From positions 16,465-80,464 of the forward strand of contig CAZJMV010000212.1 of assembly GCA_964547225.1 (NCBI GenBank): a DNA stretch of 64,000 nucleotides, written 5' to 3'. Position numbers and translations under genes: made by a program. The notes under the pieces are model-generated. The model searched no databases. It was given only the letters and a program-made list of their open reading frames with translations, and was not told the origin of the DNA. Below are positions 1 to 64,000 of this stretch, piece by piece. Source of the stretch: an uncultured Anaerolineaceae bacterium (GTDB lineage: Bacteria > Chloroflexota > Anaerolineae > Anaerolineales > UBA4823). How positions within the stretch are numbered: the stretch's first letter is position 1; each line of letters starts with the position of its first letter.

Positions 1-1642
1 AAAATTCAGTTCTCGCAGAAACCAGATCGATCGATTCAAGACCTTCCACAGAAAGAAAATTCTTCGTTTCTAGCTGCGATTGATTTTTTATATGCCATTT
101 TGCAGTCCCAAATCGAGCATGACTTGTAACCCTACCCCCAAATTTTCTGCAGAGATTATTAGCTAATTTAATAGCATCCCCTTCAACAACCAAATCAAAA
201 TCTAAACTCGGTTTATCCAATAACAAATCACGCACAAATCCACCCACAATGTAAAGAGCTGCATGTTGATTAAAGGCTACTTCAGCGATTGTTTTTATCA
301 ACCTAAGTCTATCGTCAGGCAAAGCACTTTCCAATCGGGCAGCTAAATTCATCCTACCTGTTATCATTGGTCGTTGAGTAAGCGTTTGAATAAGATCTGT
401 TCGAGTTACAATTCCGATAATATTTTTTGTATCCGGATCAACCACAGGAACTTGTCCCCAACCCGAATCGGTCATTAACCGCTGTAGATTCTCAACAGAA
501 TCATCCGGGTGTACTGAAAAACTACCAGCATCCATCAAGTTAGCTGCATTCAGATTTATTTTATGCGAGATTGCACGATCTACTGCTCTACGAGTAAGTA
601 AACCTACAACTTGCCCATCTTCTACCACCGGATATCCTTCATAACCATAACGTTGCATACGACGAGCAGCATCTTGAACTGAAGTGGTCGGAGAAAGTAA
701 CATTGGTTCCCGAGACATAATCTGAGACACTTTTACTGCTGGTTGTATGTGCTTAGGGAGAATTTCAACAAGTTGTTCACAAATACTTTCTGCTTCACGA
801 TCACGTATTAAGCTTGCAGCTGCGCGGGCATGTCCCCCACCCCCAAACTCTGCAACCAACTCAGAGACATCAATATTATCACTAGTTGATCGAGCAATCA
901 TTTGCACACCTCCCCCTGTTTTTGCTACAACGATCAGAGCATCCGGATCCAACAAATCGCGTAATTTATGTACCACGGAGGAGAGTTCTTCATCAACATT
1001 TTGAGCATCACCACAAGTGATCAATACTGTATGACCATGAATTAAATAATGTTGAGCATTTTCTCGTAAACGATCATAAAGCTCTTGTTGTTCATGAGTC
1101 AAAGGGTGATTCAAAAATCTGGCAGCAATATCCAAGCTTGCTCCACGATCTAGTAAATATGCTGCTGCTCTAATATCACGAGATGTTGTCCGAGTGTAGG
1201 TGAGAGAGCCTGTATCTTCATAGATGCCTAACAAAAGTAAAGTGGCTTGTATCATGCCTAACATACCATTACGTTCTTGAATTGCTTCGACAAGCAAAGT
1301 GGTAGTCGCGCCAATCTCAATTGTTTTCACATTCCAACTTCCTGGTAATCCTTCTTTCAATGGGTGATGATCTATAACATTTACCTCAGCATCTTCTGAC
1401 ATGCCTTTTATGCTTACCAAAGACTGTGTATCCACCAAGGTAATTCTATCAATCGTCTCTTTCGGTAAATCACGTGGATCTATAAAAGGCAAATCCATTC
1501 CATATAAGGTGAGAAAGGCGCGTGTATTTCTATTTAGCCGACGCGGTAAAACTGGAACCGCAATCTCGTTCAGCAAATATGCACCTAATAGAGAAGCTAA
1601 AGCATCAAAATCGGCTTGTTCATGCGTTAAAATAATATGCAT
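1..1642 (-). CDS. DHH/DHHA1 - CBS pair - poly(A) polymerase-family tRNA nucleotidyltransferase (CCA-adding-enzyme-like) fusion; 3' end cut by window start
   Basis: Minus-strand frame opens at ATG 1642-1640 and runs off the window, so it has no stop and is absent from the ORF track. My translation starts MHIILTHEQADFDALASLLGAYLL...VNVIDHHPL (DHH phosphoesterase motifs). The middle reads ...LMTDSGWGQVPVVDPDTKN... (CBS-like). Near the window edge it reads IVGGFVRDLLLDKPSLDFDLVVEGDAIKLA...GLESIDLVSARTEF (nucleotidyltransferase head-domain GG-VRD-LL and DxD motifs). Confidence 0.8.
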   Translation of the reverse strand, partial: MHIILTHEQADFDALASLLGAYLLNEIAVPVLPRRLNRNTRAFLTLYGMDLPFIDPRDLPKETIDRITLVDTQSLVSIKGMSEDAEVNVIDHHPLKEGLPGSWNVKTIEIGATTTLLVEAIQERNGMLGMIQATLLLLGIYEDTGSLTYTRTTSRDIRAAAYLLDRGASLDIAARFLNHPLTHEQQELYDRLRENAQHYLIHGHTVLITCGDAQNVDEELSSVVHKLRDLLDPDALIVVAKTGGGVQMIARSTSDNIDVSELVAEFGGGGHARAAASLIRDREAESICEQLVEILPKHIQPAVKVSQIMSREPMLLSPTTSVQDAARRMQRYGYEGYPVVEDGQVVGLLTRRAVDRAISHKINLNAANLMDAGSFSVHPDDSVENLQRLMTDSGWGQVPVVDPDTKNIIGIVTRTDLIQTLTQRPMITGRMNLAARLESALPDDRLRLIKTIAEVAFNQHAALYIVGGFVRDLLLDKPSLDFDLVVEGDAIKLANNLCRKFGGRVTSHARFGTAKWHIKNQSQLETKNFLSVEGLESIDLVSARTEF

Positions 1643-1779
1643 ATAATATTTATCCAGACTAGTAACACGCTCTTTATAAGATATTCTAATCTAAAATCTA
1701 ATGTTTTCTTTAGCAATCAAAAAAAATGAGGACAAGGAAAATTATCATAAAAATAACATTTCGGTGCAGGAGCATATAA

Positions 1780-1995
1780 ATGAACCATGAACAAGAAACA
1801 AAAAATTTAGAAAAACTATGGAACCAAATTTTATCGCGCGATGAAATCCTAATTCGAGAGGCTTTTAGTGGACTTGATGATGCTGAAAGAGAAGCAGTCA
1901 TCAACCATCTGAAACGAATGTCAACTGAGGAGGATTGGCACCAAGAACAAAGAACGTCCGCTCAAGCTGCTATAAAAACGCTCCTAATTGACTGA
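1780..1995 (+). CDS. hypothetical small acidic protein (71 aa)
   Basis: ORF track. An 8-nt overlap with the next ORF (1988-1995) suggests translational coupling. No motif recognised. Confidence 0.45.
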   Translation: MNHEQETKNLEKLWNQILSRDEILIREAFSGLDDAEREAVINHLKRMSTEEDWHQEQRTSAQAAIKTLLID

Positions 1996-2347
1996 TATAG
2001 AATTACTTCATATAATCAAACCAATGAACATCAAACAACTCACTCAAATCATGCACGATTTTGTTCATTCCAAAGGATGGTATGAGAAAGACAGTCCGAA
2101 GAAACAGACATTCCGGAACTTAGCCATCTCACTTTGTTTGGAATCGGCAGAGGTTTTAGAGCACTTTCAATGGACTGAAGAATTAAAGGACAAAGAAAGT
2201 CTAGCTATGGAATTAGCTGATGTTGCTCTCTATCTCTTGCAGATAGCACAACTTGCCGAGATCGATTTGGAGGATGCAATTATTACTAAACTCGAACAAA
2301 ATTATCAAAGGGACTGGGCTAAAGAAAAAAATGAAGGGTTTTCTTGA
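1988..2347 (+). CDS. MazG-like nucleoside triphosphate pyrophosphohydrolase (small all-alpha type)
   Basis: 119 aa. ...LAISLCLESAEVLEHFQW...LAMELADVALYLLQIAQLAEIDL matches the ExxE / ExxD helix pattern of stand-alone MazG/dCTPase-like domains. Confidence 0.7.
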   Translation: MTDIELLHIIKPMNIKQLTQIMHDFVHSKGWYEKDSPKKQTFRNLAISLCLESAEVLEHFQWTEELKDKESLAMELADVALYLLQIAQLAEIDLEDAIITKLEQNYQRDWAKEKNEGFS

Positions 2348-2368
2348 TTCAAAGAAACATAAATAACC

Positions 2369-3175
2369 ATGCCAGCTATCCAACCAGCCCGATTAAGAAA
2401 ACAAGCTCTTATGCTAGCGGAGCATTTTGATAACCCAGGAGCTTTCGTTCGAAGTCTACATTATTTATTGGAGTATTATGCTGACCGGACTCGAAAACCT
2501 GGACAATCTGGATCTCCACCGCCTCTAATCAAAACTTATAATATTCGTCCTCCTATTTTAAAACAAGTTTTATTAGAAATCGCTCCATTATGCCGAGAAA
2601 ACCCTGTTGAAGGGATTGCACTATGTGATCGACTATGGGAAGAATCTTACTTTGAATTTCAACTACTTGCCATTTACTTATTAGGGGAAATTCCTCCCGA
2701 CCCTCCAGAACATATCATCTCACGCATCCAATCTCAGATGAATACTGAACTTGACCCCTCTTTATTAGATCCTCTCCTTCGGTTTTCGCTTTCGAAAATT
2801 CGTACAGAGCATCCAAAAATATATGCTGAACTTGTTTCCAATTGGATAAAAAGTGAAGATTATTTTCATATTCAGATGGGATTATTGGCTTTACTTCCTC
2901 TTATCCAAGATAGTCAATTTGAAAATCTTCCTATTATCTTTAAGATGATTCAACCACTTGTAAGATCATCACCACCCGCAGTAAAACCAGACTTGTTAGA
3001 TGTATTGACCGCTCTGGCACATAAATCACCTTCGGAAACAGCTTTTTTTCTCCAACATAATCTAACTGCCCCGAATGCAATTGATACCGCATGGATAATT
3101 CGACAATTATTAAATGAATTTCCTATAGAAATTGGAGCAAACCTCAGAAAACTGTCTCGAAAACAAAGAGGGTGA
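2369..3175 (+). CDS. HEAT-like repeat protein, possibly DNA alkylation repair (AlkD-like) family
   Basis: 268 aa, helical repeat character. The segment LCDRLWEESYFEFQLLAIYLLGEI resembles the LW..p.rEFQ.aAl repeat of AlkD-type proteins. The assignment comes from memory of that family, not from a search. Confidence 0.45.
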   Translation: MPAIQPARLRKQALMLAEHFDNPGAFVRSLHYLLEYYADRTRKPGQSGSPPPLIKTYNIRPPILKQVLLEIAPLCRENPVEGIALCDRLWEESYFEFQLLAIYLLGEIPPDPPEHIISRIQSQMNTELDPSLLDPLLRFSLSKIRTEHPKIYAELVSNWIKSEDYFHIQMGLLALLPLIQDSQFENLPIIFKMIQPLVRSSPPAVKPDLLDVLTALAHKSPSETAFFLQHNLTAPNAIDTAWIIRQLLNEFPIEIGANLRKLSRKQRG

Positions 3176-3202
3176 AAAAATCGATATTTAAAAAATGCAC
3201 TC

Positions 3203-3231
3203 TTGCTTGCTCTTAATCTCTTTGGTATAAT
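3203..3231 (+). promoter_or_regulatory. sigma70-type promoter for rpsO (TTGCTT -17 nt- TGgTATAAT, extended -10)
   Basis: TTGCTT at 3203-3208, a 17-nt spacer, TG at 3223-3224 and TATAAT at 3226-3231, about 100 nt upstream of the rpsO ATG. Confidence 0.55.
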
Positions 3232-3329
3232 CACTTAGCCTTGACTAGACCAACTCGTGGTAAACAGAAATCCCCACTACGAGTATGGAGACCTGTGTAA
3301 AATAAAACGAAAGGAGTATACAGACGTCA

Positions 3330-3602
3330 ATGTCTATTACAAAAGAAAATAAAAGAAAGGTAATTGAAGAATTTGCACGTCATAAAGACGATACAGGTTC
3401 ACCAGAAGTACAGATAGCTATACTAACCAATCGAATCAACCAACTTACAGACCACCTCAGAGTGAATAAGCACGATGAGTCATCTCGCCGTGGATTATTA
3501 AAGTTGGTTGGGCGAAGACGAAGGCTACTTGCATACGTCAGGAAAGACGATTTTGCCCGATATATGGCATTAACTGATCGATTGAATATTCGCCGAAAGT
3601 GA
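3330..3602 (+). CDS. rpsO: 30S ribosomal protein S15
   Basis: 90 aa. ...[49 protein letters not shown]... is the canonical S15 sequence. It sits in the classic rpsO-pnp pair. Confidence 0.96.
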
Positions 3603-3613
3603 GCAATGCTATT

Positions 3614-3652
3614 GAGTAGATGGCGCGCAGGTCTCCCATCTGCTCTTTTATT
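3614..3652 (+). terminator. candidate intrinsic terminator/attenuator after rpsO
   Basis: GAGTAGATGG (3614-3623) pairs with CCATCTGCTC (3636-3645): 10 bp including one G-U. The loop is 12 nt and TTTTATT follows. The long loop makes it atypical. Confidence 0.45.
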
Positions 3653-3967
3653 GCAAATTCCATATATGGAACCATGGTAATATTTTCTTTGCAATCGTGT
3701 CTAATAGACCTTGTTTTTGGGGGCATGAACGCAAAGGAATTAATAAAAATCTGTTCATGATGAAAAAGAAAAAACGAAATGTTCCTTTAAGTTGAACTGC
3801 CATGCAGATTCATAAGTTGAATCGATAATGGCAAAATAATGGTTTAATAATTATCAAGATAATCGCCGGTTGGGTATTGAAGAGCGTAGACAACCACAAA
3901 AAAGGAAAAAACATGTTGTCATCGTTTCTCAGTCCCTAACCTGGCGAACAAAGTTTAGGAGAAACTA

Positions 3968-6178
3968 ATGAAAAAAGAAGTATACCGATATACCGTTGAA
4001 CTCGCAGGTAGACAATTCGAGTTCGAAACAGGAAAATTAGCTGGTCAAGCTGGAGGAGCAGTAACCCTGAAATATGGCGATAGTATGGTATTGGCTACTG
4101 CAACTATGAGCAAGGATGTACGTCCAGGGATAGATTTTTTCCCATTAACCGTTGACTATGAAGAACGTATGTACGCGGGGGGACGAATACCAGGTTCATT
4201 TTTCCGCCGCGAAGGCAGACCTGGTGAAGAAGCGATACTCACTGCACGATTGACCGATCGACCACTAAGACCGCTTTTCCCAAAAGATTTACGGAATGAG
4301 GTTCAAGTGATCATCTATTCCTTATCAACGGATGGAAACAATCCGATGGATATTTTAGCTATCAACGCAGCATCTGCTGCACTAATGATCTCCGATATCC
4401 CCTGGGAAGGACCAATTGCTGCTGTACGAGTTGGACTGATCGATGATCAACTCATTGCCAACCCAACTTTTGATCAATTTGAGAATTCGAAGTTAAACCT
4501 GCGTATTGCTGGAACTCGAGAAGCAATCTTGATGGTTGAATCTTCTTCGGATATTATTTCAGAAGAAATAATGATAGCTGCTTTGGAATTTGGACATAAA
4601 TCCCTACAGCCAATCATAGATATTCAGGAAAAAATGGCTCATGAGATCGGGAAAACCAAGCGCGAGTATGAAATCCACCAAATTGATGATACGCTAACCC
4701 AATCCATAAATGCCTATCTGCAGGATCCAATCCAACAAATTCTTGAACAAACTTACGAGAAAGCCTCTTTCTATAACGCCCTAGACGAACTTCGCGCTCA
4801 GACAATTCAAGAATTTGCATCTGAGGACGAAACAATATCTAAGGATGTTGTTGAGTTATTCGAAGAAACCCTAAGAGATTTAGTTAGGAAACGTATCTTG
4901 GAGAAAGGAGTTCGCATCGATGGACGCTCATCAACAGATATTCGAACAATTTGGTGCGAAGTTAACGTTAGCCCACGTGCACATGGTTCGGGTCTTTTCA
5001 CGAGAGGCGAGACACAGGTACTCACCTTAGCTACCTTGGGAACTCCACGCGAAGCACAGGAACTCGATAACCTCACCCCATCTGATTATAAACGCTATAT
5101 TCATCACTATAATTTTCCACCTTTTTGTGTCGGGGAAACAAGCCCCTTACGCGGAACATCACGAAGAGAGATTGGACATGGCGCCTTAGCTGAGAGAGCT
5201 TTAGTGCCAGTCATTCCGCCCGAAAAAGAATTTCCCTATACACTCCGTCTCGTTTCAGAGGTACTTTCATCTAATGGATCTTCTTCAATGGCATCTGTTT
5301 GCGGATCAACATTAGCGTTGATGGATACCGGGGTACCAATCAAAGCCCCTGTAGCCGGAGTAGCAATGGGATTAATAAAAGAAGGTGATAATTATCGCAT
5401 TCTTACAGATATCCTTGGGACCGAAGATCACCTTGGAGATATGGACTTTAAAGTCGCTGGTACTACCTTAGGAATAACCGCCTTGCAGATGGATATTAAG
5501 GTTAAAGGACTTACTTCTGGAATTATGTCCCAAGCGTTAGAACAAGCAAAATCAGCACGCCTTATGATTTTAGATAAGATGATGGAGACTATTCCGGCTC
5601 CTAATCCCAATCTAAAGAATCATGCTCCACGCATGGAAGTAATCCAAATTCCTATTGAAAAAATTGGTGCTGTAATCGGACCTGGCGGTAAGATTATTCG
5701 AGCCATCCAAGAAGAAACTGGGGCGAAAATCGATATCGATGAAGATGGTACAGTTTTTATCGCTACTACTGATAGAGACAGTGCAATTAGGGCAAAAGAG
5801 CAAATTGAAGCTTTAACCGAATCTGCTGAAGTAGGTAGAATCTACACCGGAAAGGTAGTTCGAATTACTGATTTTGGAGCCTTTGTTGAGATTCTCCCCA
5901 ATATTGATGGTTTGGTTCATATATCTCAATTGGACACTCAACGAGTAAATAAAGTAGAAGATGTCGTCCGGAGAGGTGATGAGATCACGGTTATGGTTAC
6001 AGACATCGATGAAACAGGACGAATCCGCCTATCTCGACAAGCTGTGTTAGAAGGTTGGACGGCAGAAGAAGCTGCAGATCGCGATCGACCTGGAGGTGGT
6101 TCGAAATCTGGTAATAGACAGAGCGGAGAGAGATCCGGAAACCGCAGAAAATCACATTACGATAAAAATCGGCGATAA
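3968..6178 (+). CDS. pnp: polyribonucleotide nucleotidyltransferase (PNPase)
   Basis: 736 aa. Two RNase PH domains, a KH domain ([25 protein letters not shown]) and an S1 domain ([22 protein letters not shown]), plus a basic C-terminal tail. An SD (AGGAG) precedes the ATG. Confidence 0.97.
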
Positions 6179-6188
6179 AAAAGAAACC

Positions 6189-6216
6189 AAAAAGTGCTCA
6201 AATAGGAGCACTTTTT
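6189..6216. terminator. intrinsic terminator after pnp (A-tract/U-tract flanked)
   Basis: AAAAAGTGCTC (6189-6199), loop AAATAG, GAGCACTTTTT (6206-6216). Confidence 0.7.
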
Positions 6217-6307
6217 GTTAGTTCTATTTTTTTCAGAAAAGTGATGTAACTTTAACCTATAGAATTGCATCTCATAGTCAGAAAAATTTATAATAACGAG
6301 GCAAAAA

Positions 6308-7276
6308 ATGGATTTAAGCTTTAGTGAAATCTCCAGCTCAAATGCTGGTCAAGAAGAAACCCCTGTGAAAGTACTTATTATCGGGTCAGGTCCTGCTGGA
6401 CTAGCAGCAGCTCTTTATGCAGCCAGAGCCGATTTAAAACCTGTTGTTTTAACAGGGATGGAATTGGGCGGACAAGTCTCATTAACTTATGAGGTAGACA
6501 ACTATCCTGGTTTTCCTGAGGGTGTAGGAGGCTCAGAACTAGTACAACTTTTTCAGAAGCAAGCCGAGCGATTCGGGGCAAAAATTGAATACGATACAGC
6601 AACCGAAGTCTCTCTTTCCGAGCGTCCATTTCGAGTTAAATCATATAATACAACTTACTTAGCCGATTCGATCATCATATCAACAGGCGCCACATCCAAA
6701 CACTTGAATGTCCCCGGGGAAAGTGAATTAACCGGTAAGGGAGTTTCCTATTGTGCGACATGTGATGGATGGTTCTTCAAAGAGAAAGATGTAGTTGTAG
6801 TAGGTGGTGGAGACAGCGCTATAGAGGAAGGATTATTCCTGACACGTTACGCTAAATCCGTAACGATCATCCATCGACGAGATGAACTACGTGCTGGACC
6901 AGTGTTGCAAAAGAAAGCCAATGATAATCCAAAAATGCATTTTATTTGGAATTCTGTTGTTACCGAAATCAAAGGCGACGATAGCGTAAAATCAATCCAA
7001 TTGAAAAATGTTCTCAATGATGAGGAAAGTGAGCTACCTATTGATGGTGTTTTTGTCTTTATCGGACACAACCCGAACACAGAAGTGTTTAAAGGTCAAA
7101 TTGAATTAGATGATAATGGATATATAATAATTGATGATTGGATGCGGACAAACATACCTGGTGTGTTTGCAGCAGGAGAAGCCGCAGATTCCCATTTCCG
7201 ACAGGTCATCACATCTGCTGGTATGGGCGCGGCAGCAGGTATGCAAGCAAATCATTTCTTGGAAGAGATGAGCTAA
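6308..7276 (+). CDS. trxB: thioredoxin-disulfide reductase
   Basis: 322 aa. FAD fold IIGSGPAGLAAALYAAR, redox-active SYCATCDGWFF, and NADPH fold VVGGGDSAIEEG. Confidence 0.92.
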   Translation: MDLSFSEISSSNAGQEETPVKVLIIGSGPAGLAAALYAARADLKPVVLTGMELGGQVSLTYEVDNYPGFPEGVGGSELVQLFQKQAERFGAKIEYDTATEVSLSERPFRVKSYNTTYLADSIIISTGATSKHLNVPGESELTGKGVSYCATCDGWFFKEKDVVVVGGGDSAIEEGLFLTRYAKSVTIIHRRDELRAGPVLQKKANDNPKMHFIWNSVVTEIKGDDSVKSIQLKNVLNDEESELPIDGVFVFIGHNPNTEVFKGQIELDDNGYIIIDDWMRTNIPGVFAAGEAADSHFRQVITSAGMGAAAGMQANHFLEEMS

Positions 7277-7299
7277 AAGAAATATCACATATCATCTAA

Positions 7300-8265
<966 letters not shown>

Positions 8266-8360
8266 TTGCGGACTAATCATCATTTTCGATGAATGATTTC
8301 TTAAAGAGAGATCATCATTCCTTGAATTTCAACCACACCCATCACGGAGAAATAAGGAAT

Positions 8361-9680
8361 ATGTCCATTGAATCAAAACTAAAAACTATTATTCCAATAT
8401 GGAGGAACAGAGTCAGAGAATTACTCGAGCAAAGCCAAGACGTAAAAGTTGGTGAGGTTACCATTGGACAAATCTACGGCGGCATGCGAGGCATTCATAG
8501 TTTAGTTACAGATATCTCATATGTAGACCCCAATGAAGGGATTCGATTACGAGGTTATTCAATCCCTGATTTACTTAATTCACTGCCAAAAGTGATGGGG
8601 GCATCAATCCCTCTTGTTAGTGGTTTGTATTATTTACTGCTCACTGGTGAAATTCCTACCATGCAGGATGCGCTAGAAATTGAAGCTGAATGGAAGGAAC
8701 GCTCCACAGTACCCGATTATGTATTTGAAATCTTACGTGTAATGTCCGACAAAGCCACCCCAATGAATATGTTTTCCACAGCGATCCTATCGATGGAGAG
8801 TTCCTCGGTGTTTTCACGACAATTCAATGAAGGCATCCATAAAGAAGAGTATTGGAGACCAATGTTGGAAGACAGTCTTAATTTAACCGCGAAATTACCG
8901 ATCATTGCTGCCTATATATATAATCTAAAACACAGCGATGATTCAATTCCTCAATTAAATAAAAATGAGGATTGGGCTGGAAATTTTGCTGAAATGGTAA
9001 AGATTCAAGACAACAATTATAAAGATCTCACGCGTTTATATTTTATTATTCACTCTGATCATGAGAGTGGTAACGTGAGCGCCCATACGACCCATCTTGT
9101 AGGTTCTGCTCTATCAAATATTTATTATGCCGCCTCTGCAGGTATGAACGGATTAGCAGGTCCTTTACACGGAAGAGCTAATCAAGAAAACCTTCAATGG
9201 TTAAAACAAATCATTGAAAGATTTGGAAACGTACCTTCAAAAGAAGAATTAACTCAATTCACTTGGGATACCTTAAAATCTAATCGTGTCATTCCTGGTT
9301 ACGGTCATGCTGTGCTGCGGAAGACCGATCCGCGTTATACAGCCCTATATGAATTTGGGAAACAGAGATTCAAGAATGATCCTGTATTCGATCTTGCAAC
9401 CCTGTTATACGAAGTAGTGCCCGAAGTATTAACGAAGCAGGGAAAAGCAAAGAATCCTTACCCTAATTTAGATGCAATTAGCGGCGCGGTACAATATCAT
9501 TACGGGATCGATGATTGTGTAGGAAATGAAGGTTGTGGTTTTTACACAGTGCTGTTTGGGGTAAGTAGGTTATTAGGAGTGACTGCGAATACTGTATGGG
9601 CACGTGCCATTGGACAGCCACTTGAACGACCAAAATCACTAACTACAAACATGTTGGAAGATATCGCCAAAATGGGTTAG
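8361..9680 (+). CDS. gltA: citrate synthase, eukaryotic/mitochondrial-like type
   Basis: Motifs HSDHESGNVSAHT and PGYGHAVLRKTDPRY. The latter matches the mitochondrial-type signature rather than bacterial GFGHRVYK. The start is placed at ATG 8361 (MSIESKL..., preceded by GGAGAAATAAGGAAT); the track ORF starts at 8289. Confidence 0.9.
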   Translation: MSIESKLKTIIPIWRNRVRELLEQSQDVKVGEVTIGQIYGGMRGIHSLVTDISYVDPNEGIRLRGYSIPDLLNSLPKVMGASIPLVSGLYYLLLTGEIPTMQDALEIEAEWKERSTVPDYVFEILRVMSDKATPMNMFSTAILSMESSSVFSRQFNEGIHKEEYWRPMLEDSLNLTAKLPIIAAYIYNLKHSDDSIPQLNKNEDWAGNFAEMVKIQDNNYKDLTRLYFIIHSDHESGNVSAHTTHLVGSALSNIYYAASAGMNGLAGPLHGRANQENLQWLKQIIERFGNVPSKEELTQFTWDTLKSNRVIPGYGHAVLRKTDPRYTALYEFGKQRFKNDPVFDLATLLYEVVPEVLTKQGKAKNPYPNLDAISGAVQYHYGIDDCVGNEGCGFYTVLFGVSRLLGVTANTVWARAIGQPLERPKSLTTNMLEDIAKMG

Positions 9681-9696
9681 TTCACGAAGAAATCGG

Positions 9697-10857
9697 TTAT
9701 GGGGTTGGTGTGACTGCTGTGACTGTATTCAACCAACTAAATACCCTTTGATTGTTAATCGCACCGGCTGGTTCCCATATCATCTTCCCATCTTCATCTG
9801 TACCAGCTTGACGGACAGGAACTACCCACCAGCGGATAATATGGGGGGTTCCGTCGTTAGGTAAGAAATCTCCCGGAACAATGAATTTCGTATCGGTTAC
9901 ATAATCAATATATTTTCTACCTGTGCCCTCTGTAATGTCTTCAATAGTGACCTCGTATGATTCGTTATCCCTTAATATGCCAACGGAAGCCCACTGCAAT
10001 GAGATAATATCATCCGCAAGGTTAAAGGAAGCCCCATCTGGTGGCATCAATAAATTTACAGGTGGATATGGTGGAGGAATAGTAGGCGTAGGACTTGGAC
10101 CTGGGGTTGCATCCCGACGACACAATGGGATGACTAACACCTGACCGAACCTGACCACGTCATTCACTAAGCCATTATATTCTCGAATTGCATCGGCTGG
10201 GACAGCATAATTCATGGAAATACTACCCAAGGTGTCATTTTCTTGAACTGTATATTCAATTTTCTGGCAAGCAGCTTCAGTTGCCTCTTGGGGGTTAAGT
10301 GTGGAAGTCGCTGGAGGTGTCGCCGTTGGTGTTGGGTAAGGTATCTTTAATTGCTGATTTTCATATAAAAATCCACAATCAGCAGGTAAATCATTAAGTA
10401 ATACAATGCTTTGAATGGCGACATCGAAGGAGAAGGCAATACTCCCACAAGTATCCCCCGGTTTAACAACATAAGTCATCGGCGTTGAGGACGGCAATGG
10501 TGTAAAAGTTGCTGTTGGGACAGCAGTTGTAGGACTAGGGGTTATGCTTGGAGTGAATGTCACCGTAGGTGATTGTGTAGGCTCAACAGCAGCGCTCGCC
10601 GTTTGATTCAATGCAAGATAAACAAGAATCGCCCCAATGGCTAAAAATATTGCAATCAGCCCCATCGCGGCTGGCAAACTAATTGTTATTTCAGGGATAC
10701 GACTACCTTGAACAACTTTTGATGAACGGTTAGCGTTTTCCGACTCAGTTCCCGACAGATCCGTACCACACACCAAACAACGATCAGCGTCTAAGCTAAC
10801 CTTCGTACCGCAGGTTGGACATATTTTTATTAGGTTCTTACTATTTTCAGTATTCAT
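9697..10857 (-). CDS. membrane-anchored protein: N-terminal zinc ribbon - TM - P/T-rich linkers - 2x LysM - C-terminal domain
   Basis: CPTCGTKVSLDADRCLVCG zinc ribbon and TM segment LPAAMGLIAIFLAIGAILVYLAL. LysM-like segments are YVVKPGDTCGSIAFSFDV...LLNDL and YTVQENDTLGSISMNYAVPADAIREYNGL. Confidence 0.8.
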   Translation of the reverse strand: MNTENSKNLIKICPTCGTKVSLDADRCLVCGTDLSGTESENANRSSKVVQGSRIPEITISLPAAMGLIAIFLAIGAILVYLALNQTASAAVEPTQSPTVTFTPSITPSPTTAVPTATFTPLPSSTPMTYVVKPGDTCGSIAFSFDVAIQSIVLLNDLPADCGFLYENQQLKIPYPTPTATPPATSTLNPQEATEAACQKIEYTVQENDTLGSISMNYAVPADAIREYNGLVNDVVRFGQVLVIPLCRRDATPGPSPTPTIPPPYPPVNLLMPPDGASFNLADDIISLQWASVGILRDNESYEVTIEDITEGTGRKYIDYVTDTKFIVPGDFLPNDGTPHIIRWWVVPVRQAGTDEDGKMIWEPAGAINNQRVFSWLNTVTAVTPTP

Positions 10858-11023
10858 AGCTCTCTCGTTTAACCGTATCAGATCATTTATAGAAACAGAC
10901 GGGTAAACAGCGTGGCGATTATACCAGTCTTCAAGAAAAGATAAAAGGGAAAAATAGCCTTCTTGACATTTATTATCACAGTAATCAATATTTCACTGAT
11001 AATGTTATACTGTTCTTATTATA

Positions 11024-12238
11024 ATGGAACCGATCAGTATTTACATTCATATTCCTTTTTGCCAACATCGTTGTGCCTATTGTGATTTTAACACGTATAT
11101 CAATATGTCATCCATCTATGATGATTATGTTTTAGCCCTTTGCTCAGAGATAAGTATCATCACAAGTCAATTATCAGAAAAACTAACCGCTAAAACCATC
11201 TATTTCGGGGGTGGAACTCCCACTCTTTTATCTTTTCAACAGTACCAAAGGGTTTTCAATTCTTTATATGATCATTTTTTAATCCCTTCAGATATAGAAA
11301 TCACGATCGAAGCAAATCCAGGAACTGTAAAAGAAGAATATCTTAAACGCTTACGAGAGCTAGGGATCAATCGAATAAGTTTCGGTGTACAGTCTGCAAT
11401 CAATCGAGAATTACAAATCTTAGAACGACAACATAATTATTTTGATGTGATCAACTGCATAAAGTGGGCTAGAAAAGCCGATTTTGAGAACATCAATCTA
11501 GATTTGATTTATGGTCTTCCGGATCAAACTATAGAAGATTGGAAGAGAAGCCTAGCCTTAGTGATTGGATTACACCCTCAACATATCTCTCTTTACAATC
11601 TCTCTATAGAAAAAGGGACACCATTTGGAAAGTGGCTATCAAAAGGATTACTCTCCATCCCAAACCCCGATATTGCAGCTGATATGTACGAATGGGCATC
11701 TGAATTTTTAGGAGAAGATGGTTTTTTACAATATGAGATTTCAAATTGGGGAAAAAGAATTTCCAAAAAAAAAGATCGGAATGAAAAACCTGTCGAGTGC
11801 AAACATAATCTACAATATTGGCTTAACCTAAACTATTTTGGATTTGGCGCTGGAGCACATAGCTATTTTGCGAATAATCGATCCGTGAATTATTTATCTC
11901 CTACTAAATATATAAAAGCTCTCCTTACAAACCCTCAAGTCGATAAAAATTTGGACTATCCATCCAGCCCGGTAACTGAATTTATAGAACTAATTGACCG
12001 AAAAACAGAAATTGGAGAAACGATGATGATGGGTTTACGGCTAACAGAGAGAGGCGTATCTAAGAGATCTTTCCAAAAACGTTTTAATCAATCAATAGAG
12101 GAAATATTTGGGAATAAAATTGATTTCTTTATTCAGATGAGTTTATTAGAATGGGGAGGACAAAATCGGGAAATCCTCAGATTAACGAAGAAAGGGCGTT
12201 TACTTGGTAATCAGGTTTTCGCTGAATTCTTATTATAA
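11024..12238 (+). CDS. hemW: radical SAM heme chaperone HemW (oxygen-independent coproporphyrinogen oxidase-like)
   Basis: 404 aa. YIHIPFCQHRCAYCDF (CxxxCxxC radical SAM), ..YFGGGTP.., and a HemN_C-like tail. Confidence 0.85.
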   Translation: MEPISIYIHIPFCQHRCAYCDFNTYINMSSIYDDYVLALCSEISIITSQLSEKLTAKTIYFGGGTPTLLSFQQYQRVFNSLYDHFLIPSDIEITIEANPGTVKEEYLKRLRELGINRISFGVQSAINRELQILERQHNYFDVINCIKWARKADFENINLDLIYGLPDQTIEDWKRSLALVIGLHPQHISLYNLSIEKGTPFGKWLSKGLLSIPNPDIAADMYEWASEFLGEDGFLQYEISNWGKRISKKKDRNEKPVECKHNLQYWLNLNYFGFGAGAHSYFANNRSVNYLSPTKYIKALLTNPQVDKNLDYPSSPVTEFIELIDRKTEIGETMMMGLRLTERGVSKRSFQKRFNQSIEEIFGNKIDFFIQMSLLEWGGQNREILRLTKKGRLLGNQVFAEFLL

Positions 12239-12241
12239 AAC

Positions 12242-13267
12242 TTAGCCTTCCCGATTTAGTAACATGTTTGCTAATTTTTTTAAAGCTACACCAGCGCTTC
12301 CTTGTGGCTGAACTTCATCCAAAATACCTAGAGCTTCTTGGGTCAATTCTTCCACCATCTGTGTAGTATATTGATAAGCACCTTCTGATTCAAGTAACTT
12401 GGTTAAGTGTGGAACATCTTGGGATGAAAAAGTTCTTTTACGCCAATAATCTGCAAATTCAGCATTTTTCTCTAAAGCAAATAACACGGGTAACGACTTT
12501 TTTCTGGAGAGCAAATCACTTTCATTTGATTTACCGGTCAATGTTTCATCCCCCCAAATACCCAAAAAATCATCTCGAACTTGAAAAGCTAATCCCAATA
12601 AATAACCAAAACGTTTATATTTACTTTGAATAGTCTCATCCACTAATGCGGTTAAAGCGCCAATCTGAGTACATGCTGCTAATAATGCAGCAGTTTTACC
12701 ACTGATCATTGGCCAATAAGCATCTAGTGATAGTTCATTGAGATCCTCGTAACTAATATCTAAAAATTGTCCCTTCGTAAGTTGAATGCTAGCGATTTGC
12801 AATACTCTTAACGCATGGATCACTACATCAGATGCAAAATATTGGTGTAAGTTTAATAAGCTAGATTGAGCTAAAGTGAACATCGTATCACCAGCGGTAA
12901 TCGCTTGGGCAGCTCCCCATTTCTTCCACACTGTTGGTCTACCCCTACGCAGGTCACTTTGGTCCTGAATATCATCATGGATCAATGAAAAATTATGCAA
13001 TAATTCAACAGAAGCCGCTGCCGGTAGTGCATGTTTCCATTCTCCTCCACAAGCAGCAGATGTTAACAAAAGAAAAAACGGTCTTAAGCGTTTCCCTCCA
13101 GCATCTGGTCCATATCCTTCTTCTATCCAACCCATATGATACGCAAGCATTTCTTCTAGCCCTTCCGACTCTTGATCGTGAATGCTTTTTACTGTTTTCT
13201 TTAATTCAGCTTCAATCGAAGAAGCCATTTCTTCAGGAAGTAATACTTGAACCAAAACGACCTCCAA
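12242..13267 (-). CDS. polyprenyl (geranylgeranyl/longer) diphosphate synthase
   Basis: First and second aspartate-rich motifs: LIHDDIQDQSDLRRG and FQVRDDFLGIWG. An alternative start lies at M14 (13228). Its stop is only 3 bp from the convergent hemW stop. Confidence 0.85.
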   Translation of the reverse strand: MEVVLVQVLLPEEMASSIEAELKKTVKSIHDQESEGLEEMLAYHMGWIEEGYGPDAGGKRLRPFFLLLTSAACGGEWKHALPAAASVELLHNFSLIHDDIQDQSDLRRGRPTVWKKWGAAQAITAGDTMFTLAQSSLLNLHQYFASDVVIHALRVLQIASIQLTKGQFLDISYEDLNELSLDAYWPMISGKTAALLAACTQIGALTALVDETIQSKYKRFGYLLGLAFQVRDDFLGIWGDETLTGKSNESDLLSRKKSLPVLFALEKNAEFADYWRKRTFSSQDVPHLTKLLESEGAYQYTTQMVEELTQEALGILDEVQPQGSAGVALKKLANMLLNREG

Positions 13268-13299
13268 GGTATGAGTTATAAGAAATAATTAGTATCCCA

Positions 13300-14325
13300 T
13301 CATGAATCCAATTTTACTCGAGTTAATGTGTAAAGATCGCCAACACCAGCCACAAACATACAGACTCTCAATTCCTGTTGGATTTGCTTAATAAATTCTA
13401 TCGTTTCCACCAAACCAAGATTAGCTTTCTTCAAAAAAGGCGAAGCCATGCCTCCCATTTTTGCGCCTAAAGCGATCGATTTTGCAATATCTACGCCTGT
13501 TTGAATCCCCCCAGATGCAAAGATCAATAAGTCTGGATTAACTCTTTTCACATTTAATATCGCTTCTGCAGTGGAAATCCCCCAATCCGAAAATGCAGCT
13601 GCTAAATGTGCTTGACTCTCAGTTTTTGCTCGGTACATTTCCACTTTTGACCAGGATGTTCCACCTGCTCCAGCAACATCAAAAATATTAATTCCTACTT
13701 CTGATAAAGCTTTGATATCTGTTTCAGAAAATCCCCAACCAACCTCTTTGGCAATTATTGGAACTGGTAATTTCTTACACAATAATTCGATCTTGTTTAA
13801 TAGACCTGCAAAACGAGTTTGACCATCGGGTTGAAGCGCTTCCTGCAATGGGTTGAAATGTAAAATCAAAGCATCAGCTTCGACCATATCTACAGCTTTT
13901 AGGCATTCTTCTAATCCGAAGCCATAGTTAAGCTGTACGACTCCTAAGTTTGCGAAACAAAGCACATCTGGCGCTTCTTTACGAATCTGAAATGTACCTA
14001 CTAGATTCGGTTGCTCCAATGCAGCTCTTTGAGAACCCACTCCCAGAGCAATCTTTGTTTCCTGCGCTGCTTGAGCCAAAGTGCGATTGATTTTCTGCGC
14101 TTCTTTTACGCCACCTGTCATAGATGATATGATCAAAGGTGCGTTTAATTCTTTTCCTAAAAAAGAGAGAGAAATATCAATGTCATCAAGATTTAACTCG
14201 GGAACAGCGCGATGAATGAATCGATAATTCTCTAGACCAGTTGATCGTTCGGAACGGACATCTTTTTCTAAATTGATCCGAATATGGTCTGATTTTCTAG
14301 AACTGATTTGCGTAACTTTTGACAT
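13300..14325 (-). CDS. fni: isopentenyl-diphosphate delta-isomerase, type 2 (FMN-dependent)
   Basis: 341 aa TIM-barrel. ...SSMTGG..., ..AKEVGWG.., ...ASGGI..G.D.AK..ALGA match type 2 IDI patterns. It is adjacent to the prenyl synthase. Confidence 0.9.
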   Translation of the reverse strand: MSKVTQISSRKSDHIRINLEKDVRSERSTGLENYRFIHRAVPELNLDDIDISLSFLGKELNAPLIISSMTGGVKEAQKINRTLAQAAQETKIALGVGSQRAALEQPNLVGTFQIRKEAPDVLCFANLGVVQLNYGFGLEECLKAVDMVEADALILHFNPLQEALQPDGQTRFAGLLNKIELLCKKLPVPIIAKEVGWGFSETDIKALSEVGINIFDVAGAGGTSWSKVEMYRAKTESQAHLAAAFSDWGISTAEAILNVKRVNPDLLIFASGGIQTGVDIAKSIALGAKMGGMASPFLKKANLGLVETIEFIKQIQQELRVCMFVAGVGDLYTLTRVKLDS

Positions 14326-14475
14326 TGATCGGTGTTCCTTTTGACAAAGTTATCTTACCAGTCTGAGATTTTGCTGTCAATTATCTAATCTTTGAAAACA
14401 AGAATAATATTTTCGATAAGATAAGAAAAAATATTCGGAGTAACAGACTCTGTTGATAATAAAGAAATAGCGTAC

Positions 14476-14503
14476 TTGACAGATTGGATTAGAATATTAC
14501 AAT
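14476..14503 (+). promoter_or_regulatory. sigma70-type promoter for acpP (TTGACA -16 nt- TACAAT)
   Basis: TTGACA at 14476-14481 and TACAAT at 14498-14503, 44 nt upstream of the acpP ATG, which is preceded by AGGAGG. Confidence 0.5.
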
Positions 14504-14546
14504 TACATCAATAATTAATCAATCTAATTAATCAGGAGGATGATGA

Positions 14547-14792
14547 ATGGCTGATACATTTGAAGAAATTAAAGAGGTCATTATCGATCTGCTCGGCGTT
14601 GACGAGAATCAAATTGTACTCGAAGCTCGTTTCCGGGAAGATTTAGAGGCTGACTCACTGGATCTTGTTGAATTGATCATGGCGTTTGAAGATAAATTTG
14701 GCGGTGAAATTTCCGATGATGACGCACAGAAAATTACCACCGTAGGAGAAGCTGTTGCTTACGTCGAAGATAGAATGAAAGTTGGGGAGTAA
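14547..14792 (+). CDS. acpP: acyl carrier protein
   Basis: 81 aa. It carries the phosphopantetheine-attachment motif [17 protein letters not shown]. Confidence 0.9.
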
Positions 14793-14832
14793 TTTCTAAT
14801 TCTTAATATAGAATACTCTTTATCAAAAAAAC

Positions 14833-14887
14833 TCAGGAGAAATACACAATCGCCTTCCGCAAATGGTTTTCTCCTGATTATTTTTTC
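14833..14887. terminator. bidirectional hairpin terminator between convergent acpP and sucD
   Basis: TCAGGAGAAA (14833-14842) pairs with TTTCTCCTGA (14868-14877). The loop is about 25 nt; an A-run lies upstream and TTATTTTTTC downstream. Confidence 0.6.
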
Positions 14888-14900
14888 TTGAAAAAGAACA

Positions 14901-15764
14901 CTATCTTAGAAGGTTTGGTATTTCTTCAGGAAAATTAGCTACTTGAACACCAACTTTTTGTAAAGCTGTGATCTTATCATTAGCTGTTCCTGCACCGCCT
15001 TCTATGATAGCGCCCGCATGTCCCATTCGCTTACCGGGGGGAGCGGTTTGACCTGCAATGAATCCAACGACTGGCTTCGTCATCGAGCTATCAATAAACT
15101 TGGCAGCTCTCTCTTCATCAGTACCACCGATTTCACCTATTAAAACAATCTTCTCTGTTAGTGGATCTCCTTCAAAAAGAGATAAAGCATCGATAAAATT
15201 CGTCCCATTCACAGGATCACCACCAATACCGACACATGTCGAAACGCCGATCTTTTCTTGCATAAGTGCATATAACACTTCATATGTCAAAGTCCCTGAT
15301 CGCGATACAACACCGATATGTCCTGGAAAAGAAATATCACCAGGAATGATCCCAACTTTAGCCTCACCTGGGGTGAGAAGCCCTGGGCAGTTTGGACCCA
15401 CAAGACGAACTTGATGTTGATCGAGATAGCTATGTACTTGCATCATATCTTTGACTGGAATTCCCTCCGTAACACAAACAATCAATTCAACTCCAGCATC
15501 AGCAGCTTCATAAATAGCATCGGGTGCAAATCTAGCAGGGACAAAAATTACGCTAGTGTTTGCGCCAGTCGCTTCTACTGCGATATGCACAGAATCAAAG
15601 ACGGGTATCTTTCCATCCAATACCCAATCTCCTCCTTTTCCTGGAGTGACACCTGCAACTACATTTGTACCGTAGGCAACCATTTGTTCAGTATGAAAAA
15701 GACCTTCATTACCAGTAATACCTTGCACAAGCAAGCGAGTGTTTTTATTAACAAGTATGCTCAT
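14901..15764 (-). CDS. sucD: succinyl-CoA synthetase subunit alpha
   Basis: 287 aa. QGITG..G..H, ...SRSGTLTYE..., GHAGAII (catalytic His region). Confidence 0.95.
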
Positions 15765-15768
15765 TCAG

Positions 15769-16905
15769 TTAGCCTCCGTTTGCAATAGCAACTGCTTTTT
15801 GGGCTGCGTCAGATAAAGTATCTGCAGTAATCATATTCGCATCATGGAGAATTTGTTTTCCCACATCAGCATTAGTCCCGACGAGACGTACGACCATGGG
15901 TACATCCGTTTTTATATCTGCAATGGCATCAAGAATTCCACGTGCAACTTCGTCACATCGGGTTATCCCTCCGAAGATATTAAATAATATCGCTTGAACA
16001 TTCTTATCTTGTAAGATGATACGTAATGCAGCAGAGACCTTTTCAGAACTCGCTCCTCCACCAATGTCGAGGAAATTCGCAGGTTCCCCACCAAAGATTT
16101 TAATAATATCCATTGTCGACATAGCAAGACCAGCGCCATTCACCATACAACCAATATTTCCATCTAACTTAATATACGAAAGACCGTATCTACGGGCTTC
16201 CACTTCTGATGGTTCTTCAGCATCCAAATCTCTCAAATCGGTAATATCTTGCTGACGGAAGAGTGCATTGTCATCAATGAGCATTTTCCCGTCAACAGCG
16301 ATCAATTTATCATTTGAAGTAATCACCAACGGATTGATTTCTGCCAAAGTTGCATCACTATCCCGAAAAGCATGCCACAATCCTCTAGCAACTGTAACAA
16401 ACGATCTCCAATGTTCACGAGGTAGATCGATTCCAGCAGCAGTATCGCGTGCTTGATAATCCCGCAGCCCCAGCAAAGGGTCAATATGAACACGAGTGAT
16501 TTTCTCAGGTGAGACCCTCGCTACTTCTTCAATATCAACACCTCCTGCGGATGATGCCATCAAAACTGGTTTGCGTGCTACTCTATCGTTGGTAATTCCA
16601 AGATATATTTCACTATCTATATCAGCAGCTTCATCCACCAAGACTTTTCTAACGGGTAAACCTTTTATTTCCATAGCCAAGATATGGGAAGCCATCTCAG
16701 CAGCCTGTTCAGGTGTTTTAGCTAGTCGAATTCCGCCAGCTTTTCCTCTACCACCAACAAGCACCTGCGATTTAATCACGACACGTGTTGCTAGCTCTTT
16801 GGCGATATGTTTTGCCTGATCAGCAGTTTCAGCTATACGACCTTTGGGAATTGGAATTTCATATTTTGCAAAAATTTGCTTCGATTGATATTCATGAAGT
16901 TTCAT
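15769..16905 (-). CDS. sucC: succinyl-CoA synthetase subunit beta
   Basis: 378 aa. [18 protein letters not shown], an ATP-grasp domain, and ...[13 protein letters not shown]. Confidence 0.95.
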
Positions 16906-17061
16906 GCCTAGAAATCTCCCTTATAATCCAATAAATGATGCGCCACAAACAGATTATACCATGTGAAAAATTCTTAAATCAAAAAAATATGCTTTTCACG
17001 CTATTAATGAATGCACCCCATATAGTATTATCGGGGTGTACGAAAGTCTGGTTTAAAAATT

Positions 17062-17135
17062 TGGCTGGGGATCGAGGATTCGAACCTCGACGTACGGTTC
17101 CAGAGACCGCTGTCCTACCATTAGACGAATCCCCA
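17062..17135 (-). tRNA. tRNA-Gln: tRNA-Gln (anticodon CUG), CCA encoded
   Basis: Minus-strand read: TGGGGAT TC GTC TAATGGTA GGAC A GCGGT CTCTGGA ACCGT ACGT CGAGG TTCGAAT CCTCG ATCCCCA G CCA. The acceptor stem is 7 bp with U1-A72 as in bacterial tRNA-Gln. The T-loop is TTCGAAT and the anticodon loop is CU-CUG-GA. Confidence 0.9.
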
Positions 17136-17308
17136 GCAATCACTAAGAATTTTACCATGGATAACTATTGACGTCAAATTGACGTTATAATAGAGTTGGC
17201 TATTTATATCCAATCATTTATTCCATACGCTAAGAAGCAATCTTAGATTAATAGAATAGTTTACATGAAATTTTACTGAATGTAGAAAGTGAGGAAAATA
17301 TCAAAGCA

Positions 17309-18997
17309 ATGATTAACAAGGAAAATAAACCCTCGAAAGATTTTATTAGAGAAATTATTGAAGAGGATATCCAAACTGGAAAATTTGATGGTCGTGTACA
17401 TACACGCTTTCCACCAGAACCAAATGGCTATTTACATATTGGACATGCAAAATCGATCATTCTTAACTTCGGTGTAGCTGATGAATTCGGTGGATTAACT
17501 AACCTTCGGTTTGATGACACCAATCCAATCAAAGAAGAAGAAGAATATGTTCAATCAATCATGGATAACATCAGGTGGCTTGGTTTCGATTGGGAAGAAC
17601 GATTATTTTTTGCATCGGATTATTTTGACCAATTATACGAATATGCCATTATATTAATCAAAAAAGGGAAAGCATATGTAGATGATTTAAGCGCTGAAGA
17701 AATTAGAGAATATCGTGGTACCTTAACTAAACCCGGAAAGAACAGCCCCTATCGCGATAGATCCATTGAAGAAAATTTTGATTTATTTGAAAGGATGAAG
17801 AAGGGAGAGTTTCCAGATGGTTCACGCGTTCTGCGAGCAAAAATCGATATGTCATCCGGAAACCTTAACATGCGTGACCCTGTTCTCTACCGAATACTAC
17901 ATGCAACCCACCATCGGACAGGTGACAAGTGGTGCATATACCCAATGTATGATTTTGCGCATGGTCAAAGCGATTCAATAGAGAAAATTACACATTCCTT
18001 ATGTACGCTTGAATTTCAAGACCATCGTCCTCTTTATGATTGGTTTCTTGATGAACTAGAAATATATCATCCTCAACAAATTGAATTTGCACGCGGAAAT
18101 TTAAATTATACCGTCATGAGCAAACGGTATCTTCTGAAACTTGTCGAGGAAGGTTACGTTTCCGGATGGGATGATCCAAGAATGCCAACCATATCTGGCT
18201 TACGACGTCGAGGGTATACACCAGAATCAATTCGCACTTTCTGGGAGACCATTGGAGTAGCCAGAAATGATAGTGTAATTGATATCGCATTACTTGAGTA
18301 TCATATCCGGCAAGATCTCAATATCAGAGCGCCAAGGAAAATGGCTGTACTTGATCCAGTCAAAGTCGTATTGGTCAACTATCCAGAAGACCAGGAAGAA
18401 ATGATCGAGGCAGTCAACAATCCCGAGGACGAAAGCGCTGGTACCAGGAAAGTACCTTTTACACGTGAATTGTATATCGAAAGAGACGACTTCATAGAAG
18501 ATCCACCAAAGAAATTCTATCGTCTCTCGCCTGGACGTGAAGTACGTTTACGGTATGCCTATTACGTTAAATGCGTTGATGTCGTAAAGGATGAAAGCGG
18601 AATTATTACAGAAATTCATTGCACTTTTGATCCGGAAACAAAAGGCGGCTATGCCCCCGATGGTCGAAAAGTTCAAGCGACACTTCATTGGGTATCTACG
18701 AAACATGCTTGCAAAGCTGAAATTAGATTATTTGATCGACTTTTTAATAAAGAGAATCCTTATGAAGTTGATCAAGGACAGGATTTTACAGCTAACTTAA
18801 ATCCAAACTCACTAAATGTTCTAACAAATTGCTATCTTGAACCTAGCCTAGCGAATGCTAAACCAGGCGAGTTTTTCCAATTTGAACGATTGGGATATTT
18901 CTGTGTTGATCCTGATACAGAAAAAGAAAACCTGGTTTTTAACCGAACAGTTTCTCTGCGCGATACATGGGCAAAGGTCAAGAATAAGAATCAATGA
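17309..18997 (+). CDS. glnS: glutaminyl-tRNA synthetase
   Basis: 562 aa. HIGH-type motif ([14 protein letters not shown]), VMSKR (KMSKS-type) and the C-terminal beta-barrel anticodon-binding domains typical of GlnRS (...[10 protein letters not shown]). Confidence 0.93.
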
Positions 18998-19010
18998 TCT
19001 GAATAAATTT

Positions 19011-19044
19011 GAGGGTGTGTGTGGAAATCATCAAACACACCCTC
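19011..19044. terminator. hairpin between convergent glnS and gltX (weak U-tract)
   Basis: GAGGGTGTGT (19011-19020) pairs with ACACACCCTC (19035-19044): a 10-bp perfect stem with a 14-nt loop. Only short T/A runs flank it. Confidence 0.4.
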
Positions 19045-19058
19045 TTGCCAACTACAAA

Positions 19059-20558
19059 TTATTGTTTTGAGTTTTCAAGTATGTTAATGGCATTCGAAAT
19101 TCTCTGCATGACCTGATCCTTGCCAATTATTTCCATACTCTCAAAAAGTGGGGGACTAACTTCCTGACCGGTAACTGCTATTCTTAAGATTCCAAAAAGC
19201 TGCCCTGCTTTTAGTCCTAAATCATCAGCTAATTTTCTCATCGGTTCTTCTGCTATTTGCAGGTCTATTTTGGGTAATTGAGATAGAACCTCATAAGCGC
19301 TGCGAGCAGCAGATAGGGATTCACCGACAGTCATATTCTTGCCAATCAGTTGTTCCGGCATAGGTTTTACTTCATCTTGGAAGAAGAAGCCTGCCTTTTG
19401 TGGAGCTTCATCCAACGTTACTAAGCGTTCTTGAATTAGAGGCGTTATAGCACGTACCTTCTTTTCCTCGACGTTATATCCATAAGCCTTGAAAATTGGA
19501 ACGAGTCGACGAGAAAGATCATCGATTTCCAGGGAACGAATATGCAAACCATTAAAATGATCCAGCTTTGTGAAATTGATCGCCGCTGGAGATGGGTTTA
19601 AACGGTTTAGGTCAAATTTTTCAACTAGATCACTCATCGAAAAGAATTCGGTGTGATCATCATAACTCCAACCCATTAAGGCGATCCAATTAATAACTGC
19701 CTCTGGTAAATACCCCAATTCTTCAAGATCACCGATATAAATAGAATGACCATCCTTGATCAATTGAGTAGATTCTCGCTTACTCATTTTCCCTTTTCCA
19801 CTCGGTTTCAAAAACAAGGAAAGATGAACCCATTCAGGTTCATCCCATCCAAATGCTCGAATAATATGTGCATGTAATGGAAAAGTAGACAACCATTCAG
19901 CACTACGAAGCACATGTGTGATCTTCATTAAGTGATCATCTACCATAGCGGCTAAATGATAAAGCGCTAACCCATCAGATTTGACCAGAATATAATCATC
20001 TAAGTTCTTATTTTCGACAACAATATCACCACGCAAGCGATCATGAACGGTTATCGTTCCATCTTTAGGCATTTTGAAACGTATCACATGGGGTTCACCA
20101 TTCTGAACACGTCGACTAGCCTCATCTGGATCAATATTTCTACAGGTACCATCATAATGCTGACTCTGTTTTGTCCTAGCTTGCTCCTGACGTAGTTTTT
20201 CTAATCGATCAGGTGAACAAAAACAGTAGTATGCATACCCCGATTCGACTAACTGCTTTGCATATTCTTGATAGATATCCTTACGTTCAGTCTGACGATA
20301 AGGACCATACACCCCACCAACACCAAAACCCTCATCCCATTCTAACCCTAACCAATGTAAACTTTTCGCTAACTCCGTTTCAGCGTCGGGTTGATATCTT
20401 TTCCGATCTGTATCTTCTAGGCGCAGAACAAATTTTCCACCGGTTTGTTGTGCTAATAAAAAATTATAGAGAGCAGTTCTTGCTCCCCCCAGATGAGTTC
20501 TACCTGTAGGAGAAGGAGCAAAACGAACACGAACCGGTTTCATAGGTGAATCAACCAT
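19059..20558 (-). CDS. gltX: glutamyl-tRNA synthetase
   Basis: 499 aa. RFAPSPTGRTHLGGARTALYN (HIGH-type) and GKGKMSKRE (KMSKS). AAGGAG lies 4 nt upstream of ATG 20558. Confidence 0.95.
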   Translation of the reverse strand: MVDSPMKPVRVRFAPSPTGRTHLGGARTALYNFLLAQQTGGKFVLRLEDTDRKRYQPDAETELAKSLHWLGLEWDEGFGVGGVYGPYRQTERKDIYQEYAKQLVESGYAYYCFCSPDRLEKLRQEQARTKQSQHYDGTCRNIDPDEASRRVQNGEPHVIRFKMPKDGTITVHDRLRGDIVVENKNLDDYILVKSDGLALYHLAAMVDDHLMKITHVLRSAEWLSTFPLHAHIIRAFGWDEPEWVHLSLFLKPSGKGKMSKRESTQLIKDGHSIYIGDLEELGYLPEAVINWIALMGWSYDDHTEFFSMSDLVEKFDLNRLNPSPAAINFTKLDHFNGLHIRSLEIDDLSRRLVPIFKAYGYNVEEKKVRAITPLIQERLVTLDEAPQKAGFFFQDEVKPMPEQLIGKNMTVGESLSAARSAYEVLSQLPKIDLQIAEEPMRKLADDLGLKAGQLFGILRIAVTGQEVSPPLFESMEIIGKDQVMQRISNAINILENSKQ

Positions 20559-20566
20559 GATACTCC

Positions 20567-21685
20567 TTAAAATTCTAAAGATTTATGGCGAATTATAACG
20601 CTTTCCACCAAACCAATGCCGAGTAATATGGATAATAACGAACTACCACCGTAACTAACAAAAGGCAAGGTTAAACCCGTAGCGGGCAATAGATTGAGAT
20701 TGACGCCAATATTTACTACCGTTTGAAATGCAATCATAGTTGCCACACCATAAGAAATCAAAGCGCCATAAGTATCACCAGCCAAACGAGCAGCTCGTAA
20801 ACAACGCAGAATGATAAAAAAAAGAAAAGCCATGATCACTAGAATACCAAAAAAACCAAACTCTTGAGCTGTCGCTGAAAAAATAAAGTCAGAATGTCTT
20901 ACCTTGAGAAATCTTAATTGGACTTGAGTCCCTTGACCATATCCTTGCCCTAACCATCCCCCAGAACCTATGCTGATCAAAGCTTGTTGAATATTATAAG
21001 TCTCACCGAAACTAGCTTCAGGATCTGGAAAAAGGAAATTAAAGATCCTTCTTTTTTGATAGTCCACCAAGAAAGGAAAGCTTACAAATGGTAATATTAC
21101 GCCTACTCCTATAAAAATTAACAGATGTTTGATCTGCAGACCACTCACCCATAACATAGAAAACCACAATATAATCATTACAATAGCTGTACTTAAATTT
21201 GGTTGTAGTAGAATCCAAACAGTGATTCCCATCGTAAAAGTAAAACTACGGATGACCCAACGAATGTCAGCCACCTTATCTTGATTACGAGTAAAGAAAT
21301 CCGCTAGTACCATAATCAAAACTATTTTCGCTATCTCAGAAGGTTGGATTAATATGACACCTGTATCAAACCAACGCGCTGATCCAAACAACGCTGAACC
21401 AACAACATACAGAGTGGCTAAGGATGCAACCGTTATGATATACATCGGTCGGCTGATAGAAGCAAACAAACGATAGTCAATTGAAGAAATGATGAGAATT
21501 ACGACAAAACCGACAGCCCCAAAGATCAATTGCCGTTGTACTAAATCCAGTTCTAAAAGTTCGATATTCCCAGCGACCGCAGAACGGATCATGGTAATTC
21601 CAAAAATCACCAATAATGCCACTGCCCCCAATAACCAAAAATCGAAGTACCTCCAATTTGAAATTGGATTGAAACTAACTTGCAT
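20567..21685 (-). CDS. rodA: peptidoglycan glycosyltransferase RodA (SEDS family)
   Basis: 372 aa FtsW/RodA/SpoVE-type polytopic protein (...PSEIAKI..., ...LPATGLTLPFVSYGGSS...). It is called RodA from its position in the mre/mrdA/min cluster. Confidence 0.85.
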   Translation of the reverse strand: MQVSFNPISNWRYFDFWLLGAVALLVIFGITMIRSAVAGNIELLELDLVQRQLIFGAVGFVVILIISSIDYRLFASISRPMYIITVASLATLYVVGSALFGSARWFDTGVILIQPSEIAKIVLIMVLADFFTRNQDKVADIRWVIRSFTFTMGITVWILLQPNLSTAIVMIILWFSMLWVSGLQIKHLLIFIGVGVILPFVSFPFLVDYQKRRIFNFLFPDPEASFGETYNIQQALISIGSGGWLGQGYGQGTQVQLRFLKVRHSDFIFSATAQEFGFFGILVIMAFLFFIILRCLRAARLAGDTYGALISYGVATMIAFQTVVNIGVNLNLLPATGLTLPFVSYGGSSLLSILLGIGLVESVIIRHKSLEF

Positions 21686-21703
21686 ATATTTATATTATCA
21701 CAA

Positions 21704-21982
21704 TCAATTAATGCGACGCTTTTGAATGGATTTTAGAGGAATATCAGCGATAAGTCTTTGCTGACGTCCTTCCTGTGCCATTTCGATGCGAACTGAAGAA
21801 GGATCAATCTCAATATGTTGTGATATGGTTTGAATCAAATCATCCTTCAATTGATCCAAGAAACCAGGAGATAAATCCGTACGATCATGTACAAGAACCA
21901 GTTTCAATCGTTCTTTCGCTTGATCCGCAGAGGATGTCTCTCGTCCCAACAAACGATCTACAAAGCTAGGCATCTTAATCAC
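21704..21982 (-). CDS. minE: cell division topological specificity factor MinE
   Basis: 92 aa. ...SADQAKERLKLVLVHDR... matches the MinE anti-MinCD region. An 8-nt overlap with the minD stop. Confidence 0.88.
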   Translation of the reverse strand: MIKMPSFVDRLLGRETSSADQAKERLKLVLVHDRTDLSPGFLDQLKDDLIQTISQHIEIDPSSVRIEMAQEGRQQRLIADIPLKSIQKRRIN

Positions 21983-22778
21983 CTCCCGGTCGGATCAATC
22001 GGGAAATTCGCCCAATAAACCCTCCATCTTCACCAATATTCTCCATTGGGACAGAATCTCCTAATAATCTATACGCAATATTCCGTATTGCTTGACCAGC
22101 CTTACTTTTACCATCCAATACGACAGGAACCCCTCTATTTGTACTCAACAGAACAGAATTATCTTCCGGGACCATCCCTAGCAACTCGATTGCTAATAAT
22201 TCCAACACATCATCAACTGTTAACATATCACCTTTGCGAACTAACTCTTGATTGATACGATTAATCACCAATAATGCTGGACCTTTTTCTTCAGCTTCGA
22301 TTAAACCAATGATCCGATCCGCGTCTCGAACAGCAGATATTTCCGGATTCGTTATGACCAACACTAGATCTGCTGGAGCAATTGCATTCCTAAATCCACG
22401 TTCGATCCCTGCAGGAGAATCAATGATAATCCAATCATATTCTGAACGCAATTCGTCACAAAGTCTTACCATATCGCTTGGAGATACAGCGCTTTTATCC
22501 CGTGTTTGTGCAGAAGGGATGAGATAAAGCTCATTTAATCGCTTATCGCGAATCATAGACTGTCTTATTCGGCAACGTCCTTCAACAACATCGACTAAAT
22601 CATATACAATTCTGTTTTCCAAGCCTAAAACAACATCAAGATTCCGTAAACCGATATCAGCATCAATACAAACCACCTTCTGTCCTCGGGCAGCTAAAGC
22701 TGCACCAATATTTGCGGTTGCTGTTGTTTTTCCTACACCTCCTTTTCCGGAGGTAATCGTAATAACTTTTCCTGTCAT
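21975..22778 (-). CDS. minD: septum site-determining ATPase MinD
   Basis: Deviant Walker A (ITSGKGGVGKTT) and a C-terminal amphipathic helix (GGFIGRISRLIR). The start is taken at ATG 22778, which forms an ATGA overlap with the minC stop; the track ORF starts at 22802. Confidence 0.95.
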   Translation of the reverse strand: MTGKVITITSGKGGVGKTTATANIGAALAARGQKVVCIDADIGLRNLDVVLGLENRIVYDLVDVVEGRCRIRQSMIRDKRLNELYLIPSAQTRDKSAVSPSDMVRLCDELRSEYDWIIIDSPAGIERGFRNAIAPADLVLVITNPEISAVRDADRIIGLIEAEEKGPALLVINRINQELVRKGDMLTVDDVLELLAIELLGMVPEDNSVLLSTNRGVPVVLDGKSKAGQAIRNIAYRLLGDSVPMENIGEDGGFIGRISRLIRPGGD

Positions 22779-23461
22779 TTTTTTTCTCTTTTCGGTTGCC
22801 AAGCTTCTGCTATAACCTGTCCATTTTGTAAATGAGCGATTTCAGGTTTTGGTTTTCCTCGACGCTTTGGGGTAATAGCAATCGCATCTGAGATCCTTAA
22901 TTGCGTCGGCGATAGATCAAGAGCACAGACAGCGGCATTTTCGTCTCCTTCCGCCCCGGCATGAGCTAAACCTCGCAATCTACCCCACACAATAATATTA
23001 CCACTAGCGACGATTTCTGCACCCGGATTAACATCCCCAATTACGATTACATGTCCAGCATATTCGAGACTAAATCCAGATCTTAATGTTCTTTGAATGA
23101 GTAGGGCTTCTTCTCCTATTTTTTGCTTTGCATCTACTTCGGACTTGTTGATCTCAGGAGGGGATTTACCGATCTGAGTATCCAACCCCAACATTCTCGC
23201 TGTACTTTCCGTTTGAGACGACTCACTTAGAACAGCCCATAAAGATAGATCACGATCATTTATCTCTTCTCGTAATTTTCCTAAATCAGCCGCTTTTAAA
23301 GAATGATTTCCTACATCAAGTGCAATCTTGGCTCCCTTTAAAAAATCGGTCTGCTGATCGAGTTGCGATAATAAGTCTTGGTGGACATCACTCCATTCTC
23401 CTTCACCAAGAATGATTAATAGACCATTACTAACACCTTTTATCGATATCCTTGAAGGCAT
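22775..23461 (-). CDS. minC: septum site-determining protein MinC
   Basis: 228 aa. The C-terminal beta-helix reads ...GHVIVIGDVNPGAEIVASGNIIVWGRLRGLAHAG. Confidence 0.85.
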   Translation of the reverse strand: MPSRISIKGVSNGLLIILGEGEWSDVHQDLLSQLDQQTDFLKGAKIALDVGNHSLKAADLGKLREEINDRDLSLWAVLSESSQTESTARMLGLDTQIGKSPPEINKSEVDAKQKIGEEALLIQRTLRSGFSLEYAGHVIVIGDVNPGAEIVASGNIIVWGRLRGLAHAGAEGDENAAVCALDLSPTQLRISDAIAITPKRRGKPKPEIAHLQNGQVIAEAWQPKREKK

Positions 23462-23584
23462 AAGCTATCCTGCATTGCTCGATCACGAATAACCAGGGTC
23501 AATAACTCTCAACTATCTAAACACTTAGATATGAAGTAAAGGAAATACTATTAATCAAATTCATTGCTAGAATTATAGCACGAA

Positions 23585-25735
23585 CTATTCACTTTCCTGA
23601 ACGGGATTATCAATCGCTTTTAACTCAAAATAAGCCTCCATAACCCTCCTTGTTATCGGTCCTGCTACACTTGCTCCTTCACCACCATTATAAACAAAGG
23701 CAACCACCGCAATTTCAGGGTTTTCATAAGGAGCATAAGTCACCGTCCAAGCATGAGTTGGCCAGTTACCATACGTACATAAATTTTTCTCCTGTGCATA
23801 TTTATCACAATACTCAGCAGTTCCTGTTTTTCCAGCGGCTGATATCGTTTCACCTTCAAATTGCTTTTCTAGTGTACCGCTCAAAACAGCCAACCGCATT
23901 CCTTCTTGGATTTTCTTAAAAACCCAAGGTTCAACCGTTTTTGTCTGACCAATGATGGGTTCACAACCTCTTACAGTTGTCTCACCGAATTCTTGAATGA
24001 TGGAGTCTTTTGTTAAATCCCATTTCACTGTAGGTTCAAATGGCGATATTTGTACCGAACCCTCAAAATATTCTTCAAGGATATCTCCATCAGGTGTTTT
24101 CCACATAGGAACTACATTGCCCTCACTATCAAGAAAATCTCGAACTAAAGTTGGTTGGATATATATCCCATTATTTGCAATAATCGCAGCTGATAACAAT
24201 ACTTGAATTGGCGTCGAAAGCACATATCCTTGACCTACACAAGAAATATATGTATCTCCTGAAGACCAACTTTCAGCGTGATTGATTCTTTTCCAAGTAG
24301 GATCAGGAATTAAACCATCCTGTTCATCCGGTAAACCAATATCAGGCGCTTCTCCATACCCTAATGCGGCTGCATAGGTTCCCAAACGACAAATTCCAAG
24401 TCCACCATCCGGAACTTCATCTTTGTATCCACCACCCAGTTTATAAAAATAAACATTACTGGAATTTGCTAAACCATGTACAAAGTCAAGTGCACCAAAT
24501 CCAGCCTCATTCCAATCCACAAACTCTCTAGTAGTCCCGGGATCATTAGCATAATACTTCTCTGTAACCTCCAATTTAGGGGGTGTTGAAATGATTTGAT
24601 CAGGAGTTACTACCCCTTCATTTAATGCTCCTACAGCGGTTACTAATTTGAAAACTGAACCAGCCGGAAGCACATCTCCGACAGCATGATTTAGTAATGG
24701 ATTAGAAGGATCCTCTACGAGTTGCTCATAATAATATGTCGGAATGAAACGAGCCATACGATTATTCTCATAGGATGGATATGAAACCATAGATAATATC
24801 TCACCTGTTTTAGGATTCATTGCAATCGCGACACCACTCGTGTAAACCATTTCACCAAAAAAACGATTCCAATCACCTATTTCATTGACTAGGATATCTT
24901 CAGTCGCTTGCTGAAGGCGAGTATCAATGGTTAAGCGAATACTATATCCTGGACGCGTATCAATAGGTGGACTGATGTCTCGTAGTACTTGACCTCCTAC
25001 ATCGACTTCCACTAATCGATACCCATTTCGACCTGATAATACATCTTGATATTGCAATTCCAACCCTGCATACCCTACTTTATCTCTGTTTGGGATTAAT
25101 CCCTTGGATACATAATATTCTTCCAAAGTTGCTGGAACAGGTCCTAAAAAACCAATTAAAGAGGCTGTAATTGAACTAGTAGGATATTCCCGAATTGGCT
25201 CTGTTTCGATATCGATACCCAGCCAATCCATCGAATTCTCTTTGATGATCATTGCAGTTCGCTGATCAATATCACATTTCACTTTAACTGGTTCATAAGG
25301 TGTAACTGTTTCCCCATAAACCGCTATTTCTGCTATCCCATGGTCTGAAATACAGGGCACATAAGGGTTTTCTGGGGTCAATTCACCGCCATTGATGGAA
25401 ACATCGATCAATTCAGAGAGTTCCCGAAAAATGGCTTGCACAGCCCCTGGGTCATCAGGTAAATCAGCAGCTGTAATCACCACATTATAAGAAGCTACAT
25501 TTCGCGCCAATACAACATCATTCCGATCATAGATAATCCCTCTAAGCGCTGGGAGATTGATTTCCCTAGTGCTATTCTCTTCTGCTTTTGCAACCCATTC
25601 AGACGATTGGACAATCTGTAAAAGAAAAAGGCGAAAGAGGAAAACACCAAACACAAGACCAATTGCAAGGATTACGAATATTATCCTCCATGTCTCAATT
25701 TGATTGCGGATTGTCGCTTGACCTCCAGAACTCAT
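23585..25735 (-). CDS. mrdA: penicillin-binding protein 2 (elongation transpeptidase)
   Basis: 716 aa. N-terminal TM, then SxxK (GSVFK), SxN (SSN) and KTG (KTGTA) motifs. It lies between mreD and minC. Confidence 0.9.
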   Translation of the reverse strand: MSSGGQATIRNQIETWRIIFVILAIGLVFGVFLFRLFLLQIVQSSEWVAKAEENSTREINLPALRGIIYDRNDVVLARNVASYNVVITAADLPDDPGAVQAIFRELSELIDVSINGGELTPENPYVPCISDHGIAEIAVYGETVTPYEPVKVKCDIDQRTAMIIKENSMDWLGIDIETEPIREYPTSSITASLIGFLGPVPATLEEYYVSKGLIPNRDKVGYAGLELQYQDVLSGRNGYRLVEVDVGGQVLRDISPPIDTRPGYSIRLTIDTRLQQATEDILVNEIGDWNRFFGEMVYTSGVAIAMNPKTGEILSMVSYPSYENNRMARFIPTYYYEQLVEDPSNPLLNHAVGDVLPAGSVFKLVTAVGALNEGVVTPDQIISTPPKLEVTEKYYANDPGTTREFVDWNEAGFGALDFVHGLANSSNVYFYKLGGGYKDEVPDGGLGICRLGTYAAALGYGEAPDIGLPDEQDGLIPDPTWKRINHAESWSSGDTYISCVGQGYVLSTPIQVLLSAAIIANNGIYIQPTLVRDFLDSEGNVVPMWKTPDGDILEEYFEGSVQISPFEPTVKWDLTKDSIIQEFGETTVRGCEPIIGQTKTVEPWVFKKIQEGMRLAVLSGTLEKQFEGETISAAGKTGTAEYCDKYAQEKNLCTYGNWPTHAWTVTYAPYENPEIAVVAFVYNGGEGASVAGPITRRVMEAYFELKAIDNPVQESE

Positions 25736-25769
25736 ATTGATCTTTACTCCTTTATTCCCGATCTAACCA

Positions 25770-26270
25770 TCACATTTCAAGTTCTTCTGGATAAAGCCAC
25801 TTAGCTAAATCGCCAAATAATATATACAATGGGATCGAGAATAATAAATTCAAAAATATACTCGGGATAACAATGATATTGATCGATTGCATCAATGGAA
25901 TCGGGATGTCTTGAAGAATCAATGAAATCATTGTTACGATATTTACCAATAAAGATCCTATAAAAACTGTAACCAACATAGCTAATATAGGTACTTGCCA
26001 AATTCTTCGTCTTAACGCTAGAGCTGTTCCCACTGCAATCGAATATCCAATCATTGGCACAAAAAAAGGTATCTCTGAAACAAATCCGACTAAAAGTGCG
26101 CCAATAACACCCCACTGCCATGCTGTTTGGACATTCTTCTGCAATGCCCATGCGATGATCGTGATTAATACAAGATCGGCAGTTCCGGAAAGTAAAGGGA
26201 AATAGTTGAGCACCGCAGATTGAATGACCAACAATGAACCCAAAATTGGTATTGCAATAAAAACTTTCAT
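25770..26270 (-). CDS. mreD: rod shape-determining protein MreD
   Basis: 166 aa polytopic membrane protein directly after mreC. The call rests on position and hydrophobicity pattern. Confidence 0.75.
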   Translation of the reverse strand: MKVFIAIPILGSLLVIQSAVLNYFPLLSGTADLVLITIIAWALQKNVQTAWQWGVIGALLVGFVSEIPFFVPMIGYSIAVGTALALRRRIWQVPILAMLVTVFIGSLLVNIVTMISLILQDIPIPLMQSINIIVIPSIFLNLLFSIPLYILFGDLAKWLYPEELEM

Positions 26271-26319
26271 TTCATATGTTTATTATAATCTTCTCTATTA
26301 TTAGAATAATTAGACTTCT

Positions 26320-27168
26320 TTAAGGGGAAATTTCAGATGGAATCAACGGTTCAATGTCAATGGGTTGGAAATTCGTCACAATTAAGACAATTTCCAGCTT
26401 TGAAAAATCAATAACGGGTTGAACTGCCGCCCCCTGAAATAAATCTGTTTCCTTCCTTCGAACACTTGTAATTTGTCCGACAAGAATATCTGATGGATAG
26501 TTTCCCCCTAATCCAGAAGTTAAGACTAAATCGCCAATCTCAATCGTAGCAGCTTGAGGGATTAAGTCTAAAGTCAGGTCACCGGTGACACTTCCTTGTA
26601 ATACAGCTTGAGCTTTAGATGGCTCAATACGAATATTCACAGAAGAACTTATATCAGTGATCAATTGAACACGAGCCGCCCCCGCTGTTACAGCTGAGAT
26701 CCTACCCACTAAACCTTGTTGAGTTACAACGGGCATCGAGCGTCTCAAACCATCATCTGATCCGCGGTTAATGATTATATATTTCAGAAATGGGTTGGGG
26801 TCTCTACCAATAACCGCTGCAGCGACATATCTATTTTCAGGATGAACACGGGCAAAATCTACCAACGCAGAGAGCACACGCGTTTCTGAAATTTGCTGTT
26901 TAAGTTCAATAATCTCAGCTTGTAAACGAGACACTTCTGCCTCTAATTCTAGATTTCTTGACCTTAAACGCGCGAGATCCGCAGGGGCATTTAAGTAATT
27001 CTGTATCGCTAGGAATCTTGACGATAACCATGTTTGTGCTTCAACGAATGGATTTAGAGCTAACCTAGATAAGGGTGTTAAATATCCACCTAAGGCTAAA
27101 ACTAGTAGACCAATGATCAGAAGAGCTAAAACAATGGTCTGTAGTGAACGAGTAGATGGCGTTCTCAT
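26320..27168 (-). CDS. mreC: rod shape-determining protein MreC
   Basis: 282 aa. TM, coiled coil (LELEAEVSRLQAEIIELKQQ), then ...GLVGRI... and ..TSGLGG.YP..I.VG. Confidence 0.9.
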   Translation of the reverse strand: MRTPSTRSLQTIVLALLIIGLLVLALGGYLTPLSRLALNPFVEAQTWLSSRFLAIQNYLNAPADLARLRSRNLELEAEVSRLQAEIIELKQQISETRVLSALVDFARVHPENRYVAAAVIGRDPNPFLKYIIINRGSDDGLRRSMPVVTQQGLVGRISAVTAGAARVQLITDISSSVNIRIEPSKAQAVLQGSVTGDLTLDLIPQAATIEIGDLVLTSGLGGNYPSDILVGQITSVRRKETDLFQGAAVQPVIDFSKLEIVLIVTNFQPIDIEPLIPSEISP

Positions 27169-28235
27169 TAATTATGTCGTGTGCTACCGCGTTCTAAACC
27201 TACCAATAACTTATGCAGCGCCTCATATTGTTCTAATATCATGCCAGCGCCACGCGCTACACAACTCATGGGATCATCAGCAATCCATACACGAATATGT
27301 AATTCTTCTAACAAACGTTTATCTAGAGCTTGAAGAAGAGAGCCTCCCCCAGCCAGACAGATCCCACTTTCCATCAAATCTGAGATGATTTCCGGCGGCG
27401 CTTCATCTAAGGCATCTTTGATGGTATCAATGATCGTTTGAACTGAATTTCCGATTGCTTCGCGAATTTCAACCGAGGATACTTCAATCGCTTCAGGCAA
27501 TCCAGAGATCAGATTACGACCACGTAATAATATCGTCTTTTCTTCTTGAAGATGGTAGGCTGAACCGATACTAATCTTCGCCTGTTCAGCCATTCGCTCT
27601 CCTATTAGAAGATTATACTTATTACGGATATATTGGACAATATCCTGGTCCATCTCGTCTCCAGCGACTCTCAGGGAGCGAGAAATCACTATTCCCCCCA
27701 TCGACATAATGGCTACTTCAGAAGTCCCCCCCCCAATATCCACAATCATACTACCGCGCACATCCGATACCGGTAAGCCTGCTCCAAGTGCTGCCGCAAC
27801 GGGTTCTTCGATTAAACCTACTTCTCGTGCACCAGCAGACATCGCAGCATCATATACAGCTCGTTTTTCCACCTCTGTAACCCCAGAAGGTATACCAACT
27901 ATCACTCGTGGACGGGGTACCGGAACAATACTCTGCTCATGAGCTTTACCAATAAAGTATTCCAACATCGCTTGCGTAATTTCGAACTCAGATATGACAC
28001 CATCTCGCAAAGGTCGAATCGCCACAACATTTGCTGGGGTTCTTCCCACCATTTCTTTAGCCTCTGCACCAATGGCAAGAGGTATCCGTGTGCGTTTATC
28101 TATTGCGACCCAAGATGGTTCACTGATGGTAATACCTTTCCCTCGAACATTGACCATCGTATTGGCTGTACCAAGATCAATACCGATATCAAGTGAAAAG
28201 AAACCTAGTAACCAATTTAGTGGGTTATATGCCAA
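27168..28235 (-). CDS. mreB: rod shape-determining actin homologue MreB
   Basis: 355 aa. DIGIDLGTANT, ...VDIGGGTSEVA..., ...LAGGGSLL. Confidence 0.96.
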   Translation of the reverse strand: MAYNPLNWLLGFFSLDIGIDLGTANTMVNVRGKGITISEPSWVAIDKRTRIPLAIGAEAKEMVGRTPANVVAIRPLRDGVISEFEITQAMLEYFIGKAHEQSIVPVPRPRVIVGIPSGVTEVEKRAVYDAAMSAGAREVGLIEEPVAAALGAGLPVSDVRGSMIVDIGGGTSEVAIMSMGGIVISRSLRVAGDEMDQDIVQYIRNKYNLLIGERMAEQAKISIGSAYHLQEEKTILLRGRNLISGLPEAIEVSSVEIREAIGNSVQTIIDTIKDALDEAPPEIISDLMESGICLAGGGSLLQALDKRLLEELHIRVWIADDPMSCVARGAGMILEQYEALHKLLVGLERGSTRHN

Positions 28236-28290
28236 TATGGGCTCCTTCGATCTTTTTACGCCCTACAGCAGCGCAGAACGCACAATAATA

Positions 28291-28320
28291 TCAGGAATGA
28301 TTAAAAAGATCAATTCCTGA
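28291..28320 (-). terminator. weak hairpin terminator downstream of korB
   Basis: TCAGGAAT (28291-28298) pairs with ATTCCTGA (28313-28320). On the minus strand TATTATTGTG follows, a poor U-tract. Confidence 0.35.
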
Positions 28321-28388
28321 ATTATCGTCAGGATTATACCATTGAACCTGAAAAGATTAAAAGTTAGAATTTTATAAGATTAGACCAC

Positions 28389-29432
28389 TTAAAACATAAG
28401 CTCATTGACTTTTTGAATGGATTCCCGAGTAGGACGTATTCGTTCAGGTGGCAATCTATTTAATGGTGTCGCAGTGAGATTATAAATCTCCTCCAGTGAA
28501 GGTTGATCGGGATTGTAATAAATCAATCCCGTAAGAAGCCATTGTTTTGCATTCGCTTCTTCTAAAATTCTCATGGCTTCTGCGCGATTGCTTGGATCAT
28601 GATCACGTTCTAGCTTTTTGAGTATGATCTTTGAACCATCGTGCATGGTTACTTCTTTAGCATCTCCAGGTGCGTATTCTACCAAAATTTCTTCAGCCGG
28701 TGGAACAAAAGATAATTCATGAAGAGCTATCTCATGCTCCTTACCCCAAGCATATGAGTGCACGGTATCATCTTTGTTATTAAAAGTAACACAAGGACTA
28801 ATAATATCTAATATTGCAATTCCATGATGACTCAAAGCCGCTTTAATCAATTCCTTAACCTGCTTTGGATCACCAGCAAACGAACGCGCTACAAAGGTAG
28901 CATTACCAACCAAAGCTTCTAAAGCAATATCAATAGGCATATAAGGATTCGTCCCTTGCCCCTTTAATTGCAAACCTGTTTCAGCCGTTGCGGAGAACTG
29001 TCCTTTTGTCAGACCATAGACGCCATTATTTTCAATAATATATACCAATCGCATATTTCTTCGTAAGACATGCTTGAACTGCCCCATACCGATACTCGCT
29101 GTATCACCATCACCACTTACACCAATTCCTTTCAATGTATGATCAGCGAGCATTGCGCCTGTCGCTAGAGATGGCATTCGTCCATGTAATCCATTGAATC
29201 CAAAAGATCTACTCAGAAAATATGTGGGACTCTTGCTAGAGCAACCAATGCCACTAAATTTTACCAATTCTTCAGGGTGAATATCTAATTCATAACAAGC
29301 TGCAATGATCTGGCTAGAAATAGAGTTATGCCCACATCCTTTGCAAAGTGTACTTTCAGCGCCACGATAATCTGATTTTGAAAGACCAATCAGATTCAAT
29401 TTTGACTGATGAGAACTTTTATGTCCAGACAT
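28389..29432 (-). CDS. korB: 2-oxoglutarate/2-oxoacid:ferredoxin oxidoreductase subunit beta (TPP-binding)
   Basis: 347 aa. Cys cluster (LCKGCGH) and TPP motif (GVSGDGDTASIGMGQF...ENNGVYGLTKGQ). Confidence 0.9.
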   Translation of the reverse strand: MSGHKSSHQSKLNLIGLSKSDYRGAESTLCKGCGHNSISSQIIAACYELDIHPEELVKFSGIGCSSKSPTYFLSRSFGFNGLHGRMPSLATGAMLADHTLKGIGVSGDGDTASIGMGQFKHVLRRNMRLVYIIENNGVYGLTKGQFSATAETGLQLKGQGTNPYMPIDIALEALVGNATFVARSFAGDPKQVKELIKAALSHHGIAILDIISPCVTFNNKDDTVHSYAWGKEHEIALHELSFVPPAEEILVEYAPGDAKEVTMHDGSKIILKKLERDHDPSNRAEAMRILEEANAKQWLLTGLIYYNPDQPSLEEIYNLTATPLNRLPPERIRPTRESIQKVNELMF

Positions 29433-29435
29433 GAA

Positions 29436-31274
29436 TTAACCTTCCTCCTTATCCATAATTGCAGTTGCGACAAATCGCGCTGTAAACGGTAACCCATCTA
29501 AATAAGCAACTGATGTCAATTTATCTGCAAAATATGGGAACTCCGTCATCAATAATTTGCTCATTTGCCCGTCCCTATTCATCTCCACAATGTAAATTTT
29601 TGAATGATTTTTAATGAAATTTTCGACTTCATTTGTGAAAGGGATTGCCCGCAACCGAAGATAATTTGTGTTTATTCCGGCTTCTCTCAGTATTTCCTGA
29701 GCTTCAATAATTGCTGGATCAGTCGAACCATATGCGAGAATACCAATTTTTGCATCTTCCGTTTTTCGCAGAATTGGTTTTGGTACATACGCTTTGGATA
29801 CAATAAATTTATTCTTCAATCGTTCGTTTAATTTTAACCACTCCTGACTATCTTCAGAATAATGAGCGTATTCATCATGTCCAGTTCCGCGTGCGAAATA
29901 GGCAGCTTTCGAATGCCTATTTCCTGGGATAGTCCGATAAGGAATCGTATCACCATCGATATCTAAATATCGCCCCCAATCTGTCCCTAACCGATCTAAG
30001 TCGCCTTCCCATAATACTTTTCCGCGCTGCATTGGTTCATCTGGATATTCAAACGGAGGCGTCATCCATTGATTCATACCTAAATCTAAATCACTCATAA
30101 CAAAAACAGGGGTTTGCACTTGTTCAGCAATATCAAATGCCCGCCAACCAAATTCGAAACATTCATTAACTGTTCCTGGGAAAAGCATAATTTGTTGAGT
30201 ATCGCCATGTCCAAGATAATGCGTAAAGATAATATCACCCTGAGCGGTTCTAGTAGGTAGCCCTGTACTTGGACCTACACGTTGAACATTCCAAACGACT
30301 ATCGGGACCTCTGCAAAATAGGCTAATCCAGCATATTCAGCCATCAAGCTTAAACCAGGCCCAGATGTTGATGTCATAGCCCGTAAACCAGCCCAGCCAG
30401 CGCCTATAGTCATTCCAATAGCAGCTAATTCATCTTCCGCTTGTAAAATCACATAAGTATTCTTACCAGGACATTTTGGGTCATTTCTCAATAATGGTAA
30501 AAACTCAATCATCTTCTCTGCAATACTCGATGCAGGAGTAATTGGATACCATGCGCCAAGCTGAATACCCCCGTAGATTGCCCCTAATGCAGCTGCAGTA
30601 TTTCCATCCGTCATAATAGAATCATGTGTGGCATTCATAACCTCAACTTGATAAGGATCCTTTTTCTTCAGATTTTTCGAAGCCCAATTGTAACTATTTT
30701 CAATAACACTATAGTTCATACTCATTGGCTTTTCTTTTCCATTAAAATGAAATTCCAATGCCTGATGTATTTTATTTAGCTCTATCCCTAGCAAGAAAGC
30801 CAAGATACCGACATATACCATATTAGCCACATAATCACGTAAATTTGAAGGTGTGTCGGATTCACGGGATATTTTTTTGACTGGCATAGAATATATATAA
30901 ATATCATTGCGATTTATTGGAAGATCAATATGATCCGCGTAAAGGAATACACCTCCTGATTCCACACTTGATAGATCTTCTAAAAATGAGTCGGGATTCA
31001 TAGCTACAACAATCTCATGTTCATCCCTACGAGCCAGGAATCCATTAGTATTTACACGTATGGTATACCAAGTTGGTTGCCCTTGTATATTGGATGGAAA
31101 AATATTTTTCCCAGATACTGGAATCCCCATCTTAAATAATGAACGCAATATTATTAAATTTGAAGTTTGGCTACCTGAACCATTAATTGTTCCAACTGTG
31201 ATTGAAAAATCGTTTACGATCATTGGTTTTTGTAACGAGGTTTCTGTTTTCTCGATTGTCTCTGTATCGGACAT
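29436..31274 (-). CDS. korA: 2-oxoglutarate/2-oxoacid:ferredoxin oxidoreductase subunit alpha (fused gamma-alpha type)
   Basis: 612 aa. N-terminal gamma-like domain (GSGSQTSN) followed by the pyrimidine-binding alpha domain (..GN.AAALGAIYGG...YPITPAS). Confidence 0.9.
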   Translation of the reverse strand: MSDTETIEKTETSLQKPMIVNDFSITVGTINGSGSQTSNLIILRSLFKMGIPVSGKNIFPSNIQGQPTWYTIRVNTNGFLARRDEHEIVVAMNPDSFLEDLSSVESGGVFLYADHIDLPINRNDIYIYSMPVKKISRESDTPSNLRDYVANMVYVGILAFLLGIELNKIHQALEFHFNGKEKPMSMNYSVIENSYNWASKNLKKKDPYQVEVMNATHDSIMTDGNTAAALGAIYGGIQLGAWYPITPASSIAEKMIEFLPLLRNDPKCPGKNTYVILQAEDELAAIGMTIGAGWAGLRAMTSTSGPGLSLMAEYAGLAYFAEVPIVVWNVQRVGPSTGLPTRTAQGDIIFTHYLGHGDTQQIMLFPGTVNECFEFGWRAFDIAEQVQTPVFVMSDLDLGMNQWMTPPFEYPDEPMQRGKVLWEGDLDRLGTDWGRYLDIDGDTIPYRTIPGNRHSKAAYFARGTGHDEYAHYSEDSQEWLKLNERLKNKFIVSKAYVPKPILRKTEDAKIGILAYGSTDPAIIEAQEILREAGINTNYLRLRAIPFTNEVENFIKNHSKIYIVEMNRDGQMSKLLMTEFPYFADKLTSVAYLDGLPFTARFVATAIMDKEEG

Positions 31275-31307
31275 ACTATCTCCTTAAAAAATTAAACCGC
31301 TAATCTA

Positions 31308-32030
31308 TCATTTATTAATATTATGATTAAATTCAGGGGAATAAGTGCGGTGAAAGAGGAGATCCTTATGTTCAACTAAAGCTTTGTAACCGCGTCCATA
31401 ATCCTCTTCACAAATGGCGTCAACAATTTCCTGATGATACTTCCATACTTGTTCGTGATACGCATAATCTGCATAAACATTCAGCCCTACCGATTCATAT
31501 GCCTGCCAATAAGCTTCAAGCAAACCAATCACAAAAGGATTTTTTAGTTTCCGAAAAATACTCAAATGTAATTCTTTATGCTCAGCATGAGGGATTTGGA
31601 TGGGTTGTCCTTTTAATTTCGCCCAAGCATGTGAGATTAAGTTTTGTAACAAATGATGATCTTCAGATGTGAGCTTCTCGGCTGCTTCATACCAATAAGA
31701 AGATTCAATATGATTTCTAAGATCAGCGAAAGCTAAGAAATTTCGAAAATCTATTGAAATCGCATAAGATAGACTTTGCGATACGGCAGGAAAGAAAGAA
31801 TATGCAAGTTTTCGAATCCCTGTTCTTGGTTTAACCTCAACTAAACCAATAGCCTTCGCTACTTCAAGTTGTTCTCTTAAACTGGCAATACTAATACCCA
31901 ATTCTTTGCTAATCTCACTTAGGGAAGGAAGATGCAGATTTTCATTTCCCCCGTTCTTTCCATCTCTATTTTCCAAAGAAAATTTTATAAGAAATTGTAT
32001 GAAATCGGAAGATGGAACCATACTTGGCAT
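31308..32030 (-). CDS. GntR/FadR-family transcriptional regulator
   Basis: wHTH (LPSLSEISKELGISIASLREQLEVAKAIGLVEVKPRTGI) plus a helical FCD-like C-terminal domain. It lies directly upstream of korAB on the same strand. Confidence 0.85.
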   Translation of the reverse strand: MPSMVPSSDFIQFLIKFSLENRDGKNGGNENLHLPSLSEISKELGISIASLREQLEVAKAIGLVEVKPRTGIRKLAYSFFPAVSQSLSYAISIDFRNFLAFADLRNHIESSYWYEAAEKLTSEDHHLLQNLISHAWAKLKGQPIQIPHAEHKELHLSIFRKLKNPFVIGLLEAYWQAYESVGLNVYADYAYHEQVWKYHQEIVDAICEEDYGRGYKALVEHKDLLFHRTYSPEFNHNINK

Positions 32031-32119
32031 ATAATGTTTACTTTCTAATACCGATAATCCTAAGACTTATTATACGATTAATCAGATGATTTATTATTGA
32101 GAAAATTTTATCATGCTCA

Positions 32120-33010
32120 CTACAAAGAGTCAAGCAAAGGAGGGATATCTCGCAAAGCATGTGCGAGGCGTGTACCATACCAAGTGATTAGACTACCATC
32201 AATCACAATGATCCGTTTTTCCCTCGCAGCAGGCGTTTCTTTGAAGATTTGATAGAATAAATTTTGATAACTTACATCAAAAGGAAATGGTTCATCTGGA
32301 AGGATGATCACTTCAGGTTGAGAATCGATAATCTCAGATAGAGTTACACGCGGGTAGCGATGATCACGAAGCTGATTTTCTTCTGGCTCAACTAAACCTA
32401 GGTCCGCTTCAAGAGGGTAATATCTTTCACGATGACTAAAGACATTCTCATACTTAAAATAATTTAGCAAATCTTCACTATAGGTTTGGTGATTAAAAGT
32501 CATCCACCAATTCATTATTCCTTTTCTTTGTTCAAACCAAATCGGACAAAAATAACGAATAGATTTCTTTCCCTCTCTCGAAGAATTAACCCATTCAAGT
32601 GTTAATTCAATTGTCCTCAGACTCGCCATTCCCATGCGATGATGATAAATTTCAAGTAACTTCCAAAGAATTTCTAAAGATTGTTTTACAGTTTTTGGAA
32701 AAGTAACCCAAACAGAAATTCCCACTGACTGCAGATCTTCAACTAACATCTTTGAATTCTCTTCCTGATTAACTATAACAAGATCAGGGTTCAAATTGAT
32801 AATGTCTTTGATACGAGCATCCTTAACCCCACCAACACGAACGAGGTGATCTAACTTACCAAGTGGAAATTTACAATAATCGGTAATACCTACAAGATAG
32901 TTTCCCAATCCCAATTCAAAAAGACTTTCCGTCAAGGATGGAATAAGCGAAACAACCCTCTGTGGGGTATATGGGAGGCTAGTAATATCCATACCACCAA
33001 TTTCAATCAA
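32120..33010 (-). CDS. BtuF/helical-backbone periplasmic-binding-protein-fold protein (cobalamin/siderophore-binding type), no signal peptide
   Basis: 296 aa. RVVSLIPSLTESLFELGLGNYLVGITDYC and ..PDLVIVN.. match the Peripla_BP_2 pattern. The N-terminus (MIEIGGMDITSLPYTPQ) has no hydrophobic segment. Confidence 0.7.
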   Translation of the reverse strand: MIEIGGMDITSLPYTPQRVVSLIPSLTESLFELGLGNYLVGITDYCKFPLGKLDHLVRVGGVKDARIKDIINLNPDLVIVNQEENSKMLVEDLQSVGISVWVTFPKTVKQSLEILWKLLEIYHHRMGMASLRTIELTLEWVNSSREGKKSIRYFCPIWFEQRKGIMNWWMTFNHQTYSEDLLNYFKYENVFSHRERYYPLEADLGLVEPEENQLRDHRYPRVTLSEIIDSQPEVIILPDEPFPFDVSYQNLFYQIFKETPAAREKRIIVIDGSLITWYGTRLAHALRDIPPLLDSL

Positions 33011-33035
33011 TTAAACCACCTCCATAGACAGAATT

Positions 33036-34208
33036 CTATTTCAACAAGTCAAGTGTAGCAGCCGTCATTAAGGCTGTTCCATAAATCAATGCCTGCTCAT
33101 CAAAATCAAATTTTGGGTGGTGATGAGAGTAATCTAGTCCTATTTCAGAATTAGATGAACCAACAAAAATAAAACAACCTGGTATTTTTTCCAGAACAAA
33201 AGCCATATCTTCCGATCCCATTGTGCGATCGTTCATATCTAAAACTAAATCAGGGATGACTTGAGTAACAAGATCCTGTACCTTCTGACATATAATAACA
33301 TCGTTTATCACTGCTGGCGTGATCGATTTAAGATCAAGGTCAACCTCACAACCAAATGATTCTGCTGTTGATTCTACAATTTTTGTAAATCTATCCAGGA
33401 CCATCTTACGCGTTTGCGGATCAAAGGTTCGAATTGTCCCCTGTAATTCAACACGCGAAGGGATGACGTTAAATGTATCCCCTCCTCGAACCACCGTAAC
33501 ACTAACTACGGCTGTATCTTGAGGGTCAACATTTCGAGAGACAATCCCCTGAACAGACGTAATCAAGTTGGCTGCTGCTAAGATAGGATCAATAGTTAAA
33601 TGAGGCGCAGCACCATGACCACCCTTCCCAATAAGTTTTATAACAAATGTCTCAGAAGCTGCCATCACTGAGCCAGAGGTGATTCCAAACCATCCAACTG
33701 GTTTATCATTCCAAAGATGCATAGCCAACGCATAATCTACACTTGGGTTCTCCAGAACCCCTTCTTTTACCATTTGCTCAGCTCCACCTAAACCTTCTTC
33801 GGCTGGTTGAAACATGAATTTTACACTTCCATGGATTTGGTCGCGATTAGCTGTTAATAATTTTGCAACTGTTAGCCCAATCGCAGTATGCCCATCATGA
33901 CCACAGGCATGCATTACACCAGGATTAGAAGAGACATAATCAACCTCATTCTCCTCTTGAATTGGCAGAGCATCCATATCGAATCTAATTAAGACAACCG
34001 GTCCTGGATGAGCTCCTTCAAGCATTGCGATCACGCCCGTTTTTGCGATCCCGGTTGTTACGTCCAAACCAAGTGATTTCAGCTCTTCTGCTACTATTTT
34101 AGAAGTTCGTTCTTCTTGAAAACCTAACTCTGGATGTCGATGAAAATCTCGCCTTTTCTCCTGAGTATAATCAAATAATTTTTCAGCTTCAGATAAATAT
34201 TGATTCAC
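33036..34208 (-). CDS. M20D-family amidohydrolase (N-acyl-amino acid amidohydrolase/hippuricase-like)
   Basis: 390 aa. ..FHRHPELGFQE..T, ..MHACGHDGH.., ..FQPAEEG..GA. Confidence 0.85.
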   Translation of the reverse strand: MNQYLSEAEKLFDYTQEKRRDFHRHPELGFQEERTSKIVAEELKSLGLDVTTGIAKTGVIAMLEGAHPGPVVLIRFDMDALPIQEENEVDYVSSNPGVMHACGHDGHTAIGLTVAKLLTANRDQIHGSVKFMFQPAEEGLGGAEQMVKEGVLENPSVDYALAMHLWNDKPVGWFGITSGSVMAASETFVIKLIGKGGHGAAPHLTIDPILAAANLITSVQGIVSRNVDPQDTAVVSVTVVRGGDTFNVIPSRVELQGTIRTFDPQTRKMVLDRFTKIVESTAESFGCEVDLDLKSITPAVINDVIICQKVQDLVTQVIPDLVLDMNDRTMGSEDMAFVLEKIPGCFIFVGSSNSEIGLDYSHHHPKFDFDEQALIYGTALMTAATLDLLK

Positions 34209-34245
34209 AACCTAATCCTTTCTTACTAAAATATGTATATAACGC

Positions 34246-34962
34246 TCAATCAAAAACAATACGTCGGAATCTTTCTTCATAGCGTGGATCTTCAAGCGTA
34301 CTATTCTTCGTATGTCTTCTCCGCATTCGCTCTTGAAAAGAAATCGGATTACCAATTTGACTTTTATGCTCTAACAAGGCTTTCATCTTGATCTTCCAAT
34401 AATCTGAAACATCGATAGTAAAATTAGGTTCAAGCGCTAAAGAAACCCAAACCTCCTTGGGTGAATGTGGTTTCAATCCTTCATCAGATATCAACTCCGG
34501 AAAAAACATTGGATTACCTGCGGCTGGAAACACTGCATCGAGAACTACTTGACCAGCTGCTCGATGATCGGGATGATTGATACGATTATCTCCGATATAA
34601 AGTAATTTAGGATCACAAGTAATGATAATATCAGGTTTTTCTTCCCGAATGATACGAGTAATATCTTTGCGCAAGTTAATATCTGGAACTAAGTAACCAT
34701 CTGGATAATTGAGAAAACGAATCTGACCTACGCCAAGTTCAGCCGCGGCGGCTTTTTGTTCTTTCAATCTAATATCACATAATTTTCTTGGATCTACCGC
34801 AGGATCATTCCAACCTTTATCGCCACAAGTCAATAAACAATATGCTACTTTATGCCCTTCCAAGATCCATTTCGCGATCGTTCCGCCGCAAAAGAACTCA
34901 GGATCATCAGGGTGAGCTAGAATGACCAAGATTTTTTGATGTTCCCGCCAGGTTCTTTGCAT
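34246..34962 (-). CDS. PIG-L/LmbE-family N-acetylglucosaminyl deacetylase
   Basis: 238 aa. VILAHPDDPEFFCGGTIAK and ..HPDH.. zinc-binding motifs. Confidence 0.85.
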   Translation of the reverse strand: MQRTWREHQKILVILAHPDDPEFFCGGTIAKWILEGHKVAYCLLTCGDKGWNDPAVDPRKLCDIRLKEQKAAAAELGVGQIRFLNYPDGYLVPDINLRKDITRIIREEKPDIIITCDPKLLYIGDNRINHPDHRAAGQVVLDAVFPAAGNPMFFPELISDEGLKPHSPKEVWVSLALEPNFTIDVSDYWKIKMKALLEHKSQIGNPISFQERMRRRHTKNSTLEDPRYEERFRRIVFD

Positions 34963-34964
34963 AT

Positions 34965-35936
34965 TTACTTTTTCCGATGATTTCTTTGAGATGGTCTTCT
35001 TCTGCTGAATCTTCTTTTACTGGTTTCTTTCGGCTTTTCCTGAGCTTGTACATTATCTTTAATTTGATCTTGTTTATCAGAAAACGTCTGCTTTTCTTCT
35101 TGATGTTTTTTATCCTCGTTCTGAAAATCTCTCAATTCAGCTAAAGAAACCTCAACTGTTTTCCCTGATTCAAGTAAGACTGACACAGATTGTTTCAATG
35201 GAATCAAGTCAATAACACGACCTTGACCATGAGATGTATTCACTTGATCTTTTCGCTTTGGTAGTTCTTTCCTCAATTCGAGATATTGTTCATACTCATA
35301 GTCCAAACAACAGCGCAGACGACCACACATACCCGTGATCTCTGACGGTGTAAGCGATATACCTTGTTCTTTTGCCATCCGTATGGAAATGGGGTTAAAT
35401 TCAGTAAGGAATTTCGAACAACAACGTTCCCCCATACCACATGCCCCCATACCTCCAATTACTTTAGCGACATCTCTTGGACCTATCTGCCGCATCCCAA
35501 TACGTGTTCTTGGGTATAAACGTTTCATTGCTTGTTGTAATTTTTGGAGGTCTACTTTTTCTTCTGCTTCCGTATTATACAGAATAGATAATCGTTTCCC
35601 ATCAAAAGTGTATTCAGCATCAACTATCTTCACACCAAGGATCTTCAATTCAACCATCTTGGTGCGAAAGTTTACAACGGCTTCTTTTTCCTTCTTTTTC
35701 CACAACTGACGTAATACCAAATCACGTGCAGTAGCAATCCGTTTTATGGTTTTCCACGATCCATCAGTAGGAGGAGGAGGATTTTTAATTATTTGCATGA
35801 CCTCACCCAACTGACACCCTCTGCTTGTATCTACAACCACAAAATCACCAACTTTAACCTGCTGATGATCACCAGCATCAAAGTGATATGTTTTTCCTAT
35901 TTCTTGAAAGCGAATACCAATAATTGTTGGTTCCAT
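34965..35936 (-). CDS. PSP1-domain protein (YaaT/RicT-like) with basic C-terminal tail
   Basis: 323 aa. PSP1 C-terminal domain with Cys cluster (GMGACGMGERCCSKFL...GMCGRLRCCLDYE). The tail is K/E/Q-rich. Confidence 0.85.
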   Translation of the reverse strand: MEPTIIGIRFQEIGKTYHFDAGDHQQVKVGDFVVVDTSRGCQLGEVMQIIKNPPPPTDGSWKTIKRIATARDLVLRQLWKKKEKEAVVNFRTKMVELKILGVKIVDAEYTFDGKRLSILYNTEAEEKVDLQKLQQAMKRLYPRTRIGMRQIGPRDVAKVIGGMGACGMGERCCSKFLTEFNPISIRMAKEQGISLTPSEITGMCGRLRCCLDYEYEQYLELRKELPKRKDQVNTSHGQGRVIDLIPLKQSVSVLLESGKTVEVSLAELRDFQNEDKKHQEEKQTFSDKQDQIKDNVQAQEKPKETSKRRFSRRRPSQRNHRKK

Positions 35937-36006
35937 AGATAAAAATTATAACGTAGGAAGTTGAAATCGTGAAGCGGCTATCCTTATGTAGAATTAATGG
36001 ATAAAT

Positions 36007-36041
36007 AAAACAGCGCCTTAACAATACCTAGCGCTGTTTTT
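36007..36041 (-). terminator. intrinsic terminator after mrp/apbC (bidirectional form)
   Basis: AAAACAGCGC (36007-36016) pairs with GCGCTGTTTT (36031-36040). Read on the minus strand, the stem ACAGCGC/GCGCTGT is followed by TTTTATTTAT. Confidence 0.65.
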
Positions 36042-36061
36042 CTCAAAATTCTCTATCGGTT

Positions 36062-37147
36062 TTAATCTTCTATGCTAATCGACAGATCTTGTTTTTGCTG
36101 AACGGCTGCCATACTAGTTTTGGCTGCTACTTTTCCAGCAAGATCAAATAACGCTTTTGCCACTGCCGATTCTGGTTTTTCCACTACAACGGGTTTTCCT
36201 GTATCGCCTCCTTGGCGAACTGCTGGATCCATTGGGATGCTACCGATAAATGGAACTTCAGCTTCTCTGGCTAGTTTTTCACCACCTCCCGTTCCAAATA
36301 CATCAACACGAGAACCATCCGGTAATTCCAAATAACTCATATTTTCAATGACACCGAAAACCTCAACTTCTAAATGGCGGAACATCTCCAAACCACGACG
36401 AGCGTCATCTAATGATACTTGCTGAGGTAAGGTTACGATAATACCACCACTAAGGGGCAAAGATTGTGCTAAACTGAGAGCCGCATCACCTGTCCCGGGA
36501 GGTAAATCGATAATCAAGTAATCCAATTCACCCCATGTTACATCAGTTAGAAACTGCCTAATCGCGGTATGTAACATTGGTCCTCGCCAGATTAACGGTT
36601 GATCGGGTTTTACGAGAAATCCAATCGACATTAACTTCACCCCATAAGCCTCAGCAGGGATTAATTTTTCTCCAGCAACTGGCGGTAAAGATCCAACTCC
36701 CATCATCGTGGGAATATTTGGACCGTAAATATCAGCATCCAGTAAACCAACGCGAGCTCCGCTTTTCGCTAATACGACCGCAAGATTTACCGCTACTGTA
36801 CTTTTCCCAACACCACCCTTTCCAGATGCTACCGCAATCGCATTGCGAATCGGCAACTCGAGTAAACCGCGTGTTCTACCATCGCTGGGTACATCAGCAT
36901 CCAATTTTGCCTCTACCTTTTCTATACCGAGTAAATCCCTAACTGCTTTTTCAGCAGAGGATTTTATCTCATTCTTTAAGGGACAAGCAGGAGTGGTTAA
37001 GACGATAGTAAATTTCACTATATCACCTTCAATCTGTATATCTTTGATCATATTTAAGGTGACAAGGTCCTTATGTAGTTCGGGTTCTTGAACAGTCCTT
37101 AAGGCATTCAGAACTGCTTTTTCTGTAATTTCATTCCTTTTTGACAT
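36062..37147 (-). CDS. apbC: Mrp/ApbC/Nbp35-family Fe-S cluster carrier ATPase with N-terminal DUF59/MIP18 domain
   Basis: 361 aa. Deviant Walker A (VASGKGGVGKST) and ..DLPPGTGD... Its start lies 15 bp downstream of nuoI on the same strand. Confidence 0.9.
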   Translation of the reverse strand: MSKRNEITEKAVLNALRTVQEPELHKDLVTLNMIKDIQIEGDIVKFTIVLTTPACPLKNEIKSSAEKAVRDLLGIEKVEAKLDADVPSDGRTRGLLELPIRNAIAVASGKGGVGKSTVAVNLAVVLAKSGARVGLLDADIYGPNIPTMMGVGSLPPVAGEKLIPAEAYGVKLMSIGFLVKPDQPLIWRGPMLHTAIRQFLTDVTWGELDYLIIDLPPGTGDAALSLAQSLPLSGGIIVTLPQQVSLDDARRGLEMFRHLEVEVFGVIENMSYLELPDGSRVDVFGTGGGEKLAREAEVPFIGSIPMDPAVRQGGDTGKPVVVEKPESAVAKALFDLAGKVAAKTSMAAVQQKQDLSISIED

Positions 37148-37162
37148 TTCTTTCCTTTCAAA

Positions 37163-37783
37163 TTATGCTTCCTTTTTCTTTCGTGCTGCTCTTGCTGCAG
37201 CAGCTTCTTGTTTTGCTGTTTCCTCTAATTGATTATTCACTGGACGGATGCTAGCATAATAAGAAACTGGTTTCAAAAGCTTCTCTTTATCATAGATATT
37301 ATTTTCCATACGATCATAAACGGATAATTCATAATCATGATCCATTTTTATAGCATCAAATGGACAAAATTCGGCACAAAGACCACAGTTCATACACATA
37401 TCCACATCGATAAAAAAATCTTTAGGTTCTGGAACTGGTCGCCCCGTATTTGGATCAGAAGAGCGCACAATCCAAATACACTGTGAAGGACAAACCTTGG
37501 AACAGATTCCACAAGATGTACAACGGATCTTTCTACTTCCCTCTTCATCCTCATCATACACTAAAAAAGGTATGAAACGAAACTCTTCTGGGACTGGCAT
37601 TTTCTCGTAAGGGTATTGAACTGTAAAAATCCCTCTAGCATCTTTGCTTGCGCGATGAGCCAGACCAGCCTCTGAATAATAACGTTTCTCACGTTTGAAT
37701 AACCAAACTAAATCATCTAAATAGGTATCGGCAAAGCGTTTTAAAGTAACACCTAATCCTTTTACTATACCCATTCCATCCAT
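37163..37783 (-). CDS. nuoI: NADH-quinone oxidoreductase subunit I (2x[4Fe-4S]) with terminal extensions
   Basis: 206 aa. CTSCGICSKVCP and CMNCGLCAEFCP ferredoxin motifs, plus a K/A-rich C-terminal tail. Confidence 0.85.
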   Translation of the reverse strand: MDGMGIVKGLGVTLKRFADTYLDDLVWLFKREKRYYSEAGLAHRASKDARGIFTVQYPYEKMPVPEEFRFIPFLVYDEDEEGSRKIRCTSCGICSKVCPSQCIWIVRSSDPNTGRPVPEPKDFFIDVDMCMNCGLCAEFCPFDAIKMDHDYELSVYDRMENNIYDKEKLLKPVSYYASIRPVNNQLEETAKQEAAAARAARKKKEA

Positions 37784-37805
37784 TATTCACACTCCAATCA
37801 ATCCA

Positions 37806-39569
37806 CTATCGATCTGTTTCTCCAAGGACTATATCAATAGAACCAAGGATTGCTACTAAGTCAGCTACTTTGTTTCCAACACTCATCGTTTCATATGCAG
37901 TTAAATTGATAAACGATGGAGCACGAACATGATAACGCCAAGGATTTGGACTGCCATTGGATACAACATAGAAACCCAATTCACCTTTAGGTCCTTCTAC
38001 ACGTCCGTAAGCTTCTCCTGCAGGAACGCGTGCTTGATATTGCGGTTTCCCAGTCTGGATTGGTCCACCTGGAAGATCTCTAATCGCTTGTTGAAGAATA
38101 CGTACACTTTGTCGCATTTCATCAATCCGAACCAAATAACGATCATAAGCATCGCCATGATAACGAACAGCAATATCAAAATCAAAACGATCATAGATGC
38201 TATAAGGATCTGCCCTGCGAACATCATAAGGAACACCGGATGCCCTCAACACTGGTCCACAAGTTGAGTATGCAATAGCTTGTTTAGGAGTTAGAACACC
38301 TACACCTTGGGTCCTTAAGGCAACGATTTCATTATTCGTCAAGTACATATCAATTTCATCGATACGCCGTGGCAGCCGATCGAATGCAAGATCGTGAATT
38401 TTTTCAAAAATACCCTCGGGTAAATCTCTAGCTACACCTCCAAACCGAAAATAATTACACATCATTCGCGAACCAGCCACTGCTTCAAAAACATCCAAGA
38501 TCAATTCACGCTCTTCCAATGCATATAGCATGGGCGTAAAGTAAGCTCCAAGATCATTTAATAATGATCCTATTGCGAATAAGTGATTGGTTATCCTGGT
38601 TAATTCAGCCATAATAACACGAAGATATTCAGCGCGTTCAGGTGGTTTCGTACCCATCAATTTTTCGACCGCTAAGGCGTACCCGAAATTATTGCTCATC
38701 GATGATAAATAATCTAAACGGTCTGTGAAAGGCATATTCTGGAGAAAAGTATTCCGCTCCCCAATTTTTTCATGATTACGATGGAGATACCCCATAACGG
38801 GTCGAAGAGCAGCTACCGATTCACCATTCAAGGCAACGACAACACGGAAAACACCATGTGTCGAAGGATGCTGTGGTCCCATATTGACCACTACAATATC
38901 TGTATCTAATCCGGAATCAGTATCGAGCCTGACATCTTTAAGCAAACTTTCATAAACCGAACGATCATTATCGGGTTCATAAGTTTTCGGATCAAACCCT
39001 TCCGGATAAGAGACATTCTTATGATACGGATTTTTTTTCTCGGATCTAGAGACTTGTCCATCAGGCCAACGTGAATTAAATGGCTTCGCTTCACTTTCAA
39101 AGTAAGCTTCATGCCAATCCTTCCGCAAAGGATACCCGTAAAATCCCTCCCACATTAGAATTCTACGTAAGTCTGGATGACCATTGAACTTAATCCCTAG
39201 CAAATCCCAAACTTCTCGTTCCTGAAAATCTGCCCCCGGGTAAATGGACACCAAAGATGGCACAACAGAATTTTCGCGCGGTGTTTGAGTTTTGAATACT
39301 AGTCCTCTGCCACCAATTGACCTATATGCATGGTATACGACCTCCATATTCCCATCAGGGAGATTATCGACTCCCGTCACCGAAGAAAGATAATCATAGC
39401 CATAATCATCACGAATTGATTTCGCCACTTCAATTAGGTGATCTGCTTTGATAAAATAACCTTCATATCCTTCTCGACCATCAAGTGAGACATAATCAGG
39501 AAATCTGGAAACAATATCCACCTTTTCTATTTGATCAACCGTAACGGAATTTTTCAATTCATTCATCAA
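37806..39569 (-). CDS. nuoCD: fused NADH-quinone oxidoreductase subunits C and D
   Basis: 587 aa. NuoC part reads ..[27 protein letters not shown] linker of about 60 aa follows. NuoD part reads [14 protein letters not shown]...[13 protein letters not shown]. The NiFe-ligand cysteines are absent. Confidence 0.92.
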
Positions 39570-39585
39570 TCATCTCTCCTAGATC

Positions 39586-40257
39586 TTACGCTTGCTCTTC
39601 AGAAAAATTGGTTTCTGAGTTTGAGGATTCCCCTTGCTCTATCATTCTTCTCTGTATCTCATCAAAATCGCGAGGATCCATCAGATCAGGACCTAATATT
39701 GGTACAGGGATTTCGTCGCTAGCATTTTTATCATACCACCGGACATTCTTAATGGATTGATGATCAATTCTCTTTTGAAGAGATATCAAACCATGTAACA
39801 AAGCCTGAGGTGTTGGAGGACAACCAGGGACATAAACATCAACAGGTATAAATTTATCAATTCCAGAGACCACATTATAGCCATCCTTGAACGGTCCTCC
39901 GCCTGAAGCACAAGCCCCCATTGCTAAGACATATTTTGGCTCTGGCATTTGATTATATAGGCGAACAACTTGTGGCGCCATCTTTTTAGTAACAGTACCA
40001 GAGACAATCATAAGATCTGCTTGCCGAGGACTAGGGCGCATGACCTCCATACCAAAACGGGAAAAATCATAGCGACTAGCGGCTGTGCATATCATCTCAA
40101 TTGCACAACAGGCAAGCCCAAACATCATTGGCCAAAGAGACCAACGTCTACTCCAATTATAGATTTTATCAAGGGTGGTTATGTGAATATTATTTTCTAA
40201 CTCTGGCGGGATGTCATACTTCGTTAGATTTAGGTTTTCTTTTTTCATTTCATTCAT
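39586..40257 (-). CDS. nuoB: NADH-quinone oxidoreductase subunit B (N2 cluster) with C-terminal extension
   Basis: 223 aa. [20 protein letters not shown] and VPGCPPTP cluster ligands, with about 60 extra C-terminal residues. Confidence 0.92.
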
Positions 40258-40477
40258 TCGTTAATTGAACCTCCTCGCTCTATTATTATGATGTGAGTTA
40301 TAAAAAACGTTCATAATAAATCAAATAACTCGAACAAAAAAATATGGATGCCGGTATATTAAAAAAAATCCGAGATTAATGCGTGGCGACAATTATACCG
40401 TCTTTTTTCAATAGGTCAACCCAACAATTAAGTAAATATATATTTTCTTAATTGGTGTTGTGGGTTATAATAAACGC

Positions 40478-41092
40478 ATGAAAACTTCTCGTCAACAGAT
40501 TCTTGATCTCATTAGAACACATCAATTATTGACCGTTCCTGATATAAGCAAAGTGCTTCATATGACAAAGGCTAACGTCAGACATCACCTATCAATCCTC
40601 GAAGAACGCGGTGAAATTGAGGCGATAGGCGTTCGACCTCAAATAGGAAAGGGCAGACCAGCCATTTTATACAGCTTGTCTCAAAAAGCAAAGGGGGACA
40701 ATTATGAGCATCTCTGTCATACATTACTAGATTTATTATTCTCTTCAGAGGAAGGGGAGACCGATAGAATTCTAGAACAAGTTGTCAATCGAATGGTTGA
40801 AAAAGTTCAAGAAGATATGGATAAACCGATGCCACTCACCCAACGTCTTTTTGAAATCATTGCTTACCTAAACCGTAATCATTATATGGCACGCTGGGAA
40901 GCACACCATGAAGCTCCTATTATTATTTTCGAAAACTGCCCATACCGAAATATTCTCGACGCTCACCCTGAATTATGTAAAATAGACCAATTGATCTTGA
41001 AAAAACTTACAATGTCTCAGATCCATCAAATAAGTAAGTTTTCAAAGGACAAGCGTGGTATCCTTCAGTGTCGTTTTTTAATAAAAATATAA
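40478..41092 (+). CDS. winged-helix (ArsR/SufR-like) transcriptional regulator
   Basis: SRQQILDLIRTHQLLTVPDISKVLHMTKANVRHHLSILEERGEIEAIG...GKGRPAILYSL. The C-terminal domain has scattered Cys (ENCPYRN...ELCKID...LQCRF). ATG 40478 is preferred over the track's GTG 40460, because a TATAAT lies at 40466-40471. Confidence 0.7.
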   Translation: MKTSRQQILDLIRTHQLLTVPDISKVLHMTKANVRHHLSILEERGEIEAIGVRPQIGKGRPAILYSLSQKAKGDNYEHLCHTLLDLLFSSEEGETDRILEQVVNRMVEKVQEDMDKPMPLTQRLFEIIAYLNRNHYMARWEAHHEAPIIIFENCPYRNILDAHPELCKIDQLILKKLTMSQIHQISKFSKDKRGILQCRFLIKI

Positions 41093-41373
41093 GATGTAAC
41101 AAAGGAAATTCTAAATACTATCCATAATAATTTCTCCAGAATCAAAATTTGCATGTTAAAAAACTACAAATTTCGCATATAATATATACACTAACATTAA
41201 CTCCAATCCTTACAAAACGCTAACAATCAATCAGGTATATCGTAAATAATGAACAAATTAAGATAAATTTAGTGTAAAATATTATTAGAAATTTCTAAGA
41301 GCAAGGTTCTATCTGTCCAATAAAGATACAATTTAAGCTTTTTCAGATTATTAGTTTTTTCGGAGGAGAAATC

Positions 41374-42501
41374 ATGAGCAACACAATCGAGAAAGAAAAT
41401 AAAATAGAAATTTCACGCACAATCCTGATCATCAGTCTGATTTTTATACTTACGCTTTCTTTATCAGGATGCAATTTTATTGCGGAAGAGAAAGATGAAG
41501 ACCTCGAGAAAACACAAGATGCGCTCGAGTTACAGCAGACAATTATGGCTCAGCAAGCCACAATCGATGCACAAAATTCTCAGGCAACATCTCAATCCGA
41601 ACAACCCGTGGACTTTGAAGCCACTGAAGCCGCAGTTCAACAACCATCCGTAGATATCGAAGCCACCCAATTAGCCCTTGCTGCACAACAAACTGCAGCA
41701 GCACAACAACAAATACAAGCTACTCAACCGCCTCCACCCACGCAACCACCCCTTCAAGAACCGACAGTCGCTTCTCAAGATTTTACTGAAATGATGAAAT
41801 CTGCTTCCATATTACTTTACGAAGACATGGTTGAGATTCCAGCAGAATATCGCTATGTAAAACGAACGCTAGATACAATGGGTTTACGGTATAAGGACGA
41901 CGGGAATGCTATGGGATGGCTTAAATCCGACTTACTCGGTGGCTCTCCCGCAGGTGGACCCTGGGATCTTGTTATTATCGCAGCGGAATTTCGCGAACAA
42001 GTATCTGGTGAATACTTTGATTACCTTAATGACATATTAAACCAAGGAACCTCCGTCATCGTCGAAGCTTGGTATCTAGACCAAGTTTCTGAGGGGAAAG
42101 TTAGTACGATACTGACTAAATGTGGCGTCCAAGTATATCCATACTTCCCTGCTACAGGTAGCGTCAACGACGTAATCGTTTGGCCACTACCTGGAATGTC
42201 ATCACACCCACTTCTGTCACAACCAAATGGCGGATTACGCTTCACGAAAGCACGAGACACCTGGTTGTGGACTTTCGACTTGGGCGATCACACCGCTTAC
42301 ACCGGTCGCGGAGACGCCCAAATTCTGATGGGAACCGACGCCCAAGATGGAAATAAAGATGGAGTACTCACCGTTTGCATGGGCGGGCAATTTACATTGA
42401 TGACATTTAGTAGCCACTCCTTCCCATATGATATCATGTATCCTCTTTGGGAAAATATGATCTATAATGCCTTAAAGATTCGTCTAACTGGTAGTTATTA
42501 G
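41374..42501 (+). CDS. lipoprotein paralogue 1: signal/lipobox - Q/A/T-rich linker - uncharacterised ~235-aa domain
   Basis: 375 aa. GGAGGAG SD. Lipobox (LSLSGC). Low-complexity linker (AQQATIDAQNSQATSQ...QATQPPPPTQPP). The conserved domain starts MKSASILLYEDMV and ends PLWENMIYNALKIRLTGSY. Confidence 0.85.
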   Translation: MSNTIEKENKIEISRTILIISLIFILTLSLSGCNFIAEEKDEDLEKTQDALELQQTIMAQQATIDAQNSQATSQSEQPVDFEATEAAVQQPSVDIEATQLALAAQQTAAAQQQIQATQPPPPTQPPLQEPTVASQDFTEMMKSASILLYEDMVEIPAEYRYVKRTLDTMGLRYKDDGNAMGWLKSDLLGGSPAGGPWDLVIIAAEFREQVSGEYFDYLNDILNQGTSVIVEAWYLDQVSEGKVSTILTKCGVQVYPYFPATGSVNDVIVWPLPGMSSHPLLSQPNGGLRFTKARDTWLWTFDLGDHTAYTGRGDAQILMGTDAQDGNKDGVLTVCMGGQFTLMTFSSHSFPYDIMYPLWENMIYNALKIRLTGSY

Positions 42502-42514
42502 ATATGAGGAAAAA

Positions 42515-42546
42515 TATAGAGAGGGCTAAGAATATCCCTCTCTATA
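42515..42546 (+). other. 11-bp perfect hairpin without U-tract between paralogues 1 and 2
   Basis: TATAGAGAGGG (42515-42525) pairs with CCCTCTCTATA (42536-42546). The loop is 10 nt and CAGAATT follows. Confidence 0.6.
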
Positions 42547-42555
42547 CAGAATTAT

Positions 42556-43629
42556 ATGGTATTTATAACGAAAGAGAGAGATCAACACTTCAAGAAAACG
42601 CAAAAATTATCTTCTCGGTTTTTTAGCATCATTGTATTAGCATTTTTCGTGTTTTCCCTATTACAATTAAGTTGTGTTCTTTCATCGTTAATCCCAAGCG
42701 ATGTTGATAGCACAACAACAATTTTAAGTTTAAACCAAACCAGTATTGCAAATACAGTTACTCAACGAATAATTACCGCTTCGACCTTGACACCATCTAC
42801 TCCGCTTACTACAACCATCTCACCAACCGCACCGATTTCTTCAGAAACCATTTCACCTGTAACTTCAACAACTCCAACTCCTGATCTTTCAGAAACAGAT
42901 GATTTGATTTCCAGAATGAAATCTGCCAACATACTCCTTTATGAAGATATGGTCGAGAATAGAGATGCAAGACGCTATATCAGAGATACACTTGATAGAA
43001 TGGAACTTCCGTACACAGATATTGGCAGCGCTGATGGATGGTTAAAAACCAGCATAATTGGTGGTGTACCGGGTGGTGGTGAATGGGATCTAATCATTAT
43101 CGCTTCAGAAGCGAAAATGGGGATTTCAGGAGAATTCTTTCAATATATCAATAACGCCTTAGATAAGGACATATCCGTTATTCTAGAAATAGGGTATCTT
43201 GATCAAATAGCCAATGGGGTTGCAAATGAAGTTCTCGAACGCTGTGGTGTTGCCTTTCAAAGTGATTGGAGAAATATCCACCCTTCAAGAATGGTAATGT
43301 TTCCTTTAGGAACCACGCATCCAATTTTAAATGAACCTAATAGCGGACTTTCTTTCACGAAAGTAACTGAATATTGGTGGGATCCTTCTGGTGAAAATGT
43401 ATATGATATTGGCGATCGAATGCAATTAACCTTCAACGGTGATGCTATTTTATTACTAGGCACATCAGCAATTGACAAAAACAAAAATGGTACATTAACA
43501 AACTGCATCAATAACCGTCTTACACTACAGACCTTTTCTTCCCACCAAATTGCATATGAAACTATGCAGCTTTTATGGGAAAATTATATCTATAACGCGT
43601 TAAAGATCCGCATCCTTGGTAGCTATTAA
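42556..43629 (+). CDS. lipoprotein/secreted paralogue 2: signal anchor - T/S/P-rich linker - same uncharacterised domain
   Basis: 357 aa. Hydrophobic N-terminus ending LLQLSC (imperfect lipobox). T/S/P linker. The domain runs MKSANILLYEDMV ... LLWENYIYNALKIRILGSY. Confidence 0.85.
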   Translation: MVFITKERDQHFKKTQKLSSRFFSIIVLAFFVFSLLQLSCVLSSLIPSDVDSTTTILSLNQTSIANTVTQRIITASTLTPSTPLTTTISPTAPISSETISPVTSTTPTPDLSETDDLISRMKSANILLYEDMVENRDARRYIRDTLDRMELPYTDIGSADGWLKTSIIGGVPGGGEWDLIIIASEAKMGISGEFFQYINNALDKDISVILEIGYLDQIANGVANEVLERCGVAFQSDWRNIHPSRMVMFPLGTTHPILNEPNSGLSFTKVTEYWWDPSGENVYDIGDRMQLTFNGDAILLLGTSAIDKNKNGTLTNCINNRLTLQTFSSHQIAYETMQLLWENYIYNALKIRILGSY

Positions 43630-43678
43630 TAAATCGGTTTCTGAATTCTCGGGAGTTGTTTACACGTGGAGGTAGAAT

Positions 43679-44782
43679 ATGAAAGAGAAAGAAAAGAAAA
43701 ATGGAATTCATTTTCTTGCGCTACTCGTCTCACTGATAATATTTCTATTTATATTGATCGCTTGTAGCGAAGGTTCGACCAATAATAATTCAGCTAAGCA
43801 GACCGAGCTACGAGAAACTGAGCTAGAAATCCACGTTGAACAAACTTTACGCTCTCAAGGCGGGGGTAGCGCTCAAAGCACAACAACAATGACCTCAAAT
43901 CAATCTCCAGCACAACAGCCAACCAATACAGAAAAAGCAGAACCTACGGAAGATATCAACGCGACTCAAGCCGCGAGTGCAGCCACCGACGCAGCTTTAA
44001 ATACTCAGAATGCGATGGAAGAATTTGCACAAACCCCTGTCGGATTGAGTGAAGAAGCGCTTCAAGAAAAGATGAAAAAAGCAAATATTCTGCTCTACGA
44101 AGATATGGTTGCCAATCTGGATACAAACCGCTATGTGAAAGAAACTCTAGATAAAATGGGTTTGACTTATAAAGATGACGGAAATGCATCCGGTTGGTTA
44201 AAATCAGACCTAAATAGCGGTGCGCCAAATGGTCAACCTTGGGACTTAGTTATCGTTGCCAATGAATCAAAAGCGAATATTTCTGGAGAGTTTTTTGAAT
44301 ATGTTATGGATGCACTTGACGCGGGTTCTTCTGTGATCATGGAAGTCTGGTACTTAGACGATACCTTTTCCGGAACAGCTAGTACACTACTTGAACGATG
44401 TGGTATCGCCTTCGGAGCAGATTGGGTGAGAATACCCCCTACTCGTATGATCATGTTTCCACTGGATTCCTCTCACCCTGTTTTACAAGAACCTAATTCT
44501 GGATTAGGGTTTACCGATGTCACCAGTTATTGGTGGGATGATTCCGGTGCGATCGATTATGATATTGGAGATCTCGTTAAATTAACTGGATCCGGAGACG
44601 CAGATTTACTTCTAGGGACAAAAGCGACTGAAAAATCCACACATGCTACGTTAACCGTTTGTATGGATGGACAATTAACGCTCCAAACATTTTCGTCACA
44701 CCAGTTAACGTTTAAGACTATGGAACCTTTATGGGAGAACTATATCTATAATGCATTAAAATACCGCTTTGAAAATAATTAA
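43679..44782 (+). CDS. lipoprotein paralogue 3: signal/lipobox - mixed linker - same uncharacterised domain
   Basis: 367 aa. GGAGG SD. Lipobox (FILIAC). The domain runs MKKANILLYEDMV ... PLWENYIYNALKYRFENN. Confidence 0.85.
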   Translation: MKEKEKKNGIHFLALLVSLIIFLFILIACSEGSTNNNSAKQTELRETELEIHVEQTLRSQGGGSAQSTTTMTSNQSPAQQPTNTEKAEPTEDINATQAASAATDAALNTQNAMEEFAQTPVGLSEEALQEKMKKANILLYEDMVANLDTNRYVKETLDKMGLTYKDDGNASGWLKSDLNSGAPNGQPWDLVIVANESKANISGEFFEYVMDALDAGSSVIMEVWYLDDTFSGTASTLLERCGIAFGADWVRIPPTRMIMFPLDSSHPVLQEPNSGLGFTDVTSYWWDDSGAIDYDIGDLVKLTGSGDADLLLGTKATEKSTHATLTVCMDGQLTLQTFSSHQLTFKTMEPLWENYIYNALKYRFENN

Positions 44783-44804
44783 TATATTGTTTCCTAAATT
44801 TTTT

Positions 44805-44826
44805 TCCCCGAAAGGGGATTTTTTTA
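44805..44826 (+). terminator. intrinsic terminator after paralogue 3
   Basis: TCCCC-GAAA-GGGGA (44805-44818) followed by TTTTTTT. The stem is GC-rich with a GNRA-like tetraloop. Confidence 0.75.
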
Positions 44827-44921
44827 TCAAACTAACTCTCTAAAACTGAAACAATGGCTTGAAAAACAGTAAAATAATCTCAATCAATTTAGGAATCAAG
44901 ACAAATAGAAAAAAGGTAATA

Positions 44922-45404
44922 ATGAACATCGGACATTTTTTAGGAGGAGTAGGTGCTTGTATCTATGACCCTCAAATAAAAAAATATCTAATCTTACTCA
45001 GATCTGAACATAGGGATTTTGGAGCTAACCAATGGGAATGTTTAACCGGCAGAGTCAACCAAGGTGAGAGTTTCTCACAAGCTTTGCATCGCGAAGTGTA
45101 TGAGGAAATTAAATGTAAAATCAAAATCGATTTTATCATAGGGACAACTCATTTTTTCAGGGGAAGTGAAAACCCCAAGAATGAATTATTAGGTGTAATC
45201 TACTCCTGTTCAATTTTAGACAAACAAATCCCAAAACTAGGAAAGGAACATTCCGCTCTCCGTTGGGTTAGCGCTAACGAGGCATACGATATTCTTCCCA
45301 AAGGCAATTGGCTTTACAATGCAATTCAAAAAGCTGAAATGATAAGATCTCAAATAACTACTGAATTACTTGAATATTTTCAAGTTGAAGGTTTTGAAAT
45401 CTGA
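44922..45404 (+). CDS. Nudix hydrolase
   Basis: Nudix box (GRVNQGESFSQALHREVYEEIKC). ATG 44922 is preferred over the track's TTG 44859. Confidence 0.8.
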   Translation: MNIGHFLGGVGACIYDPQIKKYLILLRSEHRDFGANQWECLTGRVNQGESFSQALHREVYEEIKCKIKIDFIIGTTHFFRGSENPKNELLGVIYSCSILDKQIPKLGKEHSALRWVSANEAYDILPKGNWLYNAIQKAEMIRSQITTELLEYFQVEGFEI

Positions 45405-45497
45405 AACTTTCTCGATCAAGTATATAAAAATTAACTAATCTCGTTAATTCTTTATAGATTAAAACCATCAAGAATAGAATAGGAAAACAATACTCAA

Positions 45498-45929
45498 ATG
45501 GTAAAGAAAAGCAAGAAAAGCGCTTTTATCTTAAGTTGTTCGATCGTTTTCTCATTTGTTCTGACAAGTGCTTTCCTTAATTTATTATTGCCTTATTTAA
45601 TGACAGGTAAACCAACCGTTATTATCCAGAAACCCCAAGATTTATCGACACCCGCTGAGATTCTTTCTTTAGTATTCCTGCTAATAATCATCATTGGAGG
45701 ATTGATTACTATTGGTACTTACTGGCTATATAAATTCTTTGGAGAGAATTATTTCGGTACAAGGAGTCTTCTTCGTTGGATTTTCTTTGGGATCTTATTT
45801 GCAATATTTACGAAATCCCCAGATTGGATATTTAGTGAAAATCTAGCAACAATCAAGAACCTAGTCCGGTTAGCTGGTGTATTCGCAGCGTTCTTTCTTT
45901 CAAGAATAGCTTTTCCACTAGAAAAGTAA
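45498..45929 (+). CDS. hypothetical small membrane protein (about 4 TM)
   Basis: 143 aa with four hydrophobic stretches. No recognisable motif. Confidence 0.55.
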   Translation: MVKKSKKSAFILSCSIVFSFVLTSAFLNLLLPYLMTGKPTVIIQKPQDLSTPAEILSLVFLLIIIIGGLITIGTYWLYKFFGENYFGTRSLLRWIFFGILFAIFTKSPDWIFSENLATIKNLVRLAGVFAAFFLSRIAFPLEK

Positions 45930-45952
45930 ATTTTAATTAGGTAACCAGAAAA

Positions 45953-46132
45953 CTAGAATTTCTCAAATTTATCAATACTCTGTAAATTTTTTAAATCTCT
46001 GTAGCTTTGACGCCAACGAAAGCAGAGGCTAAGAACGTACAAAAAAATCGTACCTAGTATTACAGAAAATCCAGCTATAAAATAGACGGTTGTCTCCGCT
46101 GGTTGTTGAGCTATTAATGCCATAGCCATCAT
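45953..46132 (-). CDS. ccmD: heme exporter protein CcmD (59 aa, below the ORF-track cutoff)
   Basis: My translation is MMAMALIAQQPAETTVYFIAGFSVILGTIFLYVLSLCFRWRQSYRDLKNLQSIDKFEKF: a single TM followed by a basic segment. Its ATG overlaps the ccmC TGA (ATGA at 46129-46132). Confidence 0.7.
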   Translation of the reverse strand: MMAMALIAQQPAETTVYFIAGFSVILGTIFLYVLSLCFRWRQSYRDLKNLQSIDKFEKF

Positions 46133-46869
46133 TCTCCTTTATCGTAAAGTCTCATCTTCAATTGAATGATCTTCTCCTGAAGAATTCCCAGTCGAACACG
46201 ATGCCACAACAGATCTAGGTAAATAAAAGAAAAGGAAACCAAACTAAAGAAAAAAACAAATTGCATACTAGCTGTCATATCAAAACTACCTGTTGCTCCA
46301 GGTTGATTAGACCCAATAATTACTGGGTGAATTGTTCTATAAAGTCTCGCTGAAAAAAAAGTAAGCGGGACACTTACAAATCCAATAATTGCATACACAG
46401 CCCCAAAACGTGCCATCTTATCAGGATCATCAATTCCAGATCTTAGCATCAGATATGCAGCATACACGAAGATCATAATGGTTGTTGTAGTTAATCTAGG
46501 GTCCCAAGTCCACCAAGTATTCCAAATCGGTCGCGCCCAAATTGAACCAGAAACAACTGCAATAATTGAGAATACGAGACCAATTTCAACAGACGATAAA
46601 CCAATCGTATCCCACTTAATCTCTTCACGGGATAAATATAGGATGCCAACAACAGCAGCCACTATAAAACTTAACATACCGACCCAAGCAGAAGCAACAT
46701 GAAAATAAAAAACTTTCTGAACATTTCCCATAATCGCCTCAATGGGTGCAAAGAAAAAAACCAATCCAGTCGCGATGAACAATAAGGTTATAGTAACAAC
46801 ATCAAGAATTTCTAATAATTTCGGTTTCGGTACCAAAATTGCCTCCTTCACTGATGAGAATTGAAACAT
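46129..46869 (-). CDS. ccmC: heme exporter protein CcmC
   Basis: WWD signature (WARPIWNTWWTWDPRL) and conserved His loops. The start is placed at M29 of the track ORF (ATG 46869), just after the ccmB stop. The track start 46953 would overlap ccmB by 65 nt. No clear SD, so the start is uncertain. Confidence 0.88.
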   Translation of the reverse strand: MFQFSSVKEAILVPKPKLLEILDVVTITLLFIATGLVFFFAPIEAIMGNVQKVFYFHVASAWVGMLSFIVAAVVGILYLSREEIKWDTIGLSSVEIGLVFSIIAVVSGSIWARPIWNTWWTWDPRLTTTTIMIFVYAAYLMLRSGIDDPDKMARFGAVYAIIGFVSVPLTFFSARLYRTIHPVIIGSNQPGATGSFDMTASMQFVFFFSLVSFSFIYLDLLWHRVRLGILQEKIIQLKMRLYDKGE

Positions 46870-46888
46870 AAAAACGCTTTCGAGTGTT

Positions 46889-47620
46889 TTATTCTTGAAC
46901 AATAAAATCAAATACCATATATGCAACCGCGAAGAAAACAATATCATAAACAATCAAGAGATTCAAATATGGCATCACTTCTACCATCTCGGTTCCTGCC
47001 AGAAAAGCCCTGCTGGCTCGCACAGCAGCAATAAAAATCGGTATAGAAACAGGAAACAATAGGATCGGTAAGAGAATATCTCGAGTACGTGTTTGAACAA
47101 TCATACTAGATAATAAGGTTCCAACAATAATATACCCCAATGATCCTAACAAAACCACAAAGATAAATCCTTGATGGAAAAGATTAGTGCCATACAAGAC
47201 ACTAAAAATCGGTAGAACGATTAACTCAACGACAGTCATAAAAATAAAATTTCCAAACGCCTTTCCAAAAAAAATCGCACTCCGATCAACCGGCGCCATC
47301 AACAAACCATCCAAACAAGCACGATCTTTTTCCATAGCCATTGAGCGATTCATACCCAATGTCCCAGCAAAAGCGAATGTCACCCATAACACACCCGAGG
47401 CTGTATTTGTGCGCGTTGCAGCATCCAATTCAAAGGCAAAATTAAAGATCAGTACAACCAGCAAAGCAAAAACTAGCATCGCAGATAGCATTTCTCGACT
47501 GCGCAACTCCATTATCATATCTTTCCATACTACTGCAATGAGTACTCTTAGATAGCTGAGCTTAGATATTAAAATATGATCTTTTTTAGAAAACTGATTT
47601 TTATTGTGAAAACCCATCAC
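46889..47620 (-). CDS. ccmB: heme exporter permease CcmB
   Basis: 243 aa, six-TM pattern (...VWKDMIMELRSREMLSAMLVFALLV...). Its start overlaps the ccmA stop by 1 nt. Confidence 0.85.
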   Translation of the reverse strand: MMGFHNKNQFSKKDHILISKLSYLRVLIAVVWKDMIMELRSREMLSAMLVFALLVVLIFNFAFELDAATRTNTASGVLWVTFAFAGTLGMNRSMAMEKDRACLDGLLMAPVDRSAIFFGKAFGNFIFMTVVELIVLPIFSVLYGTNLFHQGFIFVVLLGSLGYIIVGTLLSSMIVQTRTRDILLPILLFPVSIPIFIAAVRASRAFLAGTEMVEVMPYLNLLIVYDIVFFAVAYMVFDFIVQE

Positions 47621-48321
47621 TATCCTGCTTCAAGTGTTTGTCTATAGAAATGGAGTAATTGATCAGGCTCGAGTTCTGCTCTTGTTGTAGAAGCAACTAT
47701 CTTTCCACGCGCCAAAATGTCAAAACGCCACGCTAATCTTGCAGAACGAGCTAGATCATGGGAAGTCATCACAAGTGTGCGTCCTTGCGAAGCAACATCG
47801 AGCAAGACTTGGTCTAACATTTCACATGCCTCTTGGTCGAGACCTGTATGGGGTTCATCTAACAATAAAACACTTGGATCATGCAGAATTGCTCTCCCAA
47901 TCGCTAGTCTTTGTTGCATACCCCTTGAATAAGTGCGTATAATATCTTGAGCTCGCTGTTCCAATCCCACTATGCTCAAGACCTCCTCGATCCGATGTTG
48001 AATATTCTCGATCGCATACATGCGACCAAAAAACTTCAGATTTTCGATCGCGGATAAATCACCATATAATAATGGTTGGTGAGAAACCACACCCATTAAT
48101 TTCCGCACTGATGTAGATTGTGAAGGTAATCTATATCCAGATATCTTTACCTCCCCACTCTCTGGTCGTGATAAAGTAGAAAGGATTCTGAGTAAGGTTG
48201 TTTTTCCAGCGCCATTTGGTCCCAATATAGCAACAAATTCTCCTTGGTCTACGTAAAAGTCCAATTCCCGTAGAACACGTTTATATCCGAATCTTTTCAC
48301 TAATCTTTTTGTTTCAATCAT
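47620..48321 (-). CDS. ccmA: heme exporter ATP-binding protein CcmA
   Basis: Walker A (GPNGAGKTT), signature-like YSRGMQQRLAIGRA, Walker B (LLLDEPHTGLD). Confidence 0.9.
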   Translation of the reverse strand: MIETKRLVKRFGYKRVLRELDFYVDQGEFVAILGPNGAGKTTLLRILSTLSRPESGEVKISGYRLPSQSTSVRKLMGVVSHQPLLYGDLSAIENLKFFGRMYAIENIQHRIEEVLSIVGLEQRAQDIIRTYSRGMQQRLAIGRAILHDPSVLLLDEPHTGLDQEACEMLDQVLLDVASQGRTLVMTSHDLARSARLAWRFDILARGKIVASTTRAELEPDQLLHFYRQTLEAG

Positions 48322-48395
48322 AGAAATAGTAATAGTGGAGGGACAATTATTTTATTCACCCTTTCCAATATAATGGTACCATCATCCAAAGGCTT

Positions 48396-50378
48396 TTATC
48401 CTTCTTCCTGAGACTTGTCTGAAACATCCAACATCTTTGCTAAACGGTTCTTTAATTCAAAACGTCTTTCTATATAAGCATCTTTTGGTAAATTTCCCTG
48501 TTTATAGAGATCATCTAACGTGAGGATAGCATCCATGAGTGATTCAGTGCTTTCAACATTTAATTGATCAAGTAGATCATTTTCTTTGATGATATTATTA
48601 TATTTAACTGGTTGTCTCCTCTTGAAGAACCAAACACCAACAATCATCAGAGCAATCACTAATGTACCCAAACCAAATAGTAGATCACTGCTGAATTGGC
48701 TATTCACTATCGGTATTTTTAGCGATGCGCGACCAGATACCTCAAGGCTCAATTTTTCTCCTCTTTCAAGACTTTCCCCGTTATACATATGATAAAGTAA
48801 TCCTTGCACATCGCGTGTGCCTACATCTTCAATACCTTTTCCTTCAACTAGGATGCCTTCTGGCACCAAAATTACAATAGCATCCGTATTCAAGACCATT
48901 GAGCTAATAAAATCGATTTTATGATCAAAGGGAAGTTGATATGAAAACATGACCTGGTGTTGACCAACTCCAGGTCGAACTGGTAAATAATCCCCAAATC
49001 CATCCTCCGTCAATGTATAACGTCCTCCTATAGTTCCATCTTGAAATTCAAGATTCGTTATACCTTCAGGTAAAGTAAATTTAATGGCGGGTTTTTCCTT
49101 CGAGGCTGATACAAGTGTTTTATTACTGGAATTTGAAATCACATAAAGTTCCACAACTTTAAGAACATCTTGATCTTCTGTACTTATCGTTTCAAAAAAA
49201 TAGTGCAAGCGATCAACGGACAAGGCAGATACATCTGTCGTAGTCTCATAGATTTCGATCAATAATTCTTCAACAAAATTATCCTGATTGACTACAACGA
49301 TATCTGAACCGAAAATCGCTCCTTCATATTCTATAGAAGCTAAAAACGCCCTACCATCAATCATTTCAATGTCTTGAAATTCAAAACCTCCCATATCATC
49401 TAACGTTACTGTATCAGTAATAACCAATTGCATATGATCAAACGCGTGCAATGTGATCATCTCTCCAACCGGAAGCATCCCTCCCGAAAGATTTTCTACT
49501 ACACCAGATATGGTAGCAATATTTGGATCCTCTTGATCGGAAAATTTTACTGTTGGGGTTACTTTTGATTCAGCAATATCTTCTGAAGTGATTTCTATAT
49601 CAGGCGTAGCTTTTGCAGTTTCATTTTCCAAATAAAAACTGAGTGATCTTACATAATCAGCTACAGCCCAACGATCATCTTCAGATATTTTGTCGTTAAA
49701 ACCCGACATATAGGGAGAAATACCTTCAGATATAACTTGATATATATTACTCTGTGAAATCGAAGACATAAATTCTTGATCACGAAAATCAGGCATTTTG
49801 GTATTATCTAAGTTATCCACCTGAGATCCATCCCCACGACCATCTTCACCATGACACTCAATACAATAGTTATTGTAATTCTCTTTAGCAAATATGATCT
49901 TTTCAGGTGTGGTAGCTAATTGATATACATATGCAATAACATCCCATCTTTGTCGATCTGTCAGGTCTGAAAAGGGAGGCATATACTTTTCCAGATGACC
50001 TTCTTCAAGCAATAAATACCAATCTCTTGGAATCGCATTTCTCACAAACTCCGGATCACTGATGGGTGGAACTGAAACCGGTAAATCAGCAGATCGTTCA
50101 CCATCACCCAGACCAAAATAACCATGACAACTGATACAATTATCTTCGTAAACCACTTTACCATTCGACGGGTTGGGTGGAACAAGTGGATAAAGAATAT
50201 CAGCAACTTCTACACTCGGTATACTAGGAATGGGTGTGGCAACAAAATCTTGTGGGGGTTTAATATCTTGTGCTAACGAAAAACTACAAGCTGAGATGGT
50301 TGCAGTAAGCAATAAAAAAAATAGAGCTCTAATCGTTTTTGAGCTTAGTTTGCTAATGATGTATTGTATGTTTTGCAT
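48396..50378 (-). CDS. diheme c-type cytochrome lipoprotein with large extracytoplasmic beta-rich domains, C-terminal TM and cytoplasmic helical tail
   Basis: Two CxxCH sites (CISCHG, CIECHG), each followed by a Met-ligand region (KYMPPF, PYMSGF). A CarboxypepD_reg-like segment is present. The TM is LLFGLGTLVIALMIVGVWFF. The start is placed at ATG 50378 (MQNIQYIISKLSSKTIRALFFLLLTATISAC, lipobox) rather than track 50468, which overlaps the upstream gene. Confidence 0.85.
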   Translation of the reverse strand: MQNIQYIISKLSSKTIRALFFLLLTATISACSFSLAQDIKPPQDFVATPIPSIPSVEVADILYPLVPPNPSNGKVVYEDNCISCHGYFGLGDGERSADLPVSVPPISDPEFVRNAIPRDWYLLLEEGHLEKYMPPFSDLTDRQRWDVIAYVYQLATTPEKIIFAKENYNNYCIECHGEDGRGDGSQVDNLDNTKMPDFRDQEFMSSISQSNIYQVISEGISPYMSGFNDKISEDDRWAVADYVRSLSFYLENETAKATPDIEITSEDIAESKVTPTVKFSDQEDPNIATISGVVENLSGGMLPVGEMITLHAFDHMQLVITDTVTLDDMGGFEFQDIEMIDGRAFLASIEYEGAIFGSDIVVVNQDNFVEELLIEIYETTTDVSALSVDRLHYFFETISTEDQDVLKVVELYVISNSSNKTLVSASKEKPAIKFTLPEGITNLEFQDGTIGGRYTLTEDGFGDYLPVRPGVGQHQVMFSYQLPFDHKIDFISSMVLNTDAIVILVPEGILVEGKGIEDVGTRDVQGLLYHMYNGESLERGEKLSLEVSGRASLKIPIVNSQFSSDLLFGLGTLVIALMIVGVWFFKRRQPVKYNNIIKENDLLDQLNVESTESLMDAILTLDDLYKQGNLPKDAYIERRFELKNRLAKMLDVSDKSQEEG

Positions 50379-50395
50379 ATAATTGCCTAAATTAA

Positions 50396-50938
50396 TTAAT
50401 TGATTTTTTCCCCGCATTTTGGACAAAATATATCGGATTTTCTCACAGAATTGCCGCACCTTGGACAAAAACCCATACCCTTTTCATTATGAGTTCTTCG
50501 CCTTTCAGCGAGTAATACTTCTATATCATCGTCTGGATCTACAATAGATTCTGAATGTCGCTTTTCTTGATAAACATCTTCTCCAATAGGATCTGCCTCG
50601 CCTATCTCAGATTCACCAATAGATAGTTCAGGAATTGTCTCCCTTGGGTTTACTTCATCTAGCTTTTGTAATACCTCAGCGCCTTGCGTTAAGAGACTTT
50701 CACGTTGTTGCGAATAATCCTGCTCATATATCTTTCCGACTGCATAATCAAAATCAAGCTCCTGTAATGAAACGAGAATGCGATCACTTTTTGCCATCAA
50801 AGTGGAACGTTCATGATCTTGTGGCAATATGGAAGGATCATGTCTCGTTTTGGATTCATCCTCTAAGATCGGACGAGCCACAAATAATCCTACTAGTAAT
50901 AATAAAGCGAGAAAGAAGAAAATAGCGCCTATGTCCAT
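50396..50938 (-). CDS. membrane protein: N-terminal TM - helical region - C-terminal zinc ribbon (possible CcmI-N-like accessory factor)
   Basis: 180 aa. MDIGAIFFFLALLLLVGLFVARP TM and a CPRCGNSVRKSDIFCPKCG zinc ribbon. It sits inside the ccm cluster. Confidence 0.75.
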   Translation of the reverse strand: MDIGAIFFFLALLLLVGLFVARPILEDESKTRHDPSILPQDHERSTLMAKSDRILVSLQELDFDYAVGKIYEQDYSQQRESLLTQGAEVLQKLDEVNPRETIPELSIGESEIGEADPIGEDVYQEKRHSESIVDPDDDIEVLLAERRRTHNEKGMGFCPRCGNSVRKSDIFCPKCGEKIN

Positions 50939-50944
50939 TGATAT

Positions 50945-51523
50945 TTATTCCTTTAGCAATGGTTCAATTGCCATCCTGATCTCATCAACCGAAACAAATG
51001 GACTAAGTTTTACATAGGCAAGATTTCCAGAACGATCAATAATATAAGTCTCAGGCACACCAGTAATTCGATAGGCTTGAGAAATACGTGTCCCCAAATC
51101 AGGACCATTTGGATAAGAAATCCCAAAACGTTTTAAGTAAGATAATGATTTATCTTCGGTATCTGTCCAGGCAACACCTAAAAATACTATATCTTCTCTA
51201 TCTCCATAGAATTGCCAAGCATTCTCTAAATCAATGGCTTCTTGTTCACAAGGTTTACACCAAGAAGCCCAGAAATTTAGAATAACTACCTTACCACGCA
51301 ACTCTGATAAAGTGAATTCTTGTCCTTCAAAACTCACCAATGAGAAATCTGGAGCTTTCTTGCCAATACGGACAGGACCATCCTGAGTGCGAAGCAAACC
51401 AAGAAAAACCAATGCGAGGAGTGAAATCAATCCACCCCAGACTAGAATACGTCCGAAAAATGAATGTCCTTTGGTTTGATTGGTTGTCAGAGATTCATTT
51501 TCTTCTGTTACTATCATTTGCAC
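50945..51523 (-). CDS. ccmG: thiol:disulfide oxidoreductase CcmG/ResA (membrane-anchored thioredoxin fold)
   Basis: 192 aa. TM anchor, WASWCKPCEQE active site, ..GVPETYIIDR... Confidence 0.88.
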   Translation of the reverse strand: MQMIVTEENESLTTNQTKGHSFFGRILVWGGLISLLALVFLGLLRTQDGPVRIGKKAPDFSLVSFEGQEFTLSELRGKVVILNFWASWCKPCEQEAIDLENAWQFYGDREDIVFLGVAWTDTEDKSLSYLKRFGISYPNGPDLGTRISQAYRITGVPETYIIDRSGNLAYVKLSPFVSVDEIRMAIEPLLKE

Positions 51524-51525
51524 TC

Positions 51526-52065
51526 CTACAAATTTCTAAGTTTATCTTCAATTCGTTTAAAATATTCTTCATCTTCGAATGAGGAATCCTTTTTTTTACT
51601 CTCAAGGTCAATTTGGTTGGATGAATACTTAGAAGTTTTCATTCCTTGAATTACCCGGATGAGAAAGAATACCCCTACAACAAACGCAATAGGAGGAACC
51701 AAATAAATCAACCAATTGAATCCCTCTGTTGGTGGTTCAGCTAAAACTCGGTACCCATACTGATCTACAAAGTAATCCATGATTTCCTGTTCAGACCAAT
51801 CTTCGGAGAGTTTTAAACGGATTAATTCCCGCCATTCATTACAGGCTTGCGTAGGACAAACATCTAAGGGAGTATTTTCGCAAACCGGGCAATACATTTT
51901 TCGGGCAATTGCATTGACTTCATCATCACTAGGGGTATTCGGTTCATGATCTTGGGCTAGTGCAATTGAATTAATACTTAGAAAAATAATAACCAAACTT
52001 ATGAGAATTATGATACGTTGCATGGATTGTGTACTCTTTATCATTTCACACACTAACACCTGCAT
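51526..52065 (-). CDS. ccmH: cytochrome c-type biogenesis protein CcmH (CcmL-like)
   Basis: Signal peptide, then MYCPVCENTPLDVCPTQAC (the LRCPxC-type motif), WSEQEIMDYFVDQYGYRVLAEPP, and a TM. The track ORF overlaps ccmF by 20 nt, and internal starts (M8 at 52044, or M15) are possible. Confidence 0.82.
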   Translation of the reverse strand: MQVLVCEMIKSTQSMQRIIILISLVIIFLSINSIALAQDHEPNTPSDDEVNAIARKMYCPVCENTPLDVCPTQACNEWRELIRLKLSEDWSEQEIMDYFVDQYGYRVLAEPPTEGFNWLIYLVPPIAFVVGVFFLIRVIQGMKTSKYSSNQIDLESKKKDSSFEDEEYFKRIEDKLRNL

Positions 52066-54100
52066 AGGTTTGTCTAGATTTCACTCTTTTGACTTTAGGC
52101 TCTTTATTAGGCCAAGCCGCGATAAATGTACCAATAATAAATACAAACGAACCAGTCCATAACCAGTTCACCAATGGATTACGATAGATCTTAAAGGTTG
52201 CTCCTTCCGTAGAAATGGGTAACCAATCTATGAGAACAATATATAAATCATCTTCCCATGTGCTTCTTAGACCTGGGATAGTCATTGGTTGCTGCGCTTC
52301 ATAGAAGTAATCACGTCGGGGAAATAACTCATCCACAAAATTGTTATTATGATAGACATCAACGACAGCCCTAGCAATGTTCCGTCCATCATTCGTATCA
52401 AAGATCGCTAAGGATTCATAAGTAACTTTGTAATCACCTAAAGTAATGCTTTCACCCTGTCGTATCGTTCCTTGGGTCTCCGTCTGAAAGATTTCAATTC
52501 CAATGATCCCCACAGCCATCAAAACGACACCCAAATGGATTATATAACCACCATAACGCCTGCGATTGCGACTTACCAAATGGATCAATGCGACAATAAA
52601 TGATTCACCAGAAGTTTTCCTTCGTGCTAAAGCACCTCTCCAGAACTCATAAATAGTCACAGAGAGAATAAATGTAGATAACCAAAATCCTAAGATAGCA
52701 GCAAAATTTCTGATTCCTAAAGCGAGTGGAGCTAAAACACCAATTACAGAAAAAACCAATGGTTTCCAAATTACCTTCCCTAAAGTTTTCGCTGTAGAAT
52801 ACCGCCATGCAGCAAGAGGCGCAATTCCCATTAGCAGCAGTAGCCCAGCAAATAACGGACCAGTAGCACGTTCGTAGAAAGGAGGACCAACAGTTACTTT
52901 CTGTCCTGTGAATATCTCGGAGATCAAGGGGAAAATTACTCCCCAAAAACAAACCACTAAAATACTTATAAACAGGAGATTATTGAGTAAAAATAACGCT
53001 TCTCTTGAAAACATCGTTGTCAAATTGGCTTCAGATTTTAGAGAATCCCATCGGTTCATTAACAATGCAAGTGAAGCTGAAAAAGTAACCCCAATAAACA
53101 CAAAGAATAAAGGACCGATCGCGCTTTGTGCAAAAGCGTGCACCGAGGATAACACACCGGAGCGAGTAAGAAAAGTTCCAAAGATCACTAAACTATAGGT
53201 AAGCACTATGAGAACCATATTCCAACGTTTCAACATACCACGTTTTTCTTGGATCATCACGGAGTGCAAGAAAGCAGTGCCAGTTAACCAGGGCATGAAT
53301 GCAGCTATTTCAACTGGATCCCAGCCCCAATAACCACCCCATCCAAGAACATCATAAGCCCAACGACCTCCTAAAACAAGACCCAAGGAAAGGAATAACC
53401 ATGCTACCAAGGTCCACTTGCGAGTGATTCTGATCCATCGATCATCTGTTCGGTTTGTTATCAATGCGGAAATTGCAAAGGCATAAGGTATCACAAAAGA
53501 AACAAAACCAAGATATTGCATGGGAGGATGAATGATCATTCCTGGATGTCTTAACAAAGGATTTAAACCGTAGCCATTGTTTGGACGGAATAATTGACCG
53601 CCTTCAGGTTGAAACATCGAGGTAAAAATCTCTCCATTTGGCAAACTCCAAAACCTTGTAAAGGGATTTTCAAAAAAAATGATTAAGATCAGGAAAAAAA
53701 TTAAGTTAAATAAAGAAACTGCAATAACCCAAGGTAAAAATTCGCGATCACGGTCCCACTTCCGTAAGGTAACAGCCGTCATAAAGGCTGCCAAGAGCCA
53801 AGTCCAAAACAATAACGACCCGGCTTGTCCACCCCAAAATGAGGTGATCCGTAAATAAAGTGGCATACTACTACTCGTAACCGAATGAACAAACTCATAC
53901 TCAAAACTACCGGTTACAAGCAAATTCAACAAACTTACCGCAGAAATAGTTAAAAGCGGGAAAGTTAATAACATCGATAAACGAGCGCTTTCTATCCAAG
54001 CAGCCAGCTTTTTCTTTACCCCATAAACGGCTGCAAATAATCCGTATATTGAAAGAAAAAATGTAACGACTAGTGAGCCATAACCTAGAGTTGCGATCAT
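52046..54100 (-). CDS. ccmF: cytochrome c heme lyase subunit CcmF
   Basis: 684 aa polytopic protein with WWD domain (GWGGYWGWDPVE) and conserved His residues. Confidence 0.93.
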   Translation of the reverse strand: MIATLGYGSLVVTFFLSIYGLFAAVYGVKKKLAAWIESARLSMLLTFPLLTISAVSLLNLLVTGSFEYEFVHSVTSSSMPLYLRITSFWGGQAGSLLFWTWLLAAFMTAVTLRKWDRDREFLPWVIAVSLFNLIFFLILIIFFENPFTRFWSLPNGEIFTSMFQPEGGQLFRPNNGYGLNPLLRHPGMIIHPPMQYLGFVSFVIPYAFAISALITNRTDDRWIRITRKWTLVAWLFLSLGLVLGGRWAYDVLGWGGYWGWDPVEIAAFMPWLTGTAFLHSVMIQEKRGMLKRWNMVLIVLTYSLVIFGTFLTRSGVLSSVHAFAQSAIGPLFFVFIGVTFSASLALLMNRWDSLKSEANLTTMFSREALFLLNNLLFISILVVCFWGVIFPLISEIFTGQKVTVGPPFYERATGPLFAGLLLLMGIAPLAAWRYSTAKTLGKVIWKPLVFSVIGVLAPLALGIRNFAAILGFWLSTFILSVTIYEFWRGALARRKTSGESFIVALIHLVSRNRRRYGGYIIHLGVVLMAVGIIGIEIFQTETQGTIRQGESITLGDYKVTYESLAIFDTNDGRNIARAVVDVYHNNNFVDELFPRRDYFYEAQQPMTIPGLRSTWEDDLYIVLIDWLPISTEGATFKIYRNPLVNWLWTGSFVFIIGTFIAAWPNKEPKVKRVKSRQTYAGVSV

Positions 54101-54110
54101 CTGCTTTGCT

Positions 54111-54629
54111 TTATCTTTCTACCTGTTCAGGCACAGCTTCATCGTATTTTGTGGGGCATTTCATGAGGACTTCATCAGCATAAAATACACCATCGTCCTT
54201 TAATCGACCAGTTACAATTGCCTGCGCTTCATCACGTAAAAGGTCTGGCTTAGGACCGTTGTAAACAATGTTCACCGTAGAGTTTTTAGGGCTACTTACC
54301 GCTTCATGTAACACTTTCGCAAGCCCACCGAGCTGTTCAATCTCATCATTATTCCCAGGAATATGAGCAATCGTGAATGACAATTGTAAATTGTGTTGAT
54401 CATATTCAATTGAATTTCCAATTACCGCGCCAGATATCCGCAAGTCTTTTTCTAGAACACTTTGGTCTTTTGAATTTAATTCATCAATGGTCAAAAAGTA
54501 TTGTGCGTTTGCTTGTGTTGAAGATACAATTAAATAGAATACCGCAGCAATAATCAATAACCCGCCAACGATAAATTTTATATTACTCGTAGAACCAGAG
54601 TTTTCTTCCTTTGAATAATCAACTGTCAT
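54111..54629 (-). CDS. ccmE: heme chaperone CcmE, Cys-variant (CxxxY instead of HxxxY)
   Basis: TM anchor plus OB-fold (..LRISGAVIGNSIEYD...AIVTGRLKDDGVFYADEVLMKCPTKYDEAV). The start is placed at ATG 54629, 8 nt after GGAGG; the track start is 54665. Confidence 0.85.
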   Translation of the reverse strand: MTVDYSKEENSGSTSNIKFIVGGLLIIAAVFYLIVSSTQANAQYFLTIDELNSKDQSVLEKDLRISGAVIGNSIEYDQHNLQLSFTIAHIPGNNDEIEQLGGLAKVLHEAVSSPKNSTVNIVYNGPKPDLLRDEAQAIVTGRLKDDGVFYADEVLMKCPTKYDEAVPEQVER

Positions 54630-54774
54630 TTTGGCAGCCTCCAAGCACGATAATACAACTGGCATTGATCATCCCAATCAAAGCCTTGTGTGAAATTCTG
54701 TCATAATTTGATTAATAGAACCTGAGATAGTATAAATAAAACCATGAGAATGTAACTGTAAAAGAATCATATAA

Positions 54775-55767
54775 TTAATCAGTAAAAATATTTCCCATAA
54801 TCCCAGGTGACCAATCCGGAGGAACAACTAAACCAGACAACGTTACATTCCAACAATTAATCACTAAACCCATAACTATAAAAGCTAAGCTTGCCATCAA
54901 GAGAGAATTATTCCTCCTAAATGCTGGAACCATTATTATCAACGCTGGAATAATTCCCCCAAATACTACCTCTAACCACCAAAATGTTTGGGTATAAGGT
55001 GTAGCAGCCTGAAGACGAGCAAGGGCACTGGCTGTACCGTGGGTATGACTATAATATTAAGTTGCTGCCCAATCCCAAATTTTCAGATATAGATACGCCA
55101 ACAAAGTATAACCAGCAAATCGAGCGACTGTTCTTTGGAGATCCAAAGAGATTAATGTCTTGTTTATTAATCGACTTTTCATCATTGTTGCCAATAATGT
55201 TAGCGACCCCACCAGCAACAGCAGATAAAATAAACATCACAGGTAAGGACGGCTTAAACCATATTGCCCTGCCAGTAAGTACGCCATAGATTGCACCGAG
55301 TGAAGATTGACGTAACATCGATAACCCTAACCCTAGAACAGCCATAATGGGTGTTAAATTTTGTAATTGATGAGCAAACGATCTAAGTTTTAGCCAAGGG
55401 TCGAAAAATGAATGCTCAAGTATGATTGGTAGGAATTCGACCACAGGAATTGTAGAATAAAGAATAATGCACAGGTTATTTCCTATAAAACCGAATGAAC
55501 ATTCCAATAAACTAAGGGATGCCAAAACCTATCCGGTCTACCAATATCCATTGCTAAAGCTAGCATTGCTGATGAATAGCCAATAAAACCCACGAACACG
55601 GCTGCTCTGGCAAGAGGTTCAAACCGTTTTACTCAAAACAGATATACGATCGCGGAAAAAGTAAATGCACCGGCGCCAAGACCAATCGCTGATAGATCAT
55701 GCGTAATCCATAATCCCCATGGAACCCTATCTAATAAATTCGTAATAACTAAACCATTTATCAAGAC
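54775..55767 (-). pseudogene. decayed NrfD/PsrC/ActC-family quinol-interacting membrane subunit
   Basis: Minus-strand translation gives NGLVITNLLDRVPWGLWITHDLSAIGLGAGAFTFSAIVYLF*VKRFEPLARAAVFVGFIGYSSAMLALAMDIGRPDRFWHPLVYWNVHSVL*. The in-frame TGA is at 55635-55633 and the TAG at 55485-55483. The similarity then continues in another frame (track ORF 55049..55525: ...SMLRQSSLGAIYGVLTGRAIWFKPSLPVMFILSAVAGG). It then returns to the first frame (TPYTQTFWWLEVVFGGIIPALIIMVPAFRR...), ending at TAA 54777-54775. The N-terminus is also missing. Confidence 0.8.
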
Positions 55768-55776
55768 TTACGCTTT

Positions 55777-56721
55777 TTATTTTTTCAGTTCAGTTCCACA
55801 AGATCGACAAAACCGATCTCCAAACGAAGCTCTCTTACCACACCGATGACAATAAATAAATTCATCTTCTTCAATATCATCAACCTTTCTTTGCAATTGT
55901 ATCTTTTCTTGATGATCCTTGGTCTTAAATTTTATTGGCTTCTGTCCCGATCGCCAATACCAAATTCCTCCTCCAACTAATAATGCAATCCCCAACAACC
56001 CTAAGAAATACGGTAATGCTGTATTAATACTCATTTTTCCAGAAACTTTACCATCTAAGGGTTCAGAAGGCTCAATCGGTAGGTTTTCAAAACTTAGAAC
56101 TTCATTGTCTTTTAGATAATCAATCGAAATTTGGAATTGTTGATCTTCCACCAATGAACCAACTTCGATATGATAATAATTTAGACCATCTGTACCAACT
56201 TCTTGATTAGTTAATTCGGGTATGATTTCCATCTTAGATGCACCAGCGGGTTGTTGAACCTCAATGTTTAGGGCATCGACCTCATAATCACCCATCCAGG
56301 TATACTCATAATGTCTAAGATTTCCATCTATTATCAAGTCTGGATCATAATACTCAATTTGCAAATCGGGAGTAGTTGCTTGAAAGACAATCCAATTCCA
56401 ATCTCCTTGCAACTCTTGAGTAAAGGGAATATTGATCAATGTCCTATCAGGCTGTTGTCCAGCAACAGCATTTGGTTGTCCTGCATTTGAAGGTATACGG
56501 AACCGCACCTCAAATGGTAAGCTCACCGTTGGTTTAAGAGTCATACGATATATTACCAACATAGAAGGCTGATCAAATTCTGGCCACAAATCGATCTCAA
56601 TATGGGAAAATGCGATCGATTTCTGCGCTCTCCCTACTGATGTATTTGTTAACAATAAAAGAAATAGTATGGCTATTAAGAAGACAATATTATTATTTTT
56701 TCTGACTCTTTCATTCAACAT
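55777..56721 (-). CDS. membrane protein: signal peptide - extracytoplasmic beta-rich domain - TM - cytoplasmic zinc ribbon
   Basis: About 314 aa. Signal IVFLIAILFLLLLTNTSVGRA, TM LPYFLGLLGIALLVGGGIWYW, zinc ribbon CHRCGKRASFGDRFCRSCG. ATG 56721 overlaps the ABC ATPase stop (TGATG). Confidence 0.75.
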   Translation of the reverse strand: MLNERVRKNNNIVFLIAILFLLLLTNTSVGRAQKSIAFSHIEIDLWPEFDQPSMLVIYRMTLKPTVSLPFEVRFRIPSNAGQPNAVAGQQPDRTLINIPFTQELQGDWNWIVFQATTPDLQIEYYDPDLIIDGNLRHYEYTWMGDYEVDALNIEVQQPAGASKMEIIPELTNQEVGTDGLNYYHIEVGSLVEDQQFQISIDYLKDNEVLSFENLPIEPSEPLDGKVSGKMSINTALPYFLGLLGIALLVGGGIWYWRSGQKPIKFKTKDHQEKIQLQRKVDDIEEDEFIYCHRCGKRASFGDRFCRSCGTELKK

Positions 56722-57494
56722 CAAGCCCTTCCTATTGAAGCTCTGATTTGTTGCGCTAGGTCACCAAACAAAGAAGTATAACATACAGAAACATCTCTCG
56801 GTCTTGGAAAAGGAACCTCTAATTTATAAATGATTCGACCAGGTCTCTGGCTAAACACAAAGACTCTGTCTGCCAAATAAAGCGCTTCGGTAATCGAATG
56901 AGTTACCATCACAACCGTCTTTCTCTTTGCAGACCAAATGCGAAGCAACTCAGTCCCCATTCGATCACGTGTAATCGCATCTAAAGCTCCAAAAGGTTCA
57001 TCCAATAAAAGCATATCCGGATCATGAACCAATGCACGTGCAATTGCCACTCGTTGTGCCATTCCTCCAGATAAATCACGTGGTAAGACATTCTCAAACC
57101 CTGATAGACCTACCAGTTCGACTAATTCGACTGCCCTTTCTTTTGTTCGATTACTTTTCAAACCAGCCAACTGAAGAGGCAAGATAATATTATCAAGGAC
57201 GGTTCGCCAGGGCATCAAGTTTGCATCTTGAAAAACAAAACCAATATCACCTCTTGGTCCTCGCACTGGTTGACCCAGAAAATCCACACTTCCTTCCGTA
57301 GCTGGAAGAAGACCTGCAAGAATTCGAAGTAATGTGCTTTTTCCACTTCCTGAGGGACCTAATACACATACGAACTCTTGTGAGTAAACCGAAAAAGAAA
57401 CATGATCCAACGCTCTTAATCCCCCATTCCCATTCGGGAATACTGCACTTAAACTACGAACATTGATCACGGTATCTTTCTTTTTTTGATTCAT
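56721..57494 (-). CDS. ABC transporter ATP-binding protein (NitT/TauT family)
   Basis: Walker A (GPSGSGKST), LSGGMAQRVAIARAL, Walker B (LLLDEPFGALD). Confidence 0.92.
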   Translation of the reverse strand: MNQKKKDTVINVRSLSAVFPNGNGGLRALDHVSFSVYSQEFVCVLGPSGSGKSTLLRILAGLLPATEGSVDFLGQPVRGPRGDIGFVFQDANLMPWRTVLDNIILPLQLAGLKSNRTKERAVELVELVGLSGFENVLPRDLSGGMAQRVAIARALVHDPDMLLLDEPFGALDAITRDRMGTELLRIWSAKRKTVVMVTHSITEALYLADRVFVFSQRPGRIIYKLEVPFPRPRDVSVCYTSLFGDLAQQIRASIGRA

Positions 57495-57524
57495 AAAAAC
57501 CTTGCGATTATCTCATCTAGTGTA

Positions 57525-58526
57525 CTAAGGAGTGATAAATTGATTCGTATATGCGCTTTCAATATCTAACGGTTCCGAAAGCATCTCCATATCGAGCAGC
57601 ACTGCTTGCATATTTTCCCAAGCATCTTGATCCGAGATACCCAATTGTTCTGTATCCCAGAACTCGATTGTACGTTCCAGTACCTCGCGTTGGACCTGTT
57701 CATTCACCGAATCCAACCCTTCAACATACTGCTTACAAATTTCAAAAGCCTCATCCGGATCAGCTAATGTCGCCTCAATTCCCTTCATCGTTGCGCTTAC
57801 CATTCTACTTATTAATTCAGGATCATCTTGGATTGTTTTTTCGTTGGTAATCAACCCATTTGAGGCTAAATGCACATAATCTGCTACTTTAATAACATCC
57901 ACCGACAAATCTTGAGACTCCAACTGGACCGGTTCATTATTGACATAGATAACACCGCTCTGAATTTGCCCCGCTAATAATGCTTCAACTTGATTGTAGC
58001 CAATCGATTCAAGCGTTACATCCGATTCTTCTAAATCAGCCGAATTCAATAACGCTCTAAAACCGATATAGCTTGCCCCATATAATCCAGGGATACCAAT
58101 CGTTTTTCCTTTTAAATCAGATGGATTAGTGATATTTTCATCTTTCAGAGACACCATCCCAACAGGATAATCATGCCACCAAGCCATAACATAAACTATC
58201 GGAATTCCTTGAGCTCGTGCTAATAACACTTGTTCACCAGAGACTACTGCAAATCTCAATTCGTCTGCCCCAACCAAAGCAACGCCATCTGTCTCCGGGC
58301 TATAATCAAACTCAATTTCAAGACCTTCTTCTTGATAGAAACCCCTTGCTGAAGCGACATAAAAAGGTGCATATTGCACATTAGGAATATATCCCATGGG
58401 AAGACGGATTTTTGTGATAGCCTGTTCAGTCGATTGAGATATATCTGTCGAAGATGCGCGATTGCAAGCAGTTAATACAATAATCTGGAACACAATGATT
58501 ACACCTAAAATAATTTTCTTATTCAT
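57525..58526 (-). CDS. ABC transporter substrate-binding lipoprotein, NMT1/THI5 (ThiY-like) family
   Basis: Lipobox (IIVLTAC). ...MGYIPNVQYAPFYVASARGFYQEEGLEIEF... matches the NMT1/SsuA-like fold pattern. Confidence 0.85.
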   Translation of the reverse strand: MNKKIILGVIIVFQIIVLTACNRASSTDISQSTEQAITKIRLPMGYIPNVQYAPFYVASARGFYQEEGLEIEFDYSPETDGVALVGADELRFAVVSGEQVLLARAQGIPIVYVMAWWHDYPVGMVSLKDENITNPSDLKGKTIGIPGLYGASYIGFRALLNSADLEESDVTLESIGYNQVEALLAGQIQSGVIYVNNEPVQLESQDLSVDVIKVADYVHLASNGLITNEKTIQDDPELISRMVSATMKGIEATLADPDEAFEICKQYVEGLDSVNEQVQREVLERTIEFWDTEQLGISDQDAWENMQAVLLDMEMLSEPLDIESAYTNQFITP

Positions 58527-58535
58527 CGAAATCTC

Positions 58536-59357
58536 CTAAAGTTTTTTATTATTATTGGGTTGTTCACGCCAAGATAAAAAACGAATTTCAAGCAAAACAA
58601 CAATGCCATAAAGTGACATTGCCATGATAATTAACGATAATACTGCAACAAACACTAAAGCAGTATCATATTGACCACGCGCACGATTGATCACAAATCC
58701 CAATCCATTATCCGCACCCACAAATTCACCAACTACAGCTCCGATTACCGAGAGCGTGGCGCCAATTCTCAGTCCACCAAAAAACACTGGCAACGAAGCC
58801 GGCAATTCCAGATAACGGAAAGTTTGCCAGGGTGAAGCCAGAAGCGAACGCATAAGATCCTTCAAATCTTCAGGGACCGATCGAATTCCTACAATCGTAT
58901 TTACTAGTACCGGAAAGAATACAATCAAAGCACATATTAATATTTTTGAGAAATAGCCGGGTCCAAACCAAATTACTAAGAGGGGTGCAATTGCAACAAT
59001 TGGAATTGATTGACTAGCTACTACATATGGAGACAGTATTCGTTCAATAACAGTCGATTTCGCTAAGATATACCCAAAAAATGAAGCAATGCTCACCCCA
59101 ATAAACAATCCTGCCAAAACCTCTCCTAAGGTAATTAAAGAATGATGAAATAGGCTGCCATCAAACAAGACCTGCCATAAACGTGCCCACACCAATCCAG
59201 GTGAAGGAAGAATGAACACCGGAAAATCACCAATAGAAACAACAACTTCCCAAATAAGAATCCCAATAACGAGTGAAACGGGTACAAGCACCGCTTGACG
59301 AGTAAGCAACCAATTCGATATACGTCCTTCAGATGAATATTTTCGAGATTTTGTCAT
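58536..59357 (-). CDS. ABC transporter permease (NitT/TauT family)
   Basis: 273 aa, six TM, with an EAA-type loop (..DLMRSLLASPWQTFRYLELPASLP..). Confidence 0.9.
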   Translation of the reverse strand: MTKSRKYSSEGRISNWLLTRQAVLVPVSLVIGILIWEVVVSIGDFPVFILPSPGLVWARLWQVLFDGSLFHHSLITLGEVLAGLFIGVSIASFFGYILAKSTVIERILSPYVVASQSIPIVAIAPLLVIWFGPGYFSKILICALIVFFPVLVNTIVGIRSVPEDLKDLMRSLLASPWQTFRYLELPASLPVFFGGLRIGATLSVIGAVVGEFVGADNGLGFVINRARGQYDTALVFVAVLSLIIMAMSLYGIVVLLEIRFLSWREQPNNNKKL

Positions 59358-59600
59358 AAAAACAAACCTGCCCAGAAATTGAAACCCCGGGGCAGGTATC
59401 TAATCTATATATTATGGATCACATATGTATTAACGAAATACAAATGGAACGACTCATTACCTTCTTCCATCCGGACTATACCGTCGGCTCCGGAATCACA
59501 CCGGATCTGCAATAATCAATTATCGCTCGCGGGCTTTACCGCCGGTCGGGAATCTGTATCATCAATTTTTCAAACTTGATCATACTTTTACCCTGCCCCG
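59358..59600 (-). promoter_or_regulatory. long structured 5' leader with mutually exclusive closing helix / intrinsic terminator (riboswitch-like, class unassigned)
   Basis: Minus strand: CGGGGCAGG (59600-59592) can pair with CCTGCCCCG (59396-59388). The same 3' strand, ACCTGCCC (59397-59390), can instead pair with GGGCAGGT (59373-59366), which is followed by TTGTTTTT and then the ATG. GC-rich conserved-looking islands and five local hairpins lie in between. Confidence 0.65.
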
Positions 59601-59630
59601 AAGGTTTATTTTCTTATCTTGAACGATAAA

Positions 59631-59659
59631 ATTATAACTCTCTAAACCTAGATGGTCAA
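59631..59659 (-). promoter_or_regulatory. near-consensus sigma70-type promoter driving the leader + ABC operon
   Basis: Minus strand: TTGACC (59659-59654), a 17-nt spacer, TATAAT (59636-59631). Confidence 0.65.
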
Positions 59660-59836
59660 TATGATTAAAATCATAATACAATAGCACTAATGTTTCGAAT
59701 AAAAAAAAATTACCTTTTTAGGCGTAATAATTGCAACATAATAGTCTATGATCATAATAAATCTGATCATGGATTATAAATCGATCAACCAAATTTATTC
59801 ATGGAACAAAGTTAAATATATAGGCGTCAAAGATAT

Positions 59837-61450
59837 ATGTCTCTTCAAAGACGAAAACCTAATGAAAGGAATGAGGCACCCGTTGTGCAAAGGACTTCCG
59901 AGTCAACGACAACGGTAATCCGTCTTTCACAAAGACGAGTCAAAAACAATCCTTCTTCCTTCGTAATTTGGATGATTATTTCAGTCTTAATACTTGGCAC
60001 TTTCGTTTTATTACTCGGCGGGATATTAAGTTATTATGCTTATTATCAAGGTTCATCTCGTGTAATTCCGGGTGTATATATTGGGCAAACTAATATTGGT
60101 GGGATGACTAAAGAGGATGCAATAGATTTTCTTAAAAAGCATTGGGATACTGAAACAAATATTGAAATAAGTGATGGATTTGAATCAAAAATATTCATGG
60201 CAAATGAACTTGGATATTCTATCGACGCCGAAGCATCCGTCAAAAAAGCACTCAATATTGCACATGGTCAATCTATGCTAGCAGAACTTGTCCAAATGTT
60301 TGTCAGTATCAAAGATGAACAACGAATTGCACCAGTGATCTATTTTGATAAGGAAATAGCTAATCAAAGATTGGAACAAATGACCGAAATTTTTTTCAGA
60401 GAACCTATCGATGCCAATATTAAAGTAGAAGAAGATCAGATCATCACCTTACCGAGTGAATTGGGATATGCCATCAACGTTCAAGAAACACTGAAAATGA
60501 TGGAGAATGAGTACCCAACCATACTGACGTCAGGAAAGATCCAGATTATTCCTCAACCAATCGCTCCTCAAATTACTGATGTAACCCCCGTGTTGGAAGA
60601 AGCCCAAGATTTCCTAACCACACCAATCCAATTGAAAATATATGATGCCATCACAAATGAATATTTCGATATCACTGTAGCTGAAGAAAAGATCATTAAT
60701 TGGCTGATCGTTGAAGCAGGAGAAAATGGTCCACAAATCACTTTTGATGAATACAAAGTGGCTGCTGATCTCACTGAAATGAGTGAAGAATTAGGTGGTT
60801 GGCGCTATCTTAGGGGAGAACTCTTTGCCAGTGAACTGGCTCAGTCTGTAAGGGAAAGAAAACCATTACCCATTATTATCGCTAGCCACACCTCAACAAA
60901 CTACACCACAAAACCAGGCGACACTTTATTAAAATTAGGCTGGAATAACGGTATGCCAATGTGGAAAATCCTAGAAGCCAATCCCGATCTCGATCCAGAT
61001 AATATATTAACAGGGATAAATCTGACTATCCCGTCTAAAGACGAAATGTTGCCACTCCCCGTTATTCCAAATAAAAGAATTATCATCAACATCAGCAATC
61101 AACGTCTTTTGACCTATCAAGATGGACAAAAAATCGGACAGCATGTTATTAGTACTGGTATCGACCGCTCTCCTACTCAACCTGGCATCTTTCAAGTGCA
61201 GTCTCACGAGAAAAACGCATATGCTTCTGTATGGGATCTTTATATGCCCAATTTCCTAGGCATATATGAATCGTGGCCAGGTTTCATGAACGGAATCCAT
61301 GGTTTACCAGTCCTTTCGAACGGGCAACGATTATGGGCAAATATACTTGGAAGTCCAGCTTCCTATGGTTGTATCATTGTTGATCTTGAAACTTCAGATT
61401 GGTTATATGAATGGGCTGAAGATGGTATTGTTGTAGAAATTCGAGAGTAA
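59837..61450 (+). CDS. L,D-transpeptidase (YkuD domain) with N-terminal TM, PG-binding-like region and LysM
   Basis: 537 aa. LysM segment (YTTKPGDTLLKLGWNNGMPMWKILEANPDL..GINLTIPS). YkuD catalytic motif (GIHGLP...GSPASYGCIIV). Confidence 0.88.
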   Translation: MSLQRRKPNERNEAPVVQRTSESTTTVIRLSQRRVKNNPSSFVIWMIISVLILGTFVLLLGGILSYYAYYQGSSRVIPGVYIGQTNIGGMTKEDAIDFLKKHWDTETNIEISDGFESKIFMANELGYSIDAEASVKKALNIAHGQSMLAELVQMFVSIKDEQRIAPVIYFDKEIANQRLEQMTEIFFREPIDANIKVEEDQIITLPSELGYAINVQETLKMMENEYPTILTSGKIQIIPQPIAPQITDVTPVLEEAQDFLTTPIQLKIYDAITNEYFDITVAEEKIINWLIVEAGENGPQITFDEYKVAADLTEMSEELGGWRYLRGELFASELAQSVRERKPLPIIIASHTSTNYTTKPGDTLLKLGWNNGMPMWKILEANPDLDPDNILTGINLTIPSKDEMLPLPVIPNKRIIINISNQRLLTYQDGQKIGQHVISTGIDRSPTQPGIFQVQSHEKNAYASVWDLYMPNFLGIYESWPGFMNGIHGLPVLSNGQRLWANILGSPASYGCIIVDLETSDWLYEWAEDGIVVEIRE

Positions 61451-61538
61451 TTGCCTTTTTTCCCTAGTACGTCTATACTATATACGGAACTAATACTTGA
61501 ATTGTTACGTCTTTTCTTAGTGAATATGATCATGGTGT

Positions 61539-61562
61539 ATATTTATATTTATATTTATATAA
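61539..61562. repeat. hexanucleotide tandem repeat (ATATTT) x3 plus a degenerate fourth unit
   Basis: ATATTT ATATTT ATATTT ATATAA at 61539-61562, about 65 nt upstream of the A2M-like gene start. It ends in a TATAAT-like hexamer (61558-61563). Confidence 0.8.
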
Positions 61563-61625
61563 TCGTGTACTAGATAAAACCAATTCGATTTTATTTCCAG
61601 ATTAGTATATTTGCCAGAGGTAAAA

Positions 61626-64000
61626 ATGGAGACTATCCAAAAGACTCGTAAATCCAACCAACACAAAATATCAAGAATCATTGTGATGATTATCATATTA
61701 TCCTTGATTCTTAATGCTTGTAAATTCTCTCCTTTCAATTTGCTAGATTCAAACACCTCATCTACCGAAGAAACGCACCTATCACCCAAAGTCACGCCCT
61801 CCCCAACAATCATGGATAGTGGACTAGCAATAGTTGATGACGGTTCACCGATTGCACCTCAGGTTATTGAATTCCAACCACAAGGTGGCAGCGAATTATC
61901 TTTAGACGGAAAAATTCAATTCACCTTTGACCAAGAAATGGATCAAGGAACAACTGAAAGTGCTATTGATATAATTAACCAGGATGGTGAAAAGGTTGTT
62001 GGACACGCTACGTGGGTCAATACAAGAACAGTCCAATTCCAACCAATGGATCAACTCAAACCTGGTACGATCTATTATGCTAATTTAAGCACCTCAGCCA
62101 AAAGTGTTCAAGGGCTTCAAATTAAAGAGCCGTTTTCGTTTCAATTTTCATCTGTAGGAGATTTAGAAATCAGCCAAGTGTTTCCAGCCAATGAAGCACA
62201 GGACATTGAAAGTAACGCGATCATCACAGTGATTTTCAATCGCCCTATTGTACCTCTTGTCATTCTTGAAGAAAAGGAAGGACTACCTGATCCATTAGTT
62301 TTTTCTCCTCAAATCAAGGGTACGGGAGAATGGATCAACACTTCGGTTTATGCCTTTCAACCAGACCCACCTTTACATAGTGGCGAGACCTATACAGTAA
62401 GTATCTCGGCTGGTCTTGAAGATGCGAGCGGGGAATCATTTCTGGTAGAAGATTATAGTTGGCAGTTTACTACAGCCTATCCTGCGATCGACACTTTCGA
62501 AATATCCAGCGGTCGTGCAAATCCTCCGAACAATTATGAAAATGTTCTCCTGGACGAATTCTTTGAATTACGTTTTTTGCAAGCGATGGATTCAATCAGC
62601 ACCGAAAACGCGTTGTCTATAAAAACTGAAACGGGCGAAGAATTAAATCTAAGGACTTTGTGGAACAAAGATTCAAAACAACTTATCATCACACCCACAC
62701 ACCGTCTGGATCTAGATACAACCTATTCGTTCAACCTTAGTACTGATGCTCAGGCAGCTTCTGGAGGCAATCTGGTCGATGGGTTAAAGTGGAACTTCAC
62801 AACAATACCTCTGCCTAAAGTTTTATACACTCGACCTGGTCATCAGCAATATCAAGATAGTTTCTCCAGGGACTTCACGATCAAATTTGCATCTCCCATG
62901 CGAATCGATACGGTCAAAGAACGCGTCGTTATTTCACCTGAACCTGAACAGGAAATTAACTGGTGGTATAACGAATGGGACTGGAGCCTATCGGGATTTT
63001 TCTTAGAACCGTCCACAACTTATGAGATCCGTTTCTTAGCAGGCATGGAAGATATCTACGGAAATAAATCCCAAGATGAGCAATATGTCGAATTTACAAC
63101 ACCCGCAAGACCTCCATTTGCAAGCTTATTAATGCCATATCAACCCGCCATCATGCGCGCTGACAATCCAGAAGAATCGCATGTCTTTTACTCATCTTAT
63201 CGGAACATTAGCAGCATCAATTACCAATTATATCGCCTGCCGCAAAAAACATTTTTCTCGTTCCTGACAGGTGACAAGAACAGCTATGAATATGAACCTC
63301 CGGAAACAAATTTGATCTGGGAGGTCGATGAACAAAGTCGGGCTGATTTGAATGAATACATCGTCACGAGTTATCAACTAACGAATGAAAAAGGAGAAGC
63401 ACTTGAACCAGGTTTTTATTTCTTGGGGTTGAAGTCTCCCCAACTTTACGGCGATCGACCTTTCAATGATCGTCGTCTAATCATCGTTGCAAACGCTAAT
63501 CTGACCTTTAAGACATCTGATAAAGACAGCTTAATCTGGGTAACAGATTTGGAAAGCGGAGAACCGATAGAAGATGTTCGATTATCCGTATTTTCCCAAG
63601 AGTCATTAGGAATCCCTTGGCGAGCAACCTCTGATGAAAAAGGGATGGCGTATTTAGATTTCCGGAAATTAGGCTACGGTCAAATACTTCCTGCTGAAAA
63701 GACCGCTAAGACTAATCATGGAGCTTTGTTTATGGAACCACAAAAACCCTTATCTGGCTCCGGAAGGCACGAATATTACGCCCTTGCAGATGATGGAAGT
63801 GTGTTTGGATTCGCTTCAAGCGATTGGGGTTCAGGAATCGCTTTAGGAGATTATGGCATTTGGGTCGATTACTATTCAACGCCTAAAGAAGCTGTCGCTT
63901 ATGTCTACACTGAAAGACCTATTTATCGACCAGGACAACCGGTATATTTTAAAGGTATCGTGCGTGTGGACAACGACCTAGATTATGAAATGCCATTCCT
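61626..64000 (+). CDS. alpha-2-macroglobulin-family lipoprotein (N-terminal Ig-like/MG domains); 3' end cut by window
   Basis: ATG 61626 follows AGAGG. Lipobox (LILNAC). Repeated SbsA-Ig-like modules (..G.I.F.F...MD..T...). The MG-domain hallmark AYVYTERPIYRPGQPVYFKGIVR is in frame at 63891. The frame is open to the window end and is absent from the ORF track because it has no stop. Confidence 0.85.
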   Translation, partial: METIQKTRKSNQHKISRIIVMIIILSLILNACKFSPFNLLDSNTSSTEETHLSPKVTPSPTIMDSGLAIVDDGSPIAPQVIEFQPQGGSELSLDGKIQFTFDQEMDQGTTESAIDIINQDGEKVVGHATWVNTRTVQFQPMDQLKPGTIYYANLSTSAKSVQGLQIKEPFSFQFSSVGDLEISQVFPANEAQDIESNAIITVIFNRPIVPLVILEEKEGLPDPLVFSPQIKGTGEWINTSVYAFQPDPPLHSGETYTVSISAGLEDASGESFLVEDYSWQFTTAYPAIDTFEISSGRANPPNNYENVLLDEFFELRFLQAMDSISTENALSIKTETGEELNLRTLWNKDSKQLIITPTHRLDLDTTYSFNLSTDAQAASGGNLVDGLKWNFTTIPLPKVLYTRPGHQQYQDSFSRDFTIKFASPMRIDTVKERVVISPEPEQEINWWYNEWDWSLSGFFLEPSTTYEIRFLAGMEDIYGNKSQDEQYVEFTTPARPPFASLLMPYQPAIMRADNPEESHVFYSSYRNISSINYQLYRLPQKTFFSFLTGDKNSYEYEPPETNLIWEVDEQSRADLNEYIVTSYQLTNEKGEALEPGFYFLGLKSPQLYGDRPFNDRRLIIVANANLTFKTSDKDSLIWVTDLESGEPIEDVRLSVFSQESLGIPWRATSDEKGMAYLDFRKLGYGQILPAEKTAKTNHGALFMEPQKPLSGSGRHEYYALADDGSVFGFASSDWGSGIALGDYGIWVDYYSTPKEAVAYVYTERPIYRPGQPVYFKGIVRVDNDLDYEMPF

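Follow-up and report, generated by a model that had tools for sequence, protein, structure and literature searches.

A tandem triplet of paralogous genes

The locus lies in a window of 64,000 nucleotides from an uncultured Anaerolineaceae bacterium and comprises three consecutive open reading frames, all on the + strand, that encode proteins of 375, 357 and 367 aa (copy 1, 41374..42501; copy 2, 42556..43629; copy 3, 43679..44782, whose product is a 100% match to P0001), exactly as the first-pass annotation had placed and sized them. The three paralogues have a common architecture of a signal peptide with a terminal Cys, a tether of ~80-107 aa and a conserved domain of ~236 aa (copy 1, residues ~134-375, 41773-42498; copy 2, 42916-43626; copy 3, 44072-44779). 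The triplet is no assembly artefact, because independent JGI and Logan assemblies contain it in identical form with the same gene calls (four places shown); copy 3 is present on 18 contigs of these assemblies. Within the window, the three domains match one another in tblastn at E = 1e-71 to 1e-97, with protein identities of 51.4% (copies 1/2), 55.1% (copies 1/3) and 58.6% (copies 2/3) and DNA identities of 69-71%. The sequence blocks that had been noted by eye (ILLYEDM, WDL(V/I)I, ISGE(F/Y)F, SVI.E..YLD, HP.L..PN.GL.FT, TL.TFSSH and LWEN.IYNAL) reappear in the alignment.

Directly upstream of copy 1, on the same strand, we found a gene for an ArsR/SufR-like winged-HTH regulator (40460..41092, +; Pfam HTH_5 at 8e-9), whose match to the SufR model TIGR02702 is sub-threshold (37 bits vs a cut-off of 179); its adjacency to the family gene is kept in 10 related loci. 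Downstream of the triplet follow genes for a Nudix hydrolase (44859-45404, +; the JGI call is shorter, 160 aa) and a 143-aa membrane protein without a family match (45498-45929, +), both of which have the same downstream, same-strand placement in ~9-10 related loci. The 281-bp gap upstream of copy 1 holds a sigma-70-like promoter candidate (TTAAAA-16-TATAAT, 41156..41183, +) with 10/12 consensus matches; the region has no more such sites than shuffled sequence does, and we regard the candidate as suggestive only. Shine-Dalgarno sequences are found just 5' of the copy 1 ATG at 41374 (GGAGGAG) and for copy 3 (GGAGGT), and none is obvious for copy 2. Between copies 1 and 2 lies an intercistronic RNA hairpin (42515..42546, +) with a perfect 11-bp stem (TATAGAGAGGG / CCCTCTCTATA; -18.4 kcal/mol, z = -3.2 vs shuffles), which is not followed by a T-run. 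A terminator-like hairpin with T-runs on its flanks (CCCCGAAAGGGG, 44804..44825, +) begins 22 nt past the copy 3 stop; it is weak (5-bp stem, -10.8 kcal/mol, z = -1.6) and thus no more than suggestive, but transcription of the three genes as one unit probably ends here.

Predicted anchoring and tethers

Each of the three proteins begins with a hydrophobic stretch that ends in a Cys (LSLSGC, LLQLSC and FILIAC), as described earlier. The canonical lipobox [LVI][ASTVI][GAS]C fits copy 1 (LSGC, Cys33, 41470-41472) and copy 3 (LIAC, Cys29), and these two proteins are probably lipid-anchored at the lipobox Cys. The N-terminus of copy 2 (QLSC, Cys40) does not fit the motif, and this protein may have a non-canonical anchor or an uncleaved signal anchor. 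Across the family, the N-terminal Cys is invariant (68/68 aligned full-length homologues) and a lipobox-like motif is present in 147 of 201 single-domain members (83 strict, 64 relaxed), which speaks for the surface tethering that had been predicted, copy 2 being non-canonical. The tethers themselves had been taken for unrelated low-complexity sequence. They in fact share units that recur throughout the family (ET.L..V.QT..AQ and QQAT..AQ) and two Thr residues that are invariant or nearly so; only in copy 2 does a T/S/P-rich stretch replace this family tether. The tether of copy 3 carries the family motif KQTELRETELEIHVEQTLRSQ, and that of copy 1 (residues 34-133) is Q/A/T/P-rich and includes predicted helices at residues 42-70 and 95-114 (pLDDT ~57-72 in the full-length AF2 model), with pLDDT <50 for residues 73-91.

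A family of single genes and ancient tandem pairs

The family comprises at least 462 clusters at 90% identity and 343 representatives at 50% identity, and all of its genome loci (79/79) lie in MAGs of Anaerolineae, Anaerolineales or Chloroflexota. Among the matches listed, no homologue carries a Pfam domain. The first-pass annotation had recognised no named family, and the searches bear this out: the domain has no match in Pfam-A (three copies at E <= 1, 45 members singly at E <= 10) and none in NCBIfam, PADLOC or PDB sequences. The names given to the homologues by their sources are all "hypothetical protein", except for one "FlgE" that is evidently spurious. Homologues are neither ubiquitous nor already annotated, yet they are usually single or paired, not triplicated, with one copy in 62/79 loci and two tandem copies in 17/79; several paralogous loci often occur in one genome (e.g. 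three loci from one assembly). In the tree, copy 1 belongs to an ancient "upstream-copy" paralogue clade, copy 2 is a lineage-specific extra duplicate in the "downstream-copy" clade, and copy 3 is orthologous to the second gene, the downstream one, of genomes with two copies. The triplication, which had been considered old, is therefore old as regards the tandem pair, but the extra copy came later and in one lineage. On the evidence of this tree, the tandem pair is ancestral and copy 2 a lineage-specific addition. The upstream and downstream paralogues are separated by just one clade-specific conserved difference (R/K).

A predicted glutamine-amidotransferase-like fold without its nucleophile

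AF2 modelled the copy 3 domain with a pLDDT of 91.7 and a pTM of 0.92, and in the full-length model of copy 1 the domain block has a pLDDT of mostly 84-98. In Foldseek, both of these independent models match class-I glutamine amidotransferases (GATases), gamma-glutamyl hydrolase, MetA/HTS, the GH42 middle domain and OST Wbp1 in the PDB (E ~1e-5 to 1e-3, probability ~1.0), with TM up to 0.65 when normalised to the small GATase targets. Read against the known GATase topology, the order of secondary-structure elements in the models corresponds to that fold element for element. Since the models of copies 3 and 1 both match class-I GATase-like structures, the earlier guess of a non-catalytic class-I GATase-like fold, offered as a weak one, holds at the level of the fold; the canonical Cys nucleophile is missing. 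The models support a sequence-orphan class-I glutamine-amidotransferase-like (flavodoxin-like alpha/beta) fold, and we regard the proteins as a new family with a known fold, which would make a new Pfam-level family once defined. The Pfam GATase and Peptidase_C26 profiles do not match (three copies at E <= 1, 45 members at E <= 10), and hhalign of the domain against PabA gave a probability of 0.3%. ThuA and DUF4159, which belong to the same superfamily-level fold class as GATases (Pfam clan CL0014), had been named as possible relatives; membership in either is not supported, with no profile match at E <= 10 in 45 members and neither one named among the top 50 Foldseek matches.

Over 359 domain sequences, D58, E65, E91, C110, C197 and H210 are 100% conserved, and W57, N223, W154, D167, E10 and N142 are 97-99% conserved. 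The GATase Cys nucleophile, which sits in a G-x-C-x-G elbow between beta4 and the next helix, is absent from these 359 sequences, and so is a Ser at the same elbow; the motif that follows beta4 reads I-[ILM]-E-x-W-x-L-D, with V/I/T/E/L at x. The sole invariant Cys residues, C110 and C197, are located away from the elbow and probably form a disulfide. The His-x-Glu after the last strand is also missing in the 359 sequences: H210 is invariant, but the +2 residue is Y/L/F. By the order of secondary structure, H210 occupies the topological place of the catalytic GATase His, between the last strand and the C-terminal helix. The conserved residues map to the C-terminal ends of beta1, beta3 and beta4 and to the region before the last helix, and the fold topology suggests that the near-invariant polar/aromatic cluster (E10/D11, W57/D58, E65, E91, W93, N142, W154, D164/D167 and H210) would gather in one cleft, the former glutaminase site. 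This unannotated family contains an invariant set of polar residues as strict as an enzyme active site.

The family resembles class-I GATases (TrpG/PabA, GuaA N-terminal, CTP synthase glutaminase; 2d7j, 2a9v, 1i7q_B, 8hx7) in its alpha/beta fold and element order and in having conserved residues at strand ends and in the loop before the C-terminal helix, where the glutaminase site lies, with the invariant His in the topological position of the catalytic one. Unlike them, it has no detectable sequence similarity to GATases, no elbow Cys/Ser and no Glu at His+2; it is predicted to be extracytoplasmic and membrane-tethered, whereas GATases are cytoplasmic synthase subunits, and its domain is ~45 residues longer, with two invariant Cys elsewhere. 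Gamma-glutamyl hydrolase / peptidase C26 and MetA/HTS (Foldseek 1l9x, 4l8f, 2vdj) are other branches of the same fold and keep the Cys nucleophile, which the family does not.

Receptor-type fusions and genomic neighbourhoods

We also found the domain fused to signalling modules, in the order Pkinase-TM-linker-domain (P0185, P0231), FHA-TM-linker-domain (P0173, P0174) and TIR_2-TM-domain (P0261). In each type, one predicted TM helix separates the signalling part from the domain, and the conserved residues can be read in the fusion proteins. Signalling fusions are rare (~5 of the 150 best representatives), and 0/120 of the closest relatives of a kinase ectodomain carry one. As placed behind the TM helix, the domain would be the outward-facing part of rare kinase, FHA and TIR receptors. 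This layout invites comparison, in the way it would work only, with the ectodomains of bacterial receptor Ser/Thr kinases (e.g. the PASTA domains of PknB-type kinases): the family domain likewise sits on the C-terminal side of a lone TM helix that is preceded by a Pkinase, FHA or TIR module, and there are stand-alone extracytoplasmic forms as well. In contrast to PASTA-type ectodomains, its fold is unrelated and its fusions are rare relative to the free form.

Neighbourhoods differ by locus type, and no partner gene is common to all types. That of the window, with a SufR-like regulator, an Mrp/ApbC-like gene, complex I, Ccm haem export and a c-type cytochrome, is kept in ~10 loci and represents one of at least five locus types; the nuo and ccm genes that flank the triplet lie on the strand opposite to it. 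In one orthologue group, the family gene comes immediately downstream of a class A PBP gene and has genes for an HtrA-like protease and for an ECF sigma and its anti-sigma factor beside it. The order of PBP gene and then family gene is found in ~20 loci, and the PBP/HtrA association is confined to one locus type.

A proposed ligand-binding module and its alternatives

The position of the domain after a TM helix, with a Ser/Thr kinase, FHA or TIR domain ahead of it, leads us to read it as an extracytoplasmic ligand-binding module; lacking a catalytic Cys and forming, in rare relatives, the outside part of receptors, it is most likely a binder. We propose, giving it an even chance, that it is an exported, tethered domain whose former glutaminase cleft now binds a ligand and which acts as a generic recognition module of Anaerolineae. 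The signal peptide would export each protein, and the anchor would hold it at the outer face of the cytoplasmic membrane, where a partly helical Q/A/T/P-rich tether of ~80-107 aa would keep the globular domain of ~236 aa off the membrane. With the Cys nucleophile and His-x-Glu lost, the polar/aromatic set would fill the glutaminase cleft and bind a ligand without hydrolysing glutamine; a cation or a carbohydrate is plausible, and the cell envelope is a possible source. Most members would be free tethered proteins, encoded singly or in the ancient tandem pair, and in a few a TM helix would couple the module to a cytoplasmic Ser/Thr kinase, FHA or TIR domain. Wbp1/GIFT relatives of the fold have been proposed to be sugar-binding or docking domains and not enzymes (PMC7226087). 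Chloroflexota are regarded as monoderm (PMC13319060), a state consistent with a cytoplasmic-membrane lipoprotein whose long tether would reach into a multilayered envelope. Several observations count against this proposal: fusions are rare, the neighbourhoods name no common partner, and copy 2 has no canonical lipobox. The fully invariant Glu/Glu/Asp/His set would also suit a catalytic site equally well.

More tentatively, and at somewhat less than even chance, the domain may be an Anaerolineae-specific extracytoplasmic sensing domain with a rebuilt glutaminase cleft, in which Cys-His-Glu has been replaced by an invariant Glu/Glu/Asp/His/Trp set and which occurs both in free tethered lipoproteins and as a receptor ectodomain. 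It is about as tentative that the sensed ligand would be envelope-derived or environmental and that the free forms represent an ancient heterologous pair. If sensing is indeed its role, the domain would be a functional counterpart of PASTA-type wall sensors in filamentous monoderm bacteria. In a bolder variant, the invariant Glu/His pair would be a new catalytic type in the GATase fold. Sediments, digesters and activated sludge are rich in Anaerolineae, of which few have been cultured; to our knowledge, their envelope biology is almost unknown. Defining the family settles no long-standing open question. It would provide a handle on how monoderm filaments sense or remodel a multilayered envelope and would add a further example of the GATase fold repurposed outside the cytoplasm.

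The invariant residues could alternatively belong to an active extracytoplasmic enzyme whose old glutaminase cleft would hold a new catalytic set, such as a Glu91/His210 dyad together with E65, D58 and E10/D11. Its substrate would come from the envelope or the environment and might be, for instance, a glycan, a stem peptide of peptidoglycan, or a peptide or gamma-glutamyl bond, and the tether would permit work within the wall. The complete conservation of E65, E91, D58 and H210 in the 359 sequences, receptor fusions included, and the placement of H210 agree with this possibility, and other branches of the GATase-like fold do use non-Cys nucleophiles, such as Ser in peptidase S51. The class A PBP, HtrA-like protease and ECF sigma/anti-sigma genes beside one orthologue group point the same way, but these neighbours are limited to one locus type. 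Moreover, the family has bulky residues (I/L/M and W) where a small-x-nucleophile-x-small elbow would be needed, no profile similarity to any hydrolase family, and kinase, FHA and TIR fusions of a kind more typical of sensor domains. We consider an enzyme unlikely.

Less probable still is a role in protein-protein docking or as a scaffold, in the manner of the GIFT-type domains in Wbp1/OST48 and IFT52. The ancient pair would then form a heterodimer and recruit or regulate envelope machinery, for instance a class A PBP, on the model of LpoA and LpoB, which are lipoprotein activators with long tethers. GIFT-type OST48/Wbp1 (also GldG and IFT52) resembles the family as a non-catalytic, extracytoplasmic or luminal GATase-like fold beside a membrane anchor, and the copy 3 model matches the luminal domain of Wbp1 in Foldseek (6c26_B, 3.5e-5; 6ezn_G, 1.2e-4; 7oci_G, 3.4e-4). 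Wbp1, which has been discussed as a docking platform (PMC7226087), was recovered again with the copy 1 model, its matches being no better than those of true GATases. As the domain matches no Pfam family at all, it has no profile match to the families that cover GIFT (GIFT / ABC_transp_aux). It also differs from the GIFT type in having no ABC-2 transporter or OST complex, in its distinct invariant residues and in its restriction to Anaerolineae; no ABC-2 type transporter (GldA/GldF-like) is encoded nearby, the only ABC genes there being CcmA/CcmB on the opposite strand in one locus type. The long flexible tether ahead of the domain, the PBP-then-family-gene order and the two paralogue clades kept side by side in many genomes (two tandem copies in 17/79 loci) would suit docking. 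Yet most loci (62/79) hold a single copy, the lone R/K difference hardly points to a specialised heterodimer interface, the locus types have no partner in common, and invariant charged residues with a His at the former active site would be odd for a pure docking surface.

It is very improbable that the pocket binds a metal ion for extracytoplasmic metal or redox handling. In favour of this reading are the carboxylate/His cluster, the two invariant Cys, the sub-threshold SufR match of the regulator directly upstream and the conservation of the neighbourhood in ~10 loci. Against it, no metal-binding family was matched, the SufR match is far under its cut-off, and the neighbourhood that would fit is found in just one of the five or more locus types and has its nuo and ccm genes on the opposite strand.

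A tandem gene triplet encodes a sequence-orphan domain

Three consecutive forward-strand open reading frames, copy 1 (41374-42501, 375 aa), copy 2 (42556-43629, 357 aa) and copy 3 (43679-44782, 367 aa), agree exactly in position and length with the first-pass annotation, and there is no fourth family copy within the 64-kb window. Their C-terminal domain parts of ~236 aa are readily alignable (pairwise tblastn of the domains within the window, E = 1e-71 to 1e-97). At the protein level, copies 1 and 2 are 51% identical, copies 1 and 3 55% and copies 2 and 3 59%; DNA identity is ~70%. Independent JGI and Logan assemblies carry this triplet with matching gene calls (four places listed), and copy 3 was found on 18 contigs, among them the JGI 3300001533 record MLSed_10000197. 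Because the locus is identical on independent assemblies and shows strong purifying conservation, we rule out an assembly or annotation artefact.

The domain had been described as unassigned, and our searches likewise place it in no named family. Pfam-A gave nothing relevant for the three copies (E <= 1) or for 45 family members scanned singly (E <= 10), NCBIfam matches were confined to noise in the signal and tether segments, PADLOC had no match for the three copies, and PDB sequences matched the family profiles A1 and A3 only by chance (E >= 0.08). Literature searches found no description of the domain. The family nevertheless comprises at least 462 clusters at 90% identity and at least 343 representatives at 50% identity, 277 of them below 1e-10. 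The names given by the sources are 'hypothetical protein', save for one evidently spurious 'FlgE': the homologue P0003 is labelled 'flagellar hook protein FlgE' by the JGI annotation, almost certainly a spurious transfer caused by its Q/A/T-rich tether. A scan of one genome per species yielded 79 loci, all 79 in MAGs labelled Anaerolineae, Anaerolineales, Anaerolinea, Brevefilum, Ornatilinea, Chloroflexota/Chloroflexi or 'uncultured Chloroflexia'; several assemblies supply more than one family locus.

Copy 1 is preceded by a GGAGGAG ribosome-binding site and by a promoter-like site at 41156-41183, and copy 3 has a GGAGGT Shine-Dalgarno site. The intergenic spacing is ~50 bp, and a weak hairpin with flanking T-runs follows copy 3 (44804-44825). 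From these features, whose signals are consensus matches only, we read the triplet as a putative operon of its own. Between copies 1 and 2, a forward-strand hairpin with an 11-bp perfect stem (42515-42546; -18.4 kcal/mol, z = -3.2) has no T-run behind it, and copy 2 starts 10 nt downstream with no visible Shine-Dalgarno sequence; this hairpin might serve intercistronic processing, stability or the control of translation. Scanning 40200-46200 with Rfam revealed no riboswitch or leader able to name a ligand, and we found no operator-like inverted repeat in the gap upstream of copy 1.

A glutamine amidotransferase-like fold without the canonical triad

AlphaFold2 modelled the copy 3 domain from a 39-sequence alignment with a pLDDT of 91.7 and a pTM of 0.92. 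In the full-length copy 1 model (68 sequences), which begins with a helix at residues 10-35, the domain (134-375) is also confident, with block pLDDT mostly 84-98 and its elements in the same order as in copy 3. Searched against the PDB with Foldseek, both models give the same picture: matches to class-I glutamine amidotransferases (GATases; 2d7j, 2a9v, 1i7q_B, 8hx6-9 and 1gpm), gamma-glutamyl hydrolase (1l9x, 4l8f), MetA/HTS (2vdj), the middle domain of GH42 beta-galactosidase (5e9a) and the luminal domain of OST Wbp1 (6c26_B, 6ezn_G), at E values of 1e-5 to 1e-3, probabilities of ~1.0 and sequence identities of 8-15%, with TM scores of up to 0.65 on small GATase targets. Given these concordant matches of both models, the assignment to a class-I GATase-like fold is solid. 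The earlier tentative guess of such a fold was thus right at fold level; its more specific suggestion of a ThuA/DUF4159-type protein found no profile match in Pfam, and we reject ThuA/DUF4159 membership for this reason, as we do GldG membership, which likewise lacked a profile match. The family is a sequence orphan, lineage-restricted, inside a very well-known fold.

Aligning the family profile to E. coli PabA with hhalign gave a probability of 0.3% and no usable residue alignment, so we relied on topology instead. The models run beta1-alpha-beta2-alpha-beta3-alpha-beta4-(elbow)-alpha-beta5, followed by an antiparallel block and a C-terminal helix, an order that we take to map one-to-one on the GATase topology; the nucleophile elbow is therefore expected after beta4. 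In the family this segment reads I-[ILM]-E-x-W-x-L-D, and among 359 domain sequences the residue after E91 (numbered from M132 of copy 3 as residue 1) is V, I, T, E or L, never Cys or Ser. The catalytic His of GATases lies in a 'QFHPE' motif. Its place is taken by the invariant H210, in Q-T-[FYH]-S-[ST]-H, and the residue two positions on is Y, L or F in the 359 sequences, never Glu. With neither Cys/Ser at the elbow nor Glu after the His, the canonical triad is absent and membership among the catalytic GATases fails; we reject a true glutaminase, which would lack its nucleophile.

Conservation across the 359 sequences is nonetheless strong: D58, E65, E91, C110, G166, C197 and H210 are 100% conserved, W57, N223, W154, D167, T206, E10, N142, Q205 and W221 97-99%, and D11 and W93 92-93%. 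E10/D11, E65 and E91 lie at the ends of beta1, beta3 and beta4, respectively, and in this fold the ends of those strands line the active-site cleft. The fold topology thus suggests that the conserved residues cluster in the cleft. C110 and C197 likely form a disulfide, as would be expected of an exported protein. A rival reading, which we regard as unlikely, is that the family is a new Glu/His-type extracytoplasmic hydrolase; E91 and H210 are both invariant.

Membrane tethering and receptor-like architectures

In all three copies the hydrophobic N-terminal segment ends in Cys, as annotated earlier. The lipobox holds for copy 1 (LSGC) and copy 3 (LIAC) and fails for copy 2 (QLSC). The signal-end Cys is invariant in an alignment of 68 full-length homologues, and 147 of the 201 single-domain members have a lipobox within the first 60 residues (83 strict, 64 relaxed). 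The tether that follows has a median of 104 aa and is Q-, A-, T- and P-rich; it spans 41473-41772 (+) in copy 1 and 43766-44041 (+) in copy 3. These tethers had been described as low-complexity sequence that differs completely between copies, but they are not arbitrary: the units ET.L..V.QT..AQ and QQAT..AQ, present in copies 1 and 3, recur across the family (alignment A4), and in 68 sequences T56 is invariant and T47 nearly so (copy 1 numbering). In copy 2 a T/S/P-rich stretch replaces them. The conserved Thr could be glycosylation sites. In the copy 1 model the tether is predicted, at only modest confidence (pLDDT ~57-72), as two long helices at 42-70 and 95-114 separated by disordered residues 73-91, and these modelled helices could alternatively be an interaction element.

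Stand-alone proteins of 320-400 aa predominate among the best 150 of the at least 343 representatives. In a few others the domain follows a kinase, a transmembrane segment and a P/T linker (P0185, P0231), an FHA domain, a transmembrane segment and a linker (P0173, P0174), or a TIR_2 domain and a transmembrane segment (P0261). It also ends a lipoprotein with VWA and further extracellular modules (P0249), is combined with DUF4352 (P0182, P0199), occurs as two tandem domains (P0201), and is joined to WD40 (P0258, in which we found no TM helix and whose N-terminus is perhaps incomplete). The kinase and FHA fusions retain the conserved residues, as read from their sequences. One-pass receptor layouts of this kind fit an extracytoplasmic sensor domain, yet they are rare: in a search with the P0231 ectodomain, the best 120 matches were all stand-alone.

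As the best-supported reading, we propose that these are membrane-tethered surface proteins, in which a GATase-fold domain without glutaminase chemistry binds a ligand in its rebuilt cleft, a reading to which we give an even chance. The former glutaminase cleft of the tethered domain would have taken up a ligand-binding role, and kinase, FHA and TIR receptors would occasionally use the same module as their ectodomain. Since the site is lined by carboxylate, Trp and His, we speculate that the ligand is cationic or a carbohydrate. The Wbp1/GIFT domain, a non-catalytic relative of the fold, has been proposed to be a sugar binder or docking platform (PMC7226087). A long tether makes sense in Chloroflexota, since they are considered monoderm, with envelopes of several layers (PMC13319060). 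The extracytoplasmic, tethered and receptor-linked deployment is unusual for the fold. The family overturns nothing established, but to a domain or envelope specialist it would merit a Pfam entry and biochemical follow-up.

P0261 (496 aa) is a membrane receptor-like TIR protein with a family ectodomain. Its TIR part is recognised by TIR models of the Thoeris, Argonaute and SEFIR types in PADLOC (E down to 2e-14). For the triplet we reject a defence system, as the three copies had no PADLOC match and only one TIR fusion was seen.

Duplication history

Of the 79 loci, 62 have one copy within 6 kb of the match, 17 have two in tandem and none has three. In a neighbour-joining tree, copies from window-type and related loci fall into two old clades: copy 1 sits in an 'upstream-copy' clade, copies 2 and 3 in a 'downstream-copy' clade. 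Within the latter, copy 3 pairs with its downstream counterpart from L001, the closest genome, and copy 2 falls just outside that pair. This placement indicates that the tandem pair is ancestral in the window subgroup and that the third copy is a lineage-specific extra. The triplication previously called old is therefore old only as a pair. Another rival, which we consider improbable, is that the proteins are a docking or regulatory scaffold, possibly as a heterodimer of the two paralogue types. Only a single position (R/K) separates upstream from downstream paralogues; this leaves a specialised heterodimer unsupported.

Genomic context

The loci fall into at least five types. In the window type (~10-12 loci), NuoI-D-B on the opposite strand is followed on the family strand by an HTH gene, one to three family genes, Nudix, sometimes DapF and a small membrane protein, and then by CcmC/B/A and a cytochrome on the opposite strand. 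In a second type the family is divergent from a MoxR(AAA_3)-DUF58-DUF4129 cluster. A third (~20-24 loci) has RecN, a class A PBP and sometimes SQS_PSY and a GGR-like gene before the family gene. Facing the family gene in convergent orientation are genes for an HtrA-like protease, a second Nudix protein, an anti-sigma factor and an ECF sigma factor; this context hints at the envelope. In two further types, the family gene follows YchF or adjoins inositol monophosphatase. No partner is shared by all types, and context therefore assigns no function. The neighbourhood of the window type suggests a metal- or redox-related binding protein, a reading that we judge very improbable.

The sole directly adjacent same-strand partner in the window type is an ArsR/SufR-like regulator. 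In the window this winged-HTH protein (40460-41092, +) lies between the complex I genes and the triplet, has several Cys in its C-terminal half and matches SufR (TIGR02702) below threshold, at 37 bits where the cut-off is 179; its position directly upstream of family genes is conserved in 10 loci. Downstream of the family and Nudix genes, ~10 loci keep a predicted multi-pass membrane protein, in the window of 143 aa (45498-45929, +), with no Pfam, NCBIfam or PADLOC match. Tandem family pairs lie divergently beside MoxR(AAA_3)-DUF58-DUF4129 in five loci (L006, L008, L010, L011 and L028); elsewhere, clusters of this kind accompany VWA or Bat-type envelope proteins. On the reverse strand, a 587-aa open reading frame (37806-39569) appears by eye to be a fused NuoC-NuoD of complex I, followed by NuoB (39586-40257); NuoD appears to be split into two open reading frames in some related loci. 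Finally, a 690-aa reverse-strand protein (48396-50468) adjoining the ccmABC-like genes is a membrane-anchored c-type cytochrome of unusual size: its two CxxCH haem-binding motifs read CISCH and CIECH, its middle region is large, and it has a TM helix at the C-terminus.

Follow-up and report, generated by a model that had tools for sequence, protein, structure and literature searches.

A canonical FMN riboswitch as the predicted OFF switch of a ribXYZ-type riboflavin importer operon in Anaerolineales

RibXY is homologous to ThiXYZ, and in all Chloroflexi genomes analysed by Sun et al. (PMC3766115) it is preceded by an FMN riboswitch. RibXY from C. aurantiacus rescues an E. coli riboflavin auxotroph, and an upstream FMN riboswitch has been used as a criterion for calling RibXY orthologs (Gutierrez-Preciado et al. 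2015, PMC4418817); under the published criterion, a RibY ortholog shares 38% identity or more with the C. aurantiacus J-10-fl prototype, over 80% coverage or more. Work cited in PMC4418817 indicates that RibY binds flavins and that an ATPase gene, ribZ, is found in some Chloroflexi. Genes of the TauC family are among those with which FMN riboswitches commonly occur, and for B. subtilis ribD an OFF mechanism based on a terminator and an anti-terminator has been described (PMC6298564). Variant FMN riboswitches of subtypes 1 and 2 carry G-to-A changes at phosphate and ribityl contacts and reject FMN; subtype 1 is located upstream of COG3601 genes and subtype 2, an ON switch, upstream of MATE/MFS efflux genes (Atilho, Perkins and Breaker 2019, PMC6298564).

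Here we analyse a leader on the minus strand of a 64,000-nucleotide stretch of DNA from an uncultured Anaerolineaceae bacterium (the window). An earlier note on this DNA had described a riboswitch-like leader with ON-type logic upstream of a ThiY/NMT1-type ABC transporter, and had called its class not assignable. All sequence features named in that note were found in place when the minus strand was read (59200-59800), and that the leader is a riboswitch is borne out by the analysis below; the class can be assigned, and the logic is reversed. We consider it very likely that the leader is a canonical FMN riboswitch that switches off, by terminating transcription, the genes of a riboflavin ABC importer of the ribXYZ type. 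All features described below are on the minus strand.

The aptamer and its conservation

To assign the class, 59000-60000 was compared with all 4,227 Rfam families by cmscan under permissive settings (E<=10). The FMN riboswitch aptamer (RFN element, RF00050) matched at full length (59609-59455, model positions 1-138 of 138); its score of 108.8 bits exceeds the gathering score, 66.2 (E=3.4e-26), and the element was also found with an nhmmer profile. Since a curated covariance model is matched at E=3e-26, the pattern of the leader lies far beyond chance. FMN had not been among the classes considered in the earlier note. TPP (RF00059), which the note had excluded, gave no match in 59000-60000 at E<=10 with permissive filters, and neither did cobalamin or ykkC/guanidine-I (RF00442), so that the resemblances to the latter two seen by eye are spurious. 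Matches to the PutA thermometer, the greA leader and the EIAV frameshift element (E 4.5-8.8, far under their gathering scores) were rejected as chance. At gathering thresholds, an Rfam scan of the whole window returned the RF00050 element and one tRNA and nothing else, which makes the element the sole riboswitch found in the window.

The leader has the six-helix P1-P6 junction of the family. According to the Rfam structure line and a helix check, P1 pairs ACCUUC with GAAGGU (59605-59600 with 59464-59459), and P3 to P6 are the hairpins GCGG-UAAAGC-CCGC (59529..59542), GCGAUAA-UUGA-UUAUUGC (59509..59526), UCCGG-UGUGAUU-CCGGA (59489..59505) and CGG-UAUAGU-CCG (59472..59483). P2, placed by the Rfam structure line, pairs GGG with CCC around a 40-nt loop L2 (59593-59591 with 59550-59548; 59548..59593 as a whole). 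Every helix consists of Watson-Crick or G-U pairs, and the C-G and G-C inter-junction pairs between J2/3 and J5/6 are present. The highly conserved (upper-case) junction nucleotides of the Rfam consensus are all matched, with GGGGCA in J1/2 (59599-59594), GACCGG in J2/3, GA in J3/4, AGA in J4/5, GCCGA in J5/6 and GAUGG in J6/1, the last within the segment GAUGGAA (59471-59465). The two GC-rich islands named in the earlier note correspond to the conserved FMN core, J2/3-P3-J3/4 and J5/6-P6-J6/1. ATGGAA and TTCCAT (59470-59465 and 59449-59444) and TGTATT/AATACA (59442-59426) were likewise read in the strand.

FMN is contacted by G10, G11, G12, G32, G62 and G84 and by A48, A85 and A99, among which G10-G12 (3F2Q numbering) are the conserved phosphate-contacting guanosines of J1/2 (Atilho et al., PMC6298564). 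In the cmscan alignment, the listed guanosines and adenosines are kept in the leader. The contact-residue numbers were assigned to leader motifs partly by way of the 3F2Q sequence. Variant subtypes 1 and 2 share the FMN-like overall fold, and subtype 2 also has a terminator; both are rejected for this leader, in which the junction guanosines are all kept and the downstream genes encode an ABC importer.

Compared with the RF00050 representatives B. subtilis ribD and F. nucleatum impX (PDB 3F2Q), the leader has the same P1-P6 junction and the same conserved junction sequences, and differs mainly in L2. A hairpin, GUAU-G-AUCAA ... UUGAU-G-AUAC (59585-59556), which contains the ATCAA/TTGAT repeat, splits the canonical 7-nt loop and amounts to an insertion of 35 nt relative to the RF00050 model. 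The second base of L2 is A instead of G (UA for the conserved UG), a change that is unique to the window among 75 sequences. L2 takes part in the L2-L6 tertiary contact. Neither the A-for-G change nor the insertion falls among the listed ligand contacts.

For comparison, we assembled 80 orthologous Anaerolineales loci, with 75 leaders used for sequence patterns and 73 sequences for covariation. In one-genome-per-species GTDB contigs, the nearest relatives of the binding protein encoded downstream belong to Anaerolineales or other Chloroflexota MAGs (53-65% identity). RF00050 was found 5' of the permease gene in 16/16 orthologous loci scanned with Rfam (91-107 bits), and the nhmmer profile detected the FMN element in 74 of the 80 loci; in each of the six misses, the sequence available upstream is shorter than about 1,260 nt. 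The J1/2 sequence TTCGGGGCAGGGT is present in 65/75 homologs. A hairpin of variable sequence is inserted at the same site of L2 in 54/75, and the remaining 21/75 have the canonical 7-nt loop.

The pairing of the aptamer is supported by covariation across the 73 sequences. The outer pair of P1 changes from AU to UA or GC (10 double changes), a P3 pair changes from CG to UA in 20 sequences, and compensatory changes number 13-23 per pair in P4 and 2-14 in P5; P2 is invariant. In the RNAalifold consensus of the MAFFT alignment, P6 was out of register and a spurious J1/2-J2/3 pair appeared; P6 was therefore judged by eye, with CGG/CCG replaced by CCG/CGG in five loci and by CAG/CUG in one. The covariation check on orthologous leaders that the earlier note had proposed thus supports P1, P3, P4 and P5, and P6 by inspection. 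Judged by sequence and predicted structure, the leader belongs to the canonical FMN riboswitches; this kind of element and its regulon are both known already, also from Chloroflexota.

Terminator, anti-terminator and level of control

A sigma-70-like promoter (59631..59659), the top site of the region in a promoter scan, precedes the aptamer. It consists of TTGACC (-35, 59659-59654) and TATAAT (-10, 59636-59631) separated by 17 nt and has 11/12 consensus matches, in agreement with its earlier reading as near-consensus. Transcription is predicted to start near 59624, approximately 17-19 nt 5' of P1. The leader (271 nt) folds better than 200/200 dinucleotide shuffles (z = -3.39).

At the 3' end of the leader, the strand reads ACCTGCCCCG (59397-59388), and further on GGGCAGGT (59373-59366), after which come TTGTTTTT (59365-59358) and the ATG (59357). 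In the RNA, ACCUGCCC (59397-59390) and GGGCAGGU (59373-59366) are the pairing arms of an intrinsic terminator stem-loop (59366..59397) whose inner pairs are weak, and the terminator U-tract UUGUUUUU (59358..59365) immediately precedes the start codon. The terminator region (51 nt) has a folding energy of -17.7 kcal/mol (z = -2.95), and a terminator scan found no other terminator-like site in 59200-59900. The sole Shine-Dalgarno-like purines, GGCAGG (59372-59367), lie in the 3' arm, 9 nt before the AUG. The note's intrinsic terminator adjoining the start codon and hiding these purines is thereby confirmed. Because the U-tract touches the ATG and a canonical Shine-Dalgarno sequence is absent, the start codon or the mode of translation initiation is uncertain.

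The 5' arm of the terminator has a second, distant partner. The 9-nt core CGGGGCAGG (59600-59592), extended with G-U pairs to CCUUCGGGGCAGG (59592..59603), can pair with CCUGCCCCG(GGG) (59385..59396), which doubles as the terminator 5' arm. The 5' strand of this long-range helix comprises C59600, which is the last base of P1, the whole of J1/2 (59599-59594) and G59593-59592 of P2. Since it takes bases of P1, J1/2 and P2, the helix cannot coexist with the folded aptamer, and we therefore interpret it as an anti-terminator.

Folding calculations show the two states to be mutually exclusive. The unconstrained minimum free energy (MFE) fold (-81.6 kcal/mol) contains 9/9 pairs of the anti-terminator, 0/8 of the terminator and 0/6 of P1. 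When the aptamer pairs of Rfam are imposed as constraints (-71.0 kcal/mol), 8/8 terminator pairs appear unprompted and the anti-terminator is lost (0/9). The competition between the distal segment and the terminator 5' arm, which the earlier note had proposed, is thus recovered as a 9-bp helix in the MFE fold. By nearest-neighbour energies, the anti-terminator state is favoured over aptamer plus terminator by approximately 10.6 kcal/mol, so that the OFF state must rely on ligand binding, tertiary energy and co-transcriptional kinetics. An OFF state that depends on ligand and kinetics is usual for FMN riboswitches.

As an FMN-bound aptamer excludes the anti-terminator and thereby frees the terminator, the switch is of the OFF type and not of the ON type. 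We infer that FMN is bound and that termination responds to it in the following way. When FMN is abundant, its binding in the six-helix junction would lock P1, J1/2 and P2, leaving CCUGCCCCG (59396-59388) free to pair with GGGCAGGU as the terminator, and RNA polymerase would let the transcript go in the U-tract before reaching the ATG. In transcripts that are read through, GGCAGG would remain hidden in the hairpin, which allows for a secondary effect on translation. When FMN is scarce, CCUUCGGGGCAGG (59603-59592) would pair with the CCUGCCCCG segment in an anti-terminator of 9-12 bp and block the terminator; the permease, the binding protein and the ATPase would then be made and riboflavin imported. 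Such OFF logic is sensible for an importer of the ligand's precursor. Like the RF00050 examples, the leader uses the 5' side of the aptamer in its anti-terminator, has OFF logic and is associated with genes for riboflavin supply; it differs from them in that the U-tract meets the start codon.

The same design recurs in the orthologs. Sixty of the 75 leaders fit a strict pattern, namely a T-run preceded by a hairpin with a 5' arm complementary to J1/2 (GCCCCG-like), against a background of 1.3% among 5,000 windows. By eye, the design is also seen in the other 15, among them the leader of the window, with variant arms. Automated terminator picking found a hairpin in 75/75 leaders and ranked the anti-terminator best in 27/75, with an arm definition and control windows that are too loose for these counts to discriminate. 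About a dozen orthologs have two tandem terminators.

It is possible, but unlikely, that the FMN aptamer acts mainly on translation by sequestering the ribosome-binding region, or at both levels. The location of the sole Shine-Dalgarno-like purines in the terminator 3' arm and the contact between U-tract and AUG are consistent with translational control, and B. subtilis ribU is regulated translationally by an FMN riboswitch (PMC6298564). Nevertheless, the hairpin and its U-rich tract of 8 nt have the textbook form of an intrinsic terminator, and the arrangement in the window is not that of the majority. By eye, the U-tract touches the start codon in a few orthologs, and most have the terminator, a spacer and a separate Shine-Dalgarno sequence; for this comparison, the start was taken as the first in-frame ATG, GTG or TTG, and TTG and GTG codons over-extend the ORFs. 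The spacers and the tandem terminators of the orthologs indicate that termination is the conserved mode, and we favour a transcription-termination switch for the window as well.

The downstream operon and its substrate

The first gene downstream of the leader encodes a ribX-like ABC permease of 273 residues (58536..59357) that is TauC/SsuC-like (BPD_transp_1) in a domain search, and independent gene calls give the same length. It is followed on the same strand, after 9 nt, by the gene for a ribY-like substrate-binding protein of 333 residues (57525..58526), which belongs to the NMT1/THI5/ThiY fold family (PF09084, 5.6e-50). The identical binding protein also occurs in metagenome contigs from JGI, where the genes are called in the same way. 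The third gene encodes a ribZ-like ABC ATPase of 257 residues (56721..57494), identified by domain search. A fourth, uncharacterised ORF of 315 residues (55777..56724) overlaps the stop codon of the ATPase gene by 4 nt with its start and may, from this layout, belong to the operon. A signal peptide, an extracytoplasmic domain, a transmembrane segment and a C-terminal zinc ribbon are predicted for its product, among which the zinc ribbon is the only part with domain matches; in metagenome assemblies it is called as a gene of 314 residues.

The gene order permease, binding protein, ATPase is found in all 80 orthologous loci, except for one truncated contig without a permease gene, and from coordinates an ATPase homolog lies directly 3' of the binding-protein gene in 80/80. 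A homolog of the fourth ORF is located downstream of the ATPase gene in 48/80. The operon resembles RibXY of C. aurantiacus (Caur_0816-0817) in its COG0600-type permease, its COG0715/NMT1 ThiY-like binding protein, the predicted co-transcription of both behind an FMN riboswitch and its occurrence in Chloroflexota. This likeness is one of gene families, gene order and riboswitch; the C. aurantiacus RibY prototype is absent among the best 120 homology matches listed for the binding protein. The operon has the FMN riboswitch upstream by which RibXY orthologs are called. It differs from the original RibXY, which was described without an ATPase, in that every operon of this Anaerolineales clade includes a ribZ-like ATPase gene, and in that a conserved, uncharacterised fourth gene often follows. 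The operon thus matches RibXY(Z), the riboflavin importer, and we infer that riboflavin is the substrate.

The transporter family, the fold of the binding protein and the operon layout are shared with ThiXYZ, in which ThiY serves the import of a thiamine pyrimidine (HMP) precursor. The best solved relatives of the binding protein are 4NMY, ThiY (3IX1, E=2.7e-21) and THI5; NCBIfam gives the transporter no more than SsuA/TauC-type matches below cutoff, and the names of the homologs among the matches listed are mostly the generic 'NitT/TauT family'. On these grounds, the transporter might be a true ThiXYZ or take a sulfonate- or nitrate-type substrate, with the FMN element being incidental. We consider this very unlikely. 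Whereas ThiXYZ is controlled by TPP riboswitches, an FMN riboswitch, and no TPP element, precedes the genes in all 74 orthologous loci with sufficient upstream sequence. The RibXY family, which is regulated in exactly the same way, was shown to transport riboflavin (PMC4418817), and work cited there shows that its RibY binds flavins. In addition, one of the matches listed, a homolog with 64% identity to the binding protein, bears the name 'putative riboflavin transport system substrate-binding protein'. Import of riboflavin therefore remains our preferred reading of the operon.

Direction of the switch and implications

The pairing of CGGGGCAGG with CCTGCCCCG had been taken in the earlier note for the helix that closes the whole domain. 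Read in this way, a ligand would stabilise CGGGGCAGG/CCUGCCCCG as the domain-closing stem, block the terminator and activate the transporter. The helix exists, as it is part of the MFE fold, and rare FMN-variant RNAs of subtype 2 are ON switches (PMC6298564). However, the RF00050 alignment places the true P1 elsewhere, at 59605-59600 with 59464-59459, and the long-range helix takes up J1/2 together with parts of P1 and P2; none of its nine pairs forms once the aptamer is imposed. In the ON variants, guanosines that contact the phosphate are changed to adenosines, and the genes downstream encode MATE/MFS efflux pumps; here these guanosines are kept and the genes are those of an importer. Induction of an importer by its own end product would make no regulatory sense, and segments complementary to J1/2 are found again in the leaders of the orthologs, which is how the classic OFF design is built. 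We therefore give the ON reading very little credence and interpret the long-range helix as the anti-terminator of an OFF switch.

A divergent or novel class with a non-flavin ligand (cobalamin-like, ykkC/guanidine-like or new), suggested by the resemblances seen by eye and by the ykkC, TPP or T-box elements that control NMT1-type transporters in other phyla (PMC4418817), can practically be dismissed, as the cmscan proposed in the earlier note as a check was run and refutes it, giving a significant match to the known FMN family and none to cobalamin, ykkC or TPP at E<=10, and as the leader has every conserved junction nucleotide of the FMN family and the element recurs in all orthologs with sufficient upstream sequence.

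The leader should therefore be annotated as an FMN riboswitch (OFF, transcription termination), and the operon as ribXYZ (riboflavin import) instead of ThiY- or NitT/TauT-type. A standard Rfam scan would annotate the leader, and the assignment itself matters little beyond correct annotation. The locus also illustrates that a competing long-range helix beside a terminator does not alone mean ON logic, and that the true P1 of the aptamer has to be found first.

With the element in 74 loci, and in none is it missing where upstream sequence is available, the comparison extends the view that ribXY is universally under FMN control from a handful of Chloroflexi genomes, and it identifies the ATPase gene as a constant member of the operon in this clade. 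We speculate, tentatively and with more doubt than conviction, that the hairpin insertion in L2 and the conserved fourth gene are lineage-specific elaborations that may be undescribed and functional. If functional, the L2 hairpin might tune folding or the response to the ligand, and the membrane-anchored zinc-ribbon protein, encoded directly after the ATPase in 48/80 loci, could be a new accessory component of riboflavin uptake.

Variation within the FMN aptamer and a predicted pairing at its 3' side

Comparison of the leaders of the orthologous ribXYZ loci shows that the FMN aptamer frequently carries a hairpin inserted in L2, the loop of aptamer helix P2, which in the window lies at 59556-59585 on the minus strand. 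The insertion is present in 54 of the 75 leaders compared from loci L001-L080, and the remaining 21 of the 75 have the canonical 7-nt loop. The inserted hairpins vary in sequence and in length (15-89 nt), but their context is constant, always UGA-[hairpin]-AAUU. Among the 75 leaders, the window sequence is the only one in which L2 starts with UA rather than UG.

Just 3' of the aptamer, the sequence TTCCAT (59444-59449, minus strand) pairs with ATGGAA in the junction strand J6/1 (59465-59470) in the centroid fold of the leader. The pairing could help to unfold the 3' side of the aptamer when ligand is absent.

Terminators and the permease start codon

Certain orthologous loci (L011, L012, L015, L028, L036, L038, L042, L052, L057, L066, L069 and L073) have two terminator-like hairpins in tandem ahead of the permease gene, at most about 200 nt 3' of the FMN aptamer. 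The 5' arms of both hairpins contain CCCCG and are complementary to the junction strand J1/2.

In the window, at 59355-59373 on the minus strand, the U-tract of the terminator directly adjoins the permease ATG, a start codon that matches independent metagenome gene calls. No canonical Shine-Dalgarno sequence precedes this ATG, and the sole purine-rich stretch nearby, GGCAGG, is located inside the 3' arm of the terminator. In contrast, in most orthologs a spacer that includes a GGAGG-like Shine-Dalgarno sequence follows the terminator.

Gene neighbourhood and a fourth reading frame

The genes flanking the operon have no relation to riboflavin: CcmE and CcmF, for cytochrome c maturation, are found downstream (52046-54665, minus strand), and an L,D-transpeptidase with YkuD, LysM and PG_binding_4 domains is divergently transcribed upstream (59837-61450, plus strand). 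Neither riboflavin biosynthesis genes nor a second FMN element are present in the 64,000-nt window.

The ATPase gene is followed by an uncharacterised reading frame of 315 amino acids (55777-56724, minus strand), which at its start overlaps the ATPase stop codon by 4 nt. Judged by eye, the protein combines a signal peptide with an extracytoplasmic domain of ~220 amino acids, and has a single transmembrane segment as well as a zinc ribbon at its C-terminus. This zinc ribbon is its sole Pfam match, and a search of NCBIfam gave no match. A homolog (39-51% identity) is located immediately 3' of the ATPase gene in 48 of the 80 Anaerolineales ribXYZ loci. The reading frame is a candidate accessory gene of the ribXYZ operon.
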